A stretch of DNA of 64,000 nucleotides from the IMG/VR virus record IMGVR_UViG_2898907183_000003, positions 5,759-69,758 of that record, one strand, 5' to 3'. The notes below the pieces were generated by a model. That model had not been told where the DNA came from, searched no databases, and worked only from the letters and a program-made list of their open reading frames with translations. Shown here piece after piece: positions 1-64,000 of this stretch; the first letter of the stretch is position 1, and each line of letters begins with the position of its first letter. The DNA is from a virus (lineage: Duplodnaviria; Caudoviricetes). The position numbers were made by a program, and so were the translations under genes.

Positions 1-280
1 GCGCGTTTTAAGTCCGATGATGACGCAATCTTTTTCGCCGAAGCCCGCACCGGATGGCCTCACGCGATTGAGAGGGCTCTGAAAGCCGAGAATGAACGGG
101 ATCTCGCGTTTAATATGTACGTGGTGGCTGACGAGAACTGCAAGCGCTTGGAGTCGGAAGTCGATCGGTTGCGCGGGGTTCTCGAATACTTTGCGGTCAG
201 CCCGATATTTCGCTTCGTGGAATCCCCGCATTCCTTGCGTCAAATGGCGCAAATGGCGTTGAGAAAGGAGGCAACCGCCG

Positions 281-586
281 ATGACCAATGAGAACACGCA
301 GTATTGGAAGCGTGTAGTCGCGTATTTCGACCGCGTGGAGAAAGGCGAGGAGCGTCCGACTTATGACGAATTGGTCCGGCGCGCAAAGAGAACCGCACGG
401 CACGGTCAAGCGGCGAACGACCGCGTGGCCGAGTTGGAAGCGGAGAACTCGCGGTTGCAATCGGAAATTCAAACGATAACGCACGTCATTTACTCGGAGG
501 ATGCCGAGAAAGAACGGTTGCGTGCGGAAATTTATAGGCTTCACGCCATCATCGAAAAGGGGGCGAGAAAGGGTGCCGAAAGCTAA
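281..586 (+). CDS. Hypothetical phage protein (coiled coil)
   Basis: RBS GGAGG upstream; heptad-like VAELEAENSRLQSEI. Confidence 0.6.
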   Translation: MTNENTQYWKRVVAYFDRVEKGEERPTYDELVRRAKRTARHGQAANDRVAELEAENSRLQSEIQTITHVIYSEDAEKERLRAEIYRLHAIIEKGARKGAES

Positions 587-968
587 ACGTAACCTCCCGC
601 CCGCCAAAGCGTGGCGCGAACGGGAGGTGGCGGACTGGAACACGACGACCTTCTGCGCGTACCTGTCCGACCGCCACGCGGAACTCTACGGCATCCCGTA
701 CGTGCCGGGCCGGGGCGGTTGGCGGGCCGAGCAAGGCATGATTAAACGGGAGATCACCGAGCACGGTCCGGAAGTGGTCAAACGGTTTATTGACGAGTGT
801 TTCCGCGAGTATAAGCCAAAGCGCGAGTATCCCGGTCTTAACTTCACGTTCATGTACACGTATATGAGGGCGCGGGTGCTGCCGAAAGTGCTGGCGGAGG
901 CGCGTGTGAATCGGGGCGACGATGTAAGGCATGAGATGACGGCGGAAGAATTGGCTGATTGGCTATAG
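573..968 (+). CDS. Hypothetical replication protein, possible helicase-loader partner
   Basis: GTG start overlapping previous stop; lies just upstream of DnaC-like gene. Confidence 0.55.
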   Translation: MPKAKRNLPPAKAWREREVADWNTTTFCAYLSDRHAELYGIPYVPGRGGWRAEQGMIKREITEHGPEVVKRFIDECFREYKPKREYPGLNFTFMYTYMRARVLPKVLAEARVNRGDDVRHEMTAEELADWL

Positions 969-987
969 AACGAAAGGAGCGATAAGA

Positions 988-1431
988 ATGCGTGAAATCA
1001 AGTTTCGGGCGTGGGACGAGGAAAAGAAACGAATGTTTGATGGTGACGCAATCGAAGAACATGACCTGATCACTGGACTGTCTTACGGGAAGCTGTTTGT
1101 CGCTACAGAAGACCCGGACTGGCGCGAGATGACGGTCATGCAATTCACCGGCCTCCACGACAAGAACGGTCGGGAGATTTATGAGGGGGATCTTGTAAGG
1201 AATCATCGAAGGGTCTCCGTCTACGGTGATGAGATATTAAAGGTGATATATCAAGAAGCAGTAATTACTGAATCACCAGACGGCGTTCGTTGGACCTCAG
1301 AGAAGCCAGGATTTCGATTTATACGGATAGGTAAAGGGATGATAACTGCTTTTGTTCCTCATGAAGATTTAGAAGTCATCGGCAACATCTACGAGAACCC
1401 GGAGCTGCTTCAATCCGAAAAGCGCGTGTGA
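988..1431 (+). CDS. yopX: YopX family protein
   Basis: MREIKFRAWD, MQFTGLHDKNGREIYEGD and EVIGNIYENPELL motifs. Confidence 0.88.
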   Translation: MREIKFRAWDEEKKRMFDGDAIEEHDLITGLSYGKLFVATEDPDWREMTVMQFTGLHDKNGREIYEGDLVRNHRRVSVYGDEILKVIYQEAVITESPDGVRWTSEKPGFRFIRIGKGMITAFVPHEDLEVIGNIYENPELLQSEKRV

Positions 1432-1474
1432 TTTTCCCTTTCTGATGTACATTACCTTTCGGAGGTGATCGCGC

Positions 1475-2269
1475 TTGACGCAAAGCACTAACGCAAGTGC
1501 ATGTATCCTTCGCGGCCCGTGTAAAACAGCGGATGACCCTGCGATATGCACCCGCCTTTGCCCGCACTTCATCGCCCTCCACGGGGCGTCCGGCGCAGGT
1601 GGTAGAGTGAGTGCCGCGAACATCCCGTCCGACTACCGCCATGTAACGGTAGCCACCTCGGTCGCGCGCCGGGATCAAGCGGCAGCCTACGCGATCGTGG
1701 ACCGGTATATCGCGACGTTCGACCGCCAGTTTGAACCGGACGCGGGCGGACCAGAAGCCGCCGACAGGCGGATTAAGTCGCTATACCTCTATTCGCGCGA
1801 GCCTGGTACCGGCAAGACGACGACGGCCGCCGCGATTGCCAACACGTATCTCATCGCGCACTATATCGGCAGATTAAAGCGCGATAGGCAGCCGCTGCAG
1901 CGGCCGGTATACTTCCTCGATGTAAACGAGTGGCAGACGTTGTTCAACGCGTTCAATCGGCCGAGGGTCCCGGACCATATCGCGGAGCCAGCGAGTGATG
2001 CGTATTACCGCTCGATGGAACACGCTAAGGCCGCGCCGTTTCTCGTGATGGACGATATAGGCGTCCGGGACGCGACCGATGCGTTTCGCGGGGACTTACA
2101 CGCGATAATCAACCATCGGGTGACGAATCGGTTGCCGACCGTTTATACCTCGAACGTGCCAATCGATGAGCTCGCGCAAGTGTTTGACGCGCGGCTGGCG
2201 GATCGGGTGCGGGACCAATGCGCGGTCGTGACGTTTAAAGGCGAATCGAAAAGAGGGGTTCGAAAATGA
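1475..2269 (+). CDS. DnaC/IstB-like AAA+ helicase loader
   Basis: Walker A PGTGKTT, Walker B LVMDDIG, TVYTSN and RLADR motifs. Confidence 0.85.
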   Translation: MTQSTNASACILRGPCKTADDPAICTRLCPHFIALHGASGAGGRVSAANIPSDYRHVTVATSVARRDQAAAYAIVDRYIATFDRQFEPDAGGPEAADRRIKSLYLYSREPGTGKTTTAAAIANTYLIAHYIGRLKRDRQPLQRPVYFLDVNEWQTLFNAFNRPRVPDHIAEPASDAYYRSMEHAKAAPFLVMDDIGVRDATDAFRGDLHAIINHRVTNRLPTVYTSNVPIDELAQVFDARLADRVRDQCAVVTFKGESKRGVRK

Positions 2270-2592
2270 CCGAACAGCAGATCATTGAAACGCTGGCAAC
2301 GAAGGTGATGGGGTGGGAGAAACGGGACTTGCAAGAGCTGGACTATTGGTATCACGACGGGAAAGTCATCTGTCGTAGAGGGAACTGGAACCCACTCCAA
2401 AACAAAGCCGATGCGTGGATGATTGTGAAAAAGCTGGAACAAGAATTTGATGCTGTTTGCTTGATGAAAGAAGGGGAAGAGTGGCGATTTTATGTCGGTA
2501 GGTACGATGCTGATGAGTATGAAGCGACAGCACCAACTGCCCAAGAAGCCATCTGCAACGTTGCGATAAAGGCGGTGGAGGCTACCGAATGA
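2266..2592 (+). CDS. Phage protein, ABA-sandwich-like
   Basis: LATKVMGW...WNP...DAWMIVKKL...EAICNVAIKA pattern. Confidence 0.6.
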   Translation: MTEQQIIETLATKVMGWEKRDLQELDYWYHDGKVICRRGNWNPLQNKADAWMIVKKLEQEFDAVCLMKEGEEWRFYVGRYDADEYEATAPTAQEAICNVAIKAVEATE

Positions 2593-2717
2593 TACGCGCC
2601 ATCCTACTACATTACCACGGCTGGCGCATGAGACGCGCCGTTCGCAAGCAAGTCCGGGCCGAAAAGGAGTTCACGCGCCACTGGATCGAGTGGCACGCGC
2701 TGCGCCGTTCGCTTTAA
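2589..2717 (+). CDS. Small basic protein (42 aa, below ORF-track cutoff)
   Basis: ATGA overlap with upstream stop; MIRAILLHYHGWRMRRAVRKQ... Confidence 0.45.
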   Translation: MIRAILLHYHGWRMRRAVRKQVRAEKEFTRHWIEWHALRRSL

Positions 2718-2873
2718 TTAAACGGAAAACTTGTCAAGCACTTTTTTCACAAAAATCACCACACTAGACACAATTAAACCGAATCCAACGGAAAAAGACA
2801 GAATGTAACGGAATAGAAAAACGAGTTTAGTAAAAATGAAAGGAAAACCCCGTGTTATGATGGAGGTGGCCGG

Positions 2874-3368
2874 ATGGAGCCGCGCTTCAAGATCGGCGAC
2901 CGTGTTACCGTCAAAGGCTACGGTAATCGTGTATACGAAGTCCTCGGGTACACGGTCAGTGAATATACGGACGCGTCCGGAACGATAACCGAATTGTATT
3001 ACGATGTGGGACCAGTAGACATTATCGGAGTGTTCGAGGTGATCGAAGCCGCCGAAGAGGACATGACGCTCGTTGGGCCGCCCGATCTAAGTGCCGTGTA
3101 CTTCTTTCCCGAGAAGCCGATCGATTACGTTATTACGTTTACGTTTGCGCCGGAATCGATCATCTCCGATGCGGACAGGCGAGAGGCGTATATAAACGGA
3201 AACGATACGCGAAATGTACGCAGAGACTACGCGAACATGACGCCCGAGGAGCTCATCGAAATGTACGCCGATTACATGGCGCTGGACCGCGCGTTTGGTG
3301 GCCGGGTGTACAAACGGAGGGCGGACGCGATCATGGCGGAATTACACAAACGGAAGGAGGCGAAATAA
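2874..3368 (+). CDS. Hypothetical phage protein (N-terminal SH3/KOW-like)
   Basis: RBS GGAGG; FKIGDRVTVKG motif. Confidence 0.6.
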   Translation: MEPRFKIGDRVTVKGYGNRVYEVLGYTVSEYTDASGTITELYYDVGPVDIIGVFEVIEAAEEDMTLVGPPDLSAVYFFPEKPIDYVITFTFAPESIISDADRREAYINGNDTRNVRRDYANMTPEELIEMYADYMALDRAFGGRVYKRRADAIMAELHKRKEAK

Positions 3369-3371
3369 ACG

Positions 3372-4718
3372 ATGGCATACGGCGAACAGTTACTCTCGAA
3401 AATTATTGACGTGAATGACCCTGCCGCCCTTATCCGGTTCGATATCCGCGAGGAACATTTCGGGACCGAGGCCGAGCGCTCCGCTTACCGGTTTATCCGC
3501 GAGTATGCGGAGGTGAACGGTGGGCGCGCTCCGGACTATCGGACGGTCGTCGCGGAAGTCAAGGGGTTCACGTACATGCCGGAAGTGGGCGATAGCGTCG
3601 AGTACCTGGCGCGGAAGGTGAAGGAGGGCGCGGGTAAACGGCAGCTTCACGAGTTCCTGACGAGCCATGAGTTCGGGAAGAAGTTCACGGAAATGTCCCC
3701 GGAAGAGTTTTCGGACTGGTTGATTTCGGAAGTCCAAAGCGTTAAAATGAGAACAAGTGTTCGTAATCGAGTGGGAACGGACATCAAGCGGGACACGGAT
3801 GCGTTTCTTGACGAATATCGCAAACGCAAGGAAGGACGTTCGTTCAAGATTTGGCGCTCGAAATTTCCGACAATCAACCGCGAAATAGGCGGGTACCTTT
3901 CCGGCAACATGTATACGTGGTACGGTCGATCTGGCCGCGGCAAGTCCGTATTCACGATGGAGGAGGCGATAGAGTCCGCGTTCCAGGGCGCAACCGTTCT
4001 CGTGTGGGCGATGGAGATGTCGTGGTTCGAATGGCTGGCGCGTGCTTACTCGTCAGTATCTGCTCGACTCGGTAAGTGCATCGCGAAGATCGACGGAGTG
4101 GACTACGAAGCCGGTTTCGAGAACCGGGCGTTGCTGACCGGGAAGCTGCCGGAAGAGTTCGAGAAAGGCTTCGAAGAATTTCTTGCGGAGTTAAACGAGA
4201 TGATTCCGGGAAACATCGTTCTGCGTGCGGCCGATCATCCGGATTTCACCTCGCGGCGAGTACGCGACCTAGAAGCGGATATTCTCGCGACGAAGGCAGA
4301 CATCGTCGTGATCGACCCGTACTATTACATGCACTACGAGAAGAACACGTCGAAAACAGCGGGCGGTGATGCGGCAGCAACGTCGATGAAATTACGTGCG
4401 CTGGCCGGGAGGACGCAGACGGTCATTCACGGCATCACGCAAGCGGATGAAGTTCGCGATGATAAAGACGACGAAGGAAACCGGGAATTGCGGCCACCGA
4501 CTCGCGCAGAACTAAAGAAAAGCAAACAGTTCCTGGAGGATTCCGCGCTCACGCTCGGCATCGACACGCTGGATGGTATCGGTGTTATCCAGTTGAACAA
4601 AGGGCGAAACGGCGGCGAGGGAATACGAGTCGAAGTATTATACCTACCAAACTATGGGATTGTTCGCGAGATAGAAACGGGGGAGGAAGCGGCAAAACAA
4701 TTCGTTAGCATTTTTTGA
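3372..4718 (+). CDS. dnaB: DnaB-like replicative helicase
   Basis: Walker A GRSGRGKS, AMEMS, VVIDPY, NKGRNG motifs. Confidence 0.92.
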   Translation: MAYGEQLLSKIIDVNDPAALIRFDIREEHFGTEAERSAYRFIREYAEVNGGRAPDYRTVVAEVKGFTYMPEVGDSVEYLARKVKEGAGKRQLHEFLTSHEFGKKFTEMSPEEFSDWLISEVQSVKMRTSVRNRVGTDIKRDTDAFLDEYRKRKEGRSFKIWRSKFPTINREIGGYLSGNMYTWYGRSGRGKSVFTMEEAIESAFQGATVLVWAMEMSWFEWLARAYSSVSARLGKCIAKIDGVDYEAGFENRALLTGKLPEEFEKGFEEFLAELNEMIPGNIVLRAADHPDFTSRRVRDLEADILATKADIVVIDPYYYMHYEKNTSKTAGGDAAATSMKLRALAGRTQTVIHGITQADEVRDDKDDEGNRELRPPTRAELKKSKQFLEDSALTLGIDTLDGIGVIQLNKGRNGGEGIRVEVLYLPNYGIVREIETGEEAAKQFVSIF

Positions 4719-4728
4719 TATTAACCAC

Positions 4729-4782
4729 TTGCGTTCCTAATTGGGAACAGTTACAATGTAGACAAAGTTCCTTATTAGAAAC
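4729..4782 (+). promoter_or_regulatory. sigmaA-type promoter with two operator-like palindromes
   Basis: TTGCGT-N17-TACAAT (4729-4757); GTTCCTAATTGGGAAC (4733-4748) and GTTCCTTATTAGAAAC (4767-4782). Confidence 0.55.
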
Positions 4783-4794
4783 TATGGTGAGGTA

Positions 4795-5013
4795 ATGAAG
4801 ATGTACAAGGATTGTATTGAAGAAGTGCTAACTGCGGCAGAGGTAGACAGGAAGTGGGGAAAATCACATGGTACCACTAAGGTGTACTGTCAACGCGGCA
4901 TCTTCACCGATAAAGAGGCCCGTAAATCCGGCGGTACATGGCTTGTCACCTATAGCGGCGCGGTTAGAGTCTTCGGCAACCCACCGGAAAGGGGTGACGA
5001 ATCTGAAAATTGA
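4795..5013 (+). CDS. Small winged-HTH DNA-binding protein (excisionase/MerR-like fold)
   Basis: VLTAAEVDRKWG...EARKSGGTWLVT pattern; AT-rich insertion between helicase and primase. Confidence 0.7.
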   Translation: MKMYKDCIEEVLTAAEVDRKWGKSHGTTKVYCQRGIFTDKEARKSGGTWLVTYSGAVRVFGNPPERGDESEN

Positions 5014-6010
5014 TGTCCGTGCCGAACTCGAATCCTTCCCGTGGAAACGAGCCACATGGACACCCGACAAGTTAACCGCGGCCTCCCCGTTTCGCTACGA
5101 CGGCACGCCGTCCTTCTACGTATGGCTCGCGAACAATCCCGTAACCGGCGCGCGTGCTGGCGATTGGGGCGACTACGGCGCGACCGATCCCGAGTACCGA
5201 CGCGGTGGCATCGTGAAGCTCCTCGCGTTCCTGCGTAACGAAACCGAGGAGGAAACGGAGGAGTATCTACGATGGAAGTACGGGGAGGCAACGGGAGACG
5301 CCGAGAACCTAACGTTAGACCTATCGGGAGTCCTCCGATTGCCTGAGCGGAGGCAGCCGTTGGACCCACGAATACTAAACGCATGGGACTGCGAACATCC
5401 ATACTTGTGCCTACGCGGAATAAGTCCGGAGGTACAGAAGGAAATGCGGGTCGGATACGATATAAAAAGAAAGGCGATAACGATTCCGTGGTTCCTTCCG
5501 GACGGTTCACTTGGCAACGTCAAGTTCCGTCGCGTCGATTCTAAAGCGTTCTGGTACGTCAAAGGAGGCTGGCCCATTCGCGAGCTCGTTTACGGAATAG
5601 ACGCAATCTACCGAAAACGAGCGAAGGTGGCCGTCCTGGTTGAAGCGGAAATTGACGCGATGTACGTCATGACCGCGGGTTTCCCGGCGGTTGCGGTCGG
5701 GGGGGCGTTATTCAGCGAGGAGAAGGCGGAGGTCATCCGGAGGAGTCCGATCGAACGGCTGCTCATCGCGACGGACAACGATGAGGCAGGAAAGAAGTTG
5801 CGAGAGCAGGTAATCGAGAAGATGACGGGATACTGCGAGTTGCTGTCGGTGGAGTTTCCGGAGACGTATAAGGACGTCAACGAGATCACGGACTTGGACG
5901 AGTTGCGTGGGTACATAGAAAGAGCTGCTCCTGTCAATTGGTACAAGTTTCCTCTTTTGTCGCAACAAGTCGACAAGTCTCGCGGGACAGATTCGACAAA
6001 GATTTGCTAA
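4994..6010 (+). CDS. DNA primase (TOPRIM)
   Basis: VLVEAEIDAM, IATDNDEAG, KDVNE TOPRIM motifs; start is GTG 4994 or CTG 5003. Confidence 0.88.
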   Translation: MTNLKIDVRAELESFPWKRATWTPDKLTAASPFRYDGTPSFYVWLANNPVTGARAGDWGDYGATDPEYRRGGIVKLLAFLRNETEEETEEYLRWKYGEATGDAENLTLDLSGVLRLPERRQPLDPRILNAWDCEHPYLCLRGISPEVQKEMRVGYDIKRKAITIPWFLPDGSLGNVKFRRVDSKAFWYVKGGWPIRELVYGIDAIYRKRAKVAVLVEAEIDAMYVMTAGFPAVAVGGALFSEEKAEVIRRSPIERLLIATDNDEAGKKLREQVIEKMTGYCELLSVEFPETYKDVNEITDLDELRGYIERAAPVNWYKFPLLSQQVDKSRGTDSTKIC

Positions 6011-6068
6011 AATAAGCCATACGATGTACCCAAATTTGGGGTACAATAAGCCCGGAGTAGAACGAAGT

Positions 6069-6314
6069 CTACTCGTTCATGTCCCTGTCTTCTTCCGCCC
6101 TCGGAACCCATTCCCACTCCCACAGATCGTCGATGTGGCAGCTACAAAATTCGGCGATATCCTTCTGTGTGTTTAAGGGGATAGGGCGTCGATTGTTCGC
6201 CCAGTCACTGACGCGTTGCCTAGATACGCGTAGCCACTTTGCCAAAGCAGCCTGCGTCTTTTTCGCTTCTTTGAGGCGGCGCTTCAACAGGGACTTCCGG
6301 GCTACAAACGGCAT
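6069..6314 (-). CDS. XRE/Cro-like HTH regulator
   Basis: TQAALAKWLRVSRQRVSDWANN helix-turn-helix. Confidence 0.85.
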   Translation of the reverse strand: MPFVARKSLLKRRLKEAKKTQAALAKWLRVSRQRVSDWANNRRPIPLNTQKDIAEFCSCHIDDLWEWEWVPRAEEDRDMNE

Positions 6315-6344
6315 CGGAAGTACCCCCGTGTTAGTTGATCAGAC

Positions 6345-6566
6345 TTAATCTTTATTGGTAACCACGTCTTCTAATTTTATCTCCACCACCCTTTCTATCG
6401 GTACTTTAAGATAGCGGCATATCCGGTCAATAATGTCTAACCTTACGGACTCATTCTTTGCGAATTTAGCAACAGTACCGGATGCTAGTTTGCAATCTCG
6501 GACAAGATCCATGAGCTTCACATTTTTCGACTCTAGGGTGCGGAAAAGAGGCTCGTAACTAATCAT
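6345..6566 (-). CDS. Cro/C1-type HTH regulator (HTH_26/YozG-like)
   Basis: RBS GGAGGTG then MISYEPL...ESVRLDIIDRICRYLKVPIERVVE. Confidence 0.85.
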   Translation of the reverse strand: MISYEPLFRTLESKNVKLMDLVRDCKLASGTVAKFAKNESVRLDIIDRICRYLKVPIERVVEIKLEDVVTNKD

Positions 6567-6750
6567 ATAGAATTCACCTCCATCCATGCACAAAACCTCA
6601 TTCACAAACATAGATATGAGGTATATAATGTCATTATAACCTGTTTTTGTGAAAGGAGGATAATTTTTAGAAAAAAAATTATGCGCACATGTCCCAAAAT
6701 GGCAATTTGCTGTGCGTATATAACTAGGAACAAAGAAAAGGAGTGATGAG

Positions 6751-7359
6751 ATGGTTAACTCTGACAAACTGAATACCCTCGCTTTGATGGCACAGAGAGG
6801 TTGCCCAGAATCCGAGCTCGATATCTTATTACGATTCATGCCAGTAATCGAGCGGATTTCAAAAACCATCAGACACCTGATTGACGACGAAGTTGCATTT
6901 GAGGCGTATTGCTATAATCTGATCAAACAAGCAATCCGGAAGTATGACGAGTCAAAAGGCAATCTGCGCTGGCAAATTGAAATCAGACTCAGGGACGCAC
7001 GAAGGCATTTTATTAAAAACAGAAGTAAACGACGAAAAATACAAGTATCGTACGAATTTATTACTGGGCGAACAGATGTTGACGAAGAGAGAAAAAGAAC
7101 CATCGAATTTGAAGATGTATTGGCGGACATCGAGTCGATGGTTTGTGAGAGAGAAAGGCTTCAAGAAAAAATCGCCCTTTTGGCGAAGGGCGATCCCAAA
7201 AAGACCACGATCCTCAACGCTTGGCTCATCGGATTTGATAACGATTCGGAACTTGCACTGTTGTTGGCGCAACAGTACGGAGGTAAATCCGAATCTCATC
7301 GACGAACCATTACACGCTTCAGATCATATTGTCAGGCTGTCTTGGCTGGATCAGCCTGA
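6751..7359 (+). CDS. Phage sigma-70-like transcription factor
   Basis: Region 2-like LIKQAIRKYDESKG and TIEFEDVLA; C-terminal region 4-like helix; divergent from two HTH genes. Confidence 0.7.
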   Translation: MVNSDKLNTLALMAQRGCPESELDILLRFMPVIERISKTIRHLIDDEVAFEAYCYNLIKQAIRKYDESKGNLRWQIEIRLRDARRHFIKNRSKRRKIQVSYEFITGRTDVDEERKRTIEFEDVLADIESMVCERERLQEKIALLAKGDPKKTTILNAWLIGFDNDSELALLLAQQYGGKSESHRRTITRFRSYCQAVLAGSA

Positions 7360-7494
7360 CAATTTCGAGGACCAGGAATTGGCGCGTTTAGGCATCACGC
7401 GTCGATTCCGTCCTCATGACTAAGTATAACCAACGTTGATAACCATAATCAACACATTGTAGGTTTTTTCCAGATAAAAACAACTACGTTTATT

Positions 7495-7523
7495 ATCTTA
7501 TTAGTTTGGCATCTACTTGTCAA
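7495..7523 (-). promoter_or_regulatory. Leftward sigmaA promoter convergent with the sigma-like gene
   Basis: TTGACA-N17-TAAGAT on the minus strand. Confidence 0.55.
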
Positions 7524-7749
7524 GCGTATTTGTCACGGAAATTTTCGACAATTACACGAAAGTTATACGAATCGGAGGCGATATATTCATGAGACGAATC
7601 TCTATTTACGATATTATACGAAATGACTACGAAATGGTTTCGCGAATCTACGAAAACGCAACGCTCGATTACAACGGGGCTCCGGGACCAGACGAGGACC
7701 CGGCCGACTACCTTCCGCGCGGAGGCGTGATCCAGGCGGTGAGGATCGC

Positions 7750-8307
7750 ATGAGCTTCGCGGTTGCCGCTGGGGCCAACGTTACGCCCCGGAAAATCACC
7801 GTCACTCAACACGCAATCGACGAGGCGGTGCGGGATTTCCGAGTCCCGCGCCAGACCGCCGAGGAGTGGGTCCGGTTGAACTTCCGCAAGGCCCGGTTCA
7901 TCGCGAACATCATATCGGGCGAGGGCAAGCCAACGCGCCTTTTCGGATATAACGGGATTGCCTTCGCGGTTGATCCGCATGAAGACTGTGTAATCACCGT
8001 TTACCCTGCGACGCCAAAAGCGTCTGTACGCGATAAGATTCACGAAATGGTCACCCGTGATCTCCGCAAGATCGAACGTAAGGAGTCGATACTTGAGCGT
8101 CGAATCGCGCTGACCAAGGCGGATCTCGACATCGAAAAAGCCGCGTTGCAACTCCGGCTGCTCCGCGCGAGAAGCCTGGCGACCAAACTCGCGTGCCAGG
8201 CGAGGATCAACGCGATTAACGAATACTTTACGCAGCTTGACGCAGACCTGCTCGCGGTCAAAAACGAAAAGCGAGCGGTGGCGAAAACGGTGGTTGCGTA
8301 TATGTGA
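7750..8307 (+). CDS. Hypothetical phage protein
   Basis: N-terminal ITVTQHAIDE motif, C-terminal coiled coil; translationally coupled. Confidence 0.65.
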   Translation: MSFAVAAGANVTPRKITVTQHAIDEAVRDFRVPRQTAEEWVRLNFRKARFIANIISGEGKPTRLFGYNGIAFAVDPHEDCVITVYPATPKASVRDKIHEMVTRDLRKIERKESILERRIALTKADLDIEKAALQLRLLRARSLATKLACQARINAINEYFTQLDADLLAVKNEKRAVAKTVVAYM

Positions 8308-8656
8308 AGGGAGGTTATCAGATGGTAAGGGTTTTCTTAACTGTCGGTTGGGACGCGGAAGAGTTCCTCGTACCGTTGAAAATCGACTCGGCATCGCAGC
8401 ACATCGCATCAATCAGAAGATGTGATCGACTGTTATCTGTCGGACATCGTACACGCGGCGATGTGGGGGTCTTGTAATCCCGGCGCTTCACGCGTCGGCA
8501 AGGCGGTGTCGGCGCTAGTTGAGACCGATCGACTCGCGCAGGGATAATCGGACGGTTGAGACGGATCAACCCGATGGCCCCGCTGATGCCGTCTCGCGGG
8601 CGCGGGAATGTCCGGCGCTCGAACGAAATCTATACGATAAGGAGCGATGTGAAACG

Positions 8657-9385
8657 ATGAGCATCCGCAACAAATTGAAGGAACGCGAAGAGGCACGCGA
8701 CAAGGCGGCGCAAGGGGCTGGCGGAGGAATCAACGCAGGCCTGCCGGAAGGTGTCACGCGGTACGTCAAACTCGGCCAGGAACTCAAGGACGGGAAGACG
8801 TTCGTGCCCCTCGCGGAACCCGACATGTGGTTCTTCTACTACGTGCATGAGGACGGCCAATTCTCCCCGCGCGAAGTGTACGTACAGAAGCATACGTGCC
8901 TGCACAGCCCGCACGCCGCGCCAGCGTCGAAAGAGGAGTCGCCGGACCTGTTCGACCAGTACGTGAAGCCGAACGGCTCCGTATGCCTGTCGTGCCGCGC
9001 GAAGGCAAAACGGAAACTCTACTTCATGCTGCCGGTGTACGATCCGGAATACGGGACCTGGCGCGTGCTCGATTTGAAGGAGTTCCACGCGGGCAAACTG
9101 ATCGACGACTACGACAAGCTCGAGAAGGCCGCGAAAAAGTTTAACAAGGATTATACGTTGGTTGGAGATGCGGTAGTCATCCGTAAGACGGCGGACGGCA
9201 AGTCGTACTCGATGGAGTCCGGGGAACTTGACGAGGCCACGCTTGAAGCCGCCCGCGCGTTCATCGGCAGCCCCGAGATCAATTACGAGGAGCTCGCGAA
9301 CTTCCGCGACGAGGCCGACATCCGGGAGATCCTCGAAAAGGCAACGGACGGTCACGTTGACAAGTCGGTGCTGTTGAATTTCTAA
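8657..9385 (+). CDS. gp32-like single-stranded DNA-binding protein
   Basis: YYVHE...HTCLH...CLSC metal-binding residues; acidic C-terminus; replication-module position. Confidence 0.65.
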   Translation: MSIRNKLKEREEARDKAAQGAGGGINAGLPEGVTRYVKLGQELKDGKTFVPLAEPDMWFFYYVHEDGQFSPREVYVQKHTCLHSPHAAPASKEESPDLFDQYVKPNGSVCLSCRAKAKRKLYFMLPVYDPEYGTWRVLDLKEFHAGKLIDDYDKLEKAAKKFNKDYTLVGDAVVIRKTADGKSYSMESGELDEATLEAARAFIGSPEINYEELANFRDEADIREILEKATDGHVDKSVLLNF

Positions 9386-9403
9386 CGAAGAGGAGGCGGT
9401 TGA

Positions 9404-9559
9404 ATGGCGAAAATAATCGAGGTTCTCATCGCGGTAATTATGTTTAATTTACTCGCGGTGTTTATCTCCTTTATTACCGGATTAGATTACTCGCGCTCTA
9501 TCGTTGCGGTGGTGGTCGGTTACCTCGCATCGGATTTCATAGATAAGATTACCGACTAA
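9404..9559 (+). CDS. Small membrane protein (51 aa)
   Basis: AGGAGG RBS; two hydrophobic segments. Confidence 0.55.
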   Translation: MAKIIEVLIAVIMFNLLAVFISFITGLDYSRSIVAVVVGYLASDFIDKITD

Positions 9560-9571
9560 GGAGGCGGTCTG

Positions 9572-9856
9572 GTGGCGCAAGCAATCCAACGAGAAAAGAA
9601 GCTGACGCTCGCGATCAACGTGAACAAGGCGGAGGAACTGCCGCAGACGGCCGTATATATCGGAATGTTCCTCGACACGCTTGACGCCGAGGACGAATAC
9701 GACATCGACCTCCACGTCGGGGTTAACGCGCCGAAAGAGGACGAGAAGCCGCCGATTGGGTTCGGGACGCATGCAAAGGGGTTCGAAGTGGTAAGCGACC
9801 TGGTAGAGATCGATCTTGACGACGAGGAGGAACCGGATGGCGAACCAATCGACTAA
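9572..9856 (+). CDS. Hypothetical acidic protein
   Basis: GGAGG RBS, GTG start, operon context. Confidence 0.55.
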   Translation: MAQAIQREKKLTLAINVNKAEELPQTAVYIGMFLDTLDAEDEYDIDLHVGVNAPKEDEKPPIGFGTHAKGFEVVSDLVEIDLDDEEEPDGEPID

Positions 9857-10229
9857 TATCGGCGCCCATTCCGAGCTGGTCGCGGCGACCGCGCTGCTGG
9901 CGGCTGGCTACGAAGTGGCCCGGCCCCTCGCGGCAGAATCGTACGACCTGGCGGCGCGCGATCCGGTGACCGGCGAATGGGCCACGTACCAGGTCAAGAC
10001 GGCGAGGTACCGGCCCGACCGGAACGCGTACGTGGTATACGCGACGCGAACGAATGGCGAGGCGTACACGCGCGATGACTGCGATTACCTTATCGGGGTG
10101 CTCGACGACGCGGTGTACGTGATCGAGAACCGGGAGATCGGCGAGTATTGGGTCTCGCCGGACAATATCGACGCGAAGTGGCGGAAGTTGACCGTGGGGA
10201 TTCGAAAAGAAACGAAGGAGGCGGTTTGA
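9837..10229 (+). CDS. PD-(D/E)XK endonuclease (group I intron-associated PDDEXK_5-like), free-standing
   Basis: GAHSELVAATALLAAGYEVARP...YDL...YQVKT...DYLIGV. Confidence 0.75.
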   Translation: MANQSTNIGAHSELVAATALLAAGYEVARPLAAESYDLAARDPVTGEWATYQVKTARYRPDRNAYVVYATRTNGEAYTRDDCDYLIGVLDDAVYVIENREIGEYWVSPDNIDAKWRKLTVGIRKETKEAV

Positions 10230-10783
10230 TGACTGCGTTCAAGGACGGCATTATCGTTCACGAAGGGAAGAAGTACCGGAAGGTTGATCGTGACGTACGG
10301 AATGGGGACATGGTTGTGGCAGTTGTCAAGAGCGGGGATGTAACAGTAGGCAACGTATATCAGGTACGAGAAGATTACATCGGCCTGTATTTCATCGATG
10401 ACGGCGGCGATAGGCGCTGGTGTCCGATTGCATGGGGCCACGTTAAGCCTATCGAACCGGTAACCGCCGACCTCGCCGCGCTCGAATCCGAACTGGCCGC
10501 GACCAAAGCGAAACTCGAGGAACTCGAAAAGCAGTTGGCGGAGGCAAAACGCGATGATAACGCGGAAAAGTGGGCGAAGATCGGCCGCAAGCCTGGCGAG
10601 TTTAAGGTCGGGGATATCGTAAAGACTTTAGATGATGTCGGAGGTCATCCCGTTGGTACCATCGGAATCCTCGAATGGGACAACAGACTCGAAAAACTTC
10701 GTGTTAGAGCCAACGGAGAACTGTATTCCCACCAATACGAACTCGTCGCCCCCGTCGAGTCCGTCGTAAACCTGAAAGGGTGA
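10229..10783 (+). CDS. Hypothetical protein with two KOW/SH3-like repeats and a coiled coil
   Basis: VRNGDMVV and FKVGDIVK segments. Confidence 0.6.
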   Translation: MTAFKDGIIVHEGKKYRKVDRDVRNGDMVVAVVKSGDVTVGNVYQVREDYIGLYFIDDGGDRRWCPIAWGHVKPIEPVTADLAALESELAATKAKLEELEKQLAEAKRDDNAEKWAKIGRKPGEFKVGDIVKTLDDVGGHPVGTIGILEWDNRLEKLRVRANGELYSHQYELVAPVESVVNLKG

Positions 10784-10790
10784 CACAACA

Positions 10791-13643
10791 TTGGCTAACG
10801 CCACAAGGCCTAACGTCCAATTGCGTCTGAATCTCCGTTCGCCGACCGCAGAGGACACCGAAAAGAAAGCGCGGATAACGGAGGCCCAACGGAAGAAGGC
10901 GGCGGTCGAGGAAACGATCGAGCAGGCGTGGGAACGGATCGGCGCGTTGAAACTCACGGATAAGGAGCGCGAACTGTACAACGCGGCGAAGGAGGCGTTC
11001 TTCTCGGGCACGATAGGCAGGTGCTCGAGTAACGCCGGTAAGAAGCTGACGAAGGGCGAAGTGCTCTCGATGGGAGCCGCCGTCATGCGCCAACGTGACG
11101 AGGCTCTCCGTAAAGAGAGAATCGCCGAGACTTTGCGCACCAAGCCCGCAAACTATCACATTATCACGGACGACCGTGATCTTGCTCGAATGATGGACCG
11201 GCTGCGCGAGGAGGTGCGCCGCCAAAAAGATGACCCCTGGTTCCGGAAAGTGTTCCGCCTATTCAACGATACACACATCCGGCGCAAACTCCTCTCTCGC
11301 GGTATCGAAATCCCGTTGGTCCAATCGTTTACCGCGTGGGACACGGAAACCTCCGGACTCGACAAAATGATCGATCTTTCCGGCGGTTACTCGTTCTGGC
11401 TCCCGTTGCTCGACGAAGGTTATTACGTCGCCTACGGGCATTTGACGGGAGAGAAGCAGTGTACCCGATCGGTTGCGTTAGATGTGATCCGGGCGTTTAT
11501 GGAGGACGCCCGGCACATCAAAGCGTTCCACAACGCGGAGTTCGACTTGTCGATTTTGACCAATGATGGGTTTCGACCACGAGGTGTCCGGTACGACTCG
11601 AAGGATGCGCAGTTCATCCTCTACGACCACGAGGAATCGTACTCGTTGAAACCGTTGGTCACGAAGTATAAGGCCGCGATTAAGTCGATGTTCGACGTGG
11701 AGTTCGACGATTACACTTACGAGGATTTGTTCGGCGACTCCAATCCGATGCTCCACCCGATTGAGGTTGTCGGCATCTACGCGATCAAGGACGTTCATAA
11801 AGGTTGGTATCTGACGCGTTGGCAAATCGAAATGATGCTCGCGCACGACAACCTCTACCGGCCGTACTTCGAGATACGGCAGTACCTCCCTGAAGTGAAC
11901 GTAACAATCGAGCGTACCGGGTTCAACGTCAACCTGGTGAAGCTGGCGGCGCTCGGCGAGGAGTACCGTCCGGAACGCGACGAGGCGCGCCGGAAACTGT
12001 TCGAAGCGTACAAGATCGACGACGCGTTCCTCTACAAGATGTCGATGGCTCTCCGCGGCGAGAAGATCACGAGGTGGTGCGAGGAGCAACGAAAGCGCAT
12101 CGAAAAACGCCACGAAATGATCGAGCGCTGCAAACGAGAGCTCGCGACCACGAATCCGAAAACGAAGAAATACGCAGAGTTGAAGGAACGCTTGCGCCGG
12201 TACGAGTCCGAGGAGCTACCGGCGGCGATTCCGCAGAACGCACCGGACTTTATCCGCGAGTTCAAGCTGTCCTCTGATGATCACGTCGCGTACCTCGTCT
12301 ACGATTACCTGGGCATTCCGGACCGGACGAAAGAAATCGTCAAGGACAAGACGAAGGAACGCGCGGTGTCATCCGACGTTTTGCAGGCATACGCGGAAGA
12401 CGAACCGGGGCTCGCGCCGCTGGCCGAGTATTCGAAGTACGAGAAGCTTATCGGGACGTATATCGAAAAGATCCCGGATGCGATTGACGTGGACGGCCGC
12501 CTTCATACGCAGCTCCGAACAGTTTCGACCGGTCGTTACGGGTCCAGCGGCTATAAGGGCAAGCCGAACAAGATTAAGCCCGCATATGTAACAGACGAGA
12601 ATTACCTCACTGTAATGAAGATGCTCGTCGAGTGCGAGGAGCGCGTGAGCAAGGGGACCAACGTTCAAAACATCCCGTCGCGTAACGAAGAGGGGCTGCG
12701 CGTCCGGATGACGTTCGAACCGACACCCGGTTATACGTTCTTGGGCAGCGACCTCTCCTCGATTGAACCGCGTATCCAAGCGCATCGAATGGCGTCCGAG
12801 TTCGGCGACGAGATTTTCGCGGAGATGTATCGGAAAGGACTCGACCCGTACGTAGAATTCGCGGCCATTCTGTTCGAGGTGTCGCGGGAACTGTGCGAAG
12901 AGAAGGCGTACAAGGCCGGAATTGCTGCGGTTCCCTACCGCAAGCTGATGAAGGATATGTTTCTCGCGGAGGGGTACGGTCAGGCCGTTGAACAATTCGT
13001 GAAAACGGCCGTCAAGCGAGGCGTGTCCGAGGAGGCCGCGAAACGGGCTTACGCGAAGTTTGACGAGGTACTCCCGGGATTCAAACGCATGGTTGAGACA
13101 ACGTTCGAACACCTGCGGAAGCACGGATGGGTCGCGACTTTATGGGGTCAGAAACGGAGGTTCCCGCAATATGTAGCGCAATGGAAACGGCTCTGCGCGT
13201 TGATGAAAAAGGCGGGGATCAATGGCAAGAACGACCCGGACCTCGGGAAAAAGTCTCGCCGACTCAGCCGCGATGAATGTACCGAGTTCTGGCAGCTTAT
13301 TCGTGAAACGGGTCGCGCCGAACGTCAGGCGTTTAACCATACGATCCAGGGCACGGGCGCTAACATTCTGCAACTCTGCATGATCCGAGCGTATTACGAG
13401 TGCGTTTTGGCACGCGGTTGGGAGTTCAACTTGACGCTACACGACGAGTTGAAGTTCAGCGTGCCCAACGATCAGATGACACCGGAGGCTACCGCGCTAC
13501 TGGACGACATTATGACGAACACGGTGGATCTGCTTGTTCCATTGGCGTGTGACACCGTAATCGAACCGTGCTGGATGCGCGAAGTAAAACCGGAGGACTG
13601 GTTCAATACCGAAGAGGAGGACGATGCCTTATCTCTCAATTAG
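10791..13643 (+). CDS. polA: Family A DNA polymerase with 3'-5' exonuclease domain
   Basis: AWDTET, FHNAEFD, YAIKDV exonuclease motifs; NVQNIP, DLSSIEPR (motif A), TLHDEL (motif C). Confidence 0.95.
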   Translation: MANATRPNVQLRLNLRSPTAEDTEKKARITEAQRKKAAVEETIEQAWERIGALKLTDKERELYNAAKEAFFSGTIGRCSSNAGKKLTKGEVLSMGAAVMRQRDEALRKERIAETLRTKPANYHIITDDRDLARMMDRLREEVRRQKDDPWFRKVFRLFNDTHIRRKLLSRGIEIPLVQSFTAWDTETSGLDKMIDLSGGYSFWLPLLDEGYYVAYGHLTGEKQCTRSVALDVIRAFMEDARHIKAFHNAEFDLSILTNDGFRPRGVRYDSKDAQFILYDHEESYSLKPLVTKYKAAIKSMFDVEFDDYTYEDLFGDSNPMLHPIEVVGIYAIKDVHKGWYLTRWQIEMMLAHDNLYRPYFEIRQYLPEVNVTIERTGFNVNLVKLAALGEEYRPERDEARRKLFEAYKIDDAFLYKMSMALRGEKITRWCEEQRKRIEKRHEMIERCKRELATTNPKTKKYAELKERLRRYESEELPAAIPQNAPDFIREFKLSSDDHVAYLVYDYLGIPDRTKEIVKDKTKERAVSSDVLQAYAEDEPGLAPLAEYSKYEKLIGTYIEKIPDAIDVDGRLHTQLRTVSTGRYGSSGYKGKPNKIKPAYVTDENYLTVMKMLVECEERVSKGTNVQNIPSRNEEGLRVRMTFEPTPGYTFLGSDLSSIEPRIQAHRMASEFGDEIFAEMYRKGLDPYVEFAAILFEVSRELCEEKAYKAGIAAVPYRKLMKDMFLAEGYGQAVEQFVKTAVKRGVSEEAAKRAYAKFDEVLPGFKRMVETTFEHLRKHGWVATLWGQKRRFPQYVAQWKRLCALMKKAGINGKNDPDLGKKSRRLSRDECTEFWQLIRETGRAERQAFNHTIQGTGANILQLCMIRAYYECVLARGWEFNLTLHDELKFSVPNDQMTPEATALLDDIMTNTVDLLVPLACDTVIEPCWMREVKPEDWFNTEEEDDALSLN

Positions 13644-14611
13644 CGGAAGATTTCAAAGCGATGCTCGACCGGTATCATTCCGCGCCCGAAGTTTGGGACG
13701 ACCAACTTGACGCGTTGATCCATGAACAGCAAGCGAAAATTCTGCGGACCCGCCGTTTCTTCGATTTCAAATCGCAACCGTACTTTTCCCCGTCGAGCGC
13801 TAACGCGTGCAAACGCGAGCTATACGAAAAGTTGCGCGGCGCGAAGAAGGACGTACAGATCCGGCCGCCACATCAGGGCCGCTGGACCCGGTTGGGCACC
13901 GCGATCGGCGCGATGATCCAGCGCGACCTCCTGTTCATCGAAAAGCATTACGAGAAGATGTTCGGGGAGGTCCCGCCATTCACCGTTGAGCGCACGCCGG
14001 AAGGCTACCCGGCCTGGGAGGATTTCGCCACGCGCCTCCACGTCGTTGAACACGGAGGCCACCGGTTCGCCCTCTACGGCAAGCCTGACGGAATCCTGCG
14101 CTACAAGGACGGTCGACGCGTAGGTCTGGAACTGAAGAGCAAGCAGACAACAGCCGGCAAGACCGGATCGATGCGTGAGGCCGAAGGCAAGCACGTTGTG
14201 CAAACGGTGGTGTATACGGAAATGTACGCGCCACTCGACGATTACCTCATCGTCTACGTCAACGCCGCGAAAAAGGATTGGGCGATGACCGAGGAGGAGT
14301 ACGCGAAGAACCCGGATTTGGTCGCGTTCCATATCACGGTAACGGACGACGACCGCGCCGCGCTCCTCGACGAATTGGCGAGCGTGGTGCAAGCGGTGAA
14401 AGACGGGACGCCGCCACCGTTGGAACTCGACAAGTGGACCTTTAATAACTATAAGACCGCGTGCGCCCTCTCGTTGTCTGACGAGGAGTACGCGGAGATT
14501 CAACGGCAGGCGCGCGCGATGATGCGGTCGAGGCTTCCGGAGTGGAAGAAGGCGCAATTTTGGGAAGCGTACGAGTTTATTAAAGCGGTGCGCGAAAGGG
14601 GCGTTGCGTAG
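13631..14611 (+). CDS. PD-(D/E)XK (Cas4/RecB-like) exonuclease
   Basis: FSPSSANACKREL, GKPDGIL, GLELKSK, Q..VY motifs; start probably non-canonical. Confidence 0.75.
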   Translation: MSQLAEDFKAMLDRYHSAPEVWDDQLDALIHEQQAKILRTRRFFDFKSQPYFSPSSANACKRELYEKLRGAKKDVQIRPPHQGRWTRLGTAIGAMIQRDLLFIEKHYEKMFGEVPPFTVERTPEGYPAWEDFATRLHVVEHGGHRFALYGKPDGILRYKDGRRVGLELKSKQTTAGKTGSMREAEGKHVVQTVVYTEMYAPLDDYLIVYVNAAKKDWAMTEEEYAKNPDLVAFHITVTDDDRAALLDELASVVQAVKDGTPPPLELDKWTFNNYKTACALSLSDEEYAEIQRQARAMMRSRLPEWKKAQFWEAYEFIKAVRERGVA

Positions 14612-14862
14612 TGGGATACATTCTCCGCGAAGTATACGAAAGTGATGGGGTAACCCCGAAACAGGATACACCGAATATGACTTATGGCGATTACGTTGGG
14701 AAAGTGGTGCGCCAATCTATGCGCCTGCGATTTGGCACGGAATCCTCCCGCCGCCCTCTCAACATTCATGCGGATGTTTCCCGAAGGTACGAACGGTGAC
14801 ATGCCCAAACAGCGGTCCGTGTTATTGTACTGGCGCATGCATGGGACGGGAGGTGCCGGATA

Positions 14863-15393
14863 ATTTCGAGGGCTACAAAAAGTAAAGCGTTACGATATCT
14901 CGGCCTCGACCTTTCGTTATCCTCGCCAGGATTCGCGGTAATCGAGGTCGCCGACCGGAAGCCGCGCCTCATCACGACGGCGCACGTAAAAACGGGGTCT
15001 GACGACCCTCAAGCGTTGCGTTACGAACTGATCGAGGCGTACACGCTCCTGTTCTTGCGCGAGCAGCTACGGGCGGGCCCGTTCGAGGCCATCGTGCGCG
15101 AGACGTGGCCGCCAGCGCGAGATTATCGGCAGAACGATAAGATTCACGGGGCGTGGTCGGCGGTCGATCGGGCGCTTTCACGATACGGATACGAGGTTAA
15201 CGCAAACCTAACGCCATCTAGCGTGAAGCGAACGGTGACCGGCAACGGCAAGGCGGAAAAAGCGGAGGTCGCCGCGGCGGTCCGGCGGTTGCTCGGGCTC
15301 ACGGAAGATTACCGGTTCGCGACCGATGATGAAAGCGATGCATGCGCCGTGGTACTGGCGTACTTGATCGCGAATGATTTGATTGATCATTGA
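14863..15393 (+). CDS. ruvC: RuvC-like Holliday junction resolvase (ATT start)
   Basis: YLGLDLSLSSPG, IVRE, VKRTVTGNGKAEKAEV, DESDACAV; the first catalytic motif is upstream of the first canonical start. Confidence 0.85.
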   Translation: MSRATKSKALRYLGLDLSLSSPGFAVIEVADRKPRLITTAHVKTGSDDPQALRYELIEAYTLLFLREQLRAGPFEAIVRETWPPARDYRQNDKIHGAWSAVDRALSRYGYEVNANLTPSSVKRTVTGNGKAEKAEVAAAVRRLLGLTEDYRFATDDESDACAVVLAYLIANDLIDH

Positions 15394-15402
15394 GGAGGCG
15401 TT

Positions 15403-15699
15403 TTGATGCTGGATTGCACGAAGATCAAAACATTTACTCCGATTATTCCTGCAGGTACGGGGCCAACCTTTACCAACGCTCACGAGGCTTTACTTGATAT
15501 GATTCACGATATGAACGAATCTTCTGGTGGTACTTTCTCCTTCGATGAAGAAAACAAGGTTGCGGCGTTTATGAATCACGTACTTTCCGTTTCAGATTGG
15601 ATCGACGGGACATATCCGATCTTTCCTGATTACGAACTCGAAGTAAAAACGATGCAAAAGTGGCAATTCGACCAAATGCCGGAATTCGACGGCTATTAA
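15403..15699 (+). CDS. Hypothetical protein
   Basis: GAGGAGG RBS; lower-GC ORF. Confidence 0.55.
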   Translation: MMLDCTKIKTFTPIIPAGTGPTFTNAHEALLDMIHDMNESSGGTFSFDEENKVAAFMNHVLSVSDWIDGTYPIFPDYELEVKTMQKWQFDQMPEFDGY

Positions 15700-15713
15700 A
15701 GGGAGGCGTTTTG

Positions 15714-15926
15714 ATGAAAGACTCCCTCGCGTTTGTTGTAGCGGTGATTCTCGCGGTAGCCATATGGTTCGCGACTGTCTCGTTAACAGCGTGGCTCGTC
15801 TCGATTTTGGTCGAGTTCCTGTTCGAAGTCGAGTTCGGGTTCTGGAAGGCGTTCGCCTCCGTTGTGCTTATCGACGTGTTCTCGAATCTCGTGTTCAGCG
15901 GAATGCCCCGCGTGACCAAACAGTGA
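15714..15926 (+). CDS. Small membrane protein
   Basis: GGAGG RBS; two hydrophobic helices. Confidence 0.55.
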   Translation: MKDSLAFVVAVILAVAIWFATVSLTAWLVSILVEFLFEVEFGFWKAFASVVLIDVFSNLVFSGMPRVTKQ

Positions 15927-16088
15927 CCCGTCACTTTGACGACTGGGATACGCCTTTTGAAACACGCCGCCTCCGTTATCTCCGGCAAGAGTTAGCGGAG
16001 GTCGAGCGGCAGATTGCGCGGCATGAGCGGAAATTGCGCGAGTTGAAAACGGAGAGAAACGAATTAGCGGAGGCAGTGAAAAGGAGCG

Positions 16089-18434
16089 ATGAGATTGACG
16101 CTGATTGACGACGTAAAACTTTCGGAACAATTTCTCGAACAATATCGCGGTAAACAACCGAAATGGGGATTCGGGGGACTCGGATACATCATCTATCTAC
16201 GGACGTATGCGCGGAAGAAGCCGGATGGCACTCTCGAACGATGGGACGAAACGGTGCGGCGGATTACCGAGGGAAACTTCCGGATCGAGGCGAAACGGCT
16301 TGCGGAGATCGGTCGCCTGACCCCGGAGAAGGTTGCGGAACTCAACCGCGAGATGGAGCGATTCTATCATCTGACGTTCAATCTCGTAATGTCTCCGCCG
16401 GGCCGCGGGCTCTGGATGAGCGGAACCGAGTACGCGGAGAAGATCGGGGACGCCGAGAACAACTGTTGGGGCGTATCGATGCGGCCGCAGCCGTACGAAC
16501 CCGGGGGCGAGCCGAAAGTGTCCTTCGCGCCGGTGTTCACGTTCGACCAGGCGATGAAAGGCGGCGGCGTCGGGGTGAACGTACAGCGCAAGTACGTTAG
16601 CCAGATTCCGAAGGTTAATAACGATCTGTGGCTGCGTTTTGTCTGCGAGAAAGAACACCCTGACTACGAAAGCGAATTGAAGCCACTCGGCGTTGATGAC
16701 AATCCGATGTGTACGATGGACGCTCCCTATTTTGGCTTCCGTGTTATCCGTGTGAAGGATTCTCGCGAGGGATGGGCGGAAGCACTCCGTGAAGTAATCG
16801 ATGCACATTACGACGGCGTCACAAAAATGTTCGTCGACGTGTCTGACGTTCGCCCGCGCGGTGCCGATATCAAAGGATTCGGCGGCGTTGCGTCCGGTCC
16901 CGCACCACTCGTCGCGATGCTACAGAAGGTCAACGAGATTCTCAACAATCGCGTGGATGACTACGTGACGCCGACGGAATGGGGCGACATTATCCAGAAC
17001 ATCGGGTGTTGCGTCGTGGCCGGTAACGTCCGCCGTACTGCACTCATCTTCATCGGAGACAACACGGATAAGGAATTCGTCGAGTCGAAGAACTACGCGC
17101 TCGAAAAGAACAAAGCCGCGAGTCAGTGGCGTTGGGCCTCGAACAACTCGGTCGATATTGGCTCGGATACAGACCGCGAAACACTCCGGGACATGGCCGT
17201 GAACATCTACTATAACGGCGAACCAGGTTATGTGAATATCGATCTCTCGCGCAACTTCGGCCGGATTATCGACGGATTCCAAAAGAACATCGACGGCGAG
17301 GTCGAAGTGTTTAACCCCTGCGGGGAGATCACGTTACCTAACGGTTCCCCGTGCAACCTGTTCGAAATCAACTTACCGCGAATCCACGAATACATCACGA
17401 AAGGAATCGAAGGCGAAACGCTGTACGACGAGGTAGCGTATCTGGCTACTCGTTACGCGTACCGCATCACGTTCCGCCCGTACGAATGGGCCGTTACGCG
17501 CGACGTCGTGAGCCGCCACCGTCGCCTGGGCGTTGGCATCACGGGAATCACCGATTGGGTGCTGATGCGGTTTGGTCAGCGTGCGATCCTCGGATTTGAC
17601 GCGGAAGGCAATCCGATCTTCAACCAAGACGTATGCAACGCGCTTGATTCGCTGTACAAGGCGGTGCGCGCCGCGAACGAGGAACACGCGAAACAGCTCG
17701 ACGCTAACCCCTCGATCAAGGTCACGACCGTCAAGCCATCCGGAACTATTTCGCTGCTGATGGGCGTATCTCCCGGTCAGCACTATCACTGGGCCCCGTA
17801 CATGATTCGCCGCGTGAGGATGTCGACGCATGCTCCGTTGGTCCCCGTTTTGATTCATTGCGGGTACAACGTGGAGCCCGCGATCCAGGGCTTCAATCCG
17901 GACGGCTCATACGTGTACAACTACAACACCGTAGTCGTTGATTTCCCCGTGAAGGCCCCGACCGCCGAGCATCCGCAGCTCCAATCGGCCGGCGACGTGC
18001 CTCTCCGCGAACAGGCCGCGCTCCAAGCGTTGCTCGCCACGTACTGGTCCGACAACGCGGTGTCTGCGACACTCTCGTTCCACAAAGCGAAACCGAAGCC
18101 GGTCTACTTCGCGGACGGAACGGTGCTCCTCGATAAGTTCGGTAATCCCGAACTCAAGATCGACAAACGCGACGAGGAACGCGTGATCGACGAGATTACC
18201 GATGTGCTCGACCGGTACAAGGGCGTGATTAAGTCGACGTCGCTGCTTCCGTACGCGACCGATACGTATCCGCAGATGCCATACGAGGCGATTACGAAGG
18301 AGCGCTACGAGGAGATGGTCGCGCGAATCAAGGCGAAGCCGTGGGAGGTTATCGGCGGGTCAATTGTGGCGGAAGACGAAGGCGCCGTTGATTCCTCAAC
18401 GGAATGTGTCGGGGGAGCGTGTCCGATTCGATGA
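16089..18434 (+). CDS. nrdJ: Class II (AdoCbl-dependent) ribonucleoside-triphosphate reductase, monomeric RTPR type
   Basis: SPPGRGLW, NNC, VVAGNVRR, NPCGEI, LGVGITG, TTVKPSGT, C-terminal ECVGGACPIR. Confidence 0.93.
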   Translation: MRLTLIDDVKLSEQFLEQYRGKQPKWGFGGLGYIIYLRTYARKKPDGTLERWDETVRRITEGNFRIEAKRLAEIGRLTPEKVAELNREMERFYHLTFNLVMSPPGRGLWMSGTEYAEKIGDAENNCWGVSMRPQPYEPGGEPKVSFAPVFTFDQAMKGGGVGVNVQRKYVSQIPKVNNDLWLRFVCEKEHPDYESELKPLGVDDNPMCTMDAPYFGFRVIRVKDSREGWAEALREVIDAHYDGVTKMFVDVSDVRPRGADIKGFGGVASGPAPLVAMLQKVNEILNNRVDDYVTPTEWGDIIQNIGCCVVAGNVRRTALIFIGDNTDKEFVESKNYALEKNKAASQWRWASNNSVDIGSDTDRETLRDMAVNIYYNGEPGYVNIDLSRNFGRIIDGFQKNIDGEVEVFNPCGEITLPNGSPCNLFEINLPRIHEYITKGIEGETLYDEVAYLATRYAYRITFRPYEWAVTRDVVSRHRRLGVGITGITDWVLMRFGQRAILGFDAEGNPIFNQDVCNALDSLYKAVRAANEEHAKQLDANPSIKVTTVKPSGTISLLMGVSPGQHYHWAPYMIRRVRMSTHAPLVPVLIHCGYNVEPAIQGFNPDGSYVYNYNTVVVDFPVKAPTAEHPQLQSAGDVPLREQAALQALLATYWSDNAVSATLSFHKAKPKPVYFADGTVLLDKFGNPELKIDKRDEERVIDEITDVLDRYKGVIKSTSLLPYATDTYPQMPYEAITKERYEEMVARIKAKPWEVIGGSIVAEDEGAVDSSTECVGGACPIR

Positions 18435-18822
18435 GCCCTACGCTTGCTTTAATTCTTGCATCCGTTGCGTTGGTAATTGCGGGTTTAGTGGCGTTGATTC
18501 CTAAACCGAAGTGTCCGCATTGCGAGCGACGAGATTTCATTAGCGTTCGATGCTTCATGTATTACTGTGACTTATGCGATAGATTCGCGGAGTAAACGGG
18601 AGCGCCCCGTGCGCTCCTCCCGGCTACGGCCGAAATCATAACGGAGGTGGTCGTCTTGACATTGCGAGTTTTGAACGGAATTTGCGCTTTGATATGGGCG
18701 GGACATTTCTTTGCGTACGCGATGTATAGCGTAGAAATTCCGGCATTTACCACAGGGTTTGCGATGTTGCTGGCCGTGATCTGTTTCGCAGAAAAAGCGC
18801 TTGATTAAACGGAGGTGGTAAC

Positions 18823-19143
18823 GTGGAGATTTTGTACACTTATACGAAAACAATGGATGTGAGCGGCCTTGTTATTGCTGCAATCGTGCTTACGATCTTT
18901 TTCGGGGGTTTTGCGTGGATCCTCTTCAGCGACAAAGCATTCGTACTCGGAACAATCTGCGCGACCATAAGCGCTCTGTCGGCGGTATTCGTAGTCGATG
19001 TGGGTGACGCGTTTATCTCCGGCTCGCTCGACGAGACATATCACGAAGTCGTCATCACCGACATGTCCAAGTTCGACACGTCGAAATACAAAATCGTTGA
19101 GCAGCGCGGAAAGATTTTCGTTGTCCAGGAGATTTCGCGATAA
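18823..19143 (+). CDS. Hypothetical membrane protein
   Basis: GGAGGTG RBS; two TM segments. Confidence 0.6.
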   Translation: MEILYTYTKTMDVSGLVIAAIVLTIFFGGFAWILFSDKAFVLGTICATISALSAVFVVDVGDAFISGSLDETYHEVVITDMSKFDTSKYKIVEQRGKIFVVQEISR

Positions 19144-19162
19144 CAACAAAGGAGGCGCGCCC

Positions 19163-19630
19163 ATGTACGGACTCACGCAAGAACAACGCGATCTTATCGA
19201 ATGGTTGCGCGATGGCGAGCGGATTAAAACGAAATTCGAACGGAGGGAGCCTATGACTCACGATAAACTTGACGCTATTTTCGATATGCAATACGCGCTG
19301 GACCAACGAATTATCGACGAACGTGGTATCGAAAAGACGACGGAGGAATGGGTGCGCGACCTTACGGTCGCCCTCGAAGACGAGATAAGCGAGGTGCGCG
19401 CGTGTGTCAACTGGAAATGGTGGAAGAACCCAAAACCGGTTGATTACGACGAACTGCGCGGCGAGGTCATCGACTTGTGGCACTTCCTCGTCAGTCTATC
19501 GCAAAAGGTCGGACTGACTGCGGATGATGTGTACCGCGTGTACTGCGAAAAGAACGCGGAGAACCATGCACGCCAGGACGGTACGAGTGAGAAGAAGGGG
19601 TACGAAGTAAACGGAAGAGGCTGCCGTTAA
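19163..19630 (+). CDS. dut: Dimeric (all-alpha) dUTPase; second in-frame start at 19253
   Basis: ALEDEISEV, WKWWK, EVIDLWHF, YCEKNAENHARQ motifs. Confidence 0.85.
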   Translation: MYGLTQEQRDLIEWLRDGERIKTKFERREPMTHDKLDAIFDMQYALDQRIIDERGIEKTTEEWVRDLTVALEDEISEVRACVNWKWWKNPKPVDYDELRGEVIDLWHFLVSLSQKVGLTADDVYRVYCEKNAENHARQDGTSEKKGYEVNGRGCR

Positions 19631-19713
19631 GACAGCAGCCAAATTCCGATCCACGGAACTATCTGAACTACAGTCCGTAGAAACGCGGGAGTGATGACGA
19701 TGTTAATCTTCAT
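19627..19713 (-). CDS. 28-aa hydrophobic peptide, type I toxin-like (MKINIVITPAFLRTVVQIVPWIGIWLLS)
   Basis: AAAGGAGG RBS, own promoter, terminal GGCTGC/GCAGCC hairpin shared with dut. Confidence 0.65.
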   Translation of the reverse strand: MKINIVITPAFLRTVVQIVPWIGIWLLS

Positions 19714-19880
19714 CACTACAAACCTCCTTTCACAAACGACTCACACTACTATCCCCCACCAAGACACCCATCAGACTTTTGATGGCGCCGGGTTTACCCT
19801 TTTGGTATTGGTTGGTTCTGTTTGTGAGCCCTTGCGAAAGGACTTGTCCTAATAATACCACAAGGACAAAACAATGGGAA
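19714..19880 (-). promoter_or_regulatory. sigmaA promoter and structured 5' leader of the small peptide
   Basis: TTCCCA-N17-TATTAT with TG extension; TCACAAAC/GTTTGTGA helix abutting the RBS; CCATCA/TGATGG hairpin. Confidence 0.55.
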
Positions 19881-19903
19881 TTATTTGTTAGGAGGCACGC
19901 TGA

Positions 19904-20695
19904 TTGCGACAATACCACGAACTCTGCCGACACATTCTCGAAAACGGCGTTGAGAAATCCGACCGAACCGGAACCGGCACGTTGAGCATCTTCGGCTATC
20001 AGATGCGGTTCGATCTACGCGAAGGGTTCCCGTTGCTCACCACAAAGCGCCTTCACTGGCGGTCGATCGCGTACGAGCTGCTTTGGTTTCTGCGCGGAGA
20101 CACCAACGTCAAGTACCTCAACGCCAACGGAGTGACGATCTGGAACGAGTGGGCGGATAGACACGGGAATCTCGGTCCGGTGTACGGTAAGCAGTGGCGA
20201 AATTGGGACGGACTTTATTATGCGACAGATCAAATTCGAGATGTCATCGAACAAATCCGCACGAACCCCGATAGCCGCCGCCTGCTCGTATCGGCCTGGA
20301 ACGTCGGCGAACTCGACCAAATGGCGCTGCCACCGTGCCACTTCGCGTTCCAATTCTACGTTGCAAACGGACGCCTATCGTGCCAACTCTACCAACGGTC
20401 GGCCGACGTATTCCTCGGCGTTCCGTTCAATATCGCCAGCTACGCTCTCCTCACGCATATGGTCGCGCACGTAACCGGTCTCAAAGTCGGAGAGTTCATC
20501 CACACGCTAGGCGACGCGCACATTTACGCGAACCATATCGAGCAGGTACGGACGCAGCTTGAACGCGAACCGCGCCAACTCCCGCAACTCGTAATCAAGC
20601 GCCAGGTAACGGACATTGACGATTTCACGTTCGAAGACTTCGAGATCGTCGGCTACGATCCGCACCCGCATATCCCCGGCAAAGTCGCTGTCTAA
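19904..20695 (+). CDS. thyA: Thymidylate synthase
   Basis: [48 protein letters not shown]. Confidence 0.97.
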
Positions 20696-20710
20696 CGAAA
20701 GGAGCACGTA

Positions 20711-21091
20711 ATCATCGCAAGCATCACGCTAATCCACGTATTGCTCACCGCAATCTCAGTCGCTACGTCCGTACCACTCGCAGAAACGGAGTTATACGAA
20801 GTTACCGCGTACTCGGTCGGCGATGATTTCACGCCAGCCCACGGTATTACCGCATCCGGCGCGAGAGTCCGCGAGGGCATAACTGCCGCCTGCCCGCCAG
20901 AGATACCGTTCGGCACGCGCGTCCATATCGAAGGCGTGGGCGAGCGCGTTTGCCTCGACCGTGGCGGCGCGATCAAAGGGCGCAGGCTGGACGTGTATAT
21001 CGCGGACCGCTCGGAGGCGCTCCGGTTCGGGCGGCGGAAGTTGAGCGTAACAATCTGTGCGAAATCGGAACTCGCACGTTTAATACGGTAG
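20711..21091 (+). CDS. Exported 3D-domain (lytic transglycosylase-like) protein
   Basis: VTAYS...ITASG...IPFGTRVHI...DRGGAIKGRRLDVY; signal peptide from ATC 20711. Confidence 0.85.
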   Translation: MIASITLIHVLLTAISVATSVPLAETELYEVTAYSVGDDFTPAHGITASGARVREGITAACPPEIPFGTRVHIEGVGERVCLDRGGAIKGRRLDVYIADRSEALRFGRRKLSVTICAKSELARLIR

Positions 21092-21128
21092 AAGGGGGAA
21101 ACGCCGGAAAGAAAACGGGAGGGATACG

Positions 21129-22292
21129 ATGAGCAACGAAAAGGTAACGGTACTGACGGATGAAAACGGTGTGCTGCGGGAGTATCGCGAGGTTAAGCGG
21201 AAGGCGAACGTGGGGGAGCGGATTAAGATTGTTGCAGCGGATGTACAGTCGGAAAGACCGTACGAAAACGGAGACACCTTCGTAGTTGATGAGGAAGTCA
21301 AAGGATTCGAGGGCGATGTCATTACGCAGTGCGGTCGTTATATCGAGGCGGATGAATACGTAGTCCTCGAGCCCACCGATATCGTTATCGTCGACGGTGT
21401 GCGGTATCGCGAGGAGAAGCGCGAGGCACGGAAAGGCGAGCGAGTGATGGCAACTCGAAAGGATTCTCCGTTTTATTCTTTTGGTCAGGTTGGGATCGCG
21501 CTTGGCCCTGAATACGTTGAATTCCCACATGCGAAGCTTTGCTGCTATCCCGAAAATTACGTCGTCCTCACGCCAGTTTCTAACGAGCCGAAGCCGAAAC
21601 AATCGCCCACACCCGACGTATTCAACGTCACGATCAACGTAACGGTCAACGGGAGTATTGACGACGCGATCAAAGCGGCAACAGAAGCGTTGAAAGCGAA
21701 GCTGGCCGATTTTAATCCCGAGAAGGCTATACGCGAACTGATTACGCAGCCAGCGCCGAAATCCCCGCAACAACACCGCGATGAGATCATCGAAAAAGCG
21801 AAACGGGATGTGGCGGAGTTGTTGGACGCTAACCATCAGCACTTGAGTCCGCCTGTTTATTTCACTCGCCGGGGAGGATTCTTCGTTACGGACAGGGTTG
21901 AGTTCGTGGTTAATCGCGAGAAAAGAACGGTTGTTGCGCTCGTTCGAGAATTAGGAGAGAACCACGTTATTCATCGCGGCATCGCCAAGTGCGCGCCCAA
22001 CGATTGCTTCAACGTCCACATCGGCAAGGCAATAGCGCTGCGTCGAGCGTTGGGGCTTCCGGTGCCTGACGAGTACCTGAACGCGCCTCAGCCGACGGAG
22101 GTTCGCGTGGGGGATATTGTAAATGGCGGCTTGCTTTTCGGAGCTTACACGCCAGATGAAACGTTCACGATCACGGCGGAGCGTGGCGACAATTCGTTCA
22201 AATATGCAGAGTGTCCGTCTGATTGGATTTACCGTCATCAAATCGGAAGAATCATCGACGACTCACGCGAACAAACGGAGGTATCTGCATGA
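21129..22292 (+). CDS. Hypothetical multi-domain phage protein
   Basis: Repeated YREVKR/YREEKR..VGE units; GIAKCAPNDCFNVHIGKAIALRRALG domain. Confidence 0.7.
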   Translation: MSNEKVTVLTDENGVLREYREVKRKANVGERIKIVAADVQSERPYENGDTFVVDEEVKGFEGDVITQCGRYIEADEYVVLEPTDIVIVDGVRYREEKREARKGERVMATRKDSPFYSFGQVGIALGPEYVEFPHAKLCCYPENYVVLTPVSNEPKPKQSPTPDVFNVTINVTVNGSIDDAIKAATEALKAKLADFNPEKAIRELITQPAPKSPQQHRDEIIEKAKRDVAELLDANHQHLSPPVYFTRRGGFFVTDRVEFVVNREKRTVVALVRELGENHVIHRGIAKCAPNDCFNVHIGKAIALRRALGLPVPDEYLNAPQPTEVRVGDIVNGGLLFGAYTPDETFTITAERGDNSFKYAECPSDWIYRHQIGRIIDDSREQTEVSA

Positions 22293-22981
22293 CCCAACCG
22301 CTAAAGCTCGCCCTAACCGGCCGGATGCGCTCCGGCAAGGATTCGGTCGCGGCGTACCTCGCGAGCCAATACGGATTCGCCCGGTTCGCATTCGGCGACG
22401 GCATCCGTAAGGTCTGCCGCGAGTTGTTCCCGGACCAGATGGCGCAAGCCCGAAAGCCCCGCGCGCTCCTGCAAGGCGTGGGGCAGGCGATGCGGGCGTT
22501 CGACGAGGACGTGTGGATCCGCCAATGTCTCGAGGAAATCGAAGGGGAAATCGGATATTACGAAGCTCACGGTTATCACGGACCAAACGTCGTAATCACC
22601 GACCTCCGTCAGCCCAACGAATATGCCCGCCTCCGCGCGGAAGGCTTCGTCATCATCCGCGTGAACGCTTCGGACGAAACGCGAATCCAACGCATGATCG
22701 ACGCAGGCGACGAATTCGATGACGATACGCTCACGCACGATACCGAGCAGCACGTCGATTCGTTCGCGGTCGATTATGAGATTGATAATAACGGGAGCCT
22801 GGCGGATTTGTACGCGCAGGTGGACGAGATTATGGTGGATATTAACCGAAAGGAAGGCGATACCATGGACTACCGTAAATTTCTCCGCGAAGAATGTAAT
22901 TATCCCGAAGAGGTACTCGTGGATATGTCCGACGAGGATTGTGAGTCCGAGTACGAAGTAATCTGCGGTGGGATCGACTGA
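22289..22981 (+). CDS. Deoxynucleoside monophosphate kinase, fused in frame to a small acidic ORF
   Basis: P-loop GRMRSGKD, LLQGVG, VITDLRQPNE, HDTE. Confidence 0.85.
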   Translation: MTQPLKLALTGRMRSGKDSVAAYLASQYGFARFAFGDGIRKVCRELFPDQMAQARKPRALLQGVGQAMRAFDEDVWIRQCLEEIEGEIGYYEAHGYHGPNVVITDLRQPNEYARLRAEGFVIIRVNASDETRIQRMIDAGDEFDDDTLTHDTEQHVDSFAVDYEIDNNGSLADLYAQVDEIMVDINRKEGDTMDYRKFLREECNYPEEVLVDMSDEDCESEYEVICGGID

Positions 22982-23104
22982 TGACCACCGCCAACTTCGA
23001 TGACCTCCGTTACTTCTACCAGATGGGTTACTTTTACGGGCGTAACGACCAACTGGACGGAAAACCGTATGACGACCGCCTGCCTCACGAAAGATCGATA
23101 GGCC

Positions 23105-23464
23105 TTACGGATTCACCGCGTCAGCCAAGCGAAACGAGTACCATCCGTGCTTCCGATCAAAATACACGTACTTCCCGACCTTGACGTTGTGCTTTTTGAT
23201 AAACGAGCGCGCCGACGCATAACTGCGCTTATCGAAGTTCGCGGGCGCGACCGTATCGGGCACGTTGACATCGCCGGGCAGGGCCACGCCAATATTCCCG
23301 GTCTCCGTTTCGAAGGCCACGTGCATCTTGAACGGTTGGCCCGCCGGGAATCCGAGTTTCTTGCGCATGGCCGCGTTGATGAAGAGGCGTCCGAACTTGT
23401 CGATGGTGATCGCGGGCTCCTCGTCGGCATTGTACGGTTCAAAGCTATGGGGAACGAAAGGCAT
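23105..23464 (-). CDS. AbrB-like (swapped-hairpin) protein
   Basis: ITIDKFGRLFINAAMRKKLG; AGGAGG RBS; counter-oriented to neighbours. Confidence 0.55.
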   Translation of the reverse strand: MPFVPHSFEPYNADEEPAITIDKFGRLFINAAMRKKLGFPAGQPFKMHVAFETETGNIGVALPGDVNVPDTVAPANFDKRSYASARSFIKKHNVKVGKYVYFDRKHGWYSFRLADAVNP

Positions 23465-23574
23465 AACGAATCAACCTCCTAACGGACGTAAGGCCCTTAC
23501 GGTTAGTATACGCGAAAGAGTAACGATATTGCAACGAAGGATTAGCGCGAATCCACTCGAAGGGAGTCGATCAT

Positions 23575-24993
23575 TTGACGTTTAATGTAACGCCTCAATT
23601 GCCGGATAACGGACTGACCGTCGCGGAGCTGTTCGCAGGCGGCGGTCTGATGGCGGTGGGTTTGAAAACCGCTGGATATCGTCTGATTTACGCAAACGAT
23701 TTCGATAAGAACGCGGTGAAAGCGTATCGCCACAACCTCGGCGACCACATCGTACACGGCGACATTACCGCGATTGATCCCGCCGACATTCCGGACGCCG
23801 ACGTGATTGCCGGCGGACCACCGTGCCAGGATTATTCGGTCGCGGGGACCGGCGCGGGCGAGAACGGTGAGCGCGGCAAGCTCGTGTGGGCGTACCTGCG
23901 GATCATCGAGGCGAAGCGGCCAAAGGCGTTCATCTTCGAGAACGTGAAGGGACTTATCACGAAGAAGCACCGCCCGACGTTTGACGCGCTGCTCGCGAGG
24001 TTTGAAGAGATCGGCTATCGCGTGTCCTGGCGGCTCATCAACGCCTGGGACTACGGCGTGGCACAGAAGCGTGAACGCGTGTTCATCGTCGGCATCCGCA
24101 AAGACCTCGGGTTCACGTTCGAGTTTCCCGAGCCGTCGCCGGAAGATTACCGGACAAAGGTGCTGCGAGATGTGATCGGGGACTTGCCGGAGCCCGGTAC
24201 GTTCGCAAATCACAAGGGAACGAAGTACGTTGGGGAACTTAAAGATCGGTTCTGTTATCGTCCGACAAGTTGGGATCAGCCCTCCCCAACGCTTGCTGTG
24301 GCAGCTGACGCCGGCGGTGCGATGCCTCATCCTCATCCTGATTGGCAGATGTCGAACCATTCAACGTATCCGCTGACGCAGGCACAATACGAACACTCTC
24401 GCGACCATCAAATCGGGTACAACGACAGCCTCGACAAACCATCGCGGATTCTACGAGCGAAGGCGGAGAATATCCTGGACGTTCCGAATCACACCGGAGG
24501 CGTCCCGGCAAAAGAATATCCGGGGCACACTGCGTCAAGTCTTGACGAACCCGCGAAAACAATCGTGGCCGGAGCGAATGATGTGCCGGGAGGTGCGAAT
24601 TGTTTCTATCCACCGAATCACGATCCGGAAACGAAGCTACCCGCATACATCCAGAACGTTGTTGATGGGAAAACGACGACTAACTACGGAAACGGAATCC
24701 CGGTTAATGACGGTAATGATCCGGCTCGGACGCTAATCTGCGAATACCGCGCGAAGTGTCCGAATGAGGTGACGAGCATAAACGGGTTCCCACGACGTTT
24801 CACCGTCCGCGAGTGCCTGCGGATTCAATCCGTTCCGGACTGGTACGTGCTGCCGGATGACATCTCGCTCTCGGCGCAGTATCGGATCGTCGGGAACGGG
24901 GTGGCCTCGCGGGTGGCGTGGTATCTCGGGCGGGCGCTGGGGGAACAGTTAACGAAGGTTATACGGAATGAAAACGTGGAGGAGGCGGTGTGA
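23575..24993 (+). CDS. C5-cytosine DNA methyltransferase, probably multispecific
   Basis: ELFAGGG, GGPPCQDYS, FENVKG, QKRERVF, RRFTVREC, YRIVGNGV; expanded variable region. Confidence 0.93.
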   Translation: MTFNVTPQLPDNGLTVAELFAGGGLMAVGLKTAGYRLIYANDFDKNAVKAYRHNLGDHIVHGDITAIDPADIPDADVIAGGPPCQDYSVAGTGAGENGERGKLVWAYLRIIEAKRPKAFIFENVKGLITKKHRPTFDALLARFEEIGYRVSWRLINAWDYGVAQKRERVFIVGIRKDLGFTFEFPEPSPEDYRTKVLRDVIGDLPEPGTFANHKGTKYVGELKDRFCYRPTSWDQPSPTLAVAADAGGAMPHPHPDWQMSNHSTYPLTQAQYEHSRDHQIGYNDSLDKPSRILRAKAENILDVPNHTGGVPAKEYPGHTASSLDEPAKTIVAGANDVPGGANCFYPPNHDPETKLPAYIQNVVDGKTTTNYGNGIPVNDGNDPARTLICEYRAKCPNEVTSINGFPRRFTVRECLRIQSVPDWYVLPDDISLSAQYRIVGNGVASRVAWYLGRALGEQLTKVIRNENVEEAV

Positions 24994-25109
24994 TGAAATG
25001 CTGCGATTGGTGCGGACGAAAGCTCGGAATTCTCTTCGTTAAATACCGACGAAAATCGTTTTGTGGATTCGATTGTAAGGCGCAATACAAACGACAGGAG
25101 GCGGTTTAA

Positions 25110-26312
25110 CTGGCGAAAATGGACCGCAAGCGCTGGCAGGCGAATGTCCGCTCGATGGAGATCGTCGCCAAGCCGCGCGATGAGATCACGGCCGAGGACA
25201 TCGAGTTCCTGCGCGAAAACTACACGTCGATGGGCGGGCTGCTCCCGAAGGGCTTCAACGGGGGCGCATTCTTTACGCCGACGCACGTGGCGCGGTTCGT
25301 GGTCGAGGCGCTGGCGGGGCTCTCCGACGGCTTCAAACCGGGAGCCCGCGTCCTGGAACCGTCGTGTGGGTCCGGAGTGTTTATCGAGCACATCCCGAAC
25401 CATTGCGAAATCACCGGACTTGAACTCGACTCGACTTCCGCGAAAGTGTCGTCACTCATCTATCCTCACGCGGAGATCATCGAGGGCAACGCGCTCGAGC
25501 ACGATCGCCGGGACTATTACGATTATGTGATCGGGAACCCTCCATATGGCGAAACGGTGGAGGTCGAGGACGGCTCCGATTGGATCACGCTATCCAAGTC
25601 GAAAGGCAAATGGCGCGGCAAGTCGGAGAACGCGTTTATCGAGTTCGCGATAAGGGCCGCAAAGCCTGGCGGATGGATTGCGTATATCCTTCCGAAAGGC
25701 ATCTCCTTTTCGCAACAGGCCGAGAAAGTCCGCCGCCTCATGTACGATGCGTGTTGGCATATTGCGACGATACAGCTCCCGGGCGAAACGTTCCAACACG
25801 TAGGAACAACGGTGCCAACGCAAATCCTCATCATGCGGAAGGTTACGCCGAACGCCCGGCGCGTGAAATCAACGAGACTCGACGCGGAGTTCTTCGAGGG
25901 GCAGCCTCCGGTATTCATGGCGGAGGTTCGCGACATTGGATGGGACGCGAAAGGGCACTCGACCGACAAGTGGGGCGACGGCCTCACGCAGCTTGACGAA
26001 CTGCTCGACGCGTTTACGGACGGGGGCCTTGTTCGCGAAAACCTGTATCCGCACGAACCGTCGTGGGTGGCGCGTGGTGGCGGCGTGACAGCGTATATGT
26101 TCCCGCAGGATGGTTGCTCGGGCCAACGGGATGCCGAAAGTTACTTCCGCAAGCCAGAACGGGACACTGCGCTTCTTATGTGGAACGAAATGACGCTCGG
26201 GATCGGCGAGGAAATTAACGGAGAGTCAACGTGGGATTTCGATTGGATGGACCGAATTGTTGCGGAGTATTACGCAAGAGGAGGCGGTTTAACATCGGAG
26301 TCTGCCGAGTAG
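25110..26312 (+). CDS. Orphan N6-adenine DNA methyltransferase
   Basis: FFTP, VLEPSCGSG, VIGNPPYG; no cognate restriction gene nearby. Confidence 0.88.
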   Translation: MAKMDRKRWQANVRSMEIVAKPRDEITAEDIEFLRENYTSMGGLLPKGFNGGAFFTPTHVARFVVEALAGLSDGFKPGARVLEPSCGSGVFIEHIPNHCEITGLELDSTSAKVSSLIYPHAEIIEGNALEHDRRDYYDYVIGNPPYGETVEVEDGSDWITLSKSKGKWRGKSENAFIEFAIRAAKPGGWIAYILPKGISFSQQAEKVRRLMYDACWHIATIQLPGETFQHVGTTVPTQILIMRKVTPNARRVKSTRLDAEFFEGQPPVFMAEVRDIGWDAKGHSTDKWGDGLTQLDELLDAFTDGGLVRENLYPHEPSWVARGGGVTAYMFPQDGCSGQRDAESYFRKPERDTALLMWNEMTLGIGEEINGESTWDFDWMDRIVAEYYARGGGLTSESAE

Positions 26313-26713
26313 ACATAACGAAAGGCCACCGGGAACTATCCGTACGCTACGCGCTTAACGACCGCGACGGAGTGGACGCACTCCTCTCGGACGTTCACCG
26401 GTTGGGCGCGCGCAGGTTCGAGCGTGGCGATTACGCGGCGTGTGACGTGCTGATCGACTTGGCGAGCGCGATTGAGGCGGCTAAACTAACGCCTCGCCAA
26501 CGGGAGGCCCTGCGGTTGTATTACGTCGAGGATTTGACGCTAGAAGACGTGGGCGTGCGGATGGGCCTCGCAAGTGGACGGAAGCGCGCGAGCCGACTCG
26601 TTATTACCGGGTTGAATCGGATTGCGGCGGTGTTCGCGCGGTGGAATTACGGGGAGTTGACGCGGATAGAACAGTGGGAACAAGCGATAGAGAGTGGAGG
26701 GGAGGCGTTCTAA
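26294..26713 (+). CDS. Sigma-70 region 4-like DNA-binding protein
   Basis: LTPRQREALRLYYVEDLTLEDVGVRMG; ATC start after AAGAGGAGG. Confidence 0.8.
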   Translation: MGVCRVDITKGHRELSVRYALNDRDGVDALLSDVHRLGARRFERGDYAACDVLIDLASAIEAAKLTPRQREALRLYYVEDLTLEDVGVRMGLASGRKRASRLVITGLNRIAAVFARWNYGELTRIEQWEQAIESGGEAF

Positions 26714-26934
26714 TGTTTAGAACGGGAGACAAGGTGCTAATCGACCCGGCCAGCGAGCATTATTGCGCAGGAGAAATCCGCATACTCGGCGAGGAGATAA
26801 AGCCGGGGGTTTTCAGAATCGGAAAGGCAACGGAGACAAGATGGGATCACGGGCAGTCCAGCAATTACACTTTCGATGTTGTATTTGACTCTTCGATTCA
26901 CCGCGGCACTGCTGTCGAGGCATCATCTGACTGA
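26713..26934 (+). CDS. Hypothetical protein
   Basis: GGAGG RBS; coupled start. Confidence 0.5.
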   Translation: MFRTGDKVLIDPASEHYCAGEIRILGEEIKPGVFRIGKATETRWDHGQSSNYTFDVVFDSSIHRGTAVEASSD

Positions 26935-26967
26935 CTTAGCTCACACGATACCAATGGAGGCGACCGA

Positions 26968-27513
26968 ATGAGTCGACGCAATAAACGAAAGTCTAACGAT
27001 AACGACACGAAGCATTTCCGAGGCAACCCCGACTACAAATCCGCCTTCTCCGCCGCGGTCACCGAACTAGTCGACGGTGTGCGATCGGGTGCGATACCGG
27101 ACCGCACCGAACGGGCCCGCGCGATCGAAGCGCTCATCGACGAGTACATCGCGTCGACCGGCGAGCGCCCGGACCCTGCCGAGTTGGAACGGTTGGCGAA
27201 CGCGGCGCTGCACGAGGAGTTGACGGATCAACGCCGCAATAAACTGACCGCGCCGGAATATCCGTTCATGTCTGAGTGGCAGCTTGCCGTCCGACAGAAC
27301 CGCGAGTACGACATCAAGCTAGCGGAAGAGATCGCGACGGATGGGCGCACCTATAAGCCGCCAACGCGACGGCATCGGACGGTGCGCGAGAACCGATTCG
27401 TCGATATTTACGCGAAGAGCAAGAACGCGGAGAGACGTAGGCAATATCGGAAGGATACCGCGCCGGGGCCGATTATTCGTTATCACCTAAACGAAATAGA
27501 TCGCCAGGACTAA
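26968..27513 (+). CDS. Hypothetical phage protein
   Basis: GGAGG RBS; basic helical protein. Confidence 0.65.
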   Translation: MSRRNKRKSNDNDTKHFRGNPDYKSAFSAAVTELVDGVRSGAIPDRTERARAIEALIDEYIASTGERPDPAELERLANAALHEELTDQRRNKLTAPEYPFMSEWQLAVRQNREYDIKLAEEIATDGRTYKPPTRRHRTVRENRFVDIYAKSKNAERRRQYRKDTAPGPIIRYHLNEIDRQD

Positions 27514-27685
27514 CGTTTAGATACGCGCAGAGCTTCTCGATAAGATCGCGCGGGAACCGCTCCATTTCATCGTTGTACATCTGACGCACCGACTCGAAAC
27601 GATAGTCGATGTCTCGCGCTACCTGTCGTATGGAGAGCCCGCGTGAATCTACGATTTCTTTCAAACGGGAGCGTAATTTGGGCAT
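27473..27685 (-). CDS. Cro/C1-type HTH repressor, paralogue A
   Basis: SIRQVARDIDYRFESVRQMYN; GGAGG RBS. Confidence 0.85.
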   Translation of the reverse strand: MPKLRSRLKEIVDSRGLSIRQVARDIDYRFESVRQMYNDEMERFPRDLIEKLCAYLNVSPGDLFRLGDNE

Positions 27686-27707
27686 AGCATCGCCTCCTCT
27701 CAGCGAT

Positions 27708-27773
27708 ACTATATCGCAGACACGTATAAAGAGTCAATTTGTGGTTGACACTGTTAGCGTGTCGCGATAATAT
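27708..27773. promoter_or_regulatory. Back-to-back sigmaA promoters with two GACAC-N7-GNGTC operators
   Basis: Rightward TTGACA-N17-TAATAT; leftward TTGACT-N18-TATAGT; operators 27719-27735 and 27747-27763. Confidence 0.75.
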
Positions 27774-27806
27774 ACGAGTATAACGAGTGAAACGGAGGCG
27801 ATACGA

Positions 27807-28181
27807 ATGTTATACGGTTTCCCCGACCTGTCCACGATGACCACCGTTGACGCCATCGTATGGTACACGCGCCAAGTAGCGAATCTCACCGCGTCACCTG
27901 GCCGGACCGAACGTACGCAGGCGCTCCTTGCGTGGAAACGCGCGCTAAACGAACGGATCGATCTCGAACGTGAGTACGCGACCAAACTCCGCGAAATCTG
28001 CCGGTATGCCGGGTTCCGTAACGCGGGCAACTGGTTCGGCCTAACATACCGGCGCCTACGCCATGACCGTCTCTTAGCCGCGCCTGACAAGCGGTCGAGC
28101 ATCGATCTGCGGCGGACGGCTATACGGAATGCCTGGCGTGAGTTTGCATGTGAAGTTAACGACAACTATACGAAAATGTAA
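27807..28181 (+). CDS. Hypothetical basic protein
   Basis: GGAGG RBS, directly after strong promoter. Confidence 0.7.
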   Translation: MLYGFPDLSTMTTVDAIVWYTRQVANLTASPGRTERTQALLAWKRALNERIDLEREYATKLREICRYAGFRNAGNWFGLTYRRLRHDRLLAAPDKRSSIDLRRTAIRNAWREFACEVNDNYTKM

Positions 28182-28193
28182 CAACACGTTATA

Positions 28194-28505
28194 GGCACCG
28201 TAAGGGGACGGAGCAGGTAGCCGTCAGATGCCGGACCCGTTAGGGCATAGCCGATGATTCTGCGAAATATGCGGATGAGGCACATCATTGATCCCGGCTT
28301 TCCGCGCTGTTGAGCCGTAATCAATGGCGCATACCCTTACCGGGAGCGACGGTTAGAATATCGCTCACTCGTAAGCTTGCGTTGGGACTCCGACATCTTA
28401 CCGTTCCGGCGCGGATTGCCTATGGGCGACGCGCTACTATCGGAGTTCGAACGCTGGAAGGAATTACCGAATCTCCATCGAATTGGAACGGCGGGGAGGA
28501 GGTGC
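28194..28505 (+). ncRNA. Candidate large structured RNA (ncRNA or cis-regulatory leader), family unrecognised
   Basis: About 310 nt with no RBS-backed ORF; at least 9 helices visible by eye, 5'/3' closing helix, one crossing helix pair. Confidence 0.5.
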
Positions 28506-28509
28506 GGAG

Positions 28510-28722
28510 ATGGAATACAAAAAATGCTATTTGATTGAGTATGGACAAAACAAAATGCAATTAGTTTTCGCATATGATTCGGAGCAAGCTCTTACATTGT
28601 TTTTCCAAAAAGAACGCGAACGAAAAGAGGTAGAAGGCCGTCGTTATAACAAACCACCGGGAAACTTGACTATACGCGAGATTGGTGAGGAGAAGGACAT
28701 CATCCGCGCAGAAGATCGATAG
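28510..28722 (+). CDS. Hypothetical protein
   Basis: GGAGGAGGTG RBS; lower GC; followed by CGCCG/CGGCG hairpin and T tract. Confidence 0.65.
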   Translation: MEYKKCYLIEYGQNKMQLVFAYDSEQALTLFFQKERERKEVEGRRYNKPPGNLTIREIGEEKDIIRAEDR

Positions 28723-28728
28723 TCGCCG

Positions 28729-28953
28729 TTAATTCGGCGGCTTTTTATTTTCAGACTCAGCGATGAGCAACTCCGCGACTGTTACACCGAAATAGGCGCA
28801 CAGCTTCGCCAAGAGATCGCGCGGATAACGCTCCATCTCATCGTTGTATAATTGGCGAACGGATTCGAAGCGGTAGTCGATGTCACGGGCGATCTCTCGA
28901 ATCGACACGCCCCGAGCGTCCGCGAGTGTTTTAAGGTTCGATCGCAAATGCAT
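28729..28953 (-). CDS. Cro/C1-type HTH repressor, paralogue B
   Basis: SIREIARDIDYRFESVRQLYN; GAGGTG RBS. Confidence 0.85.
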   Translation of the reverse strand: MHLRSNLKTLADARGVSIREIARDIDYRFESVRQLYNDEMERYPRDLLAKLCAYFGVTVAELLIAESENKKPPN

Positions 28954-28985
28954 CGGGATCACCTCAGTTTATGTCTCTGCATTCG

Positions 28986-29050
28986 ATTATAAAATGACAC
29001 GAATAAGGCGTCAAAAAGTTGTTGACACGGATAACGGGTCGGTATATTAT
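28986..29050. promoter_or_regulatory. Back-to-back sigmaA promoters with two GACAC-N7-GNGTC operators
   Basis: Rightward TTGACA-N17-TATTAT; leftward TTGACG-N17-TATAAT; operators 28996-29012 and 29024-29040. Confidence 0.75.
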
Positions 29051-29085
29051 AAGGCTACGCGATTTAACGAAGAGGAGGAGTTGCT

Positions 29086-29307
29086 ATGAAGTTAATTGAG
29101 TGCCTAAACCAGCTTCCGGATGAAATGGGGTTAATTGATCTAACTGAGACTGGCAAGAAAGTAAAGACTGTTAAGGAAATAAAGAGCGAGCTAAAAAATC
29201 CAAATGAAGATGGGTATGAATTAAGGACTAACAAATACAATTACGGAAAAGATATTAAATTCTCAATTGGCCTTATTGACGGACCTAATATTTACAATCA
29301 GGCATAA
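29086..29307 (+). CDS. Hypothetical AT-rich accessory protein
   Basis: GAGGAGG RBS; followed by CATCCGG/CCGGATG terminator. Confidence 0.65.
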   Translation: MKLIECLNQLPDEMGLIDLTETGKKVKTVKEIKSELKNPNEDGYELRTNKYNYGKDIKFSIGLIDGPNIYNQA

Positions 29308-29408
29308 CGCAACCAAAAGGACATCCGGTAATCAACCGGATGACTTTCGTTTTTGTTTACGTTAGGGCGCGGCAACCCGCGCTAATTTTATTTAGGAGGC
29401 GTTGTGAC

Positions 29409-29873
29409 ATGGCGGATCAAACGAAAGAGCCGCGCGAGTCGAACGATATTTACGGGTATTGGCCGAAGGAACCTACGGAAGATAACGGCGGACTTAACGC
29501 TCCAACAACCGGAGTCGGTCCCGGACGCGACATCACGCTCACACTCAACGTAGACGTATCGGACGCGCTAACGGGGCTCAAAGCGTTGAGGCGCGAGGCT
29601 GATAAAGCGGCGAAAGCGCTGCGGGAGTTAAACGAGGTGCGGGCGCAATCGTGGAACTTCCAGAGTGGCGAATACATCGAATGGGAAGGCGAACTACACC
29701 GCGTTATCTGCGCGGATGAGGATACGTCCGTTCTCGCTTCTTCTCGTCACTTTCCGGAAGAAGGGCGCACGAACACGGATTATACGAAACTGTTCGCGGT
29801 AAGCAATCGGCCGGAACTGTTCGATGTGATTGCGGATAAAGTAACGCGCATCCGACCGGAGGTGTCCGAATGA
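29409..29873 (+). CDS. Hypothetical phage protein
   Basis: AGGAGG RBS; LNVDVSDALTGLKALRREA motif. Confidence 0.6.
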   Translation: MADQTKEPRESNDIYGYWPKEPTEDNGGLNAPTTGVGPGRDITLTLNVDVSDALTGLKALRREADKAAKALRELNEVRAQSWNFQSGEYIEWEGELHRVICADEDTSVLASSRHFPEEGRTNTDYTKLFAVSNRPELFDVIADKVTRIRPEVSE

Positions 29874-30149
29874 ACGAGATCGAACGGTTTATCATCGACG
29901 GTATCCGCGAAACACTCGAAGAGAAAGAAAAGTTCGAAAAAGAATACGATGACACTCGCCGCAGAATCGAAGAATTCCGAGAAGCGATGATGAAACGCGG
30001 CGAGAGACGATTATTAACGCAGGCTAAACGAGGGCTCCTGACCTAGCGGTTGGGAGCTTTATTTAGGTTGCGTTATCCTTACGGATTCAATTGCGCTAGG
30101 CGCGGCTTACTGCTGCGCTAATAATTTAACGAAAGGATGACGATGGACG

Positions 30150-30440
30150 ATGATGAGAATTGAAGAACCCACGATGGACAACCAAAGACTAGGCGGCTTA
30201 CTCGCGTACCTAGACCGGCTGACTGCGTTATCAGCTGCTAACTCGTTTACGGCAACGCGAGAGATTTCACAATGCCTTGCGGAAATTCGTAAGGAACTCG
30301 CGATTGGTCCGTGGGATCGCGCAAAGACACATAATATTGCGCCCGGTGTCCATATCGAAATCGACGACGGACATGGCAACGTAATCAGAATCGAGGGCCC
30401 GGCCAGTATCGCGGTCCTTCCGTTGGGTGATCGCGGGTGA
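30150..30440 (+). CDS. Hypothetical phage protein
   Basis: RBS AAGGA; C-terminal IEGPASIAVL. Confidence 0.55.
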   Translation: MMRIEEPTMDNQRLGGLLAYLDRLTALSAANSFTATREISQCLAEIRKELAIGPWDRAKTHNIAPGVHIEIDDGHGNVIRIEGPASIAVLPLGDRG

Positions 30441-30562
30441 AAATACTGCGATGGGAGGAGCGTTTGGTTCCGGTGGGCCCAGGCGAGTACGAGTTGCGCA
30501 TTGAGGCGGAAGTGATTCCAGACGCTACGCCAGAATACGTCGAAATCGGAGGTCAACGGTAA

Positions 30563-30802
30563 ATGAACGGTAAGCACGCGACTGTTAACGAAACTCACGC
30601 GGCCAATTCCCGTGAGTTTTTCTACTGCTACTCGCCGAATTTGCACGAGTTCTTGAAGGCGCGGGGCCAACGATATATCTGCTCGGGCCTTCACGAAAAG
30701 ACCTTGCGCAAATTCTGGCAATACCGGCGCGACGAGCGATTGAACGGATTGCTCGCGGAGTACGAGCGGAACAATCCGAATCGGAGGGCCGCGAATGAGT
30801 AA
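30563..30802 (+). CDS. Small phage protein upstream of replication initiator
   Basis: FFYCYSPNLHEFL...FWQY motif; ATGA coupling to next gene. Confidence 0.6.
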   Translation: MNGKHATVNETHAANSREFFYCYSPNLHEFLKARGQRYICSGLHEKTLRKFWQYRRDERLNGLLAEYERNNPNRRAANE

Positions 30803-31646
30803 CGTACACCAACAACTCGCCAGGATCAAAAGCGGCAGGCCTACCGGTCAAATTCAGCCGATGGGCAACGGAAATATCGGGCGCGACGAACTCGGTCGCG
30901 TCTTTTATATTTCGTCCGCCGAGCAAGTCGAAGCGATCCGCCGTCGGAGACAGCACGGAAAGGACACGCGGAAATTCTCGTTCACCAACATGCGGAATAT
31001 CCGTGAGATTACCGAGGGCCTTTCGAGCAAATATTGCGGGTACATTCTGCTTCTGCAGCCGCATATCCAGTACGAGACAAACGTATTGATCGCGGACGAT
31101 TCGAGCGGCCGACCGGTCACGATCGATGACCTCGCGAAGATATGGAACGTGTCAAAACGGACGGCTCGTACGGTCATGGGCGAGTTGGAGGCGCGGAGCA
31201 TCGTATTTGACCACGGGTGCCGGTTCGAAATCAGCGACCGGTATCATTTCCGCAAGAAGGCGAGCGATGACGTCGACATGCTGATCAAGACGTTTTTCAC
31301 CGCGCTCAAACGGTTCAAGATGTCGGCGGCCGATTTCGGTTTCGTGTATAAACTGTTGCCATACGTTCACTACTCGACGAACGTGATTTGTTCGGACCCG
31401 TTCGCGGAGAATCCCGAGGACATCCGGTTCCTTAACGAGAGGCAAATCGCCGCAATCGTTGGGATGGCGGAGAGCAAAACGAAAGAGACGCTCGCTCGAC
31501 TGAGGAAAGCGGGCATTGTCGGTGAGTGGCGGAAGGGAACGGACAAACGCGAGACGCTAACGGTGCTCAATCCGTATGTGTTTTATCGGAAGAACGGGCA
31601 GCCAGACGAGACACTCCGGGCACTTTTCGAAGCGCATTCGTACTAG
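30795..31646 (+). CDS. RepL-like replication initiator with tandem winged-HTH domains
   Basis: Two wHTH units (IDDLAKIWNVSKRT; ERQIAAIVGM); C-terminal LNPYVFYR; iterons downstream. Confidence 0.6.
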   Translation: MSNVHQQLARIKSGRPTGQIQPMGNGNIGRDELGRVFYISSAEQVEAIRRRRQHGKDTRKFSFTNMRNIREITEGLSSKYCGYILLLQPHIQYETNVLIADDSSGRPVTIDDLAKIWNVSKRTARTVMGELEARSIVFDHGCRFEISDRYHFRKKASDDVDMLIKTFFTALKRFKMSAADFGFVYKLLPYVHYSTNVICSDPFAENPEDIRFLNERQIAAIVGMAESKTKETLARLRKAGIVGEWRKGTDKRETLTVLNPYVFYRKNGQPDETLRALFEAHSY

Positions 31647-31711
31647 GGGCGTACAAAAATACGTCCCCTTTTTTGCACGATTTCGGGCAGATACGTCCCC
31701 TTTTTTGCACG
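31645..31711. repeat. Iteron-like repeats, candidate origin
   Basis: Perfect 21-bp direct repeat ATACGTCCCCTTTTTTGCACG at 31659-31679 and 31691-31711, plus partial inverted copy AGGGGCGTA at 31645. Confidence 0.7.
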
Positions 31712-32302
31712 CGAGTCGAGGTGGCTTCCGCCTTACAGCCGCAAGGGTTTCGGCGATTTTTCGGGGGCAAAACGGGCAAAATCGTTCTTTATCTTATATA
31801 CAACGTAAAGCTAACGCAGCCGAGGAGGAATCGGCTAACGCCGAGCGAGTTCGCCTGACGGCTCCTCGCCATCATCCCTTCTTCGCGAAGAAATATCATA
31901 CATGAATGTCTTGCGCGGAGAAAGGCAGGGTAACCGAGGCGCGGAGCGTAGCGACGAGCCGAAGGTCGCGAGGCCGATAGGCCGAAGCGTTAATCTTTTA
32001 ATCCGGGAGGTTCCCGTTAATATGCACGACCATATTACAAGCTACCAAGCGTTAGAGAAGAAATACCGAGTGATACGCGATAGGTGGCCGGAAAGAGGCG
32101 ACCTTGTTTACGTGTCGTATATCGGAGTGTTTCGCGTAGATAAAACAGATGAGGATCGCAATGTGACCGTTAAGTATAATGGATCAACACTGCGTTTTGC
32201 ACCGAATCATTACCGTTTGGTTGAGCCGAAACTGACGGTACTGTAACGCGCGGCGCCCGGCCAGGTTCCGCGCTTTTATATTTTACGGGAGGAGGGGCGT
32301 TG

Positions 32303-32437
32303 ATGGACGTTAAAATGGCGTGCGAGAAATGCGGGGCTGAACCGGAAAAGAACGAAGAGAAATCAAACGAGAACTGGAGCGTTTACGGTCTGACGTGTTC
32401 TTGCGGCGGGAGAGTCCGGTTCGTGTTCGAAGAGTAA
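32303..32437 (+). CDS. Small zinc-ribbon protein (44 aa)
   Basis: CEKC...CSC; GGAGGAGG RBS. Confidence 0.55.
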   Translation: MDVKMACEKCGAEPEKNEEKSNENWSVYGLTCSCGGRVRFVFEE

Positions 32438-32456
32438 GACGGAAGGAGGTCGCTAT

Positions 32457-32840
32457 TTGACGATGGCTAAACGCTTATCACCCGAACAGTACATCGCAAT
32501 CGGATATCTCGCACAACCGCACAATGGCGGTAAGACGATCGCAGAGATCGCGAAGGAATGCGGAGTATCGGAGCGTACGATTTACAACTGGAAGAATGAC
32601 GAGACATTCGAGAGGGAGCTTATCGCGCAGATGAGGCGGAATGTCCGCGATATGATTCCGGCCGTCAACCGGGCGATGTTCGATACCGCGATAAAAGACG
32701 GGAACGCGGCGGCCGCGAAATTGCTCCTGCAACAAGTTGGATTGCTTACGGATAAGGTCGAGGTGGAAACGAAGACTACCGCTGAGGTACCGGACCTTGA
32801 CGAACTCAAACGGATGGTCGCTGAAATGGACGAGGAATAA
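32457..32840 (+). CDS. terS: Terminase small subunit (phBC6A51-type HTH)
   Basis: KTIAEIAKECGVSERTIYNWKND, GNAAAAKLLLQ; upstream of terL. Confidence 0.8.
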   Translation: MTMAKRLSPEQYIAIGYLAQPHNGGKTIAEIAKECGVSERTIYNWKNDETFERELIAQMRRNVRDMIPAVNRAMFDTAIKDGNAAAAKLLLQQVGLLTDKVEVETKTTAEVPDLDELKRMVAEMDEE

Positions 32841-32966
32841 CGCGCTATTAATGTAGGTTCGCGCTGGGTCGGTTGCGTATCGTTTCATACGACCGCAATT
32901 TTGTCCGCTGCATGCCTCCGGCGCGCGACCCCTCCGGAAATTTTCGAAACAAACGAAAAGGGCCCA

Positions 32967-33521
32967 TCACTGAGCCCTTGCGTTGATATATCGGTATAGC
33001 GTTGTCTTGCCAAGCCCAGTCGCCTCCGTTATCTGCTCGATGGTGTACCGTTTGCTTGCGTACATGTCGAGCGCGAGAGCTACCTTATCCGCATTCTTTG
33101 ACGGACGACCACCCTTTCTACCGCGTGCTCTAGCGGCTTCCAGACCGGCGTGCGTGCGCTCTACGATGATGTCCCGTTCCAACTCGGCTATGCTCGCCAT
33201 CATGCGGAAGAAGAACCGGCCCATCGCCGTGGATGTGTCGATGTTGTCGCGGATCGAAACGAAGTCGACGCCGGCCTTTTCGAAATGCTCGGCGAGTTCG
33301 ATCAAGTGTTTCGTTGAGCGCGATATCCGATCCAGTTTGTACACGACAACCTTATCGCCTGGGCGGAGGACCTTTAGAAGCTCCTCTAGTTGCGGGCGTT
33401 CTTTCGTTTTACCGGTCATTTTCTCGTGATATATCCGGTCGACACCGTATTTGTTCAATACGTCAATCTGCGCGTCGAGGTTCTGGTCTTGCGTACTAAC
33501 GCGGGCATATCCGAAGATCAT
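32967..33521 (-). CDS. Small serine recombinase (resolvase/invertase family)
   Basis: IFGYARVSTQDQ, RPQL, KLDRISRS, ERTHAGLEAARARGRKGGRP, C-terminal HTH. Confidence 0.93.
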   Translation of the reverse strand: MIFGYARVSTQDQNLDAQIDVLNKYGVDRIYHEKMTGKTKERPQLEELLKVLRPGDKVVVYKLDRISRSTKHLIELAEHFEKAGVDFVSIRDNIDTSTAMGRFFFRMMASIAELERDIIVERTHAGLEAARARGRKGGRPSKNADKVALALDMYASKRYTIEQITEATGLGKTTLYRYINARAQ

Positions 33522-33968
33522 CGCGATCGCCTCCGTTTTCTTTATGCACCAATCGTACCATAAACGGTGTCGTCGTTCAATATCGGGAATTTGATTTTGG
33601 AACGGGTTATGGGGCGGTGAGAATGCGATAAGACCGTTGGGCAAGCGCGGAGCTGTACGGTTTCCCGTAAACGACCGTTTTCGGAACGGTGAGGAGTGCC
33701 AGACCCCAAGGCACCCCTCGCAGGTCCCGTCGTCAGGCCCCGGATAAATCCGCGTATCAAAAATTAACTTTGACTTTATTGCGATAAAGTGAATCGAGAG
33801 CAGACGCAAGGCCACCGAAATGCCTAATCGGTGGTCTTTTTGTGTTTTCGATTCTATGCGCTAAAGGCGGTTCAGCTTGCGATTCGCGACCGCAAGTTAC
33901 AGCGATCTCCCGTCGCGCTATGGACCGCCTGCTTCACCTTCTGACGGGACAAAAAGATAACGGGAGAG

Positions 33969-34679
33969 ATGCGGTTGAGTATCGAAAACACACGCGAAGA
34001 GTTCATGAGATTGCGCGGACAATTTCTCGAGCAACTACCGAAAAGTTGTCAGAACTGCGGTAGAGAGGACGATTTACACATTCATCACATTGTACCGTTA
34101 GCACTCGGCGGGCGTAACGTGCTCTCTAATCTCGCAACACTTTGCGGCGAGTGTCACGGTAAGGTTCATGGCCTAAAAATCCGGGAATCACACGGGAAAG
34201 CCGTTAAGGAAGGTCGTATTAAAGCGGCACGCCCCGGTAAATGGGGCGCGGGGAAAGTCCCGTACGGGTACGATGTCGACCGATTCGGCGAGATGGTCAT
34301 AAACGAGGAAGAGGCGCAGATAATACGTCTCATGTACAAATGGCGATACATCGACAATTTAACGTGGCCCCAGATTACGGAGATTCTCCGTGAGATGGCG
34401 ATCCCAACAAAAACGAACGGTGAATGGAGCAATGCGACATTACACCGTATTTTTAATAACCCGTTGTACCGCGGCGAGTACTATCTACAGGGCGAGTTTA
34501 TTGGCTACCTAGATAATCCGATCCTTGATAAAACGCTTATTGACGCGGAAGACGAATACAAACGAAAGTACACGCAGCCTAACGGCAAGCTATACGTTTT
34601 CCGGTGTAAATCGTTGAAATTCGGCCACAAGGCGGAGGGAGGCGGTAAGCGTGGCATGGGTGAACGGGCGTTGGCTTGA
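33969..34679 (+). CDS. HNH endonuclease fused to a large-serine-recombinase 'Recombinase' DNA-binding domain
   Basis: CQNC...HIHHIVP...GG.N..SNL..LCGECH; then GKWGAGKVPYGYD...INEEEAQIIRLMY...W....L..IFNNPLYRG. Confidence 0.82.
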   Translation: MRLSIENTREEFMRLRGQFLEQLPKSCQNCGREDDLHIHHIVPLALGGRNVLSNLATLCGECHGKVHGLKIRESHGKAVKEGRIKAARPGKWGAGKVPYGYDVDRFGEMVINEEEAQIIRLMYKWRYIDNLTWPQITEILREMAIPTKTNGEWSNATLHRIFNNPLYRGEYYLQGEFIGYLDNPILDKTLIDAEDEYKRKYTQPNGKLYVFRCKSLKFGHKAEGGGKRGMGERALA

Positions 34680-36399
34680 TCGGGACTCCCGTCAAGAACT
34701 CATCGACACGCTACGTCTCGGACGCGACAAACTCCGTAAGAAACTCGACGCCGGGACTATCACCGCAGACGAAGCGGTACAGCTTCGCGCGTGGTTAACG
34801 GAGCTTAAGCGTTTGGAGCGCATCCACCGCGCCGAGACCGACCTCCTCTACTTCGCGCACGAGTATTTTGGCGAGGTCTATAATCCCGGTAACTCCGGTA
34901 ACTGGATACCGGTAACGATTTCGGAGGCCCCGGAGTTTCATCACGAATTATGCGAGATCATGAACACGGTGTCAAACCGAGAGTTTAACGCGAAAATCGC
35001 ATGGGCGGCACCCCGTTCACACGCGAAGTCCTCGTACCTTTCAAAGGCCTTTCCGTTACACGAAATCGTGTTCCGGAAGCGAAAATACATCATCATCATA
35101 TCGGAGACGCCGCAGGTGTCTACCGCGAACATGGAATGGCTCGGAATCCAGCTCAAGAGCAACGCAAAACTTCGAGCGGATTTCGGGCCTTTATTGTCCC
35201 CGAAACAACAAGAGAACCCGAAGGATAACTCCTCCGAGTTCATTACGTGGGAGCCGAGAGAAGGGGGCGCGCAACATCTTCTCACGCGCGTCGAGGCCGC
35301 CTCCACCGGCCAGGCGTTGCGTGGTCGGAACTGGAACGGGCACCGTCCGGATTTGATCATCTGCGATGATCTCGAGGGCAAAAAGAACACGAACACAGCG
35401 GAACTCCGGAAAGAGATGCGCGACTGGTTTACGCAGGTAGTGATGCCGCTCGGTGACCCGACAGGCAAGAAAACGGCGTTCGTCGTAATGGGGACGATGG
35501 TCCACCCGGAGTCGCTCTTGCGATATATCATCGAGCAGCGCTCCGACTTTAAGTCCCGTTTGTTCAAGGCGGTAATCGAGCCGCCAGAACGGGGCGACCT
35601 GTGGGAACAATGCCGATTGATTTATACGGATCGCGAAAACCCGAATCGTGCAGAGGACGCGGAGGCGTTCTACCTCGCGAACAAAGAGGAGATGGACCGT
35701 GGCGCTGTAGTCCTGTGGCCCGCCGTTCAGCCGTTATGGACGCTGATGAAGTGGAAATGGGATAACGGTTCCAAGGCGTTCAATACCGAGTATCAGAACA
35801 CACCTCTGGACGAGGAAAACCAAGTATTCGTTCCCGAGCGATTTACGTATTGGGACGCTACCGATCCCGGCCGCAAGTTCCCGCACAACGAATACGACAT
35901 CTTTATGGGCGTTGACTTCGCGATGGGAAAGACGCGCGGCGACTACTCGGCGATCGTGACGGTTGCCAAACGGAAGGACACCGGAGGCATCTATGTCATC
36001 GACGCGTGGGGAGAACGGGTCCATCCCGACGAATTCCTCAAGGTTATCGTCGAAAAGGTCATGCACTACCAACCGGCGGCAATCGCGGCCGAATCGCAGG
36101 CAGCGCAAGAGTTTTTCGTTCACAAGTTGAAGGAGGCGCTTCGGGCCAAGGGGTACCCGTCGCATACGCGTGTGAAAGAGATCAAGCAAAGACAACGAAA
36201 GGAGCTCCGCATTGAAGCGCTGCTCCCAGACATTGAAAACGGAACCATTCAGTTCTCGCGCAGGCACGCGCTACTTCTCGAACAGTTCGAACGGTACGGA
36301 AGCAACTCTCATGATGACCTCCCGGACGCACTCGAAATGGCCGTGCGTGTTGCGAAGGACGGTAAAAAACAGGTAATCGACAAGCCAGCGTGGCTATAG
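34651..36399 (+). CDS. terL: Terminase large subunit
   Basis: APRSHAKS Walker A, LIICDDLE Walker B, GVDFA, HDDLPDAL nuclease motif. Confidence 0.93.
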   Translation: MAWVNGRWLDRDSRQELIDTLRLGRDKLRKKLDAGTITADEAVQLRAWLTELKRLERIHRAETDLLYFAHEYFGEVYNPGNSGNWIPVTISEAPEFHHELCEIMNTVSNREFNAKIAWAAPRSHAKSSYLSKAFPLHEIVFRKRKYIIIISETPQVSTANMEWLGIQLKSNAKLRADFGPLLSPKQQENPKDNSSEFITWEPREGGAQHLLTRVEAASTGQALRGRNWNGHRPDLIICDDLEGKKNTNTAELRKEMRDWFTQVVMPLGDPTGKKTAFVVMGTMVHPESLLRYIIEQRSDFKSRLFKAVIEPPERGDLWEQCRLIYTDRENPNRAEDAEAFYLANKEEMDRGAVVLWPAVQPLWTLMKWKWDNGSKAFNTEYQNTPLDEENQVFVPERFTYWDATDPGRKFPHNEYDIFMGVDFAMGKTRGDYSAIVTVAKRKDTGGIYVIDAWGERVHPDEFLKVIVEKVMHYQPAAIAAESQAAQEFFVHKLKEALRAKGYPSHTRVKEIKQRQRKELRIEALLPDIENGTIQFSRRHALLLEQFERYGSNSHDDLPDALEMAVRVAKDGKKQVIDKPAWL

Positions 36400-36444
36400 A
36401 CTTATTTCAATAAACGCAACTACACCTTATGTAAATGGATGTTA

Positions 36445-36472
36445 AAAAACGCTTACTTCGGTAGGCGTTTTT
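36445..36472 (+). terminator. Intrinsic terminator-like hairpin after terL
   Basis: ACGCTTAC-TTCG-GTAGGCGT followed by TTTT. Confidence 0.6.
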
Positions 36473-36560
36473 CTTATGTCCGTTTACGTCGAAGACCGCC
36501 TAGGGGACGCCCGAAAAGCGTATCCATCCCACGCCTGGCGGTCCATTCAATTTCCAAGGG

Positions 36561-37466
36561 ATGGGATACGAACGAAAGGGATGGTCTCATAGAGTGAAGG
36601 TCACTTTACGCGACAAAATTTCGAAAGAGACACTTGAAGAGTTGTATGTTCAGCAAGGGAGAAGCATAGGTGAGATCGCGAAGCTATGTGGTTGTGGTTA
36701 TGGAAGCATCAGCAGGTTAATGTCAGAGTACGGGATTGGAAAGAGAAGTAGTAAACAAGGATTGGCTCTACATTTCAAACGAAATACTAACTTCGATGTG
36801 GAGTTTTTCAAGCAAGAGTCCCCTGAATTCTTTTACATCTTAGGGCTGTGGGCGTCTGATGGGTGCGTGACCAAGGATGGGGGACTAAAACTGACCATGT
36901 GCGATATTGATGTGGTCGAATGGGTCAAAGAGAGGATCGGTTACAAAAACAAAGTCTTTGTGCGTATACCAACAGGATTCCAAAACGCTAAAACTACGTA
37001 CACCCTAACATTCTACAATCAGGAAGTAGCCGGAATCTTCGAGGGGTACGGGATTGTTCCGAACAAGTCTCTTACAATAAAATTTCCCAACATTCCGCGT
37101 CAGTTTATCCACGACTTTATTCGAGGGGTGTTTGACGGAGACGGAAGTATTTCTGTAGGTGTTCGATCCGACAACGGGGCTCGCACACAATCATTCAGAA
37201 TCGTTAGCGGTTCCCTAGACTTTGTCAAAGGAATTGAAAGAGTCCTCGAGGAGGAACTGAACGTCAGGGGTAACAAGATTAGTGCTGATAAAAGAGGGGC
37301 TGGCGTTTACGAGTACAGGGTTTCTCGTAGACAAGACGTCGCAAAGATCGCAGCGTGGTTGTATCAAAACGATGCTTTCGGGATGAAACGAAAGAAAGAG
37401 AAAATGTTACAGGTCTTAAGTGACGCTCGCCAAGAAAGGAGGTATGAAGTTGGGAAAGCTGTTTGA
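36561..37466 (+). CDS. Free-standing LAGLIDADG homing endonuclease (probable start GTG 36594)
   Basis: YILGLWASDGCV and FIRGVFDGDGSI motifs; N-terminal HTH; lower GC. Confidence 0.9.
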   Translation: MGYERKGWSHRVKVTLRDKISKETLEELYVQQGRSIGEIAKLCGCGYGSISRLMSEYGIGKRSSKQGLALHFKRNTNFDVEFFKQESPEFFYILGLWASDGCVTKDGGLKLTMCDIDVVEWVKERIGYKNKVFVRIPTGFQNAKTTYTLTFYNQEVAGIFEGYGIVPNKSLTIKFPNIPRQFIHDFIRGVFDGDGSISVGVRSDNGARTQSFRIVSGSLDFVKGIERVLEEELNVRGNKISADKRGAGVYEYRVSRRQDVAKIAAWLYQNDAFGMKRKKEKMLQVLSDARQERRYEVGKAV

Positions 37467-38982
37467 TACGGGGGCGCAGTTTCCTCCGGCTAATGCCATT
37501 GAAAGACTAGCAAAATACGAGCGAGGTAGACGAATATTCGAGGGAAAGCCGTACGAAGTTTATGAACGCGCTACCGAACTTCTCAAGGAGACACCGCACG
37601 CCCCTCAGTTACAAAAGCTATACATCGCAGTCAATATCATCGACGTACTCATAACAAAAGCTGCCGACCTGATGTTTGGGGAGCCGCCCAGCTACGAATC
37701 CGGTCTGCCCGATGATTCGCCGCAACAGCAACGCCTCAACTCGATAGTCGAGGAGAACGATTTAAATCAAATCGGTCATGAGATCGTCATTGGCGCGGGC
37801 ATCCGAGGTGACGCGTGGATCAAAGTCTTCTACGACAGGCGCGGTGACTTCTCCGAGGTCCCAACGGATGACAACGGAACGCCACTCGTCGACCTCCCGG
37901 CACCCGAACCGATCATCGAGGCGGTCGACCCCTCGTACGTGTTCCCGGAGCTTTCACGCGGCTCCCGCAAGCGGTTCAAGGCGGTGAACATCGCATGGGT
38001 CGAATGGGTCGAGACACGTAACGATGAGATTCCGTATCTGAACGTCGAGCGCCACGTTCCCGGTTTTATCATGTACGAGCGCTATCGGTTGCAACCGAAA
38101 GACGTGGACAATACGTACGGCGCGCCGATCCAGACGTTTACGATCGGCGAGCAGGTGGAGACCGACCGCGACTCCGATATCGTCGAAACGGGCCTGACGT
38201 GGATCCCGGTTTTCCACGTTCCGTATAAGACAACGGACGACGATTGGCAGGGAATCAGCGGTATCGAGAAGCTGGAAAGCGTGTTGGCCGCGATTAACGA
38301 CCGGCTCGTGCAGATCGATTACATCCTGTGGAAACATTCGGACCCGACGGCCTACGGCCCCGATTTAGGTGATATAAACGTCCGGATATCCGGCCGTTAT
38401 ATTCCAGTGGGAAAAGACGACCAAACTCCCGGATACATGACGTGGGATTCGCAGCTAGACGGCGCGTTCAAGGAGCTTGATTACCTCATCGGTCTCGTGT
38501 TCCAGATGAGTGAAACGCCGCAATGGTTGTTTGGGACCACGTTGACTCCCGATAGCGGCGGAACAGGCACGTCACACACCGATGGCGTCGCGATCAAGGC
38601 GCGGTTCATGCCGATCCTCTCGAAAATCAAGCGGATTCGCGTACACGTTGACCGCGCGTTCCGTGACGCGTTGTGGACCGCAATGGAGCTCGAAAACTTC
38701 GCCAACGAAGGCGTCGAGGGCTTCACAAAATATGAACCGGTATATCCGACAATCGCATGGAAAGACGGGATCCCGCGCGATGAGAAAGAACTCGCGGAGA
38801 TTATGCAGATTCGCACCGGCGGCAAGCCGACGATAGACGTTCAAAGCGCAATCAAGCGCATGGACGAAGTGGACGACGATAAGGCCCGCGAGATTATGAC
38901 GCGGATTGAAGAGGACGAGAAAACGGCGAATGGATTCGTCGACTCGTCCATTTTTAATGGCGGTGTGGGGAGCGATAGCTAA
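37450..38982 (+). CDS. Portal protein (SPP1 gp6-like)
   Basis: Position after terL, about 510 aa, acidic C-terminus; TTG start 7 nt after AAAGGAGG. Confidence 0.85.
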   Translation: MGKLFDTGAQFPPANAIERLAKYERGRRIFEGKPYEVYERATELLKETPHAPQLQKLYIAVNIIDVLITKAADLMFGEPPSYESGLPDDSPQQQRLNSIVEENDLNQIGHEIVIGAGIRGDAWIKVFYDRRGDFSEVPTDDNGTPLVDLPAPEPIIEAVDPSYVFPELSRGSRKRFKAVNIAWVEWVETRNDEIPYLNVERHVPGFIMYERYRLQPKDVDNTYGAPIQTFTIGEQVETDRDSDIVETGLTWIPVFHVPYKTTDDDWQGISGIEKLESVLAAINDRLVQIDYILWKHSDPTAYGPDLGDINVRISGRYIPVGKDDQTPGYMTWDSQLDGAFKELDYLIGLVFQMSETPQWLFGTTLTPDSGGTGTSHTDGVAIKARFMPILSKIKRIRVHVDRAFRDALWTAMELENFANEGVEGFTKYEPVYPTIAWKDGIPRDEKELAEIMQIRTGGKPTIDVQSAIKRMDEVDDDKAREIMTRIEEDEKTANGFVDSSIFNGGVGSDS

Positions 38983-39914
38983 TGGCCGACTTTCGCGAGG
39001 TCCCGGCCCCGAATTACGAGTACGAGATCAAAAAACTCGTATCTGCGTACACTAAAGCGATGTATCAAATATCAGCCGAACTCCAACGCCTAGATATTAC
39101 GGACATGTCTCGCGCAAGTACCGCAGCGGCCTTGGCGGAAGTCGTACGTATTCTTGCGGAGCTTAACGAGACATCTACGGAATGGGTCACACGAAATCTA
39201 CCCATCGCGGCAACCGACGGAGTGGCGGCGACTATCTTCGCGCTAGGTGTCGCGGAAACGATCGAGGAGGCCCGCAATATCGCGAAGTTCAACCGAATGA
39301 ACAAAGCGATGGTCGACGCGGTGATCGCGGACACCCAAAGCGATCTCCTCGCGGTGACGCAGAACGTCGAACGAAAGGTCCGCGCGGCCGTTCGTCAGGT
39401 AACCGCCGAGTCGATGCGTGCGAATATGGCGCGCGGCGTCAACGGGCGTCGCACGATCAGCCGGGATATTCTCGATGGCCTTCGGAAGAAGCTCGGGGAT
39501 TCCGTGAATACCGGGATCATTGACGCGGCCGGCCGTCGGTGGCGTCCCGAGGTGTACGTTGATATGGCCGTTCGTACAAAGATGCGGGAGGCTCACGTCG
39601 AGGCTACGACCAACGAAGCGATTCAACGCGGTGCCCTCTACGGCATCATCTCACGTCATGGCGCAACGGACGCGTGTCGGTATCATGAGGGGCGGATTAT
39701 CAAACTTTCGCCGGACGCCCCCGGCAACTATCCGACATATGCGGAGTTGCGCGCGACGAATCAGATATTCCATCCAAACTGCCGGCACGTAATTTCCCCA
39801 TTACGCGACCCGTCCAAACTTCCGGATTCGGCTCGTTCGCGAGCCGAACGACAAGCGGAATTGGGCGATAAGGCAATCGCGACAGGTAAACGAAATCCCC
39901 AAGGCGTCGAGTGA
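38982..39914 (+). CDS. Minor capsid/head morphogenesis protein
   Basis: DAAGRRW, ISRHGATDAC, FHPNCRH. Confidence 0.85.
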   Translation: MADFREVPAPNYEYEIKKLVSAYTKAMYQISAELQRLDITDMSRASTAAALAEVVRILAELNETSTEWVTRNLPIAATDGVAATIFALGVAETIEEARNIAKFNRMNKAMVDAVIADTQSDLLAVTQNVERKVRAAVRQVTAESMRANMARGVNGRRTISRDILDGLRKKLGDSVNTGIIDAAGRRWRPEVYVDMAVRTKMREAHVEATTNEAIQRGALYGIISRHGATDACRYHEGRIIKLSPDAPGNYPTYAELRATNQIFHPNCRHVISPLRDPSKLPDSARSRAERQAELGDKAIATGKRNPQGVE

Positions 39915-39999
39915 TCGGCGCTTTTCTCTTGTCCTACGAGCTGACGTAAAACGGTCGGAAATCTACGGTCTACGCGGACCTTAAACGTGGAGGTAACGA

Positions 40000-40713
40000 A
40001 TGAGCGAACCGATTCAACAAGAGCAAGTAACTAGCGCCGAACAACTGGCGCGAACAGAAGGTACGTACAGAAAAGAAAAAGGCGATACTCCTGAGAAGGT
40101 CAATGATGCTCACGAAAAAACTTTCACCCAGGAGGACGTCGACCGTATTGTTCTCGAAAGGATCGCACGGGAACGAAAGAAGCTCGAACGATTTGCAGAC
40201 TACGATGACATTAAAGCGAAACTCGCCGAGTATGAGAAAGAGCGCGAGGAACGGCAACGCGCGGAAATGACGGAGATTGAGCGTTACAAAGCGGACTACG
40301 AAAAGGTAACGTCCGAAAAACAAACACTCGAACAGCAGTTGACGGAGCTTCGCGAAACGATCAAACGCGAGAAGATCGTCAACGAATTTATTAAGGTTGC
40401 AACCGCGCTGAACGTCGCTTACATTGACGACGCGCTGAAACTCGCCGACCTATCCGCGGTAACGGTCGATGAGGATGGCGTTAAGGGCGTCAAGGAGGCG
40501 GTCGAGGCGTTGGTTCAACATAAACCCTTCCTGCTTGCGCAAGCGAAAAAGGAACCGAAAACAGTCGGCGGCCCTTCGAATCCTAACCCGGATGGAACCG
40601 CGCAAAAGACCGCAGAGCAATTGTTGAAAGAGGCGGCGGAAAAAGCGCGGAGAACCGGTCGGATCGAGGACCGCATGGCCTACGCACAGTTGAAAAAAGA
40701 ACTTGGTTTGTAA
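40000..40713 (+). CDS. Capsid scaffolding protein
   Basis: KTFTQEDVD motif and coiled coil; upstream of capsid gene. Confidence 0.85.
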   Translation: MSEPIQQEQVTSAEQLARTEGTYRKEKGDTPEKVNDAHEKTFTQEDVDRIVLERIARERKKLERFADYDDIKAKLAEYEKEREERQRAEMTEIERYKADYEKVTSEKQTLEQQLTELRETIKREKIVNEFIKVATALNVAYIDDALKLADLSAVTVDEDGVKGVKEAVEALVQHKPFLLAQAKKEPKTVGGPSNPNPDGTAQKTAEQLLKEAAEKARRTGRIEDRMAYAQLKKELGL

Positions 40714-40772
40714 TGAGACGGCTCGATAGCGGGTCGTCTTTTTCATTTCAAAATTTAGGAGGAAAGTAACTA

Positions 40773-41867
40773 ATGGCAAAAGTTTATGACGCTTCTCTTA
40801 TCGGTAAACGTGAATCTGTAGTTGATCAAATCCTGCTGCTGAATCCGCACCAAACTCCGTTGATCAACCTGCTCGGCTTCTCTCAGCCTGTAACTCAAGT
40901 TGAGCATGTATGGTTCGAGGATGAAATGTTCGCGGATGAATCCACCGTTGACGATGCTGATGGTTTGACCGCGTCCGATACCGCGCTGAAAGTAACAGAT
41001 GTTGAGCCGTTCCGCACGAACCAGGTAATCAAAATCGGTGAGGAACTCCTGCTCGTAACTGCTGTTGATACAGCCAATAAAACCCTGACCGTTACTCGCG
41101 GTTATGCTGGCACTACTGCTGCTGCTATCGCGAACGGCGCGAAGGTTGAAGTAATGTTCGTGGAAGGCGTAGAGGGCGCAGATGCTCGCGGCGCTCGCTA
41201 TAAAGCGCGCGTTCGTAAATCGAACCTGACGCAAATCTTCGATGACACTATCGAAATCTCCGGTACTGCACAAGCAGTAACTCAGTACGGTATTGACGAC
41301 CTGTACGAGTACGAGAAGCAAAAGAAACAACTGGAGGTAGCGCTGCAACTCGAAAAAGCGTTGATCAACGGCGTAAAGTACGAGAACGGTCAAATCCGTC
41401 AAATGGCCGGTCTGCGCTCCATGATCGTGACAAACGTAACCAACGTGGGCGGTGCGCTGACTGCAGACGCGATCAATAACCTGGCACAATCCATCTACGA
41501 AAAAGGCGGGTTTGCTTCCGGCGGCGACTACAAAATCATGGTCGGCGCGAAACAAAAACGCGCATTGAGCGCCTTGGATGCGAACAAAATCCAACTGACT
41601 CGCGCAGAGAACACCCGCGGTCAAACCGTTGATATGTTCGTAACCGATTTCGGCCAGTTCGAAATCGTACTGAATAACAACCTGGCTCCGGACGAACTGT
41701 TCCTCGTTGACGTGAACCGCATGGCTATCAAGCCTCTGCAATCTCGTGAGTTCGGGCACACCTTCCTCGGCCAAAAAGGTGACTACACGACTGGTATGAT
41801 CGTCGGTGAGTACACCTTCGAGTTCCGTCAAGAAAAAGCTCACGGCCGTCTGAAAGGTCTGTCCTAA
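40773..41867 (+). CDS. Major capsid protein (SU10/DUF5309-like) with inserted beta-rich domain
   Basis: NLTQIF, QKKQLEVALQLEKALING; strong codon bias; insertion TRGYAGTTAAAIANG. Confidence 0.85.
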   Translation: MAKVYDASLIGKRESVVDQILLLNPHQTPLINLLGFSQPVTQVEHVWFEDEMFADESTVDDADGLTASDTALKVTDVEPFRTNQVIKIGEELLLVTAVDTANKTLTVTRGYAGTTAAAIANGAKVEVMFVEGVEGADARGARYKARVRKSNLTQIFDDTIEISGTAQAVTQYGIDDLYEYEKQKKQLEVALQLEKALINGVKYENGQIRQMAGLRSMIVTNVTNVGGALTADAINNLAQSIYEKGGFASGGDYKIMVGAKQKRALSALDANKIQLTRAENTRGQTVDMFVTDFGQFEIVLNNNLAPDELFLVDVNRMAIKPLQSREFGHTFLGQKGDYTTGMIVGEYTFEFRQEKAHGRLKGLS

Positions 41868-41926
41868 TACTGAACAATAAGCGCCCGCAGTCGTTTGATT
41901 GCGGGCATTTCTATTGAGGTGATTAC

Positions 41927-42160
41927 GTGGCTGAATATAAATCCCGTTACGTAGAACTTGGTTTCTACGTAGATGGACAGCATCGGAAGTTCCGCAACGG
42001 GCGTTACGTAACGGAGGACCCGAAAGAAATTGCGGTCCTCGACGCTCTCATCGATGCTGTCCGCGTTGATGAACCAAAGCAACCGGCCGCCGAGCCGAAA
42101 CCAAAAACGGAGGAACCCGCCCCTGCAGCGAAAGCACCGCGTAAATCCTCCGGAAAGTGA
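41927..42160 (+). CDS. Small head-associated protein
   Basis: Follows capsid gene; Pro/Ala/Lys-rich tail. Confidence 0.55.
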   Translation: MAEYKSRYVELGFYVDGQHRKFRNGRYVTEDPKEIAVLDALIDAVRVDEPKQPAAEPKPKTEEPAPAAKAPRKSSGK

Positions 42161-42179
42161 CGAACGGAGGTGACCGCAT

Positions 42180-42575
42180 GTGGCGGTGAACATTACGGAC
42201 GCCGACGCTTATATCGGCGCGAACGTCCTCGATAACGAAGATTGGACGGATTCTGACCCCGATAGGAAGCAACGGTTCCTAAACGTTGCGTCGCGCACGC
42301 TCTACACGAGGTATCCGACGTATACGATTCCGGACGAGGCCGTGTACGAGACCGCAGCGGCGTTCGCGGCGCGGTACAGCGACACGATGGTCCAGGCGCA
42401 GCGCGGCGTTCAATCGATTACGTTATCCGGGGTGGCCTCGTTTACATTTCGGGACGGTCCGAGGGAGCTCGCGCAATTGATCCCGCAGACGGCGCTCGAT
42501 TTGATCTCGGTGGACCCCGCGAACGCTGGCTTGTCGAAATTATCGCGCCGGAACGTTGGGTGGTCGGTGTTATGA
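42180..42575 (+). CDS. Head-tail adaptor
   Basis: ADAYI...W..S...K.RFL motif; position. Confidence 0.7.
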   Translation: MAVNITDADAYIGANVLDNEDWTDSDPDRKQRFLNVASRTLYTRYPTYTIPDEAVYETAAAFAARYSDTMVQAQRGVQSITLSGVASFTFRDGPRELAQLIPQTALDLISVDPANAGLSKLSRRNVGWSVL

Positions 42576-42916
42576 GCCTGATCCCGTTGAAACAAACGGT
42601 CACAATCACGCCCGCCAGCGGAACCGACGAATGGGACCGACCGATTGCGGGGACCCCGTATACGCTCCGTTGCCGCGTGCAAGAGGGCACGAAACTCGTT
42701 CGCTCGATGTCGGCAGGCTCGGGAGTCCACGGTGCCCAATCGCAAGAGGTCGTTTCTGTCGCGCAGATTTACTTCGATAAGTCTCCGAATATCGGAATGA
42801 ACGACACCATTACGTTTACCGACGAGAATGGCAACGTCAGAACCTATACGCCCATATCAATCGAAATCAAGCGGGGACTGAACGGTAAGGCGTTGCTGAC
42901 GGTGGTGAACGTGTAA
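42572..42916 (+). CDS. Head closure/stopper protein
   Basis: IPLKQTVTI...DEWDRP; position. Confidence 0.7.
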   Translation: MSLIPLKQTVTITPASGTDEWDRPIAGTPYTLRCRVQEGTKLVRSMSAGSGVHGAQSQEVVSVAQIYFDKSPNIGMNDTITFTDENGNVRTYTPISIEIKRGLNGKALLTVVNV

Positions 42917-43320
42917 TGGCACGCGATTTCGAACTCGATGTAACGAAGTTTATACGCGCCCTAGACGGAGCGACCGAAGCGATCGCGCGCGGAGCCAAAC
43001 GGGGCCTCCACGACGCACTCGACGATTGGCGGCGGGAGGCAACCGATGTCGCACCGCTGGACAAAGGGACATTGCGACGCGGGATCGACACGCAGATTGA
43101 AGGCGATGGCCTCGACCTGACCGGGGAGATTAGCGCGGTGGCTATCGAGGACTCGCGGAAGGGCCGGTTCAACTACGCTTATTATCTCCACGAGGTAAAA
43201 GGCGAAATCAAGAACCCGACCACACCCGGTACGATCGCGAAGTTCCTCGATGTGCCCGCGGAACAGAACGAAAAGAAATGGCTCGATATGATCGAGGATG
43301 AGATAAAAGCCGGTTTTTAG
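42916..43320 (+). CDS. HK97 gp10-like neck protein
   Basis: APLDKGTLRRG, YAYYLHE, AKFL. Confidence 0.8.
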   Translation: MARDFELDVTKFIRALDGATEAIARGAKRGLHDALDDWRREATDVAPLDKGTLRRGIDTQIEGDGLDLTGEISAVAIEDSRKGRFNYAYYLHEVKGEIKNPTTPGTIAKFLDVPAEQNEKKWLDMIEDEIKAGF

Positions 43321-43333
43321 GAGGTGAGCGGAT

Positions 43334-43789
43334 TTGTCGCTTCAAGACGAGTTGGCGTCCGTCGCCTCCTTCGTTGCGTCCGTGGTGCCCGGCGCACAGG
43401 TCAAGTACGATGTGCCGACGCAGCCGGTCGCAGCGAACCTCGTTGTCCGCGCGATCACCAACGATTTCGAGTCGGAGACGCGATACCACTACCGGATTGA
43501 CCGCGCGTATCAGATCGTCGCGTACGGTGCTGACGCGCTGGCTGTGACAACGAAAATGGACGCGATCTCGCGAAAGGTCATGGACGGGAAGACGGCGATT
43601 CCGATTGCGGGGACGCAGCGTTACATTCGCGTCAACGGATTCAACTTCGGTGCACCATTCAAGACCGAGAGCGGCCTTTCGGCGTGCATCGGCGTGTTGC
43701 AGACGGAGGTTCGCGAGGCACGGACGCAAGAAGAATACGAGAAGATATGGCACGTGTACTATCGCAATACGATTCGCGTGCCGCTTTAG
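43334..43789 (+). CDS. Tail terminator/completion protein
   Basis: Position directly before sheath gene. Confidence 0.6.
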   Translation: MSLQDELASVASFVASVVPGAQVKYDVPTQPVAANLVVRAITNDFESETRYHYRIDRAYQIVAYGADALAVTTKMDAISRKVMDGKTAIPIAGTQRYIRVNGFNFGAPFKTESGLSACIGVLQTEVREARTQEEYEKIWHVYYRNTIRVPL

Positions 43790-43845
43790 GCGCTGAGGCT
43801 CAACGCTTCGGCGCTTTTTATTTTCCTACGAGGAGTGATTCATAG

Positions 43846-44907
43846 ATGGCAACAGGCGGTCGGTGGGACCCCACCTCTTTACCAACGCGTCCCGGCCTGT
43901 ATATCAACTTCGTTGAAGCTGCCGCGGCGCAAATTAAGGGCGGGCCGCGCGGTATCGTTGCGATCCCGCTGAAACAATACGCGGGCACAGCGACCGCGAA
44001 ACAGTTCTACACGGTGGAAACCGAAAAGCAAGCGAACGACCTTTTCGGGGCTGCGAACATCCAATCGGTGAAGCTTGCGCTCCAGGGCGGAGCGAAAGAG
44101 GTTCTCGTTTACACGCTCCCGACGATCGATGGCGTGGATGTGACCGAGGATGAAGCGTATGCCGAGGCGTTCGAAGCGTTCGACGCGCGCCCGTTCAACG
44201 TGTTCGTGTTCGACGGCGAAGTGTCCGGCCAACTTGACGAAGCGTTTGCGTGGGTGAAACGAAACCGCGACGAGGGCAAGCACTTCTTCGTCGTGTTCGG
44301 CGGCAGCGCAACGGACGATGCCGATCCGGCTATCGGTAACGCGCGCTCGATCATGTATGCGGACGACTACGTAATCAACTTGATCGAGGGCGGCAAGCTC
44401 GGGGCCAACACGTACACGTCCGCTGAGTATGCGGCCTATATCGCGGGGCTCGTCGCGGGCACTCCGATAAACCGTTCGATCACGTACGCGCAGGTTCCGT
44501 TGGAAGACGTGAGCAAGCGGCTGACCAGTTCGCAGATCAAGTCGGCGCTGGAAGCGGGCTCGCTCGTTCTCGTTCACGATGGCGTGAAGGTCAAGGTCGA
44601 GCAAGGGCTGACCACGAGCAAGAAGAAAATCCGGACGATCAGCGCTCGCCAGGCGATTTCGACGGATATCACGATGACTGCGGCCGACAACTACATCGGT
44701 AAACTCGACAACAACGCCGATGGTCAAGCGGCGCTCATCTCGGCCGTGAAAGCGTACCTGGAACGGTTGGAGAACGCGAACGTTTTGGCCGATCCGGTCG
44801 TTACGCTCGACCCGCAATACGAATCCATCGGAGATTCGGTCTATCTGCTGATTTCCTACGTTGAAATCGACAGCATGGAACGTATCTTCCTGACCATTAA
44901 CGTGTAA
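43846..44907 (+). CDS. Tail sheath protein (XkdK-like)
   Basis: RPGLYINF, GVTT-like QGLTT, YIGKLDNNADGQAAL. Confidence 0.9.
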   Translation: MATGGRWDPTSLPTRPGLYINFVEAAAAQIKGGPRGIVAIPLKQYAGTATAKQFYTVETEKQANDLFGAANIQSVKLALQGGAKEVLVYTLPTIDGVDVTEDEAYAEAFEAFDARPFNVFVFDGEVSGQLDEAFAWVKRNRDEGKHFFVVFGGSATDDADPAIGNARSIMYADDYVINLIEGGKLGANTYTSAEYAAYIAGLVAGTPINRSITYAQVPLEDVSKRLTSSQIKSALEAGSLVLVHDGVKVKVEQGLTTSKKKIRTISARQAISTDITMTAADNYIGKLDNNADGQAALISAVKAYLERLENANVLADPVVTLDPQYESIGDSVYLLISYVEIDSMERIFLTINV

Positions 44908-44922
44908 GGGCGGTGAGAATAG

Positions 44923-45363
44923 ATGGGAGTTCTTGATCCAACTCGTACTATCTATGGCGATTTTGGCGAGGTATGGATGGACGGGAAGTGGTTGACGAAT
45001 TTCAATCACGCCGAGGCTTCAGTCGAAGTGGGGAAAGAAGAAATCCGTCGGTCAGGAACGCGTTGGACTGGTCACAAGGTAACTTCATTGACCGGGACTG
45101 GGACAATTAGCGGGTACAAGGTGACTACTGATCTTGTCGAAGCCATTAGCCAAGTTGCCAAAGATCGGGGAAAACCTTTTGTGACTGAGCTAGTCCTGAA
45201 ACTGGACGATCCTGATTCCTACGGTGCGTATCGTGTTCGATTGAAGGGAGTACAATTCGATACCATTCCACTGATGAACTTTCAGGCAGGTTCCATCGTC
45301 GAAGAGGAACTGCCTTTTACTTTTTCTGGGTTCGAATTTCTTGATGTAATCCACGAGCAATAA
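44923..45363 (+). CDS. Tail tube protein (XkdM-like)
   Basis: GTGTISGYKV, KLDDPD, EELPFTFS. Confidence 0.9.
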   Translation: MGVLDPTRTIYGDFGEVWMDGKWLTNFNHAEASVEVGKEEIRRSGTRWTGHKVTSLTGTGTISGYKVTTDLVEAISQVAKDRGKPFVTELVLKLDDPDSYGAYRVRLKGVQFDTIPLMNFQAGSIVEEELPFTFSGFEFLDVIHEQ

Positions 45364-45422
45364 TCTGGGCGACACGCGTCGCCCTTTTTACTTCGAAAAT
45401 AACCATGGAGGATGATTCATAG

Positions 45423-45806
45423 ATGGACGCATTACAGGCGTTACTCGGTGCAAACGTAAACCTCGAAAAACAAGTGTATATTAAACGTTTAGGCGTTCAT
45501 TTTACCGTCAAGGCCATCGATGGAGATACTCTGACTCGGATTCAGGAGAGGTCGACATGGTATGACGGTAAGGGAAAGAATCGAACTAAAGTAGTCGACG
45601 ACCAAAAAATGAACATGCTGATCGTAGCCGAGGGATGTGTTGACCCTAACTTTAGCGATCCGCGCGCTCTCGAAAAATACAAAGCATCCGACGCTGCGGA
45701 CTGCGTGAAGAAAGCGCTCTTGGCTGGTGAAATCGCGAAGTTGTCTAACGAGATTCTTTCGCTGTCGGGATTCGACGACGACGATTCCGAAGAAATAAAA
45801 AACTAA
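45423..45806 (+). CDS. Tail assembly chaperone (XkdN-like, gpG)
   Basis: LLAGEI...LSGFD; ends at slippery site. Confidence 0.85.
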   Translation: MDALQALLGANVNLEKQVYIKRLGVHFTVKAIDGDTLTRIQERSTWYDGKGKNRTKVVDDQKMNMLIVAEGCVDPNFSDPRALEKYKASDAADCVKKALLAGEIAKLSNEILSLSGFDDDDSEEIKN

Positions 45807-46021
45807 TTGAGGCGGGCGGAGAGGCGTTTATGCTTCATGTCATCTTTCAACGCCACGGCCTCCCGCCACATGAAGTGTACAATCTTCCTGTGCGTTGGAA
45901 ACGGTTCATGTATAAGAGTATGGAGATCCAACTCATGAAGGAGGAAGAAGAACGCAAGAAACTGGAACGAAAAGCGGAGCAACAACGTGTTAGACGTCGG
46001 GTGAAGGGAGGGGGAAGATAA
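45797..46021 (+). CDS. Chaperone extension (gpGT) via -1 frameshift at A AAA AAC (45797-45803)
   Basis: Canonical X XXY YYZ heptamer before stop; -1 frame reads KLIEAGGEAFMLHVIFQRHGLPP. Confidence 0.75.
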   Translation, partial: KKLIEAGGEAFMLHVIFQRHGLPPHEVYNLPVRWKRFMYKSMEIQLMKEEEERKKLERKAEQQRVRRRVKGGGR

Positions 46022-47755
46022 TTGGCATTTGATCTAGTCGCGCGTATACGAATCCAGGACCAAGCTACAGATAAACTCCGGCGGGTTACTCGTCAAGTAG
46101 AGCAATTAAACGCAGCTACAGAAAGAGTTACGAAGGCAACGGGATATTTTCGCGATGCAAATGGACGCCTCCGGGATTCGCTCGGCCGGTTCGCATCGGA
46201 GGTCCGAAAGGCCACAAACGGAGCGAATCGATTCCGAAACTCGACGAGTCAGATTGCGTCTGAGACATCTGCTTCTGCGGACGCACTCGGGGGATTTGTC
46301 TCAATGAAAGGTAGGTTAATTGCAGGACTTGCGGTTGCCCTTCCTGCGATTGCAGCGTTTAAAACTGCTTTTGCCGGGCTTAGTATGTCCATTGATTTTG
46401 CGAAAACCGCATTGTCCGCCTTCTATTCGTCGGTAAAGGAAGCAGGCAAACGCGAGATGGAGATTGTAACAATTCACGGACTTATGCAAGACCAAAAGAA
46501 AGCGGACAAATTCTTTAATTTCCTACAAAAACGCGCAGCTGAGTCTATTTTCAGCGAGCAGGATTTCTTATCCGTCGGCAAATCTTTCTTGCCTGTGACG
46601 AAAGACCTGAACCGGCTTGAAAAGCTCATGGCCCTTTCGGAACGACTCGCGATGAAAGAGCCAGATCAAGGGATGGAAGGTGCCGGATTCGCAATTCGCG
46701 AGTTGTTAAGCGGGGATGCCACAAGTTTGGCGGAACGGTTTAACATTCCGCGAAAGATATTGAACCAAATAAAAGCACTCGATTTCGACGATCAACTAAT
46801 CGCGCTTGATAAACTTCTCAACAAGATGGGCCTTACCGAGAAATTTCTGAAAGACATCGACGATACGGGATTTGCTCAATGGACACAAGCCACTGATAAA
46901 CTGAATCTCGCGTGGGCAAAGATGGGCACAGAAGCACTCAACGCGATAAAGCCTGCATTAAAAGAATTTAATAAGTTTCTGAACAGTCCTGCCATGAATA
47001 AACTTATGAAGATCGGTTCCGAACTCCTTGCGAATATTGGGAAAGGACTTGCATCCCTTTTTAATGGACTCCAAGACGCAATAGAACGTGCTTTAAACGA
47101 TCCGCGTTTTGACAAAATGGACATCTTCGCCAAGATTGATTTCGTGTTCGGAAACATCATGGAAGCGTTCGAAAAGTGGATGAACGCAGGCGGTCGTCAG
47201 AAACTACAAGAAGCGAGTGAGTGGCTGTCCAATAAGTTAACCAACCTCATCCGCGACATGACTCCAAAAATCACTAGCGTTGCTTTTGATGCAGGTAAAG
47301 CTATAGGTGAAGGTCTTGTCAGCGGCATTATGGAGGGGATACGACTTCGCCCTGAAGATCACCCTCTAACGAAATTGCAAGATAAAATCGAGGCAATGAA
47401 ACAGATGGGCGAGGACCCGTCAAAAACGCCGGTTTTTAAAGGTGAATCGAGTTTTTCTGCAGCACCTGAACAATCCGTTTGGGACCGAATAGTGAGTTGG
47501 TGGTACACGCCGAGTCACTATCACGGCTTAGACGAAGTGCCGTACGATGGGTATACCGCACGCCTCCACAAAGGCGAAATGGTTCTTCCGCGAGATGAAG
47601 CGGAGGCATACCGCAATAATGACGGTTCTAGCGGTGGTATCTCTATCGGAGAAATCCATATCCATGCTGCAGGTGGCGATGTAACCGATCCGAAAGTAGT
47701 CGATCTTTTGGCTAAGGCCATCGTGCGACAAGCGCTTGCTCATAGAACCCCTTAA
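46022..47755 (+). CDS. Tape measure protein
   Basis: Follows chaperones; helical; C-terminal HYHGLDEVPYDGY..RLHKGEMVL. Confidence 0.88.
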   Translation: MAFDLVARIRIQDQATDKLRRVTRQVEQLNAATERVTKATGYFRDANGRLRDSLGRFASEVRKATNGANRFRNSTSQIASETSASADALGGFVSMKGRLIAGLAVALPAIAAFKTAFAGLSMSIDFAKTALSAFYSSVKEAGKREMEIVTIHGLMQDQKKADKFFNFLQKRAAESIFSEQDFLSVGKSFLPVTKDLNRLEKLMALSERLAMKEPDQGMEGAGFAIRELLSGDATSLAERFNIPRKILNQIKALDFDDQLIALDKLLNKMGLTEKFLKDIDDTGFAQWTQATDKLNLAWAKMGTEALNAIKPALKEFNKFLNSPAMNKLMKIGSELLANIGKGLASLFNGLQDAIERALNDPRFDKMDIFAKIDFVFGNIMEAFEKWMNAGGRQKLQEASEWLSNKLTNLIRDMTPKITSVAFDAGKAIGEGLVSGIMEGIRLRPEDHPLTKLQDKIEAMKQMGEDPSKTPVFKGESSFSAAPEQSVWDRIVSWWYTPSHYHGLDEVPYDGYTARLHKGEMVLPRDEAEAYRNNDGSSGGISIGEIHIHAAGGDVTDPKVVDLLAKAIVRQALAHRTP

Positions 47756-47777
47756 ATGGTAATATCAAGAAAAATGC

Positions 47778-48206
47778 GTGGGGGTTCTTTTCATGGAAGT
47801 AGATCGTTCTGAAAAAATCCGACGCCAGTTTGACTTGGATTACGATGAGGAGTACATCAATTCCGAAAAAGGTATCCAAACAGGCATTATAAACGCACGT
47901 CAAAATCTCACTGTCGAACAGCAGTTGATTGTCAATTCTCAACTGGATAGACTCAGAAAATCTAAACTGGCTGCTTACTTACTACTGATTTTTCTTGGGT
48001 TCTTCGGTGCGCACAGGTTTTACGCTCGTAATCCGGGGATAGGGGTACTCATGATCCTGGTTTGGGTAGCAGGTTTTTTCATTTCGTTTATTCCTATCGG
48101 CCTGTGGCTGCTTGTCGATTTATTCCTAATCGGCAGACGTATCGACGAACTCAACAATGACATTGAATTTTCGGTAATCAAGAAGGTACAGTCCTTAAGC
48201 CAATAA
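47778..48206 (+). CDS. TM2/NINE-domain membrane protein (moron)
   Basis: KSKLAAYLLLIFLGFFGAHRFY...WLLVDLFLI; AT-rich insert in tail operon. Confidence 0.85.
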   Translation: MGVLFMEVDRSEKIRRQFDLDYDEEYINSEKGIQTGIINARQNLTVEQQLIVNSQLDRLRKSKLAAYLLLIFLGFFGAHRFYARNPGIGVLMILVWVAGFFISFIPIGLWLLVDLFLIGRRIDELNNDIEFSVIKKVQSLSQ

Positions 48207-48227
48207 ACTTACCGGAGGTGATTCGCC

Positions 48228-48869
48228 ATCTCCAACCCCATTCAATTCTGGTTAACATTCGACGGTGCGCGATTGCAACTTCCGGTAAATCCGGAAACTA
48301 TCCGCATTAACACTTCGCACACATACGAAGAAGTAAACGTTGTGAATCTCGGAGAGTACACCGTTATCGGTGACGCACGACTCCGAGATTTTTCTTTTTC
48401 GTCATTCTTTCCGAAAGAGTACAATCCGACATACTGCGAATACGAAGAACTACCGGACCCATGGAGCGCAGTTGCACGCATTGAAAACGCAATGCTCGCC
48501 CGTAAACCGATCCGTCTGACAATTACGGGAACCCCGATCAACTACCTCGTAACAATCCGAGACTTCCAGTATGAACCGGAACGCGCAGGAAATCCCGGTG
48601 AAATCTATTACGAGATCAATCTTAAAGAATACGTCGCGCTTGACACAAGACGTGTAGAAGTATCTGGGGGGACGGCGAAGGTATTCACAACCACAACGCG
48701 CCCAGATACGAGAGAAAAACCGAACACGTATACCGTGAAATCTGGCGATACTCTTACGAAAATCGCGCTCCGTTACGGCACGACGGCACGTGACCTCTAT
48801 GCGAAAAATAAAACGACCATTGGCCCCGATCCGAACACGATTAAACCGGGGCAGGTGCTAGTGCTATGA
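48228..48869 (+). CDS. LysM-domain tail protein (XkdP-like)
   Basis: LQLPVNPE, YTVKSGDTLTKIA, IKPGQVL; ATC start after GGAGGTG. Confidence 0.88.
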   Translation: MSNPIQFWLTFDGARLQLPVNPETIRINTSHTYEEVNVVNLGEYTVIGDARLRDFSFSSFFPKEYNPTYCEYEELPDPWSAVARIENAMLARKPIRLTITGTPINYLVTIRDFQYEPERAGNPGEIYYEINLKEYVALDTRRVEVSGGTAKVFTTTTRPDTREKPNTYTVKSGDTLTKIALRYGTTARDLYAKNKTTIGPDPNTIKPGQVLVL

Positions 48870-49930
48870 GCATTGAAGTTGTGTACGACGGCAAGCCTCT
48901 TCTCGGTATTACGTCCATTACTTGGTCGGGCGAAACGCGACAACCATTTCGTAAACTCGAAGTCTCGCTCAAAAATACTCGGGATGGGAGGACACAATTA
49001 ACACGGATCGAGCACGGGAAGGAATTAAGACTAGTCAATGACGATCGTGAGTTGTTCCGAGGACCCGTATTTTCATTCAACATCAACGCGCGCGGGGATA
49101 TGGACGTCGTAGCATACGACGAGAACATCTATCTTGTGAAGAACCAGGACACACGAAAATTCGCAAATATGACCGCGAGTGCGATCATTAAACGACTTTG
49201 TTCAGATTTTGGGATTCCTACAGGTACCATCGTTGATACCGGATATGTCATTCCAAAATTAATCCTCCATGAAAAAACCTTGTGGGATATGATGGTTACG
49301 GCGCTTACCGTCACAAGAAAACAGACGGGGAGGCGCTATTTTATTTCCTCGAAAGAAGGTCGGATCCAACTCTCGCCGCGTAAGGAACAGATCGTCAGGG
49401 TCGTACTCGAAAACGGGCGAAACATTTTGGATGCGTCCTATTCGCAGTCGATCGAGGAAATGCGGACGCAAGTTAAGGTAATCGGAGGAGACGAAGAAAA
49501 AAATCCGGTTATTGCAGTCGTGAAAAACGACACTCTGATCCAGCGCTACGGAATCATGCAACATCTCGAACGAGCGGAGTCTGACGCAACTTCGTCACAG
49601 GTGCAACAACTCGCGCAGCAACTTCTTAAAGACCTTGGCACGATCGACGACGAGGCAACTATTGAAGCTATCGGTGATGATTCAGTGACAGCAGGTACTG
49701 CAATATACGCTCGCGAGCAAATGACGGGAATAATAGGAGGTTACTACATCACGGCTGACAGGCATACGTTCCAGAACGGTGTTCATACGATGAGCCTGAC
49801 ATTGAGCGCTACCGACGATTTACCTGCCTTGGAATACGAAGAGCCAGGTGACCGGAAGACGAAAAAGGTGGGCGATGAAAAATCGAACCTATCTGACGTA
49901 TTGAAAGAAATAGAAAAGTTCGGGGAGTGA
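48866..49930 (+). CDS. Baseplate hub protein (XkdQ-like)
   Basis: AYDENIYLVKN, YSQSIEEM, YGIMQ. Confidence 0.85.
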   Translation: MSIEVVYDGKPLLGITSITWSGETRQPFRKLEVSLKNTRDGRTQLTRIEHGKELRLVNDDRELFRGPVFSFNINARGDMDVVAYDENIYLVKNQDTRKFANMTASAIIKRLCSDFGIPTGTIVDTGYVIPKLILHEKTLWDMMVTALTVTRKQTGRRYFISSKEGRIQLSPRKEQIVRVVLENGRNILDASYSQSIEEMRTQVKVIGGDEEKNPVIAVVKNDTLIQRYGIMQHLERAESDATSSQVQQLAQQLLKDLGTIDDEATIEAIGDDSVTAGTAIYAREQMTGIIGGYYITADRHTFQNGVHTMSLTLSATDDLPALEYEEPGDRKTKKVGDEKSNLSDVLKEIEKFGE

Positions 49931-49937
49931 TTCAATC

Positions 49938-50375
49938 GTGCCGAGAAATTTGGAGCGATATGAGGGGACCGGAATAAGCCAATTAGAACAGTGGATTAAA
50001 GATGTCGGATATAACGATTTCGACAAGCTCTATCTTGCTACGGTTACATCCGTTCCTCCGAACTTGAAGGTCAAAATCGATAACTGGCCGATTGAACTTG
50101 AAGCGGACGATCTTATCGTCGCGGAGCACCTGACGCGACACACCCGAATTGTCACGATCACGCATGACGAAGGGACATCGCGTGATGTTGGCGATATGAA
50201 CCCGAAGCCCACCGATCACGATTCGGAGGGCGACCTCTACTTCAGAACGGAGTATCTCGAATTGAAATTTGAGGACGTGTTGAAAGAGGGCGATCGGGTG
50301 CTTGTCGCGTCGATGAACGAAGGGCAAACGTACGTGATACTCGACAGGGTGGTGAGGTATTCCGATGGCTCTTAG
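49938..50375 (+). CDS. Baseplate spike-like protein (XkdR/DUF2577-like)
   Basis: ATVTSVPP, LKEGDRV, YVILDRV. Confidence 0.8.
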   Translation: MPRNLERYEGTGISQLEQWIKDVGYNDFDKLYLATVTSVPPNLKVKIDNWPIELEADDLIVAEHLTRHTRIVTITHDEGTSRDVGDMNPKPTDHDSEGDLYFRTEYLELKFEDVLKEGDRVLVASMNEGQTYVILDRVVRYSDGS

Positions 50376-50781
50376 TCCGTTAAAACCACCGGAGGAACGC
50401 GCGACCATCGTCACGCCGCAGGTGCAGCCGTCCAAGACGTATGCGCTCGATTTTGAAACGGGCGAGGTCGGCGGCCTCATCGATGGGGAGTCGGCGGTGC
50501 GCCAGTTCATTCGGAAGGCAATTATGACGGCGAGATTCCGCTTTCCAATTTACGGGGTTTCGCACGAATACGGATGCGAACTCGAAGACCTCATCGGCCA
50601 GGATCTTCCGATTGAACTCTTGAACGCGGAAATACCGCGCGTGATCACCGAGGCCCTCATGATCGATGACCGGATTCAGCGCGTTTACAATTTCGATATT
50701 TCACGAGAAGGAGACGGCCTGTTCGTCTCTTTTTTCGTTGACACAGCGGAAGGCACGTTACGCGAGGAGGTGACGGTGTAA
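50365..50781 (+). CDS. Baseplate wedge gp25-like (XkdS/DUF2634-like)
   Basis: AVRQFIRKAIMTARF, YGCEL, EALMIDDRI. Confidence 0.85.
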   Translation: MALSPLKPPEERATIVTPQVQPSKTYALDFETGEVGGLIDGESAVRQFIRKAIMTARFRFPIYGVSHEYGCELEDLIGQDLPIELLNAEIPRVITEALMIDDRIQRVYNFDISREGDGLFVSFFVDTAEGTLREEVTV

Positions 50782-50783
50782 AC

Positions 50784-51857
50784 GTGGCATACGAAAACCA
50801 AACGAAGGAAGCGATTCACCAACGGATGCTTGACGCAAGTCGCTCCGATATTGATAAGCGCGAAGGCTCCGTTACGTACGATTTGCTCGGGCCCGCCGCG
50901 ATTGAACTCGAAATGGTTTACTCGGAGTTGGACGCGGTGCTCGATAAAGGATTCGTGCTGAAACTGGACGGAACCCAATCGGCATACGGCGAGTACCTCG
51001 AACGGCGCGCGGCTGAGTTCGGGATCACGCGCAAGCCAGCGGTCAAAGCGGTTGGCTCCGTTACCTTTACGGGCACGGACGGCACGTATATTCCGGTCGG
51101 CCTTGAACTCTCCACGCAGGAGGAGAACCCGGTCTATTTCGTAACCACCTCGGACGGGACGATCACGAACGGAACACTCACACTCGCGGCCCAAGCGAAA
51201 GAAGGCGGAGTGGCCGGAAATGTCCCCGCAGGCAAAATCGTGCTTACGTCCGGTAATATCACCGGAATCACCTCCGTAACGAATCCGCAGCCGTTTGACG
51301 GGGGCATTGACGCTGAGTCCGACGAGGATTTGTTAGGGAGGTATCTTGATCGCGTGAGAAAACCAGCAACGAGCGGAAACGCCGCGGCCTACCGCCAATG
51401 GGCGCTCGAACGTCCGGGCGTGGGCGACGCGAAAGTGTACCCGTTATGGAACGGGAACGGCACAGTAAAGGTCGTCATCATCGACTCGGAACGAACGCCA
51501 CCGCCCCAAACGGTCATTGACGACGTGGCCGCATATATCGAATCGGTTCGACCAATCGGCGCGACGGTAACGGTGGAAGGCGCGGTTGAACTGCCGATCA
51601 ATGTATCCGCGACTCTAACGCTTAAAAGCGGATACACGGCGGCTGGCGTGAAGCCGACGATTGAGACCAGGATTGTCGAGTACCTCAAGTCCATCGCGTT
51701 TAAAGATGAACCGGTGCGCCTTTCCCGGATCGCGAACATTATTCTCGATACGGAGGGCGTCATTGATTACGCGAGCCTTACGATCAACGGCGGAACGGGC
51801 AATATTGTGGTGCCTGACGGTCAGGTTGCAGTAAAGGGCACCGTGACGCTGACATAA
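50784..51857 (+). CDS. Baseplate J-like protein (XkdT-like)
   Basis: REGSVTYD, GIDAESDEDL, SGNAAAYRQWA, RPIGATVTV. Confidence 0.92.
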   Translation: MAYENQTKEAIHQRMLDASRSDIDKREGSVTYDLLGPAAIELEMVYSELDAVLDKGFVLKLDGTQSAYGEYLERRAAEFGITRKPAVKAVGSVTFTGTDGTYIPVGLELSTQEENPVYFVTTSDGTITNGTLTLAAQAKEGGVAGNVPAGKIVLTSGNITGITSVTNPQPFDGGIDAESDEDLLGRYLDRVRKPATSGNAAAYRQWALERPGVGDAKVYPLWNGNGTVKVVIIDSERTPPPQTVIDDVAAYIESVRPIGATVTVEGAVELPINVSATLTLKSGYTAAGVKPTIETRIVEYLKSIAFKDEPVRLSRIANIILDTEGVIDYASLTINGGTGNIVVPDGQVAVKGTVTLT

Positions 51858-51869
51858 GGAGGGCAATAA

Positions 51870-52256
51870 ATGTCCGCAGCAAGTAACTATACGGAGGAAC
51901 TTATCCTCAAAATTCTCTTGAACGGCATGGCCTTTACGCCCCCAGCTCAGGTCTATCTCGCGTTGTTCACGTCTGACCCAACGGATGCGGGCGTGGGTAA
52001 CGAAGTGACCGGCGGGGCTTATGCGCGCCAGCAAATCGGTTTTGACGTGCCGGTGAACGGGACGACGCAGAACAGCGCCGACATCCTCTTTCCGATCTCT
52101 ACGACGGATTGGGGCACGATTACCCATTACGGGATTTACGACGCACTCACCGGCGGGAACCTTCTGATTCACGGACAATGGAGCGCGAGCAAAACGATCC
52201 CGGCAGGCGGCCAGTTCAAGGTGCCGCGCGGCTATCTGACCGTGACAGTGAGCTAG
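51870..52256 (+). CDS. Phage tail fibre-base protein
   Basis: SNYTEE...YLALFTSDP...EVTGGAYARQ...WGTITH. Confidence 0.7.
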   Translation: MSAASNYTEELILKILLNGMAFTPPAQVYLALFTSDPTDAGVGNEVTGGAYARQQIGFDVPVNGTTQNSADILFPISTTDWGTITHYGIYDALTGGNLLIHGQWSASKTIPAGGQFKVPRGYLTVTVS

Positions 52257-52270
52257 CGAGGTGATGAAGT

Positions 52271-53581
52271 TTGGGTCTTACCAACCTGCTAGGAACTGAC
52301 GGTAAATGTGAGGATACAAGCAAATTCACCTACACAGGCGGGACAGCGGCGCTAGATAGTACGAGAAAAACAAACGGAAACAATAGCATTAAGGTGGCTA
52401 AAAGTTCAACTACAACTACCGTAGACCCTCAAGCTCCAAAGCGCATATACCCCGCCGTTGGAGAATATTACATTGCTATTGCTGATTTGTATAGTGAAAA
52501 CCTCGCTTCAGCCGTTTACATGTCAGCCTTCACCAGCGGTGTCACACAAGTTGTAAAAAGTGTTACATCCACCAGTAGTTCCAGTTACTCGGCTACAACA
52601 ACAGGGCAATTTGTGCCGATCATTCGGGCGTGGCAAGTAACGGCAGTAACAACGCCCGGAGTATCGTACTTTTACCCAAGGGCTTTGCACAATGGCACAA
52701 CCGGTGCCAAGTTTAACGTAGATTCCTTCCGCGTCTATAAAATCTCGCAAGCACAATATGACGCATTACCAACAAACGTAGACTTGGCAACTGCACAGGC
52801 AATTGCCGCGCAATATCCGTACACAGATTACGTGACGGGTAATACGTTCGACCGCACGGACCTATTCGTATGGGACACGATGGATCAGTTCACGTGGGAC
52901 GAAATCGGGATCTTCAACGGACAAGGATCGGCGGCCGTAACGTTTACCACTTCCGGGACTGCTGTTCGCGTCGAGATCGGAACGGCAGGCGCGACCATCG
53001 AAGTCACAACAGACGGTTCTGTTTACGCGTTCAAGCGAAATATCGCCCGAGATATGCGCGATTACTTGCCGAAATATTACTCCGATTCGGCCGTCGTTGA
53101 AAACTTGATCGAGCGCGAGGCCGGGGAACTGCAGGTGCTGAACGCGGAAATCCAATCGGTGCTCGACCAGTTCTTCGTCGATTATGCCATGCACGGGCTC
53201 GATCGGTGGGAAAAGATTTACGGAATCCCCACGGATTACACGAAAACAATCGAGCAACGGCGGGCCGCGATCAAGGCGAGGCAGCGCGCGACCGGAACAA
53301 CCACGCTCGACATGCTGTACAATCTCGCGCGCACCTATTACAACGTGGAGATTACAGAGAACCCCGCGAACTACGAGATCATCATAAACGGAGTCGGCAC
53401 GAATGGGATTCCGCCAAACCTCGACGAGTTCAAGGCGATTGTTCGCGATGTGGTACCGGCGCACTTGGCGGTGACCTTCACGTTCGGATCACTATATTGG
53501 CTCGATTTGGACGCTGCGGTGGTTACATTCAATACAGCGGAAACAAAGTCGTGGGATCAATTCGAAACATCAACCTTCTAA
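52271..53581 (+). CDS. YmfQ/XkdU (DUF2313) baseplate protein with about 250-aa N-terminal beta-rich extension
   Basis: C-terminal MRDYLPKYY, GLDRWEKIYGI, VVPAHL; Thr/Ser-rich N-terminus of lower GC. Confidence 0.8.
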   Translation: MGLTNLLGTDGKCEDTSKFTYTGGTAALDSTRKTNGNNSIKVAKSSTTTTVDPQAPKRIYPAVGEYYIAIADLYSENLASAVYMSAFTSGVTQVVKSVTSTSSSSYSATTTGQFVPIIRAWQVTAVTTPGVSYFYPRALHNGTTGAKFNVDSFRVYKISQAQYDALPTNVDLATAQAIAAQYPYTDYVTGNTFDRTDLFVWDTMDQFTWDEIGIFNGQGSAAVTFTTSGTAVRVEIGTAGATIEVTTDGSVYAFKRNIARDMRDYLPKYYSDSAVVENLIEREAGELQVLNAEIQSVLDQFFVDYAMHGLDRWEKIYGIPTDYTKTIEQRRAAIKARQRATGTTTLDMLYNLARTYYNVEITENPANYEIIINGVGTNGIPPNLDEFKAIVRDVVPAHLAVTFTFGSLYWLDLDAAVVTFNTAETKSWDQFETSTF

Positions 53582-53594
53582 GGAGTGAAGCAGG

Positions 53595-53954
53595 TTGAGT
53601 ACGTACACAACGACGCATCTCGGCCTCCATACGTGGGCCGGTACGGATCAAGTGAGCCGCCTAGAGTTCAACGAGAACTTCGCGGCAATTGACGCCGCGC
53701 TCGGGAACTACCGGAGGCAAATCGATGTTACCTCGAAAGATGCGAAAGGCATCTATACGGTGGTCAACTATAAGCGCGGTGACGGCACACTGTATATGAA
53801 GTCAACGCTTAGTGGTGGTACATCCCCGAACTACACAACGGACACCTGGCGCTTTTATGACGCATCGGGGGCAACGGTAATTAAAACGATAACCTGGACG
53901 CTGACATACGATACGGACGGCAACGTAATCGACGCGGTGCCAGCGGTAAGCTAA
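53595..53954 (+). CDS. Short tail fibre-associated protein
   Basis: TTTHLGLHTW...EFNENFAAID N-terminal fibre motif. Confidence 0.6.
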   Translation: MSTYTTTHLGLHTWAGTDQVSRLEFNENFAAIDAALGNYRRQIDVTSKDAKGIYTVVNYKRGDGTLYMKSTLSGGTSPNYTTDTWRFYDASGATVIKTITWTLTYDTDGNVIDAVPAVS

Positions 53955-53969
53955 TCGGGAGGTGAACGG

Positions 53970-54557
53970 ATGGATATTACGAATGTACTCCGGGCGCACG
54001 GAATCGGCGTTGGAAAGAAACTCGTAGGGGACGCGCAACCTAGCGACGTTCGCGCGGGAAAAACGTTTAGTAACGCGGACGGTAACGATAAGGTCGGGAC
54101 GCTGCCGGTACGCGCGACGTCGGCGCAGACGATTACGCCGGGAACCGCGAGCCAAGTATTGCAGGCGGGGATCTATGACGGAGATATTACAGTTCTTGGG
54201 GATGCAGATTTAATCGCGGCGAATATTAAAAACGGAGTGAATATATTCGGTGTTCTTGGCTCCCTTAATCCTTTGAATAGCGCTAGCGGCACAGCAAACT
54301 CTGTAAATCCATACGGATTCGTAACAGTTAACAGCCTCAGTTTTAAGCCAAAAATAATCATCATAGAGAGCACAGATTCGAATGTCCAAACAGTCACGTA
54401 TTGTGAGTTGTTCAGCTCAACCACCTATAGGCAACACACAGGCAACCAGATAATATCTATCAAAAACGTAAGCGATAATGGGGGCTATGTAAATAATACT
54501 GGTTTTCAATTAATATGCCCGATGATCGGATCTGTGAGATGGGTTGCATTCGGTTAA
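53970..54557 (+). CDS. Short tail fibre / receptor-binding module
   Basis: GDAQPSDVRAGKTF, ITPGT, GDADLIAANIKNGVNIFGV, FKPKIIII; AT-rich C-terminus. Confidence 0.7.
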   Translation: MDITNVLRAHGIGVGKKLVGDAQPSDVRAGKTFSNADGNDKVGTLPVRATSAQTITPGTASQVLQAGIYDGDITVLGDADLIAANIKNGVNIFGVLGSLNPLNSASGTANSVNPYGFVTVNSLSFKPKIIIIESTDSNVQTVTYCELFSSTTYRQHTGNQIISIKNVSDNGGYVNNTGFQLICPMIGSVRWVAFG

Positions 54558-54571
54558 AAAGGGGGATCATT

Positions 54572-54988
54572 ATGAACAAGTTTGGACGAAAAATCTATTT
54601 TGATAAATCAACCGGTAACGTGTTGATTGATACCGGTGAGTTGGCAGGAGACGTCCGCGAAACCACAACGGAAGAAGATTTCGCCACTTACACGGTACTC
54701 TCCGGTCGCAAACCGGAAACTGTCGGCTGCCTCCGCATTCCTTTCGGGCAAGACCGTGAAAAGTTCGCTCAATACGCGTACCACGTCGATCCCGTTACGG
54801 AAAAAATCGTATGGGACCTCACGCCGATCCAGCGTGAAGAAGAGGAACGCAAGGAAACGATGGAGGAGCAGATCGCAGCGCTTCAATCGGAAAACGCAAG
54901 GCTCCGCGAGCAGCTTGCGTCTACGAACGCTGATTTACAGGGACTCGTTGAATATATCGACGAGGCGTTGTCCGGAGGTGTTGCGTAA
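54572..54988 (+). CDS. Tail fibre assembly/chaperone-like protein
   Basis: GRKIYFDKSTGNVL motif plus coiled coil. Confidence 0.55.
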   Translation: MNKFGRKIYFDKSTGNVLIDTGELAGDVRETTTEEDFATYTVLSGRKPETVGCLRIPFGQDREKFAQYAYHVDPVTEKIVWDLTPIQREEEERKETMEEQIAALQSENARLREQLASTNADLQGLVEYIDEALSGGVA

Positions 54989-55224
54989 TGGCTGTACTCA
55001 CGTTTAAAGTCGGAATTTACGCGCGGAATATCTACCTGTACGGCAACGAACGCTTCACGGCGCGCGATGGATACAAGGGCATCCCGGAGGAATATCATCC
55101 ACCGGTAAAAGAGTACGCAGCAACACGGTTTCTCCGCTCAGAAATCGACTACGCGCTCGGTCAAGGATGGATCAACCAAACGGAGTATGACGACACCATT
55201 GCGCTCATCCCTACGAGTGTCTAA
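54988..55224 (+). CDS. Small tail-associated protein (XkdX-like position)
   Basis: Coupled start; WINQTEYD. Confidence 0.5.
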   Translation: MAVLTFKVGIYARNIYLYGNERFTARDGYKGIPEEYHPPVKEYAATRFLRSEIDYALGQGWINQTEYDDTIALIPTSV

Positions 55225-55237
55225 CGAGAGGTGACGT

Positions 55238-55501
55238 ATGATGACGGAAGATTTGCGTGCGCTCGTCCAGGACGTTCGCGAGCGCATGGTCCGCATCGAG
55301 ACGAAACTCGACCAAATGGCGGACGTAAAGGCCACGGCAGACAGCGCGAACGAACGCGCAAGGGAAGCGCTGGCTCTCGCGCAGGAAAACGCCCGCGACA
55401 TCGCCGAGATGAAAGCGGATGACCGTCGCAAGTGGGGCGCGATTATCGGGATGGGGACGACGTTTATCGTTTCCATCCTGATCTATTTTCTGACGAAGTA
55501 G
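55238..55501 (+). CDS. XhlA/hemolysin-like holin-associated protein
   Basis: Coiled coil plus one C-terminal TM (KWGAIIG). Confidence 0.7.
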   Translation: MMTEDLRALVQDVRERMVRIETKLDQMADVKATADSANERAREALALAQENARDIAEMKADDRRKWGAIIGMGTTFIVSILIYFLTK

Positions 55502-55516
55502 AACGGAGGGAACGCG

Positions 55517-55819
55517 ATGAAAACGTTCTGGAACGACAATGATGGTCTATCAATAACGGACGTCCTCGCGATACTCTTCGCCGTAGGATACTTCTATGTA
55601 ACGTGGATTTTCATCGGGAAGCTCCGGGCTGACACGTTAAAGTCCGTAGACGTCGATTTCTTCGCGGCGTACTCGTATGGGATGCTCGTAATCCTTGGCG
55701 GGTATTTCGGACGTAATGTCGTGGCAGGCATTGGGAAGCTCCCGATATTCAATCGCGGCAAAGATCCCGAGTCCACGCGAGAGGAGGAAGACAATCGTGG
55801 ATCTGAGAGTCCAATCTGA
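55517..55819 (+). CDS. Holin-like two-TM protein
   Basis: DGLSITD, ILGGYFG; upstream of lysin. Confidence 0.6.
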   Translation: MKTFWNDNDGLSITDVLAILFAVGYFYVTWIFIGKLRADTLKSVDVDFFAAYSYGMLVILGGYFGRNVVAGIGKLPIFNRGKDPESTREEEDNRGSESPI

Positions 55820-56606
55820 TTTTCTGACGCCGAATCCGTACTCTCGCCCTGGGACTCGTTTGAGTTGTGTAAAGGGCATCGTCATTCATTGGGTCGCGAA
55901 TCCGAAGAGCACCGCGAAGAACAACCGAGACTTCTTCGAGCGGCGAAAACTCGGGAAGTCCGGATATGGTTCCGCGCACTATATCGTATGCTTGGACGGA
56001 ACCGTCGTCCAATGCCTGCCTGAAGCGGAGATGGCCTACCACGTTGGCTCGTCTTTACCGTATAAGCCCGGGACGACGCAGATTTACACACCGGAAGCAT
56101 GGGCGCGGCTAAATACGAACCGCAGCGGCCAAAAACCGTATCCCAACAACTGCACGATCGGAATCGAGTGTACACACATCGATTGGGACGGACGGATGAC
56201 GAAAGAGACTTGGCGCGCGACCGTCAAGCTGGCGGCCCAACTGTTGAAACGATACGGCCTGACCGCGAACGATCTGTGGCTGCACAAGGAAGTTGTCGGC
56301 TGGAAGGACTGCCACCGCTGGTTTGTCAATAACCCGGCGGAGTGGGCGCGGTTCAAAGCGGAGGTCGGCACCGCCATGAAACCGACAAGAGCGGAGGTAA
56401 TGTTGATCATGAGCAAATACTTCAAAGATATCCCGAAGGAGATGGAATGGGCTGCGCCCCATGCTGATTCCTTGTACGAGAAGGGTGTGCTGAAAGGCGA
56501 CGGCCAGGGCAACCTCAAACCAGCCGATCCGCTGACTCGCGCGGAAGCCGCTGTATTGATCGACCGCGCGATTGAATACGTCATGAAGGAGCTGTCCGGT
56601 AAATGA
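55797..56606 (+). CDS. N-acetylmuramoyl-L-alanine amidase endolysin (Amidase_2 + SLH)
   Basis: IVIHW, SAHY, EMAYHVG, IGIEC, HKEV...KDC; SLH motif LTRAEAA. Confidence 0.92.
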   Translation: MDLRVQSDFLTPNPYSRPGTRLSCVKGIVIHWVANPKSTAKNNRDFFERRKLGKSGYGSAHYIVCLDGTVVQCLPEAEMAYHVGSSLPYKPGTTQIYTPEAWARLNTNRSGQKPYPNNCTIGIECTHIDWDGRMTKETWRATVKLAAQLLKRYGLTANDLWLHKEVVGWKDCHRWFVNNPAEWARFKAEVGTAMKPTRAEVMLIMSKYFKDIPKEMEWAAPHADSLYEKGVLKGDGQGNLKPADPLTRAEAAVLIDRAIEYVMKELSGK

Positions 56607-56803
56607 TCGATTGGAAGGCGAAATTGTCGTCCAGAAAGCTGTGGCTGGCTCTGTCAGGTTTTGTAACGAGCGTCCTCGTGCTGTTCGGTACAGACGCCGA
56701 CACAATCACGAAAGTAACCGCGATGATTACCGCGCTCGGTTCGGTGGTCGCGTATATCCTCGCGGAAGGATACGTTGATGCAGAGCGCACCAAAAACGAA
56801 TAA
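56603..56803 (+). CDS. Phage holin
   Basis: WKAKLSSRKLW...YILAEG; two TM. Confidence 0.75.
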   Translation: MIDWKAKLSSRKLWLALSGFVTSVLVLFGTDADTITKVTAMITALGSVVAYILAEGYVDAERTKNE

Positions 56804-56808
56804 CTCAC

Positions 56809-56853
56809 GCCCCGGTAGCGGAAACACTCCGTCGCCGGGGCTTTATTTTTTTT
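56809..56853 (+). terminator. Late-operon intrinsic terminator
   Basis: GCCCCGG...CCGGGGC followed by a long T tract. Confidence 0.8.
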
Positions 56854-57120
56854 GTCCCAACGCGTCATGATACGCTCGGCCTATCGGAAAGGAGCGTGTT
56901 ACGTCGTGAATCCGTCATTTTATTACGTTGTTACTTGGCGGGAGGCCACCGACATCCGCCGCAAACTAACCAATTTGGGCGCGGAGTACATAGTTACGTC
57001 GTTACCGAACGGAGAGGTCGCGTTCGTGTTTCCGGATTTGCCGGTGAGGATTTACGGTAGCGTACGTCAAATTTTCGGCGGAGACGGCTTGATCTTTTCG
57101 GATTCCTCGCGCATAATATA

Positions 57121-57134
57121 AGAACAAATGTTCG
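57121..57134. promoter_or_regulatory. LexA (DinR) SOS box
   Basis: AGAAC-AAAT-GTTCG matches Bacillus CGAAC-N4-GTTCG, immediately before TATTAT and the yolD RBS. Confidence 0.8.
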
Positions 57135-57155
57135 TATTATAGCGGAGGGGTATCG

Positions 57156-57488
57156 ATGGGAAAACTCGATGATTTATTCGCGATGAAATTTATGCTGCCG
57201 GAGCATCGCGCACTATTAGAGGAACACGAATACGTCAAAACGCTCGTTCCGAAGCCGATCATCGACGAGCAGGAGTTCGGCGAAATGAACTTCCGGATAT
57301 ACGATTCGGTCCAGTACGATTACGCGATTACCGTGAGTTATTGGCGGCCGGTACGCGGGGGCCTCGGCGTAATTGAATCGGTGTTCGGCACGGTGCAACG
57401 TATAGATGCCGCAAACCGTCGGATAAAGATCGTAAATGACTGGGACTTTCATTGGATCGATATTGAACGGGTGGTCAGCGTAAAATAA
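57156..57488 (+). CDS. yolD: YolD-like protein
   Basis: MLPEHR...KPIIDEQE...GTVQRID...IVSV; SOS box upstream. Confidence 0.85.
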   Translation: MGKLDDLFAMKFMLPEHRALLEEHEYVKTLVPKPIIDEQEFGEMNFRIYDSVQYDYAITVSYWRPVRGGLGVIESVFGTVQRIDAANRRIKIVNDWDFHWIDIERVVSVK

Positions 57489-57709
57489 GGATACCATTTG
57501 CAGTAGACGTGCATATTTCGCGACCTCCCGCATACGCTCTAGCGTAGCGCGTAGGCGCAAGCGAGCGTTGGCCCTACGTATGGCCTCCGGAAAATAACGG
57601 CCCTTGCCGCGGAGAAATTCCGTAGCAGGGGCCTGTTTTTTACTTGGTACACGCATAAGTCACGTCGTCTTCGCGTATCTTCGTTACAAAAACGGAAGGA
57701 GGCGGTGAA

Positions 57710-57937
57710 ATGATCGAAGGCAAACGGATTGGCCTAACGCCGGATGACGACACCAAAGCGAAACTGATACGTTTATCTATCGCGTGTAAGAAGCATCCGA
57801 CGACTCTGGCGCTAGAACTCGTGAGGTTATGCGTGAACAATCCGAACATCATCGAGTTTGTTCAGCGACAGTACGGGGCCGATGAGCGATTTAGGGTGCG
57901 GTATCGAATCGAAGGGGATGCGGTGATTTACGACTAA
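57710..57937 (+). CDS. Small putative DNA-binding (RHH-like) protein
   Basis: KAKLIRLSIACKKHPTTLALELV; GGAGG RBS. Confidence 0.6.
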   Translation: MIEGKRIGLTPDDDTKAKLIRLSIACKKHPTTLALELVRLCVNNPNIIEFVQRQYGADERFRVRYRIEGDAVIYD

Positions 57938-58023
57938 CGCGTAAGATCAACGATAAGTTTCAGCGCGAGAAGTCCGGTTCCTCCGGCAACGAGCGCATAG
58001 CCAGCGTAAACGAGAAGCGGCAT
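57934..58023 (-). CDS. 29-aa hydrophobic peptide (MPLLVYAGYALVAGGTGLLALKLIVDLTR)
   Basis: AGGAGG 7 nt upstream; single TM; not in ORF track. Confidence 0.65.
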   Translation of the reverse strand: MPLLVYAGYALVAGGTGLLALKLIVDLTR

Positions 58024-58051
58024 CGAGATTCCTCCTAATGTGTTTGAACGA

Positions 58052-58081
58052 TATTATGCCCAACGGAAAGGGGAGGTATTC
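58052..58081 (-). promoter_or_regulatory. sigmaG-type (forespore) promoter
   Basis: GAATA-N18-CATAATA on the minus strand matches the sigmaG consensus. Confidence 0.55.
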
Positions 58082-58498
58082 GTGTTTCTGACGATTGCTT
58101 TACCGAAATTTAAACGCGACCGATACGAGGTGATACCGTGGCGCGATTTTTTCGACGAGATGGGGAGTGTGTTGACTCCGCGACAAAAACGAACGATCAA
58201 CGCTCTCCTTGCGGGAACAGCGGCGGCATACGTGTTGCGCTTGGGGCACGCGGAAGCGTCTGGGATCGCAGACAAGATCGTCAACGCGTTCAATCCTATA
58301 ATCGACTTGACCCAGGGGCTCGCGTACCCGATATCGTTTCTCATGATCACGGGAGGGTTCCTGCTCATTATGATCGGCCAGCGGTCGAAGGGACTCGCAA
58401 TGTTGAAGTGGGCGGCGATCGGCTACATCGGGATTCAGTTCGCGCCCGCGATCATGCAGATACTGGTGAGCGTAGGCAAGGCGATGGTGGCGCGCTAG
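58082..58498 (+). CDS. TrbC/VirB2-like pilin-type membrane protein
   Basis: AEA cleavage-like site, then LAYPISFLMITGG..IMIG..SKGL.MLKWAAIGYIGIQFAP. Confidence 0.65.
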   Translation: MFLTIALPKFKRDRYEVIPWRDFFDEMGSVLTPRQKRTINALLAGTAAAYVLRLGHAEASGIADKIVNAFNPIIDLTQGLAYPISFLMITGGFLLIMIGQRSKGLAMLKWAAIGYIGIQFAPAIMQILVSVGKAMVAR

Positions 58499-60657
58499 TC
58501 CACCTGCGGATAACACCGGATGCACGCTTGAGTAACGAAGCCGTCGAGCAATTCGCGCAAACTCTCTGCGTGTATCAATCGCCTCTCGAACGATGGAACC
58601 CGGCCAAGCGCCGAATTGAGCGTGCGCCCTTTGTGTCATTCGAAACCGTATTGTCGCGGAAGGACTCGGCATTTACCGTTACAGTACTACGGGAATACGA
58701 ATCTCTGGCGCGGAAAGCCATCGAATCAACGTGGCCGAACGTAACGATTACGGAGATTGCCGACCCGTTTACCTCGCGACCTGAAATAACGGCAACGCTC
58801 GAATTGAACTACCATTACATGTTCGCGATTCGCGTGGACCGGCGCGAAATATCGTTTCTGGCGTCTCTCCTCGAAACCATCAACGCGCTTGACGAAGTTG
58901 ACGGGGTGTACGTGCAGACGCTCGCGGTCCCGGCCGAAAAGGACTGGTACGAAGGCGCGGCGCAAGCATACGAACGGTTTAAAGCGGGCGAGATGCCGCA
59001 GAAACTCGCGTTGAACAAGCGGACGGCTGGCCGGACCGCGTTAAAACTCGCCACGAAAACGGTCCTCGGCGCAATTTCGGTCGTAACCGAACTCATGACG
59101 GGAGAGGAACCGGAACCCATCAACATCGACGGCGGAGAGCGCGCGGCCATCCTTCGCGACGGCAAATTACGGTCGGAAACACTGAATAAGACGCGAGGGG
59201 ACGCGTACGACGTAACGGTGCGCATAGGCGTTGTGTGCGCGGACAAATCGCGAGCCAAAGCAATCATGCGAATGGTCACGATGGCGTTCCGTGAACTTGA
59301 CGGAGACAACCACCTGGTCGCGAATGAAACTGATGCAGACCGTACATGGCGGAAGATGCGGGAGCGTACGATGGGCCTCCGTCTGCAGCGCAATTACATG
59401 AGCATACCGGAAGTCTCGCGCCTATTCCTATTGCCGACGCGACCGTTGCAAGAGCGCTACCACATCGAGAACGTCCGCCTACTCGAAACAGGAATACCGG
59501 CGGAAATATCGGCGGGCGGCCTGCGGTTGGGCACGGTAACGCATAAGGGCGTCGCGCAAACGGTCTACATGCCAACGGATAATTACGATGAACTCTGCTT
59601 GCCGCGCGTAGTGATTGGCGGAATGGGCAGCGGAAAGACAACGTTCGGCGCGAACCTGCTCGTCGAGGCCGTGCGGAATGGTTTCGGTGGCCTTGCGATT
59701 GATCCCGCGAAAGGACAGATCGGCGATATGGTGGCGGCCGCGTTACCGAGTGACCGCGTAACACGGATACGCATTGACGGCATGACCCCGTTCGCTCTCG
59801 ATTTCTGCGAAGTCGCCCGATCACCTCGCGCAAGGAACCGGTTGGCTAACGCGATCATCTCGTTCTTCAATACGGCGACCGACGAGGCTGGAGCGCAGAC
59901 CGCCCGTTATCTCCGCGCGACGATCTTCGCGATGCAAACGTCGAAGCTAGCGGAAATCATGCGGATACTTGAGGACGCGGCGTACCGTGACGAGTTGATA
60001 TCGAAGATGCCCGCCGGGATCCATCGATCAACGCTCGAAGACTTTTCGCGGATGACCGATGCCAAACGGGCGCAAGTGATGGCCCCAATTTACAACCGAC
60101 TCGATACGATCCTGGGCGACGAGTATCTGGCGGAGTGTTTCGCGTCCGACAACTCGATTGATATGGTCGCGCTGATGAGCGAGAAGAAAGCGGTGGTCAT
60201 CGACGTTCCAAAAGCAGCGCTCGGGGCCGAATCGGTTGACCTTATCGTAAATCTTCTCGCGGTCAAGATGGATCTTGCGATGATATTGCGGAAGGAAACC
60301 GATCAATTCCCGTTCTTCATCGTGTTTGACGAGCCGCACCAGTTCCTTCGATCGGCGCGCACGTGGAGATCAGCGGCGGTCGAATCGCGGAAATGGCGGG
60401 TGGCCTACGCGTGGCTGTTTCATTCGTGGGAGCAGATACCGGGCGACCTGGCGGAGATTATTCGGAGCGCCGGTCCGCATTATCACGTGTTCCGCGCGAG
60501 TAAGAAGACGTTCCGGGAGCTGGCGGAGGAGCTTGCGCCGTTTACCGTGGAGGATTTCGTGAAGATGCCGCGATTCCACGCGCTCAATGTGTTACGGGTG
60601 GGTGACGCGCAGCATACGGTGTTCATGGCGAAGATGGCTAGTCAAGGTATTTTATAA
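58138..60657 (+). CDS. VirB4/VirD4/HerA-like ATPase (start uncertain, 58138-58528)
   Basis: Walker A GGMGSGKT, AIDPAKG, Walker B VFDEPHQF, SRKWR. Confidence 0.85.
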   Translation: MARFFRRDGECVDSATKTNDQRSPCGNSGGIRVALGARGSVWDRRQDRQRVQSYNRLDPGARVPDIVSHDHGRVPAHYDRPAVEGTRNVEVGGDRLHRDSVRARDHADTGERRQGDGGALVHLRITPDARLSNEAVEQFAQTLCVYQSPLERWNPAKRRIERAPFVSFETVLSRKDSAFTVTVLREYESLARKAIESTWPNVTITEIADPFTSRPEITATLELNYHYMFAIRVDRREISFLASLLETINALDEVDGVYVQTLAVPAEKDWYEGAAQAYERFKAGEMPQKLALNKRTAGRTALKLATKTVLGAISVVTELMTGEEPEPINIDGGERAAILRDGKLRSETLNKTRGDAYDVTVRIGVVCADKSRAKAIMRMVTMAFRELDGDNHLVANETDADRTWRKMRERTMGLRLQRNYMSIPEVSRLFLLPTRPLQERYHIENVRLLETGIPAEISAGGLRLGTVTHKGVAQTVYMPTDNYDELCLPRVVIGGMGSGKTTFGANLLVEAVRNGFGGLAIDPAKGQIGDMVAAALPSDRVTRIRIDGMTPFALDFCEVARSPRARNRLANAIISFFNTATDEAGAQTARYLRATIFAMQTSKLAEIMRILEDAAYRDELISKMPAGIHRSTLEDFSRMTDAKRAQVMAPIYNRLDTILGDEYLAECFASDNSIDMVALMSEKKAVVIDVPKAALGAESVDLIVNLLAVKMDLAMILRKETDQFPFFIVFDEPHQFLRSARTWRSAAVESRKWRVAYAWLFHSWEQIPGDLAEIIRSAGPHYHVFRASKKTFRELAEELAPFTVEDFVKMPRFHALNVLRVGDAQHTVFMAKMASQGIL

Positions 60658-60703
60658 AGGAATTGAATATGTTTCCGTTGAAAAGTACCCCTGAGGTGAT
60701 CTT

Positions 60704-61333
60704 ATGGTTTGGAACCCTTTTAAAAGGGAAAGGCCGAAGGGGTATATCAAATTTTTGGGCATGGAAAGTTGGTGGTTGTCGTTAACGGATGATCAGAGAA
60801 GCCAATGTAGATCAGCATTTGAGTATGCAATAAACTCCAGCCCTGATGTTGTGGATAAAACCAACATCTCGGATTCGACAATGAGCAAGCAAAGCCTTTT
60901 ACGACTTTTTGCAACAGCAGCTATGGATACGGATTTTAAGGAATCGCTATTTCAAATGGCGGAAAATGAAGCTGTGAGAGTGGGAGACTACGCGGAATTA
61001 CACTATATATACTTAGCGTGGTGGAACATGTATAAACGGTTGTGGAAGCAAGATCCAAACTATTTTCAAAAATTGGAGGAATGTCTAAAAAAGGACATGG
61101 CTATTCACGAAATTTTTTATGAAAAAATTAAAGCGGAAGGATGGAGAACACTTCCTGGGTATCCTGCATTTAAAGAATTGGCGTTACTTTATGAAAGGAT
61201 TGGCAATATCGAGTCTGCGATATTGGTAGTTGAAGACGCAATCGCTCGAAGTGTCGTCGAAGAGACATCATTCGAAAGAAGGTTATCAAGACTAAGAAAG
61301 ATGAAGGAGAAAACCGATGGGTGTCGCCATTAA
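60704..61333 (+). CDS. AT-rich accessory protein with TPR-like C-terminus
   Basis: FKELALLYERIGNIESAILVVEDAI helix pair; GAGGTG RBS; last gene before attR. Confidence 0.75.
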   Translation: MVWNPFKRERPKGYIKFLGMESWWLSLTDDQRSQCRSAFEYAINSSPDVVDKTNISDSTMSKQSLLRLFATAAMDTDFKESLFQMAENEAVRVGDYAELHYIYLAWWNMYKRLWKQDPNYFQKLEECLKKDMAIHEIFYEKIKAEGWRTLPGYPAFKELALLYERIGNIESAILVVEDAIARSVVEETSFERRLSRLRKMKEKTDGCRH

Positions 61334-61391
61334 AATTTGCAGTAATCCGGTCCTATACGCTATAATTGTCACGGGAATGAGCATGCGTGTG

Positions 61392-61423
61392 GGACTAACG
61401 AATGGACTATCGTTGGACTAACG
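61392..61423 (+). repeat. Three GGACTA(A/T)CG repeats, integrase arm-type sites
   Basis: Copies at 61392, 61404 and 61415, about 65 bp before the att core. Confidence 0.65.
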
Positions 61424-61487
61424 TGATTTCCGGAGATGGACAAGCGGGGCGACAAAACGGGGTGGGTTAACGGGACCCCAATCGCTA

Positions 61488-61533
61488 CTTGACAGGGTGG
61501 GGGTCGCTGGTTCGAACCCAGTCCGGATCACCA
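61488..61533 (+). tRNA. 3' half of tRNA-Val(GAC), attR core (not an intact tRNA)
   Basis: CTTGACA anticodon loop, GGTCGCTGGTTCGAACCCAG T-arm, ends ATCACCA; no D-arm or 5' acceptor strand upstream. Confidence 0.88.
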
Positions 61534-61546
61534 TACATAAGTAGTG

Positions 61547-61580
61547 GAAACCCTTGAGAAATCAAGGGTTTTTGATTTTT
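61547..61580 (+). terminator. Hairpin after tRNA fragment
   Basis: AAACCCTTGA-GAAA-TCAAGGGTTT plus T-rich tract. Confidence 0.7.
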
Positions 61581-61755
61581 CATTTTGTGGTCGGGACAAA
61601 AAATGGGGGTGAAAACGCCTTGTGGTCACAGTATGGTCTCAAGGGTTTCACCCAGAAATTACGTGGTTCCAAACAGCATTTTCAGTATTCGAAAAAATAA
61701 TTGCAATTTTTTGGTAAGTATTTTATTGTAGATCTGAAATTAAGGAGGGATTAAC

Positions 61756-63060
61756 TTGAAAACTTTAAAACTAAAGCACTTTTCTATAAAGGGCCTGTTT
61801 GGTTACAAAAACATAGAAATTCCGTTTAATGAGAACATTAAAATCTTGGTGGGAGAAAATGGTATCGGGAAGACGACCATTTTGAATATTCTGTATTATA
61901 CACTTGCATGTAAATTTGAAAAATTAGAGGATATTGATTTTGAGACAATTAGACTAGAGTTTTATTCAGGCAATTATATTGAGATTAATAAGTCGGAATT
62001 AGAAATGTATTTTCCGAGTACGAATATTGAATATTTACGGAATTACTTAAGTGATAGGGAGTGGCATGACTTACTTAGGCATAAGGAAATGGGGAGAATT
62101 CCTCATATATTTGTTGAAAGATTGGCTAGGAGAACTGATTTAAATGAAAAACAGGTATATCAGGAGATAAAGAAATTTATAACGAGTGACTCAAGTCGTG
62201 AAACAAATGATTATATTAACAACTTTAAAAATATTATTGAATCGGAATTTAACTGTGAAATATTTTATTTCCCTACTTACCGAAGAATTGAAGAAGACTT
62301 ACATAAACTTGGTATTGAGGAGTATAATGGAAAATTAATTCAATTTGGAATGACAGATGTTGAAAGAGCATTTAAGAGAATAACTCAAGAAATTAAAGAC
62401 TCAGCTATTCAATGGTTTTCGAAGGTAAACGGTGAAATGTTGAGCCAACTAATATCGGGCATTAATGTAACCGAAGAAATGATTAACAGTATCCAAAGAG
62501 ACGCTCTTAAAATTGTCTTAGATAGAGTTGGTAACAATATTAGTGATGAGTACAAGGAAAGAATAGATGACCTAATAAAAAATGATCTACTACGTAATAC
62601 TACTTATGAACCATTAGTGTATTTTCTTTCAAATCTTATAAAAATTTATCAACAGCAGCGGGAAAAAGATGAAGCAATCCAACAATTTGCTGAAATTTGT
62701 AATAAGTATCTAGTTGGGAAAAAAGTTGAGTATGATGAGAGTTCAGTAGAGATTAGTATTAAGCAAAATGGTAGAAAAATAGACATAAGTAAACTTTCAT
62801 CGGGTGAAAAGCAAATTGTATCGTTATTTTCAAGAATATTTCTTGACTCTAATAAAGAATTTATTATTTTGTTTGACGAACCAGAACTTTCCTTATCAAT
62901 TGATTGGCAGAGTCAATTACTGCCTGATATTTTAAACTCCAAGAGATGTTCATTTATGTTTGTAGTAACCCATTCTCCATTTATTTTTGAAAATGACCTT
63001 GATATATATGCAAAGGGTCTAAGTTCGTATATTTCGGAGGAACCTTATGGATTATGCTGA
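61756..63060 (+). CDS. ariA: ABC/AAA_21-type ATPase, PARIS AriA-like
   Basis: GENGIGKT, YFPTYRRIE, LSSGEKQ, ILFDEPE, VVTHS. Confidence 0.8.
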   Translation: MKTLKLKHFSIKGLFGYKNIEIPFNENIKILVGENGIGKTTILNILYYTLACKFEKLEDIDFETIRLEFYSGNYIEINKSELEMYFPSTNIEYLRNYLSDREWHDLLRHKEMGRIPHIFVERLARRTDLNEKQVYQEIKKFITSDSSRETNDYINNFKNIIESEFNCEIFYFPTYRRIEEDLHKLGIEEYNGKLIQFGMTDVERAFKRITQEIKDSAIQWFSKVNGEMLSQLISGINVTEEMINSIQRDALKIVLDRVGNNISDEYKERIDDLIKNDLLRNTTYEPLVYFLSNLIKIYQQQREKDEAIQQFAEICNKYLVGKKVEYDESSVEISIKQNGRKIDISKLSSGEKQIVSLFSRIFLDSNKEFIILFDEPELSLSIDWQSQLLPDILNSKRCSFMFVVTHSPFIFENDLDIYAKGLSSYISEEPYGLC

Positions 63061-64000
63061 TAAATTAAGAGAAAGAAGAGATAGTCATGTAGTGGTATTT
63101 CGAAAATTTGTGAGTCTATTCAAAGATAATAAAAATGATCTTTATTGTTTTGTAGAGGGAGAGGACAGTGTATATTACGGACCAAGAATCTATCAAACAT
63201 ATAAAACAAATTTTCATTTCTTTAGATGTTCTGGAAAAGATGGAGTTTTAAGGTTAGTAAAGATGATATCTGAAAGTCAAGAATATCTAGAAGCTAAAGT
63301 ATTCTATTTTGTTGACAGGGACTTTGATGAATCAATTAATGATCCAAAAATATACGAAACTCCATGCTACTCAATTGAAAATTTATATACTTCTAGAGAA
63401 GTCTTCGAAAGAATTTTAAAATGTGAATTTCAATTAACTAATGTAGACGAAGATTTTAATAAAGTTGTAGATTTATATGTTAAAAGGCAACAAGAATTCC
63501 ATGATGCAGTTCTGTTATTGAACGCGTGGATTGCATGTCATAAAGAAAGACAAAAGAATAATCCTAACGTCACTAAATTAAATTTAAAAGAAAATCTAAA
63601 GAAGGAAGTATTTTATAGATTGGTCGATATTAAGCTAGGCCAAGTAAGTCAAAAATATAGTCTAGATGATCTTCAAAAAATATTCCCTGAGGTGGGAGAA
63701 TTTAGCGAAGAAGAACTTAACACCAAAATGATACATTTTGGGTCTGTTGACCGCCAAAAAACATTTAGAGGTAAATTTGAAATATTATTTTTAAAAAAGA
63801 TACTTGAACAGATTGCATCTGACGCAAATAAAAAATCACCCGAATTATTTAAAGAAAAAGTAAAAAATACTTTAAACTTATCTGGTAACTTACTTTCAAT
63901 TCTTTCTCCTTATGCAGAGACACCTGAATGCCTTGAAATATATATACGTCGATATTTAATTGATCAGGAGAGAATAGGATTACCCATTGCGAGTGCCTAA
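63047..64000 (+). CDS. ariB: DUF4435 TOPRIM nuclease, PARIS AriB-like
   Basis: FVEGED, FVDRDFD, YSIEN, RGK motifs; overlaps ATPase stop. Confidence 0.78.
   Translation: MDYADKLRERRDSHVVVFRKFVSLFKDNKNDLYCFVEGEDSVYYGPRIYQTYKTNFHFFRCSGKDGVLRLVKMISESQEYLEAKVFYFVDRDFDESINDPKIYETPCYSIENLYTSREVFERILKCEFQLTNVDEDFNKVVDLYVKRQQEFHDAVLLLNAWIACHKERQKNNPNVTKLNLKENLKKEVFYRLVDIKLGQVSQKYSLDDLQKIFPEVGEFSEEELNTKMIHFGSVDRQKTFRGKFEILFLKKILEQIASDANKKSPELFKEKVKNTLNLSGNLLSILSPYAETPECLEIYIRRYLIDQERIGLPIASA

Follow-up and report, generated by a model that had tools for sequence, protein, structure and literature searches.

Free-standing phage HNH homing endonucleases such as I-HmuI, I-TevIII and mobE consist of an HNH nuclease joined through a linker to a separate DNA-binding module of the NUMOD, HTH or zinc-finger type. 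They occupy intergenic slots beside essential genes, are patchily distributed among close relatives and have mosaic flanks. Nuclease genes standing at the boundaries of genetic exchange have been described as 'HEG islands' (Barth et al. 2023, PMC10448857). HNH proteins are also found within the terS/terL cluster beside the packaging site, as in HK97 gp74, the staphylococcal phi12/phiSLT HNH and the Skunavirus HNH; these are about 100-120 aa long, have no DNA-binding domain and are conserved together with the HK97-type terminases of cos phages. Large serine recombinases (LSRs), among them SPbeta SprA and the LI/A118, Bxb1 and phiC31 enzymes, contain a serine catalytic domain, the C-terminus of helix alphaE, a GKW..PYGY linker, a Recombinase domain (RD), a zinc ribbon and a coiled coil. 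Finally, res-resolvase modules of the Tn3/gamma-delta type combine a small serine recombinase with a multi-block site lying directly upstream and overlapping its promoter, and P1 uses Cre-loxP for cyclisation, loxP being located within the terminally repeated DNA of the first P1 headfuls.

Here we describe a locus which combines elements reminiscent of these systems. The window, that is, the whole stretch of 64,000 nucleotides analysed (from the Caudoviricetes record IMGVR_UViG_2898907183_000003 of IMG/VR), belongs to a large prophage within a genome of 4.07 Mb (35 contigs); the prophage genes include primase/helicase, DNA polymerase A, RNR, methylases, virion genes and a lysin, and a gene for a tyrosine integrase is found about 5 kb before the window begins. 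Specifically, the plus strand carries terS (32457..32840; 127 aa, an HTH-type small terminase matching PF13022, Terminase_5 and phrog_2538), an ORF of 236 aa (33969..34679) that we call HNH-RD, terL (34651..36399; 582 aa, with a Terminase_6C/T7-like nuclease domain) and a LAGLIDADG endonuclease gene (36561..37466; PF14528, phrog_4645), which lies between terL and the portal gene (37420-38982) and the product of which has an N-terminal HTH. The HNH-RD stop and the terL start overlap by 29 nt. A small serine recombinase of the resolvase/invertase type (32967..33521; 184 aa; PF00239, HTH_7, phrog_125) is encoded on the minus strand, and a non-coding gap of 447 bp separates it from the HNH-RD start. 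The original prediction had placed a full resolvase back-to-back with the 236-aa ORF across about 450 bp, and was right on this point. Its description of the gap as repeat-rich was overstated, as only short imperfect matches occur, but the sequence which it quoted, TAAACGACCGTTTTCGGAACGG, proved to be a conserved distal block upstream of the resolvase gene. Its wording that the two genes split terS from terL is misleading, since most relatives with a window-type terS/terL pair and without either gene keep a gap of 0.5-1.2 kb. No Rfam family matched within 32800-34100 at E<=1.

The N-terminal part of HNH-RD is an HNH domain (PF01844, residues 27-67, E 2.4e-13), and residues 113-187 match the Recombinase domain (PF07508, E 2.3e-12, profile positions 1-65 of 102). 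The same Pfam scan returned no match to the catalytic serine domain PF00239, the HNH standing at the N-terminus instead, and none to the zinc ribbon PF13408, the protein stopping at residue 236; in addition, no coiled coil is present. A helix at residues 75-86 runs on into GKW..PYGY and corresponds to the end of alphaE; it is followed by the RD (about residues 88-200) and by a disordered tail (213-236). A family profile built from 23 homologues recovered the RDs of two LSRs, SPbeta SprA (9dxh, residues 151-300, E 3e-19) and the LI/A118 integrase (4kis). The AF2 model (pLDDT 81.5) displays an HNH finger, the linker helix 75-86 and an RD-like alpha/beta domain extending to about residue 200, and a Foldseek search with this model ranked LSR-DNA complexes first and also matched the Gme HNH nuclease/nickase 4h9d. 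Eleven residues (C27, N29, C30, H39, H40, N50, N54, C59, C62, H63 and H67) are invariant in the 23 family members: they include the catalytic and metal-binding residues that characterise an HNH/His-Me finger (H39, H40, N50, N54, H63 and H67) and two CxxC pairs (C27/C30 and C59/C62), which form the structural zinc site of this HNH subclass.

HNH-RD thus has in common with LSRs the alphaE C-terminus, the linker and the RD fold placed after alphaE, whereas the serine catalytic domain, the zinc ribbon and the coiled coil are all missing. The HNH replaces the catalytic domain, so that the protein would be able to cut DNA but not to exchange strands. In comparison with the known homing endonucleases, it likewise joins an HNH through a linker to a separate DNA-binding module, but this module is an LSR RD. 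In conclusion, Pfam, profile and fold agree with the original prediction of a complete HNH followed by the end of an alphaE-like helix and an LSR RD, devoid of catalytic serine domain and zinc ribbon; failure of the C-terminal domain to match PF07508 had been set beforehand as a refuting outcome, and the domain does match, in agreement with the fold. HNH-RD is therefore an HNH tethered to the att-reading RD of large serine integrases, and both sequence and model support its description as a sequence-specific-looking nuclease.

This architecture is recurrent. An exhaustive search of representatives (clusters at 50% identity) identified 16 clusters at E<1e-30 containing both HNH and RD, and re-scoring of the top 150 matches revealed many proteins of about 145 aa composed of an HNH and a shortened RD (mini forms), together with two-RD forms and RD-only repeat proteins. 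Clusters from archaea and viruses are present in the ESM Atlas, where they are automatically named 'HNH endonuclease/Recombinase domain-containing protein'. The proposal of a new sequence-specific nuclease architecture consequently holds as far as an intact HNH joined via the alphaE end to an LSR RD is concerned, but not as a one-off. Four proteins, P0084 (847 aa), P0029, P0031 and P0141, contain RD modules in tandem, two to five in number and either with an HNH or without one, which indicates that the RD circulates as a free DNA-binding module. In a sister form (L008-L010, P0010), the HNH is 51% identical to that of the window, and what follows it is a small-resolvase segment made up of the alphaE end and the HTH. 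The gene order in L008-L010 (e.g. L009:5412-6423) is a complete resolvase gene and then, directly after and overlapping it, the gene for this fusion of an HNH with a resolvase-type alphaE end and HTH (147 aa); a Terminase_2/Terminase_6N pair comes about 1 kb further downstream. Only in this context might the pairing of a resolvase with an HNH fusion be real.

In a tblastn search of 50,697 phage records with HNH-RD, no place covered at least 80% of the query; two apparent HNH+RD matches in Streptococcus phages were both inspected and turned out to be ordinary LSR genes. The mini form P0060, used as query, also found LSR RDs only, and 400 other genomes of the same class contained no full-length HNH-RD match at E<=1e-15, again only LSR RDs. 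Our literature search found no paper on an HNH-RD fusion.

Two non-coding blocks conserved throughout the clade flank the resolvase cassette, one on each side. The left block (32905..32950) aligns with bases 1-45 of the genomes of phages Tripp and Halcyone, which have direct terminal repeats (DTRs) of 378 and 377 bp, respectively (PMC4706335, PMC6256684), both genome records beginning at the first DTR base (for Halcyone, PMC6256684). Because this block aligns with base 1 onward of both phages, the left end of a terminal repeat is predicted at about 32907. The right block (33703..33790; CCCCAAGG ... AAATCCGCGTATCAAAAAT..., also written CCCCAAGG ... AAATCCGCG.ATCAAAAAT) aligns with Tripp 335-440 and spans the right edge of the Tripp and Halcyone repeats, and the corresponding edge is predicted at about 33734. 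On these alignments to two sequenced phages, we infer a prophage terminal repeat of about 830 bp (32907-33734), which would enclose the whole resolvase cassette; its sequence is single-copy in the integrated prophage. In most related loci, the CCCCAAGG motif precedes terL by no more than 3.5 kb. Repeats of the TGCATAAACG type lie inside the predicted terminal repeat of resolvase-less relatives (L114 at about 4860-5070, L001 at 5470-5720 and Tripp at 287-310) and are candidate binding sites for the small terminase or a regulator. To the right of the conserved block, on the plus strand, an inverted repeat folds into a G+C hairpin followed by a T run (33808..33848), a terminator-like element conserved in L001-L004, L096 and L114.

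The distribution of the two genes was assessed through a search seeded with the portal protein, and hence blind to both, which provided 75 distinct loci whose sequence extends 2.5 kb or more ahead of terL. HNH-RD was found in 0/75, a serine resolvase in 6/75 and a small tyrosine recombinase in 16/75, counts which are not independent, as the loci are kin to one another. The tyrosine recombinases are catalytic-domain-only proteins of 178-198 aa, usually encoded on the minus strand just upstream of terL (L127-L129, L139, L154, L161-L171, L174, L177, L183, L207, L212; Bacillus phage 268TH007 1100-1651); the predicted terminal repeat includes some of them and leaves out others. Loci L001-L007, L091 and L092 have HNH-RD but no resolvase, and L133, L136, L146, L190, L200 and L213 have a resolvase but no HNH-RD; HNH-RD and recombinase genes showed no enrichment for each other (Fisher p 0.24-0.28). 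In Brevibacillus prophages L001-L004, which carry the same HNH-RD subtype (73-75% identity) and no resolvase, the interval between terS and the HNH-RD gene after it is about 650 bp long and non-coding.

An empty allele, as envisaged in the original prediction, was found in L114, the closest terS/terL relative (terS 87% and terL 84% identical), which has no resolvase, no HNH-RD and no LAGLIDADG gene. Together with the absence from all 75 portal-related loci, this constitutes the presence/absence polymorphism, with a precise empty site, that distinguishes free-standing homing endonuclease genes. In L114 the conserved hairpin adjoins the terL ribosome-binding site (RBS), which lies about 30 bp on; therefore, the HNH-RD cassette (leader and ORF, about 33866-34650) is inserted at the terL RBS, and a separate insertion or replacement, located further left, accounts for the resolvase cassette (32951-33700).

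By comparing the window with L001-L003 and L096, it appears that HNH-RD (73-75% identity) and portal (75-78%) are far closer than terL, which is only 38% identical, also when L004 is considered with L001-L003; one HNH-RD subtype hence precedes two terL types. Comparison of terL (34651-36399) with L001:6674-8380 thus shows a clean exchange of this gene, the breakpoints of which fall at the nuclease genes. In the window, terL is bracketed by HNH-RD on one side and by the LAGLIDADG gene, absent from L114 and L001-L004, on the other. The second nuclease gene on the far side of terL is a likeness to the 'HEG islands', and by analogy the arrangement matches that pattern of nuclease genes at exchange boundaries (PMC10448857).

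The slot itself is shared. In 8 loci with HNH-RD proteins of 37-94% identity, HNH-RD is the first gene after the CCCCAAGG block and starts 76-290 bp past it, a spacing kept even where terS or other genes part HNH-RD from terL; L005 is an exception, with a tyrosine-recombinase gene between the block and HNH-RD. In relatives, this first position after the block is taken by the gene for another HNH protein in L141, for an HNH_repeat protein in L196 and L198 and for a LAGLIDADG protein in L139. In L202, a prophage of Paenibacillus amylolyticus, the same region ahead of terL contains an Acb2/Tad1-hairpin gene (L202:4761-5120; PF24729, E 1.7e-24), the product of which is an anti-CBASS/Thoeris sponge.

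Upstream of the HNH-RD start, a structured leader (33866..33968, plus strand) of about 100 nt, absent from L114, travels with HNH-RD across homologues of 38-94% identity (the window and its equivalents in L001, L096, L007 and L006). RNAalifold gave a branched fold of 20 pairs, 7 of which show compensatory changes, with the 38-45% identical L007 and L006 included. By eye, CTCCCGT can pair with the ACGGGAG Shine-Dalgarno (SD) region of the leader, and in L006 both pairing sides are altered (CCTACC with GGTAGG), features of an apparent anti-SD/SD switch. Tight translational control is typical of homing endonuclease genes. The similarity between this leader and that of the LAGLIDADG gene is weak and confined to a hairpin-like stretch.

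The resolvase, 184 aa from MIFGYARVST, has the PF00239 domain (E 1e-47) with the G-Y-x-R-V-S catalytic serine motif and a C-terminal HTH (HTH_7, E 2e-8) that define small serine recombinases. A role as prophage integrase was rejected in view of the tyrosine integrase mentioned above. Alignment of five resolvase upstream regions delineated a promoter and res-like region (33522..33700, minus strand) with proximal (about 33554-33572), middle (about 33597-33612) and distal (about 33668-33692) blocks, in register in the five cassettes. Homologues occupy the same gap in L096 (58% identity, opposite orientation) and in L200 (54%, no HNH-RD), and the blocks move together with the gene in the inverted L096 copy. 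In 7/7 loci (the window, L096, L136, L146, L190, L200 and L213; a count covering these 7, L133 and L215 not being located), the CCCCAAGG block comes immediately to the right of the resolvase gene, which falls within the predicted repeat. Five of these seven supplied the aligned upstream regions. The three-block region looks like a res site overlapping the resolvase promoter. The 8-mer CATAAACG of these blocks recurs, as TGCATAAACG repeats, in resolvase-less gaps; therefore, part of the 'res' repeats could be members of an array found across the clade, such as a set of small-terminase sites. No inverted repeats flanking an invertible resolvase segment were detected in the window or in L096, the best alignment scores (14-15) being at chance level, so a simple Hin-like inversion is not supported despite the opposite orientations.

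The resolvase and its three-block site would thus form a self-contained recombination module inside the predicted terminal repeat, independent of HNH-RD. Virion DNA would in that case bear two direct copies of the module, which is the geometry of a resolvase substrate, and recombination between them could serve circularisation or multimer resolution. Such a role is suggested by analogy with P1 Cre-loxP, as both sites would lie in terminally repeated DNA. Compared with the Tn3/gamma-delta and P1 systems, the res subsites, activity, directionality and repeat position proposed here are putative.

Taken together, the region is best read as two unrelated, independently inherited cassettes in a hypervariable stretch of a DTR-packaging temperate phage, which begins with the predicted terminal repeat and extends to terL. 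For HNH-RD, we infer an optional homing-type site-specific nuclease, to which we assign a probability of roughly 60% and the RD of which would read a conserved site close to the edge of the repeat or to the start of terL. Like the known homing endonucleases, it occupies an intergenic slot beside an essential gene (terL), is patchy in close relatives and has mosaic flanks, the homing itself being a proposal. In phages without the gene, the RD that reads att half-sites in LSRs, tethered to the HNH finger through the last alphaE turns and the GKW..PYGY linker, would bind a conserved stretch close to the edge of the terminal repeat or to the terL RBS, and the HNH would nick or cut nearby. Repair from an HNH-RD-carrying genome would then copy the cassette in with co-conversion of flanking DNA, while the RBS-sequestering leader would keep expression low. 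The cassette is probably selfish.

An HNH next to a terminase could instead assist cleavage, as the original prediction had also considered. HNH-RD would then be a packaging or end-processing nuclease, a helper of the HK97 gp74 kind that has acquired a site-recognition domain of its own and cuts or nicks for the terminase at the terminal-repeat edge. HNH helpers of terminases are known (discussed in PMC10448857), and HNH-RD, too, lies in the terS/terL cluster beside the packaging site. It is tied over a wide range of divergence to the block aligned with the Tripp/Halcyone DTR edge, adjoins or is near terL in all loci with context, and its stop/terL start overlap, as expected for an operon member, is kept in L001-L004. 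However, the gp74-type proteins are conserved with their terminases, whereas HNH-RD is optional: it is absent from L114, from 75/75 portal-related loci and from Tripp and Halcyone, which package DTR genomes without it. The 84%-identical terL of L114, present without any HNH, weakens the idea; in addition, the window terL is T7-like with its own nuclease domain, not of the HK97 type, and unrelated homing-type nucleases, including LAGLIDADG, use the same slot. We regard this role as unlikely, although it is the strongest competitor of homing. Somewhat less plausible still is a broader version, in which HNH-RD proteins, a widespread nuclease class that reuses the att-reading domain of integrases (or, in sister forms, a small-resolvase HTH), act at the repeat edge alongside a Cre/loxP-like, RecA-independent res-resolvase circularisation, the whole being a new end-processing and cyclisation toolkit instead of selfish cargo.

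A phage-versus-phage or host-directed exclusion nuclease, one that cleaves competitors at a particular site, such as a related terminal-repeat edge or an att-like site of LSRs, but does not copy itself, would be in keeping with the sporadic distribution, the intact nuclease motif and the anti-defence gene that holds the slot in L202. No partner immunity or defence genes accompany HNH-RD, however, and the same features fit homing, the two roles overlapping; we consider exclusion improbable as the main function. Decay into a large serine integrase remnant or a nuclease-dead DNA-binding regulator might account for the loss of catalytic serine domain, zinc ribbon and coiled coil, but scarcely for HNH catalytic and zinc ligands invariant across homologues of 27-75% identity, nor for an architecture stable in about 16 clusters, in a prophage which has its own tyrosine integrase. 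We give this reading very little credit, and no more to the original model in which resolvase and HNH-RD make up one two-part mobile unit, a recombinase with an RD-targeted nuclease. The two genes are adjacent in the window and L096, and the sister HNH fusion directly follows a resolvase in L008-L010. Against a unit, each gene is found without the other in many loci, L114 has neither, their relative orientation in the window is not that found in L096, the DNA lying between the two cassettes is conserved across the clade and occurs in cassette-free phages as well, and their DNA-binding domains are unrelated. That model was to fall if the genes did not co-occur, and, since they do not, it is largely refuted on its own terms.

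In conclusion, the label 'recombinase family protein' is the wrong name for HNH-RD proteins. If these proteins cut at sites read by the RD, they would be natural nucleases with integrase-type specificity, and, as structures now explain how RDs recognise DNA, it could be possible to re-target them. The locus also offers a clean example of nuclease cassettes bracketing terL at genetic exchange boundaries, and a resolvase with its site within the predicted terminal repeat would provide a testable answer to how temperate DTR phages circularise.
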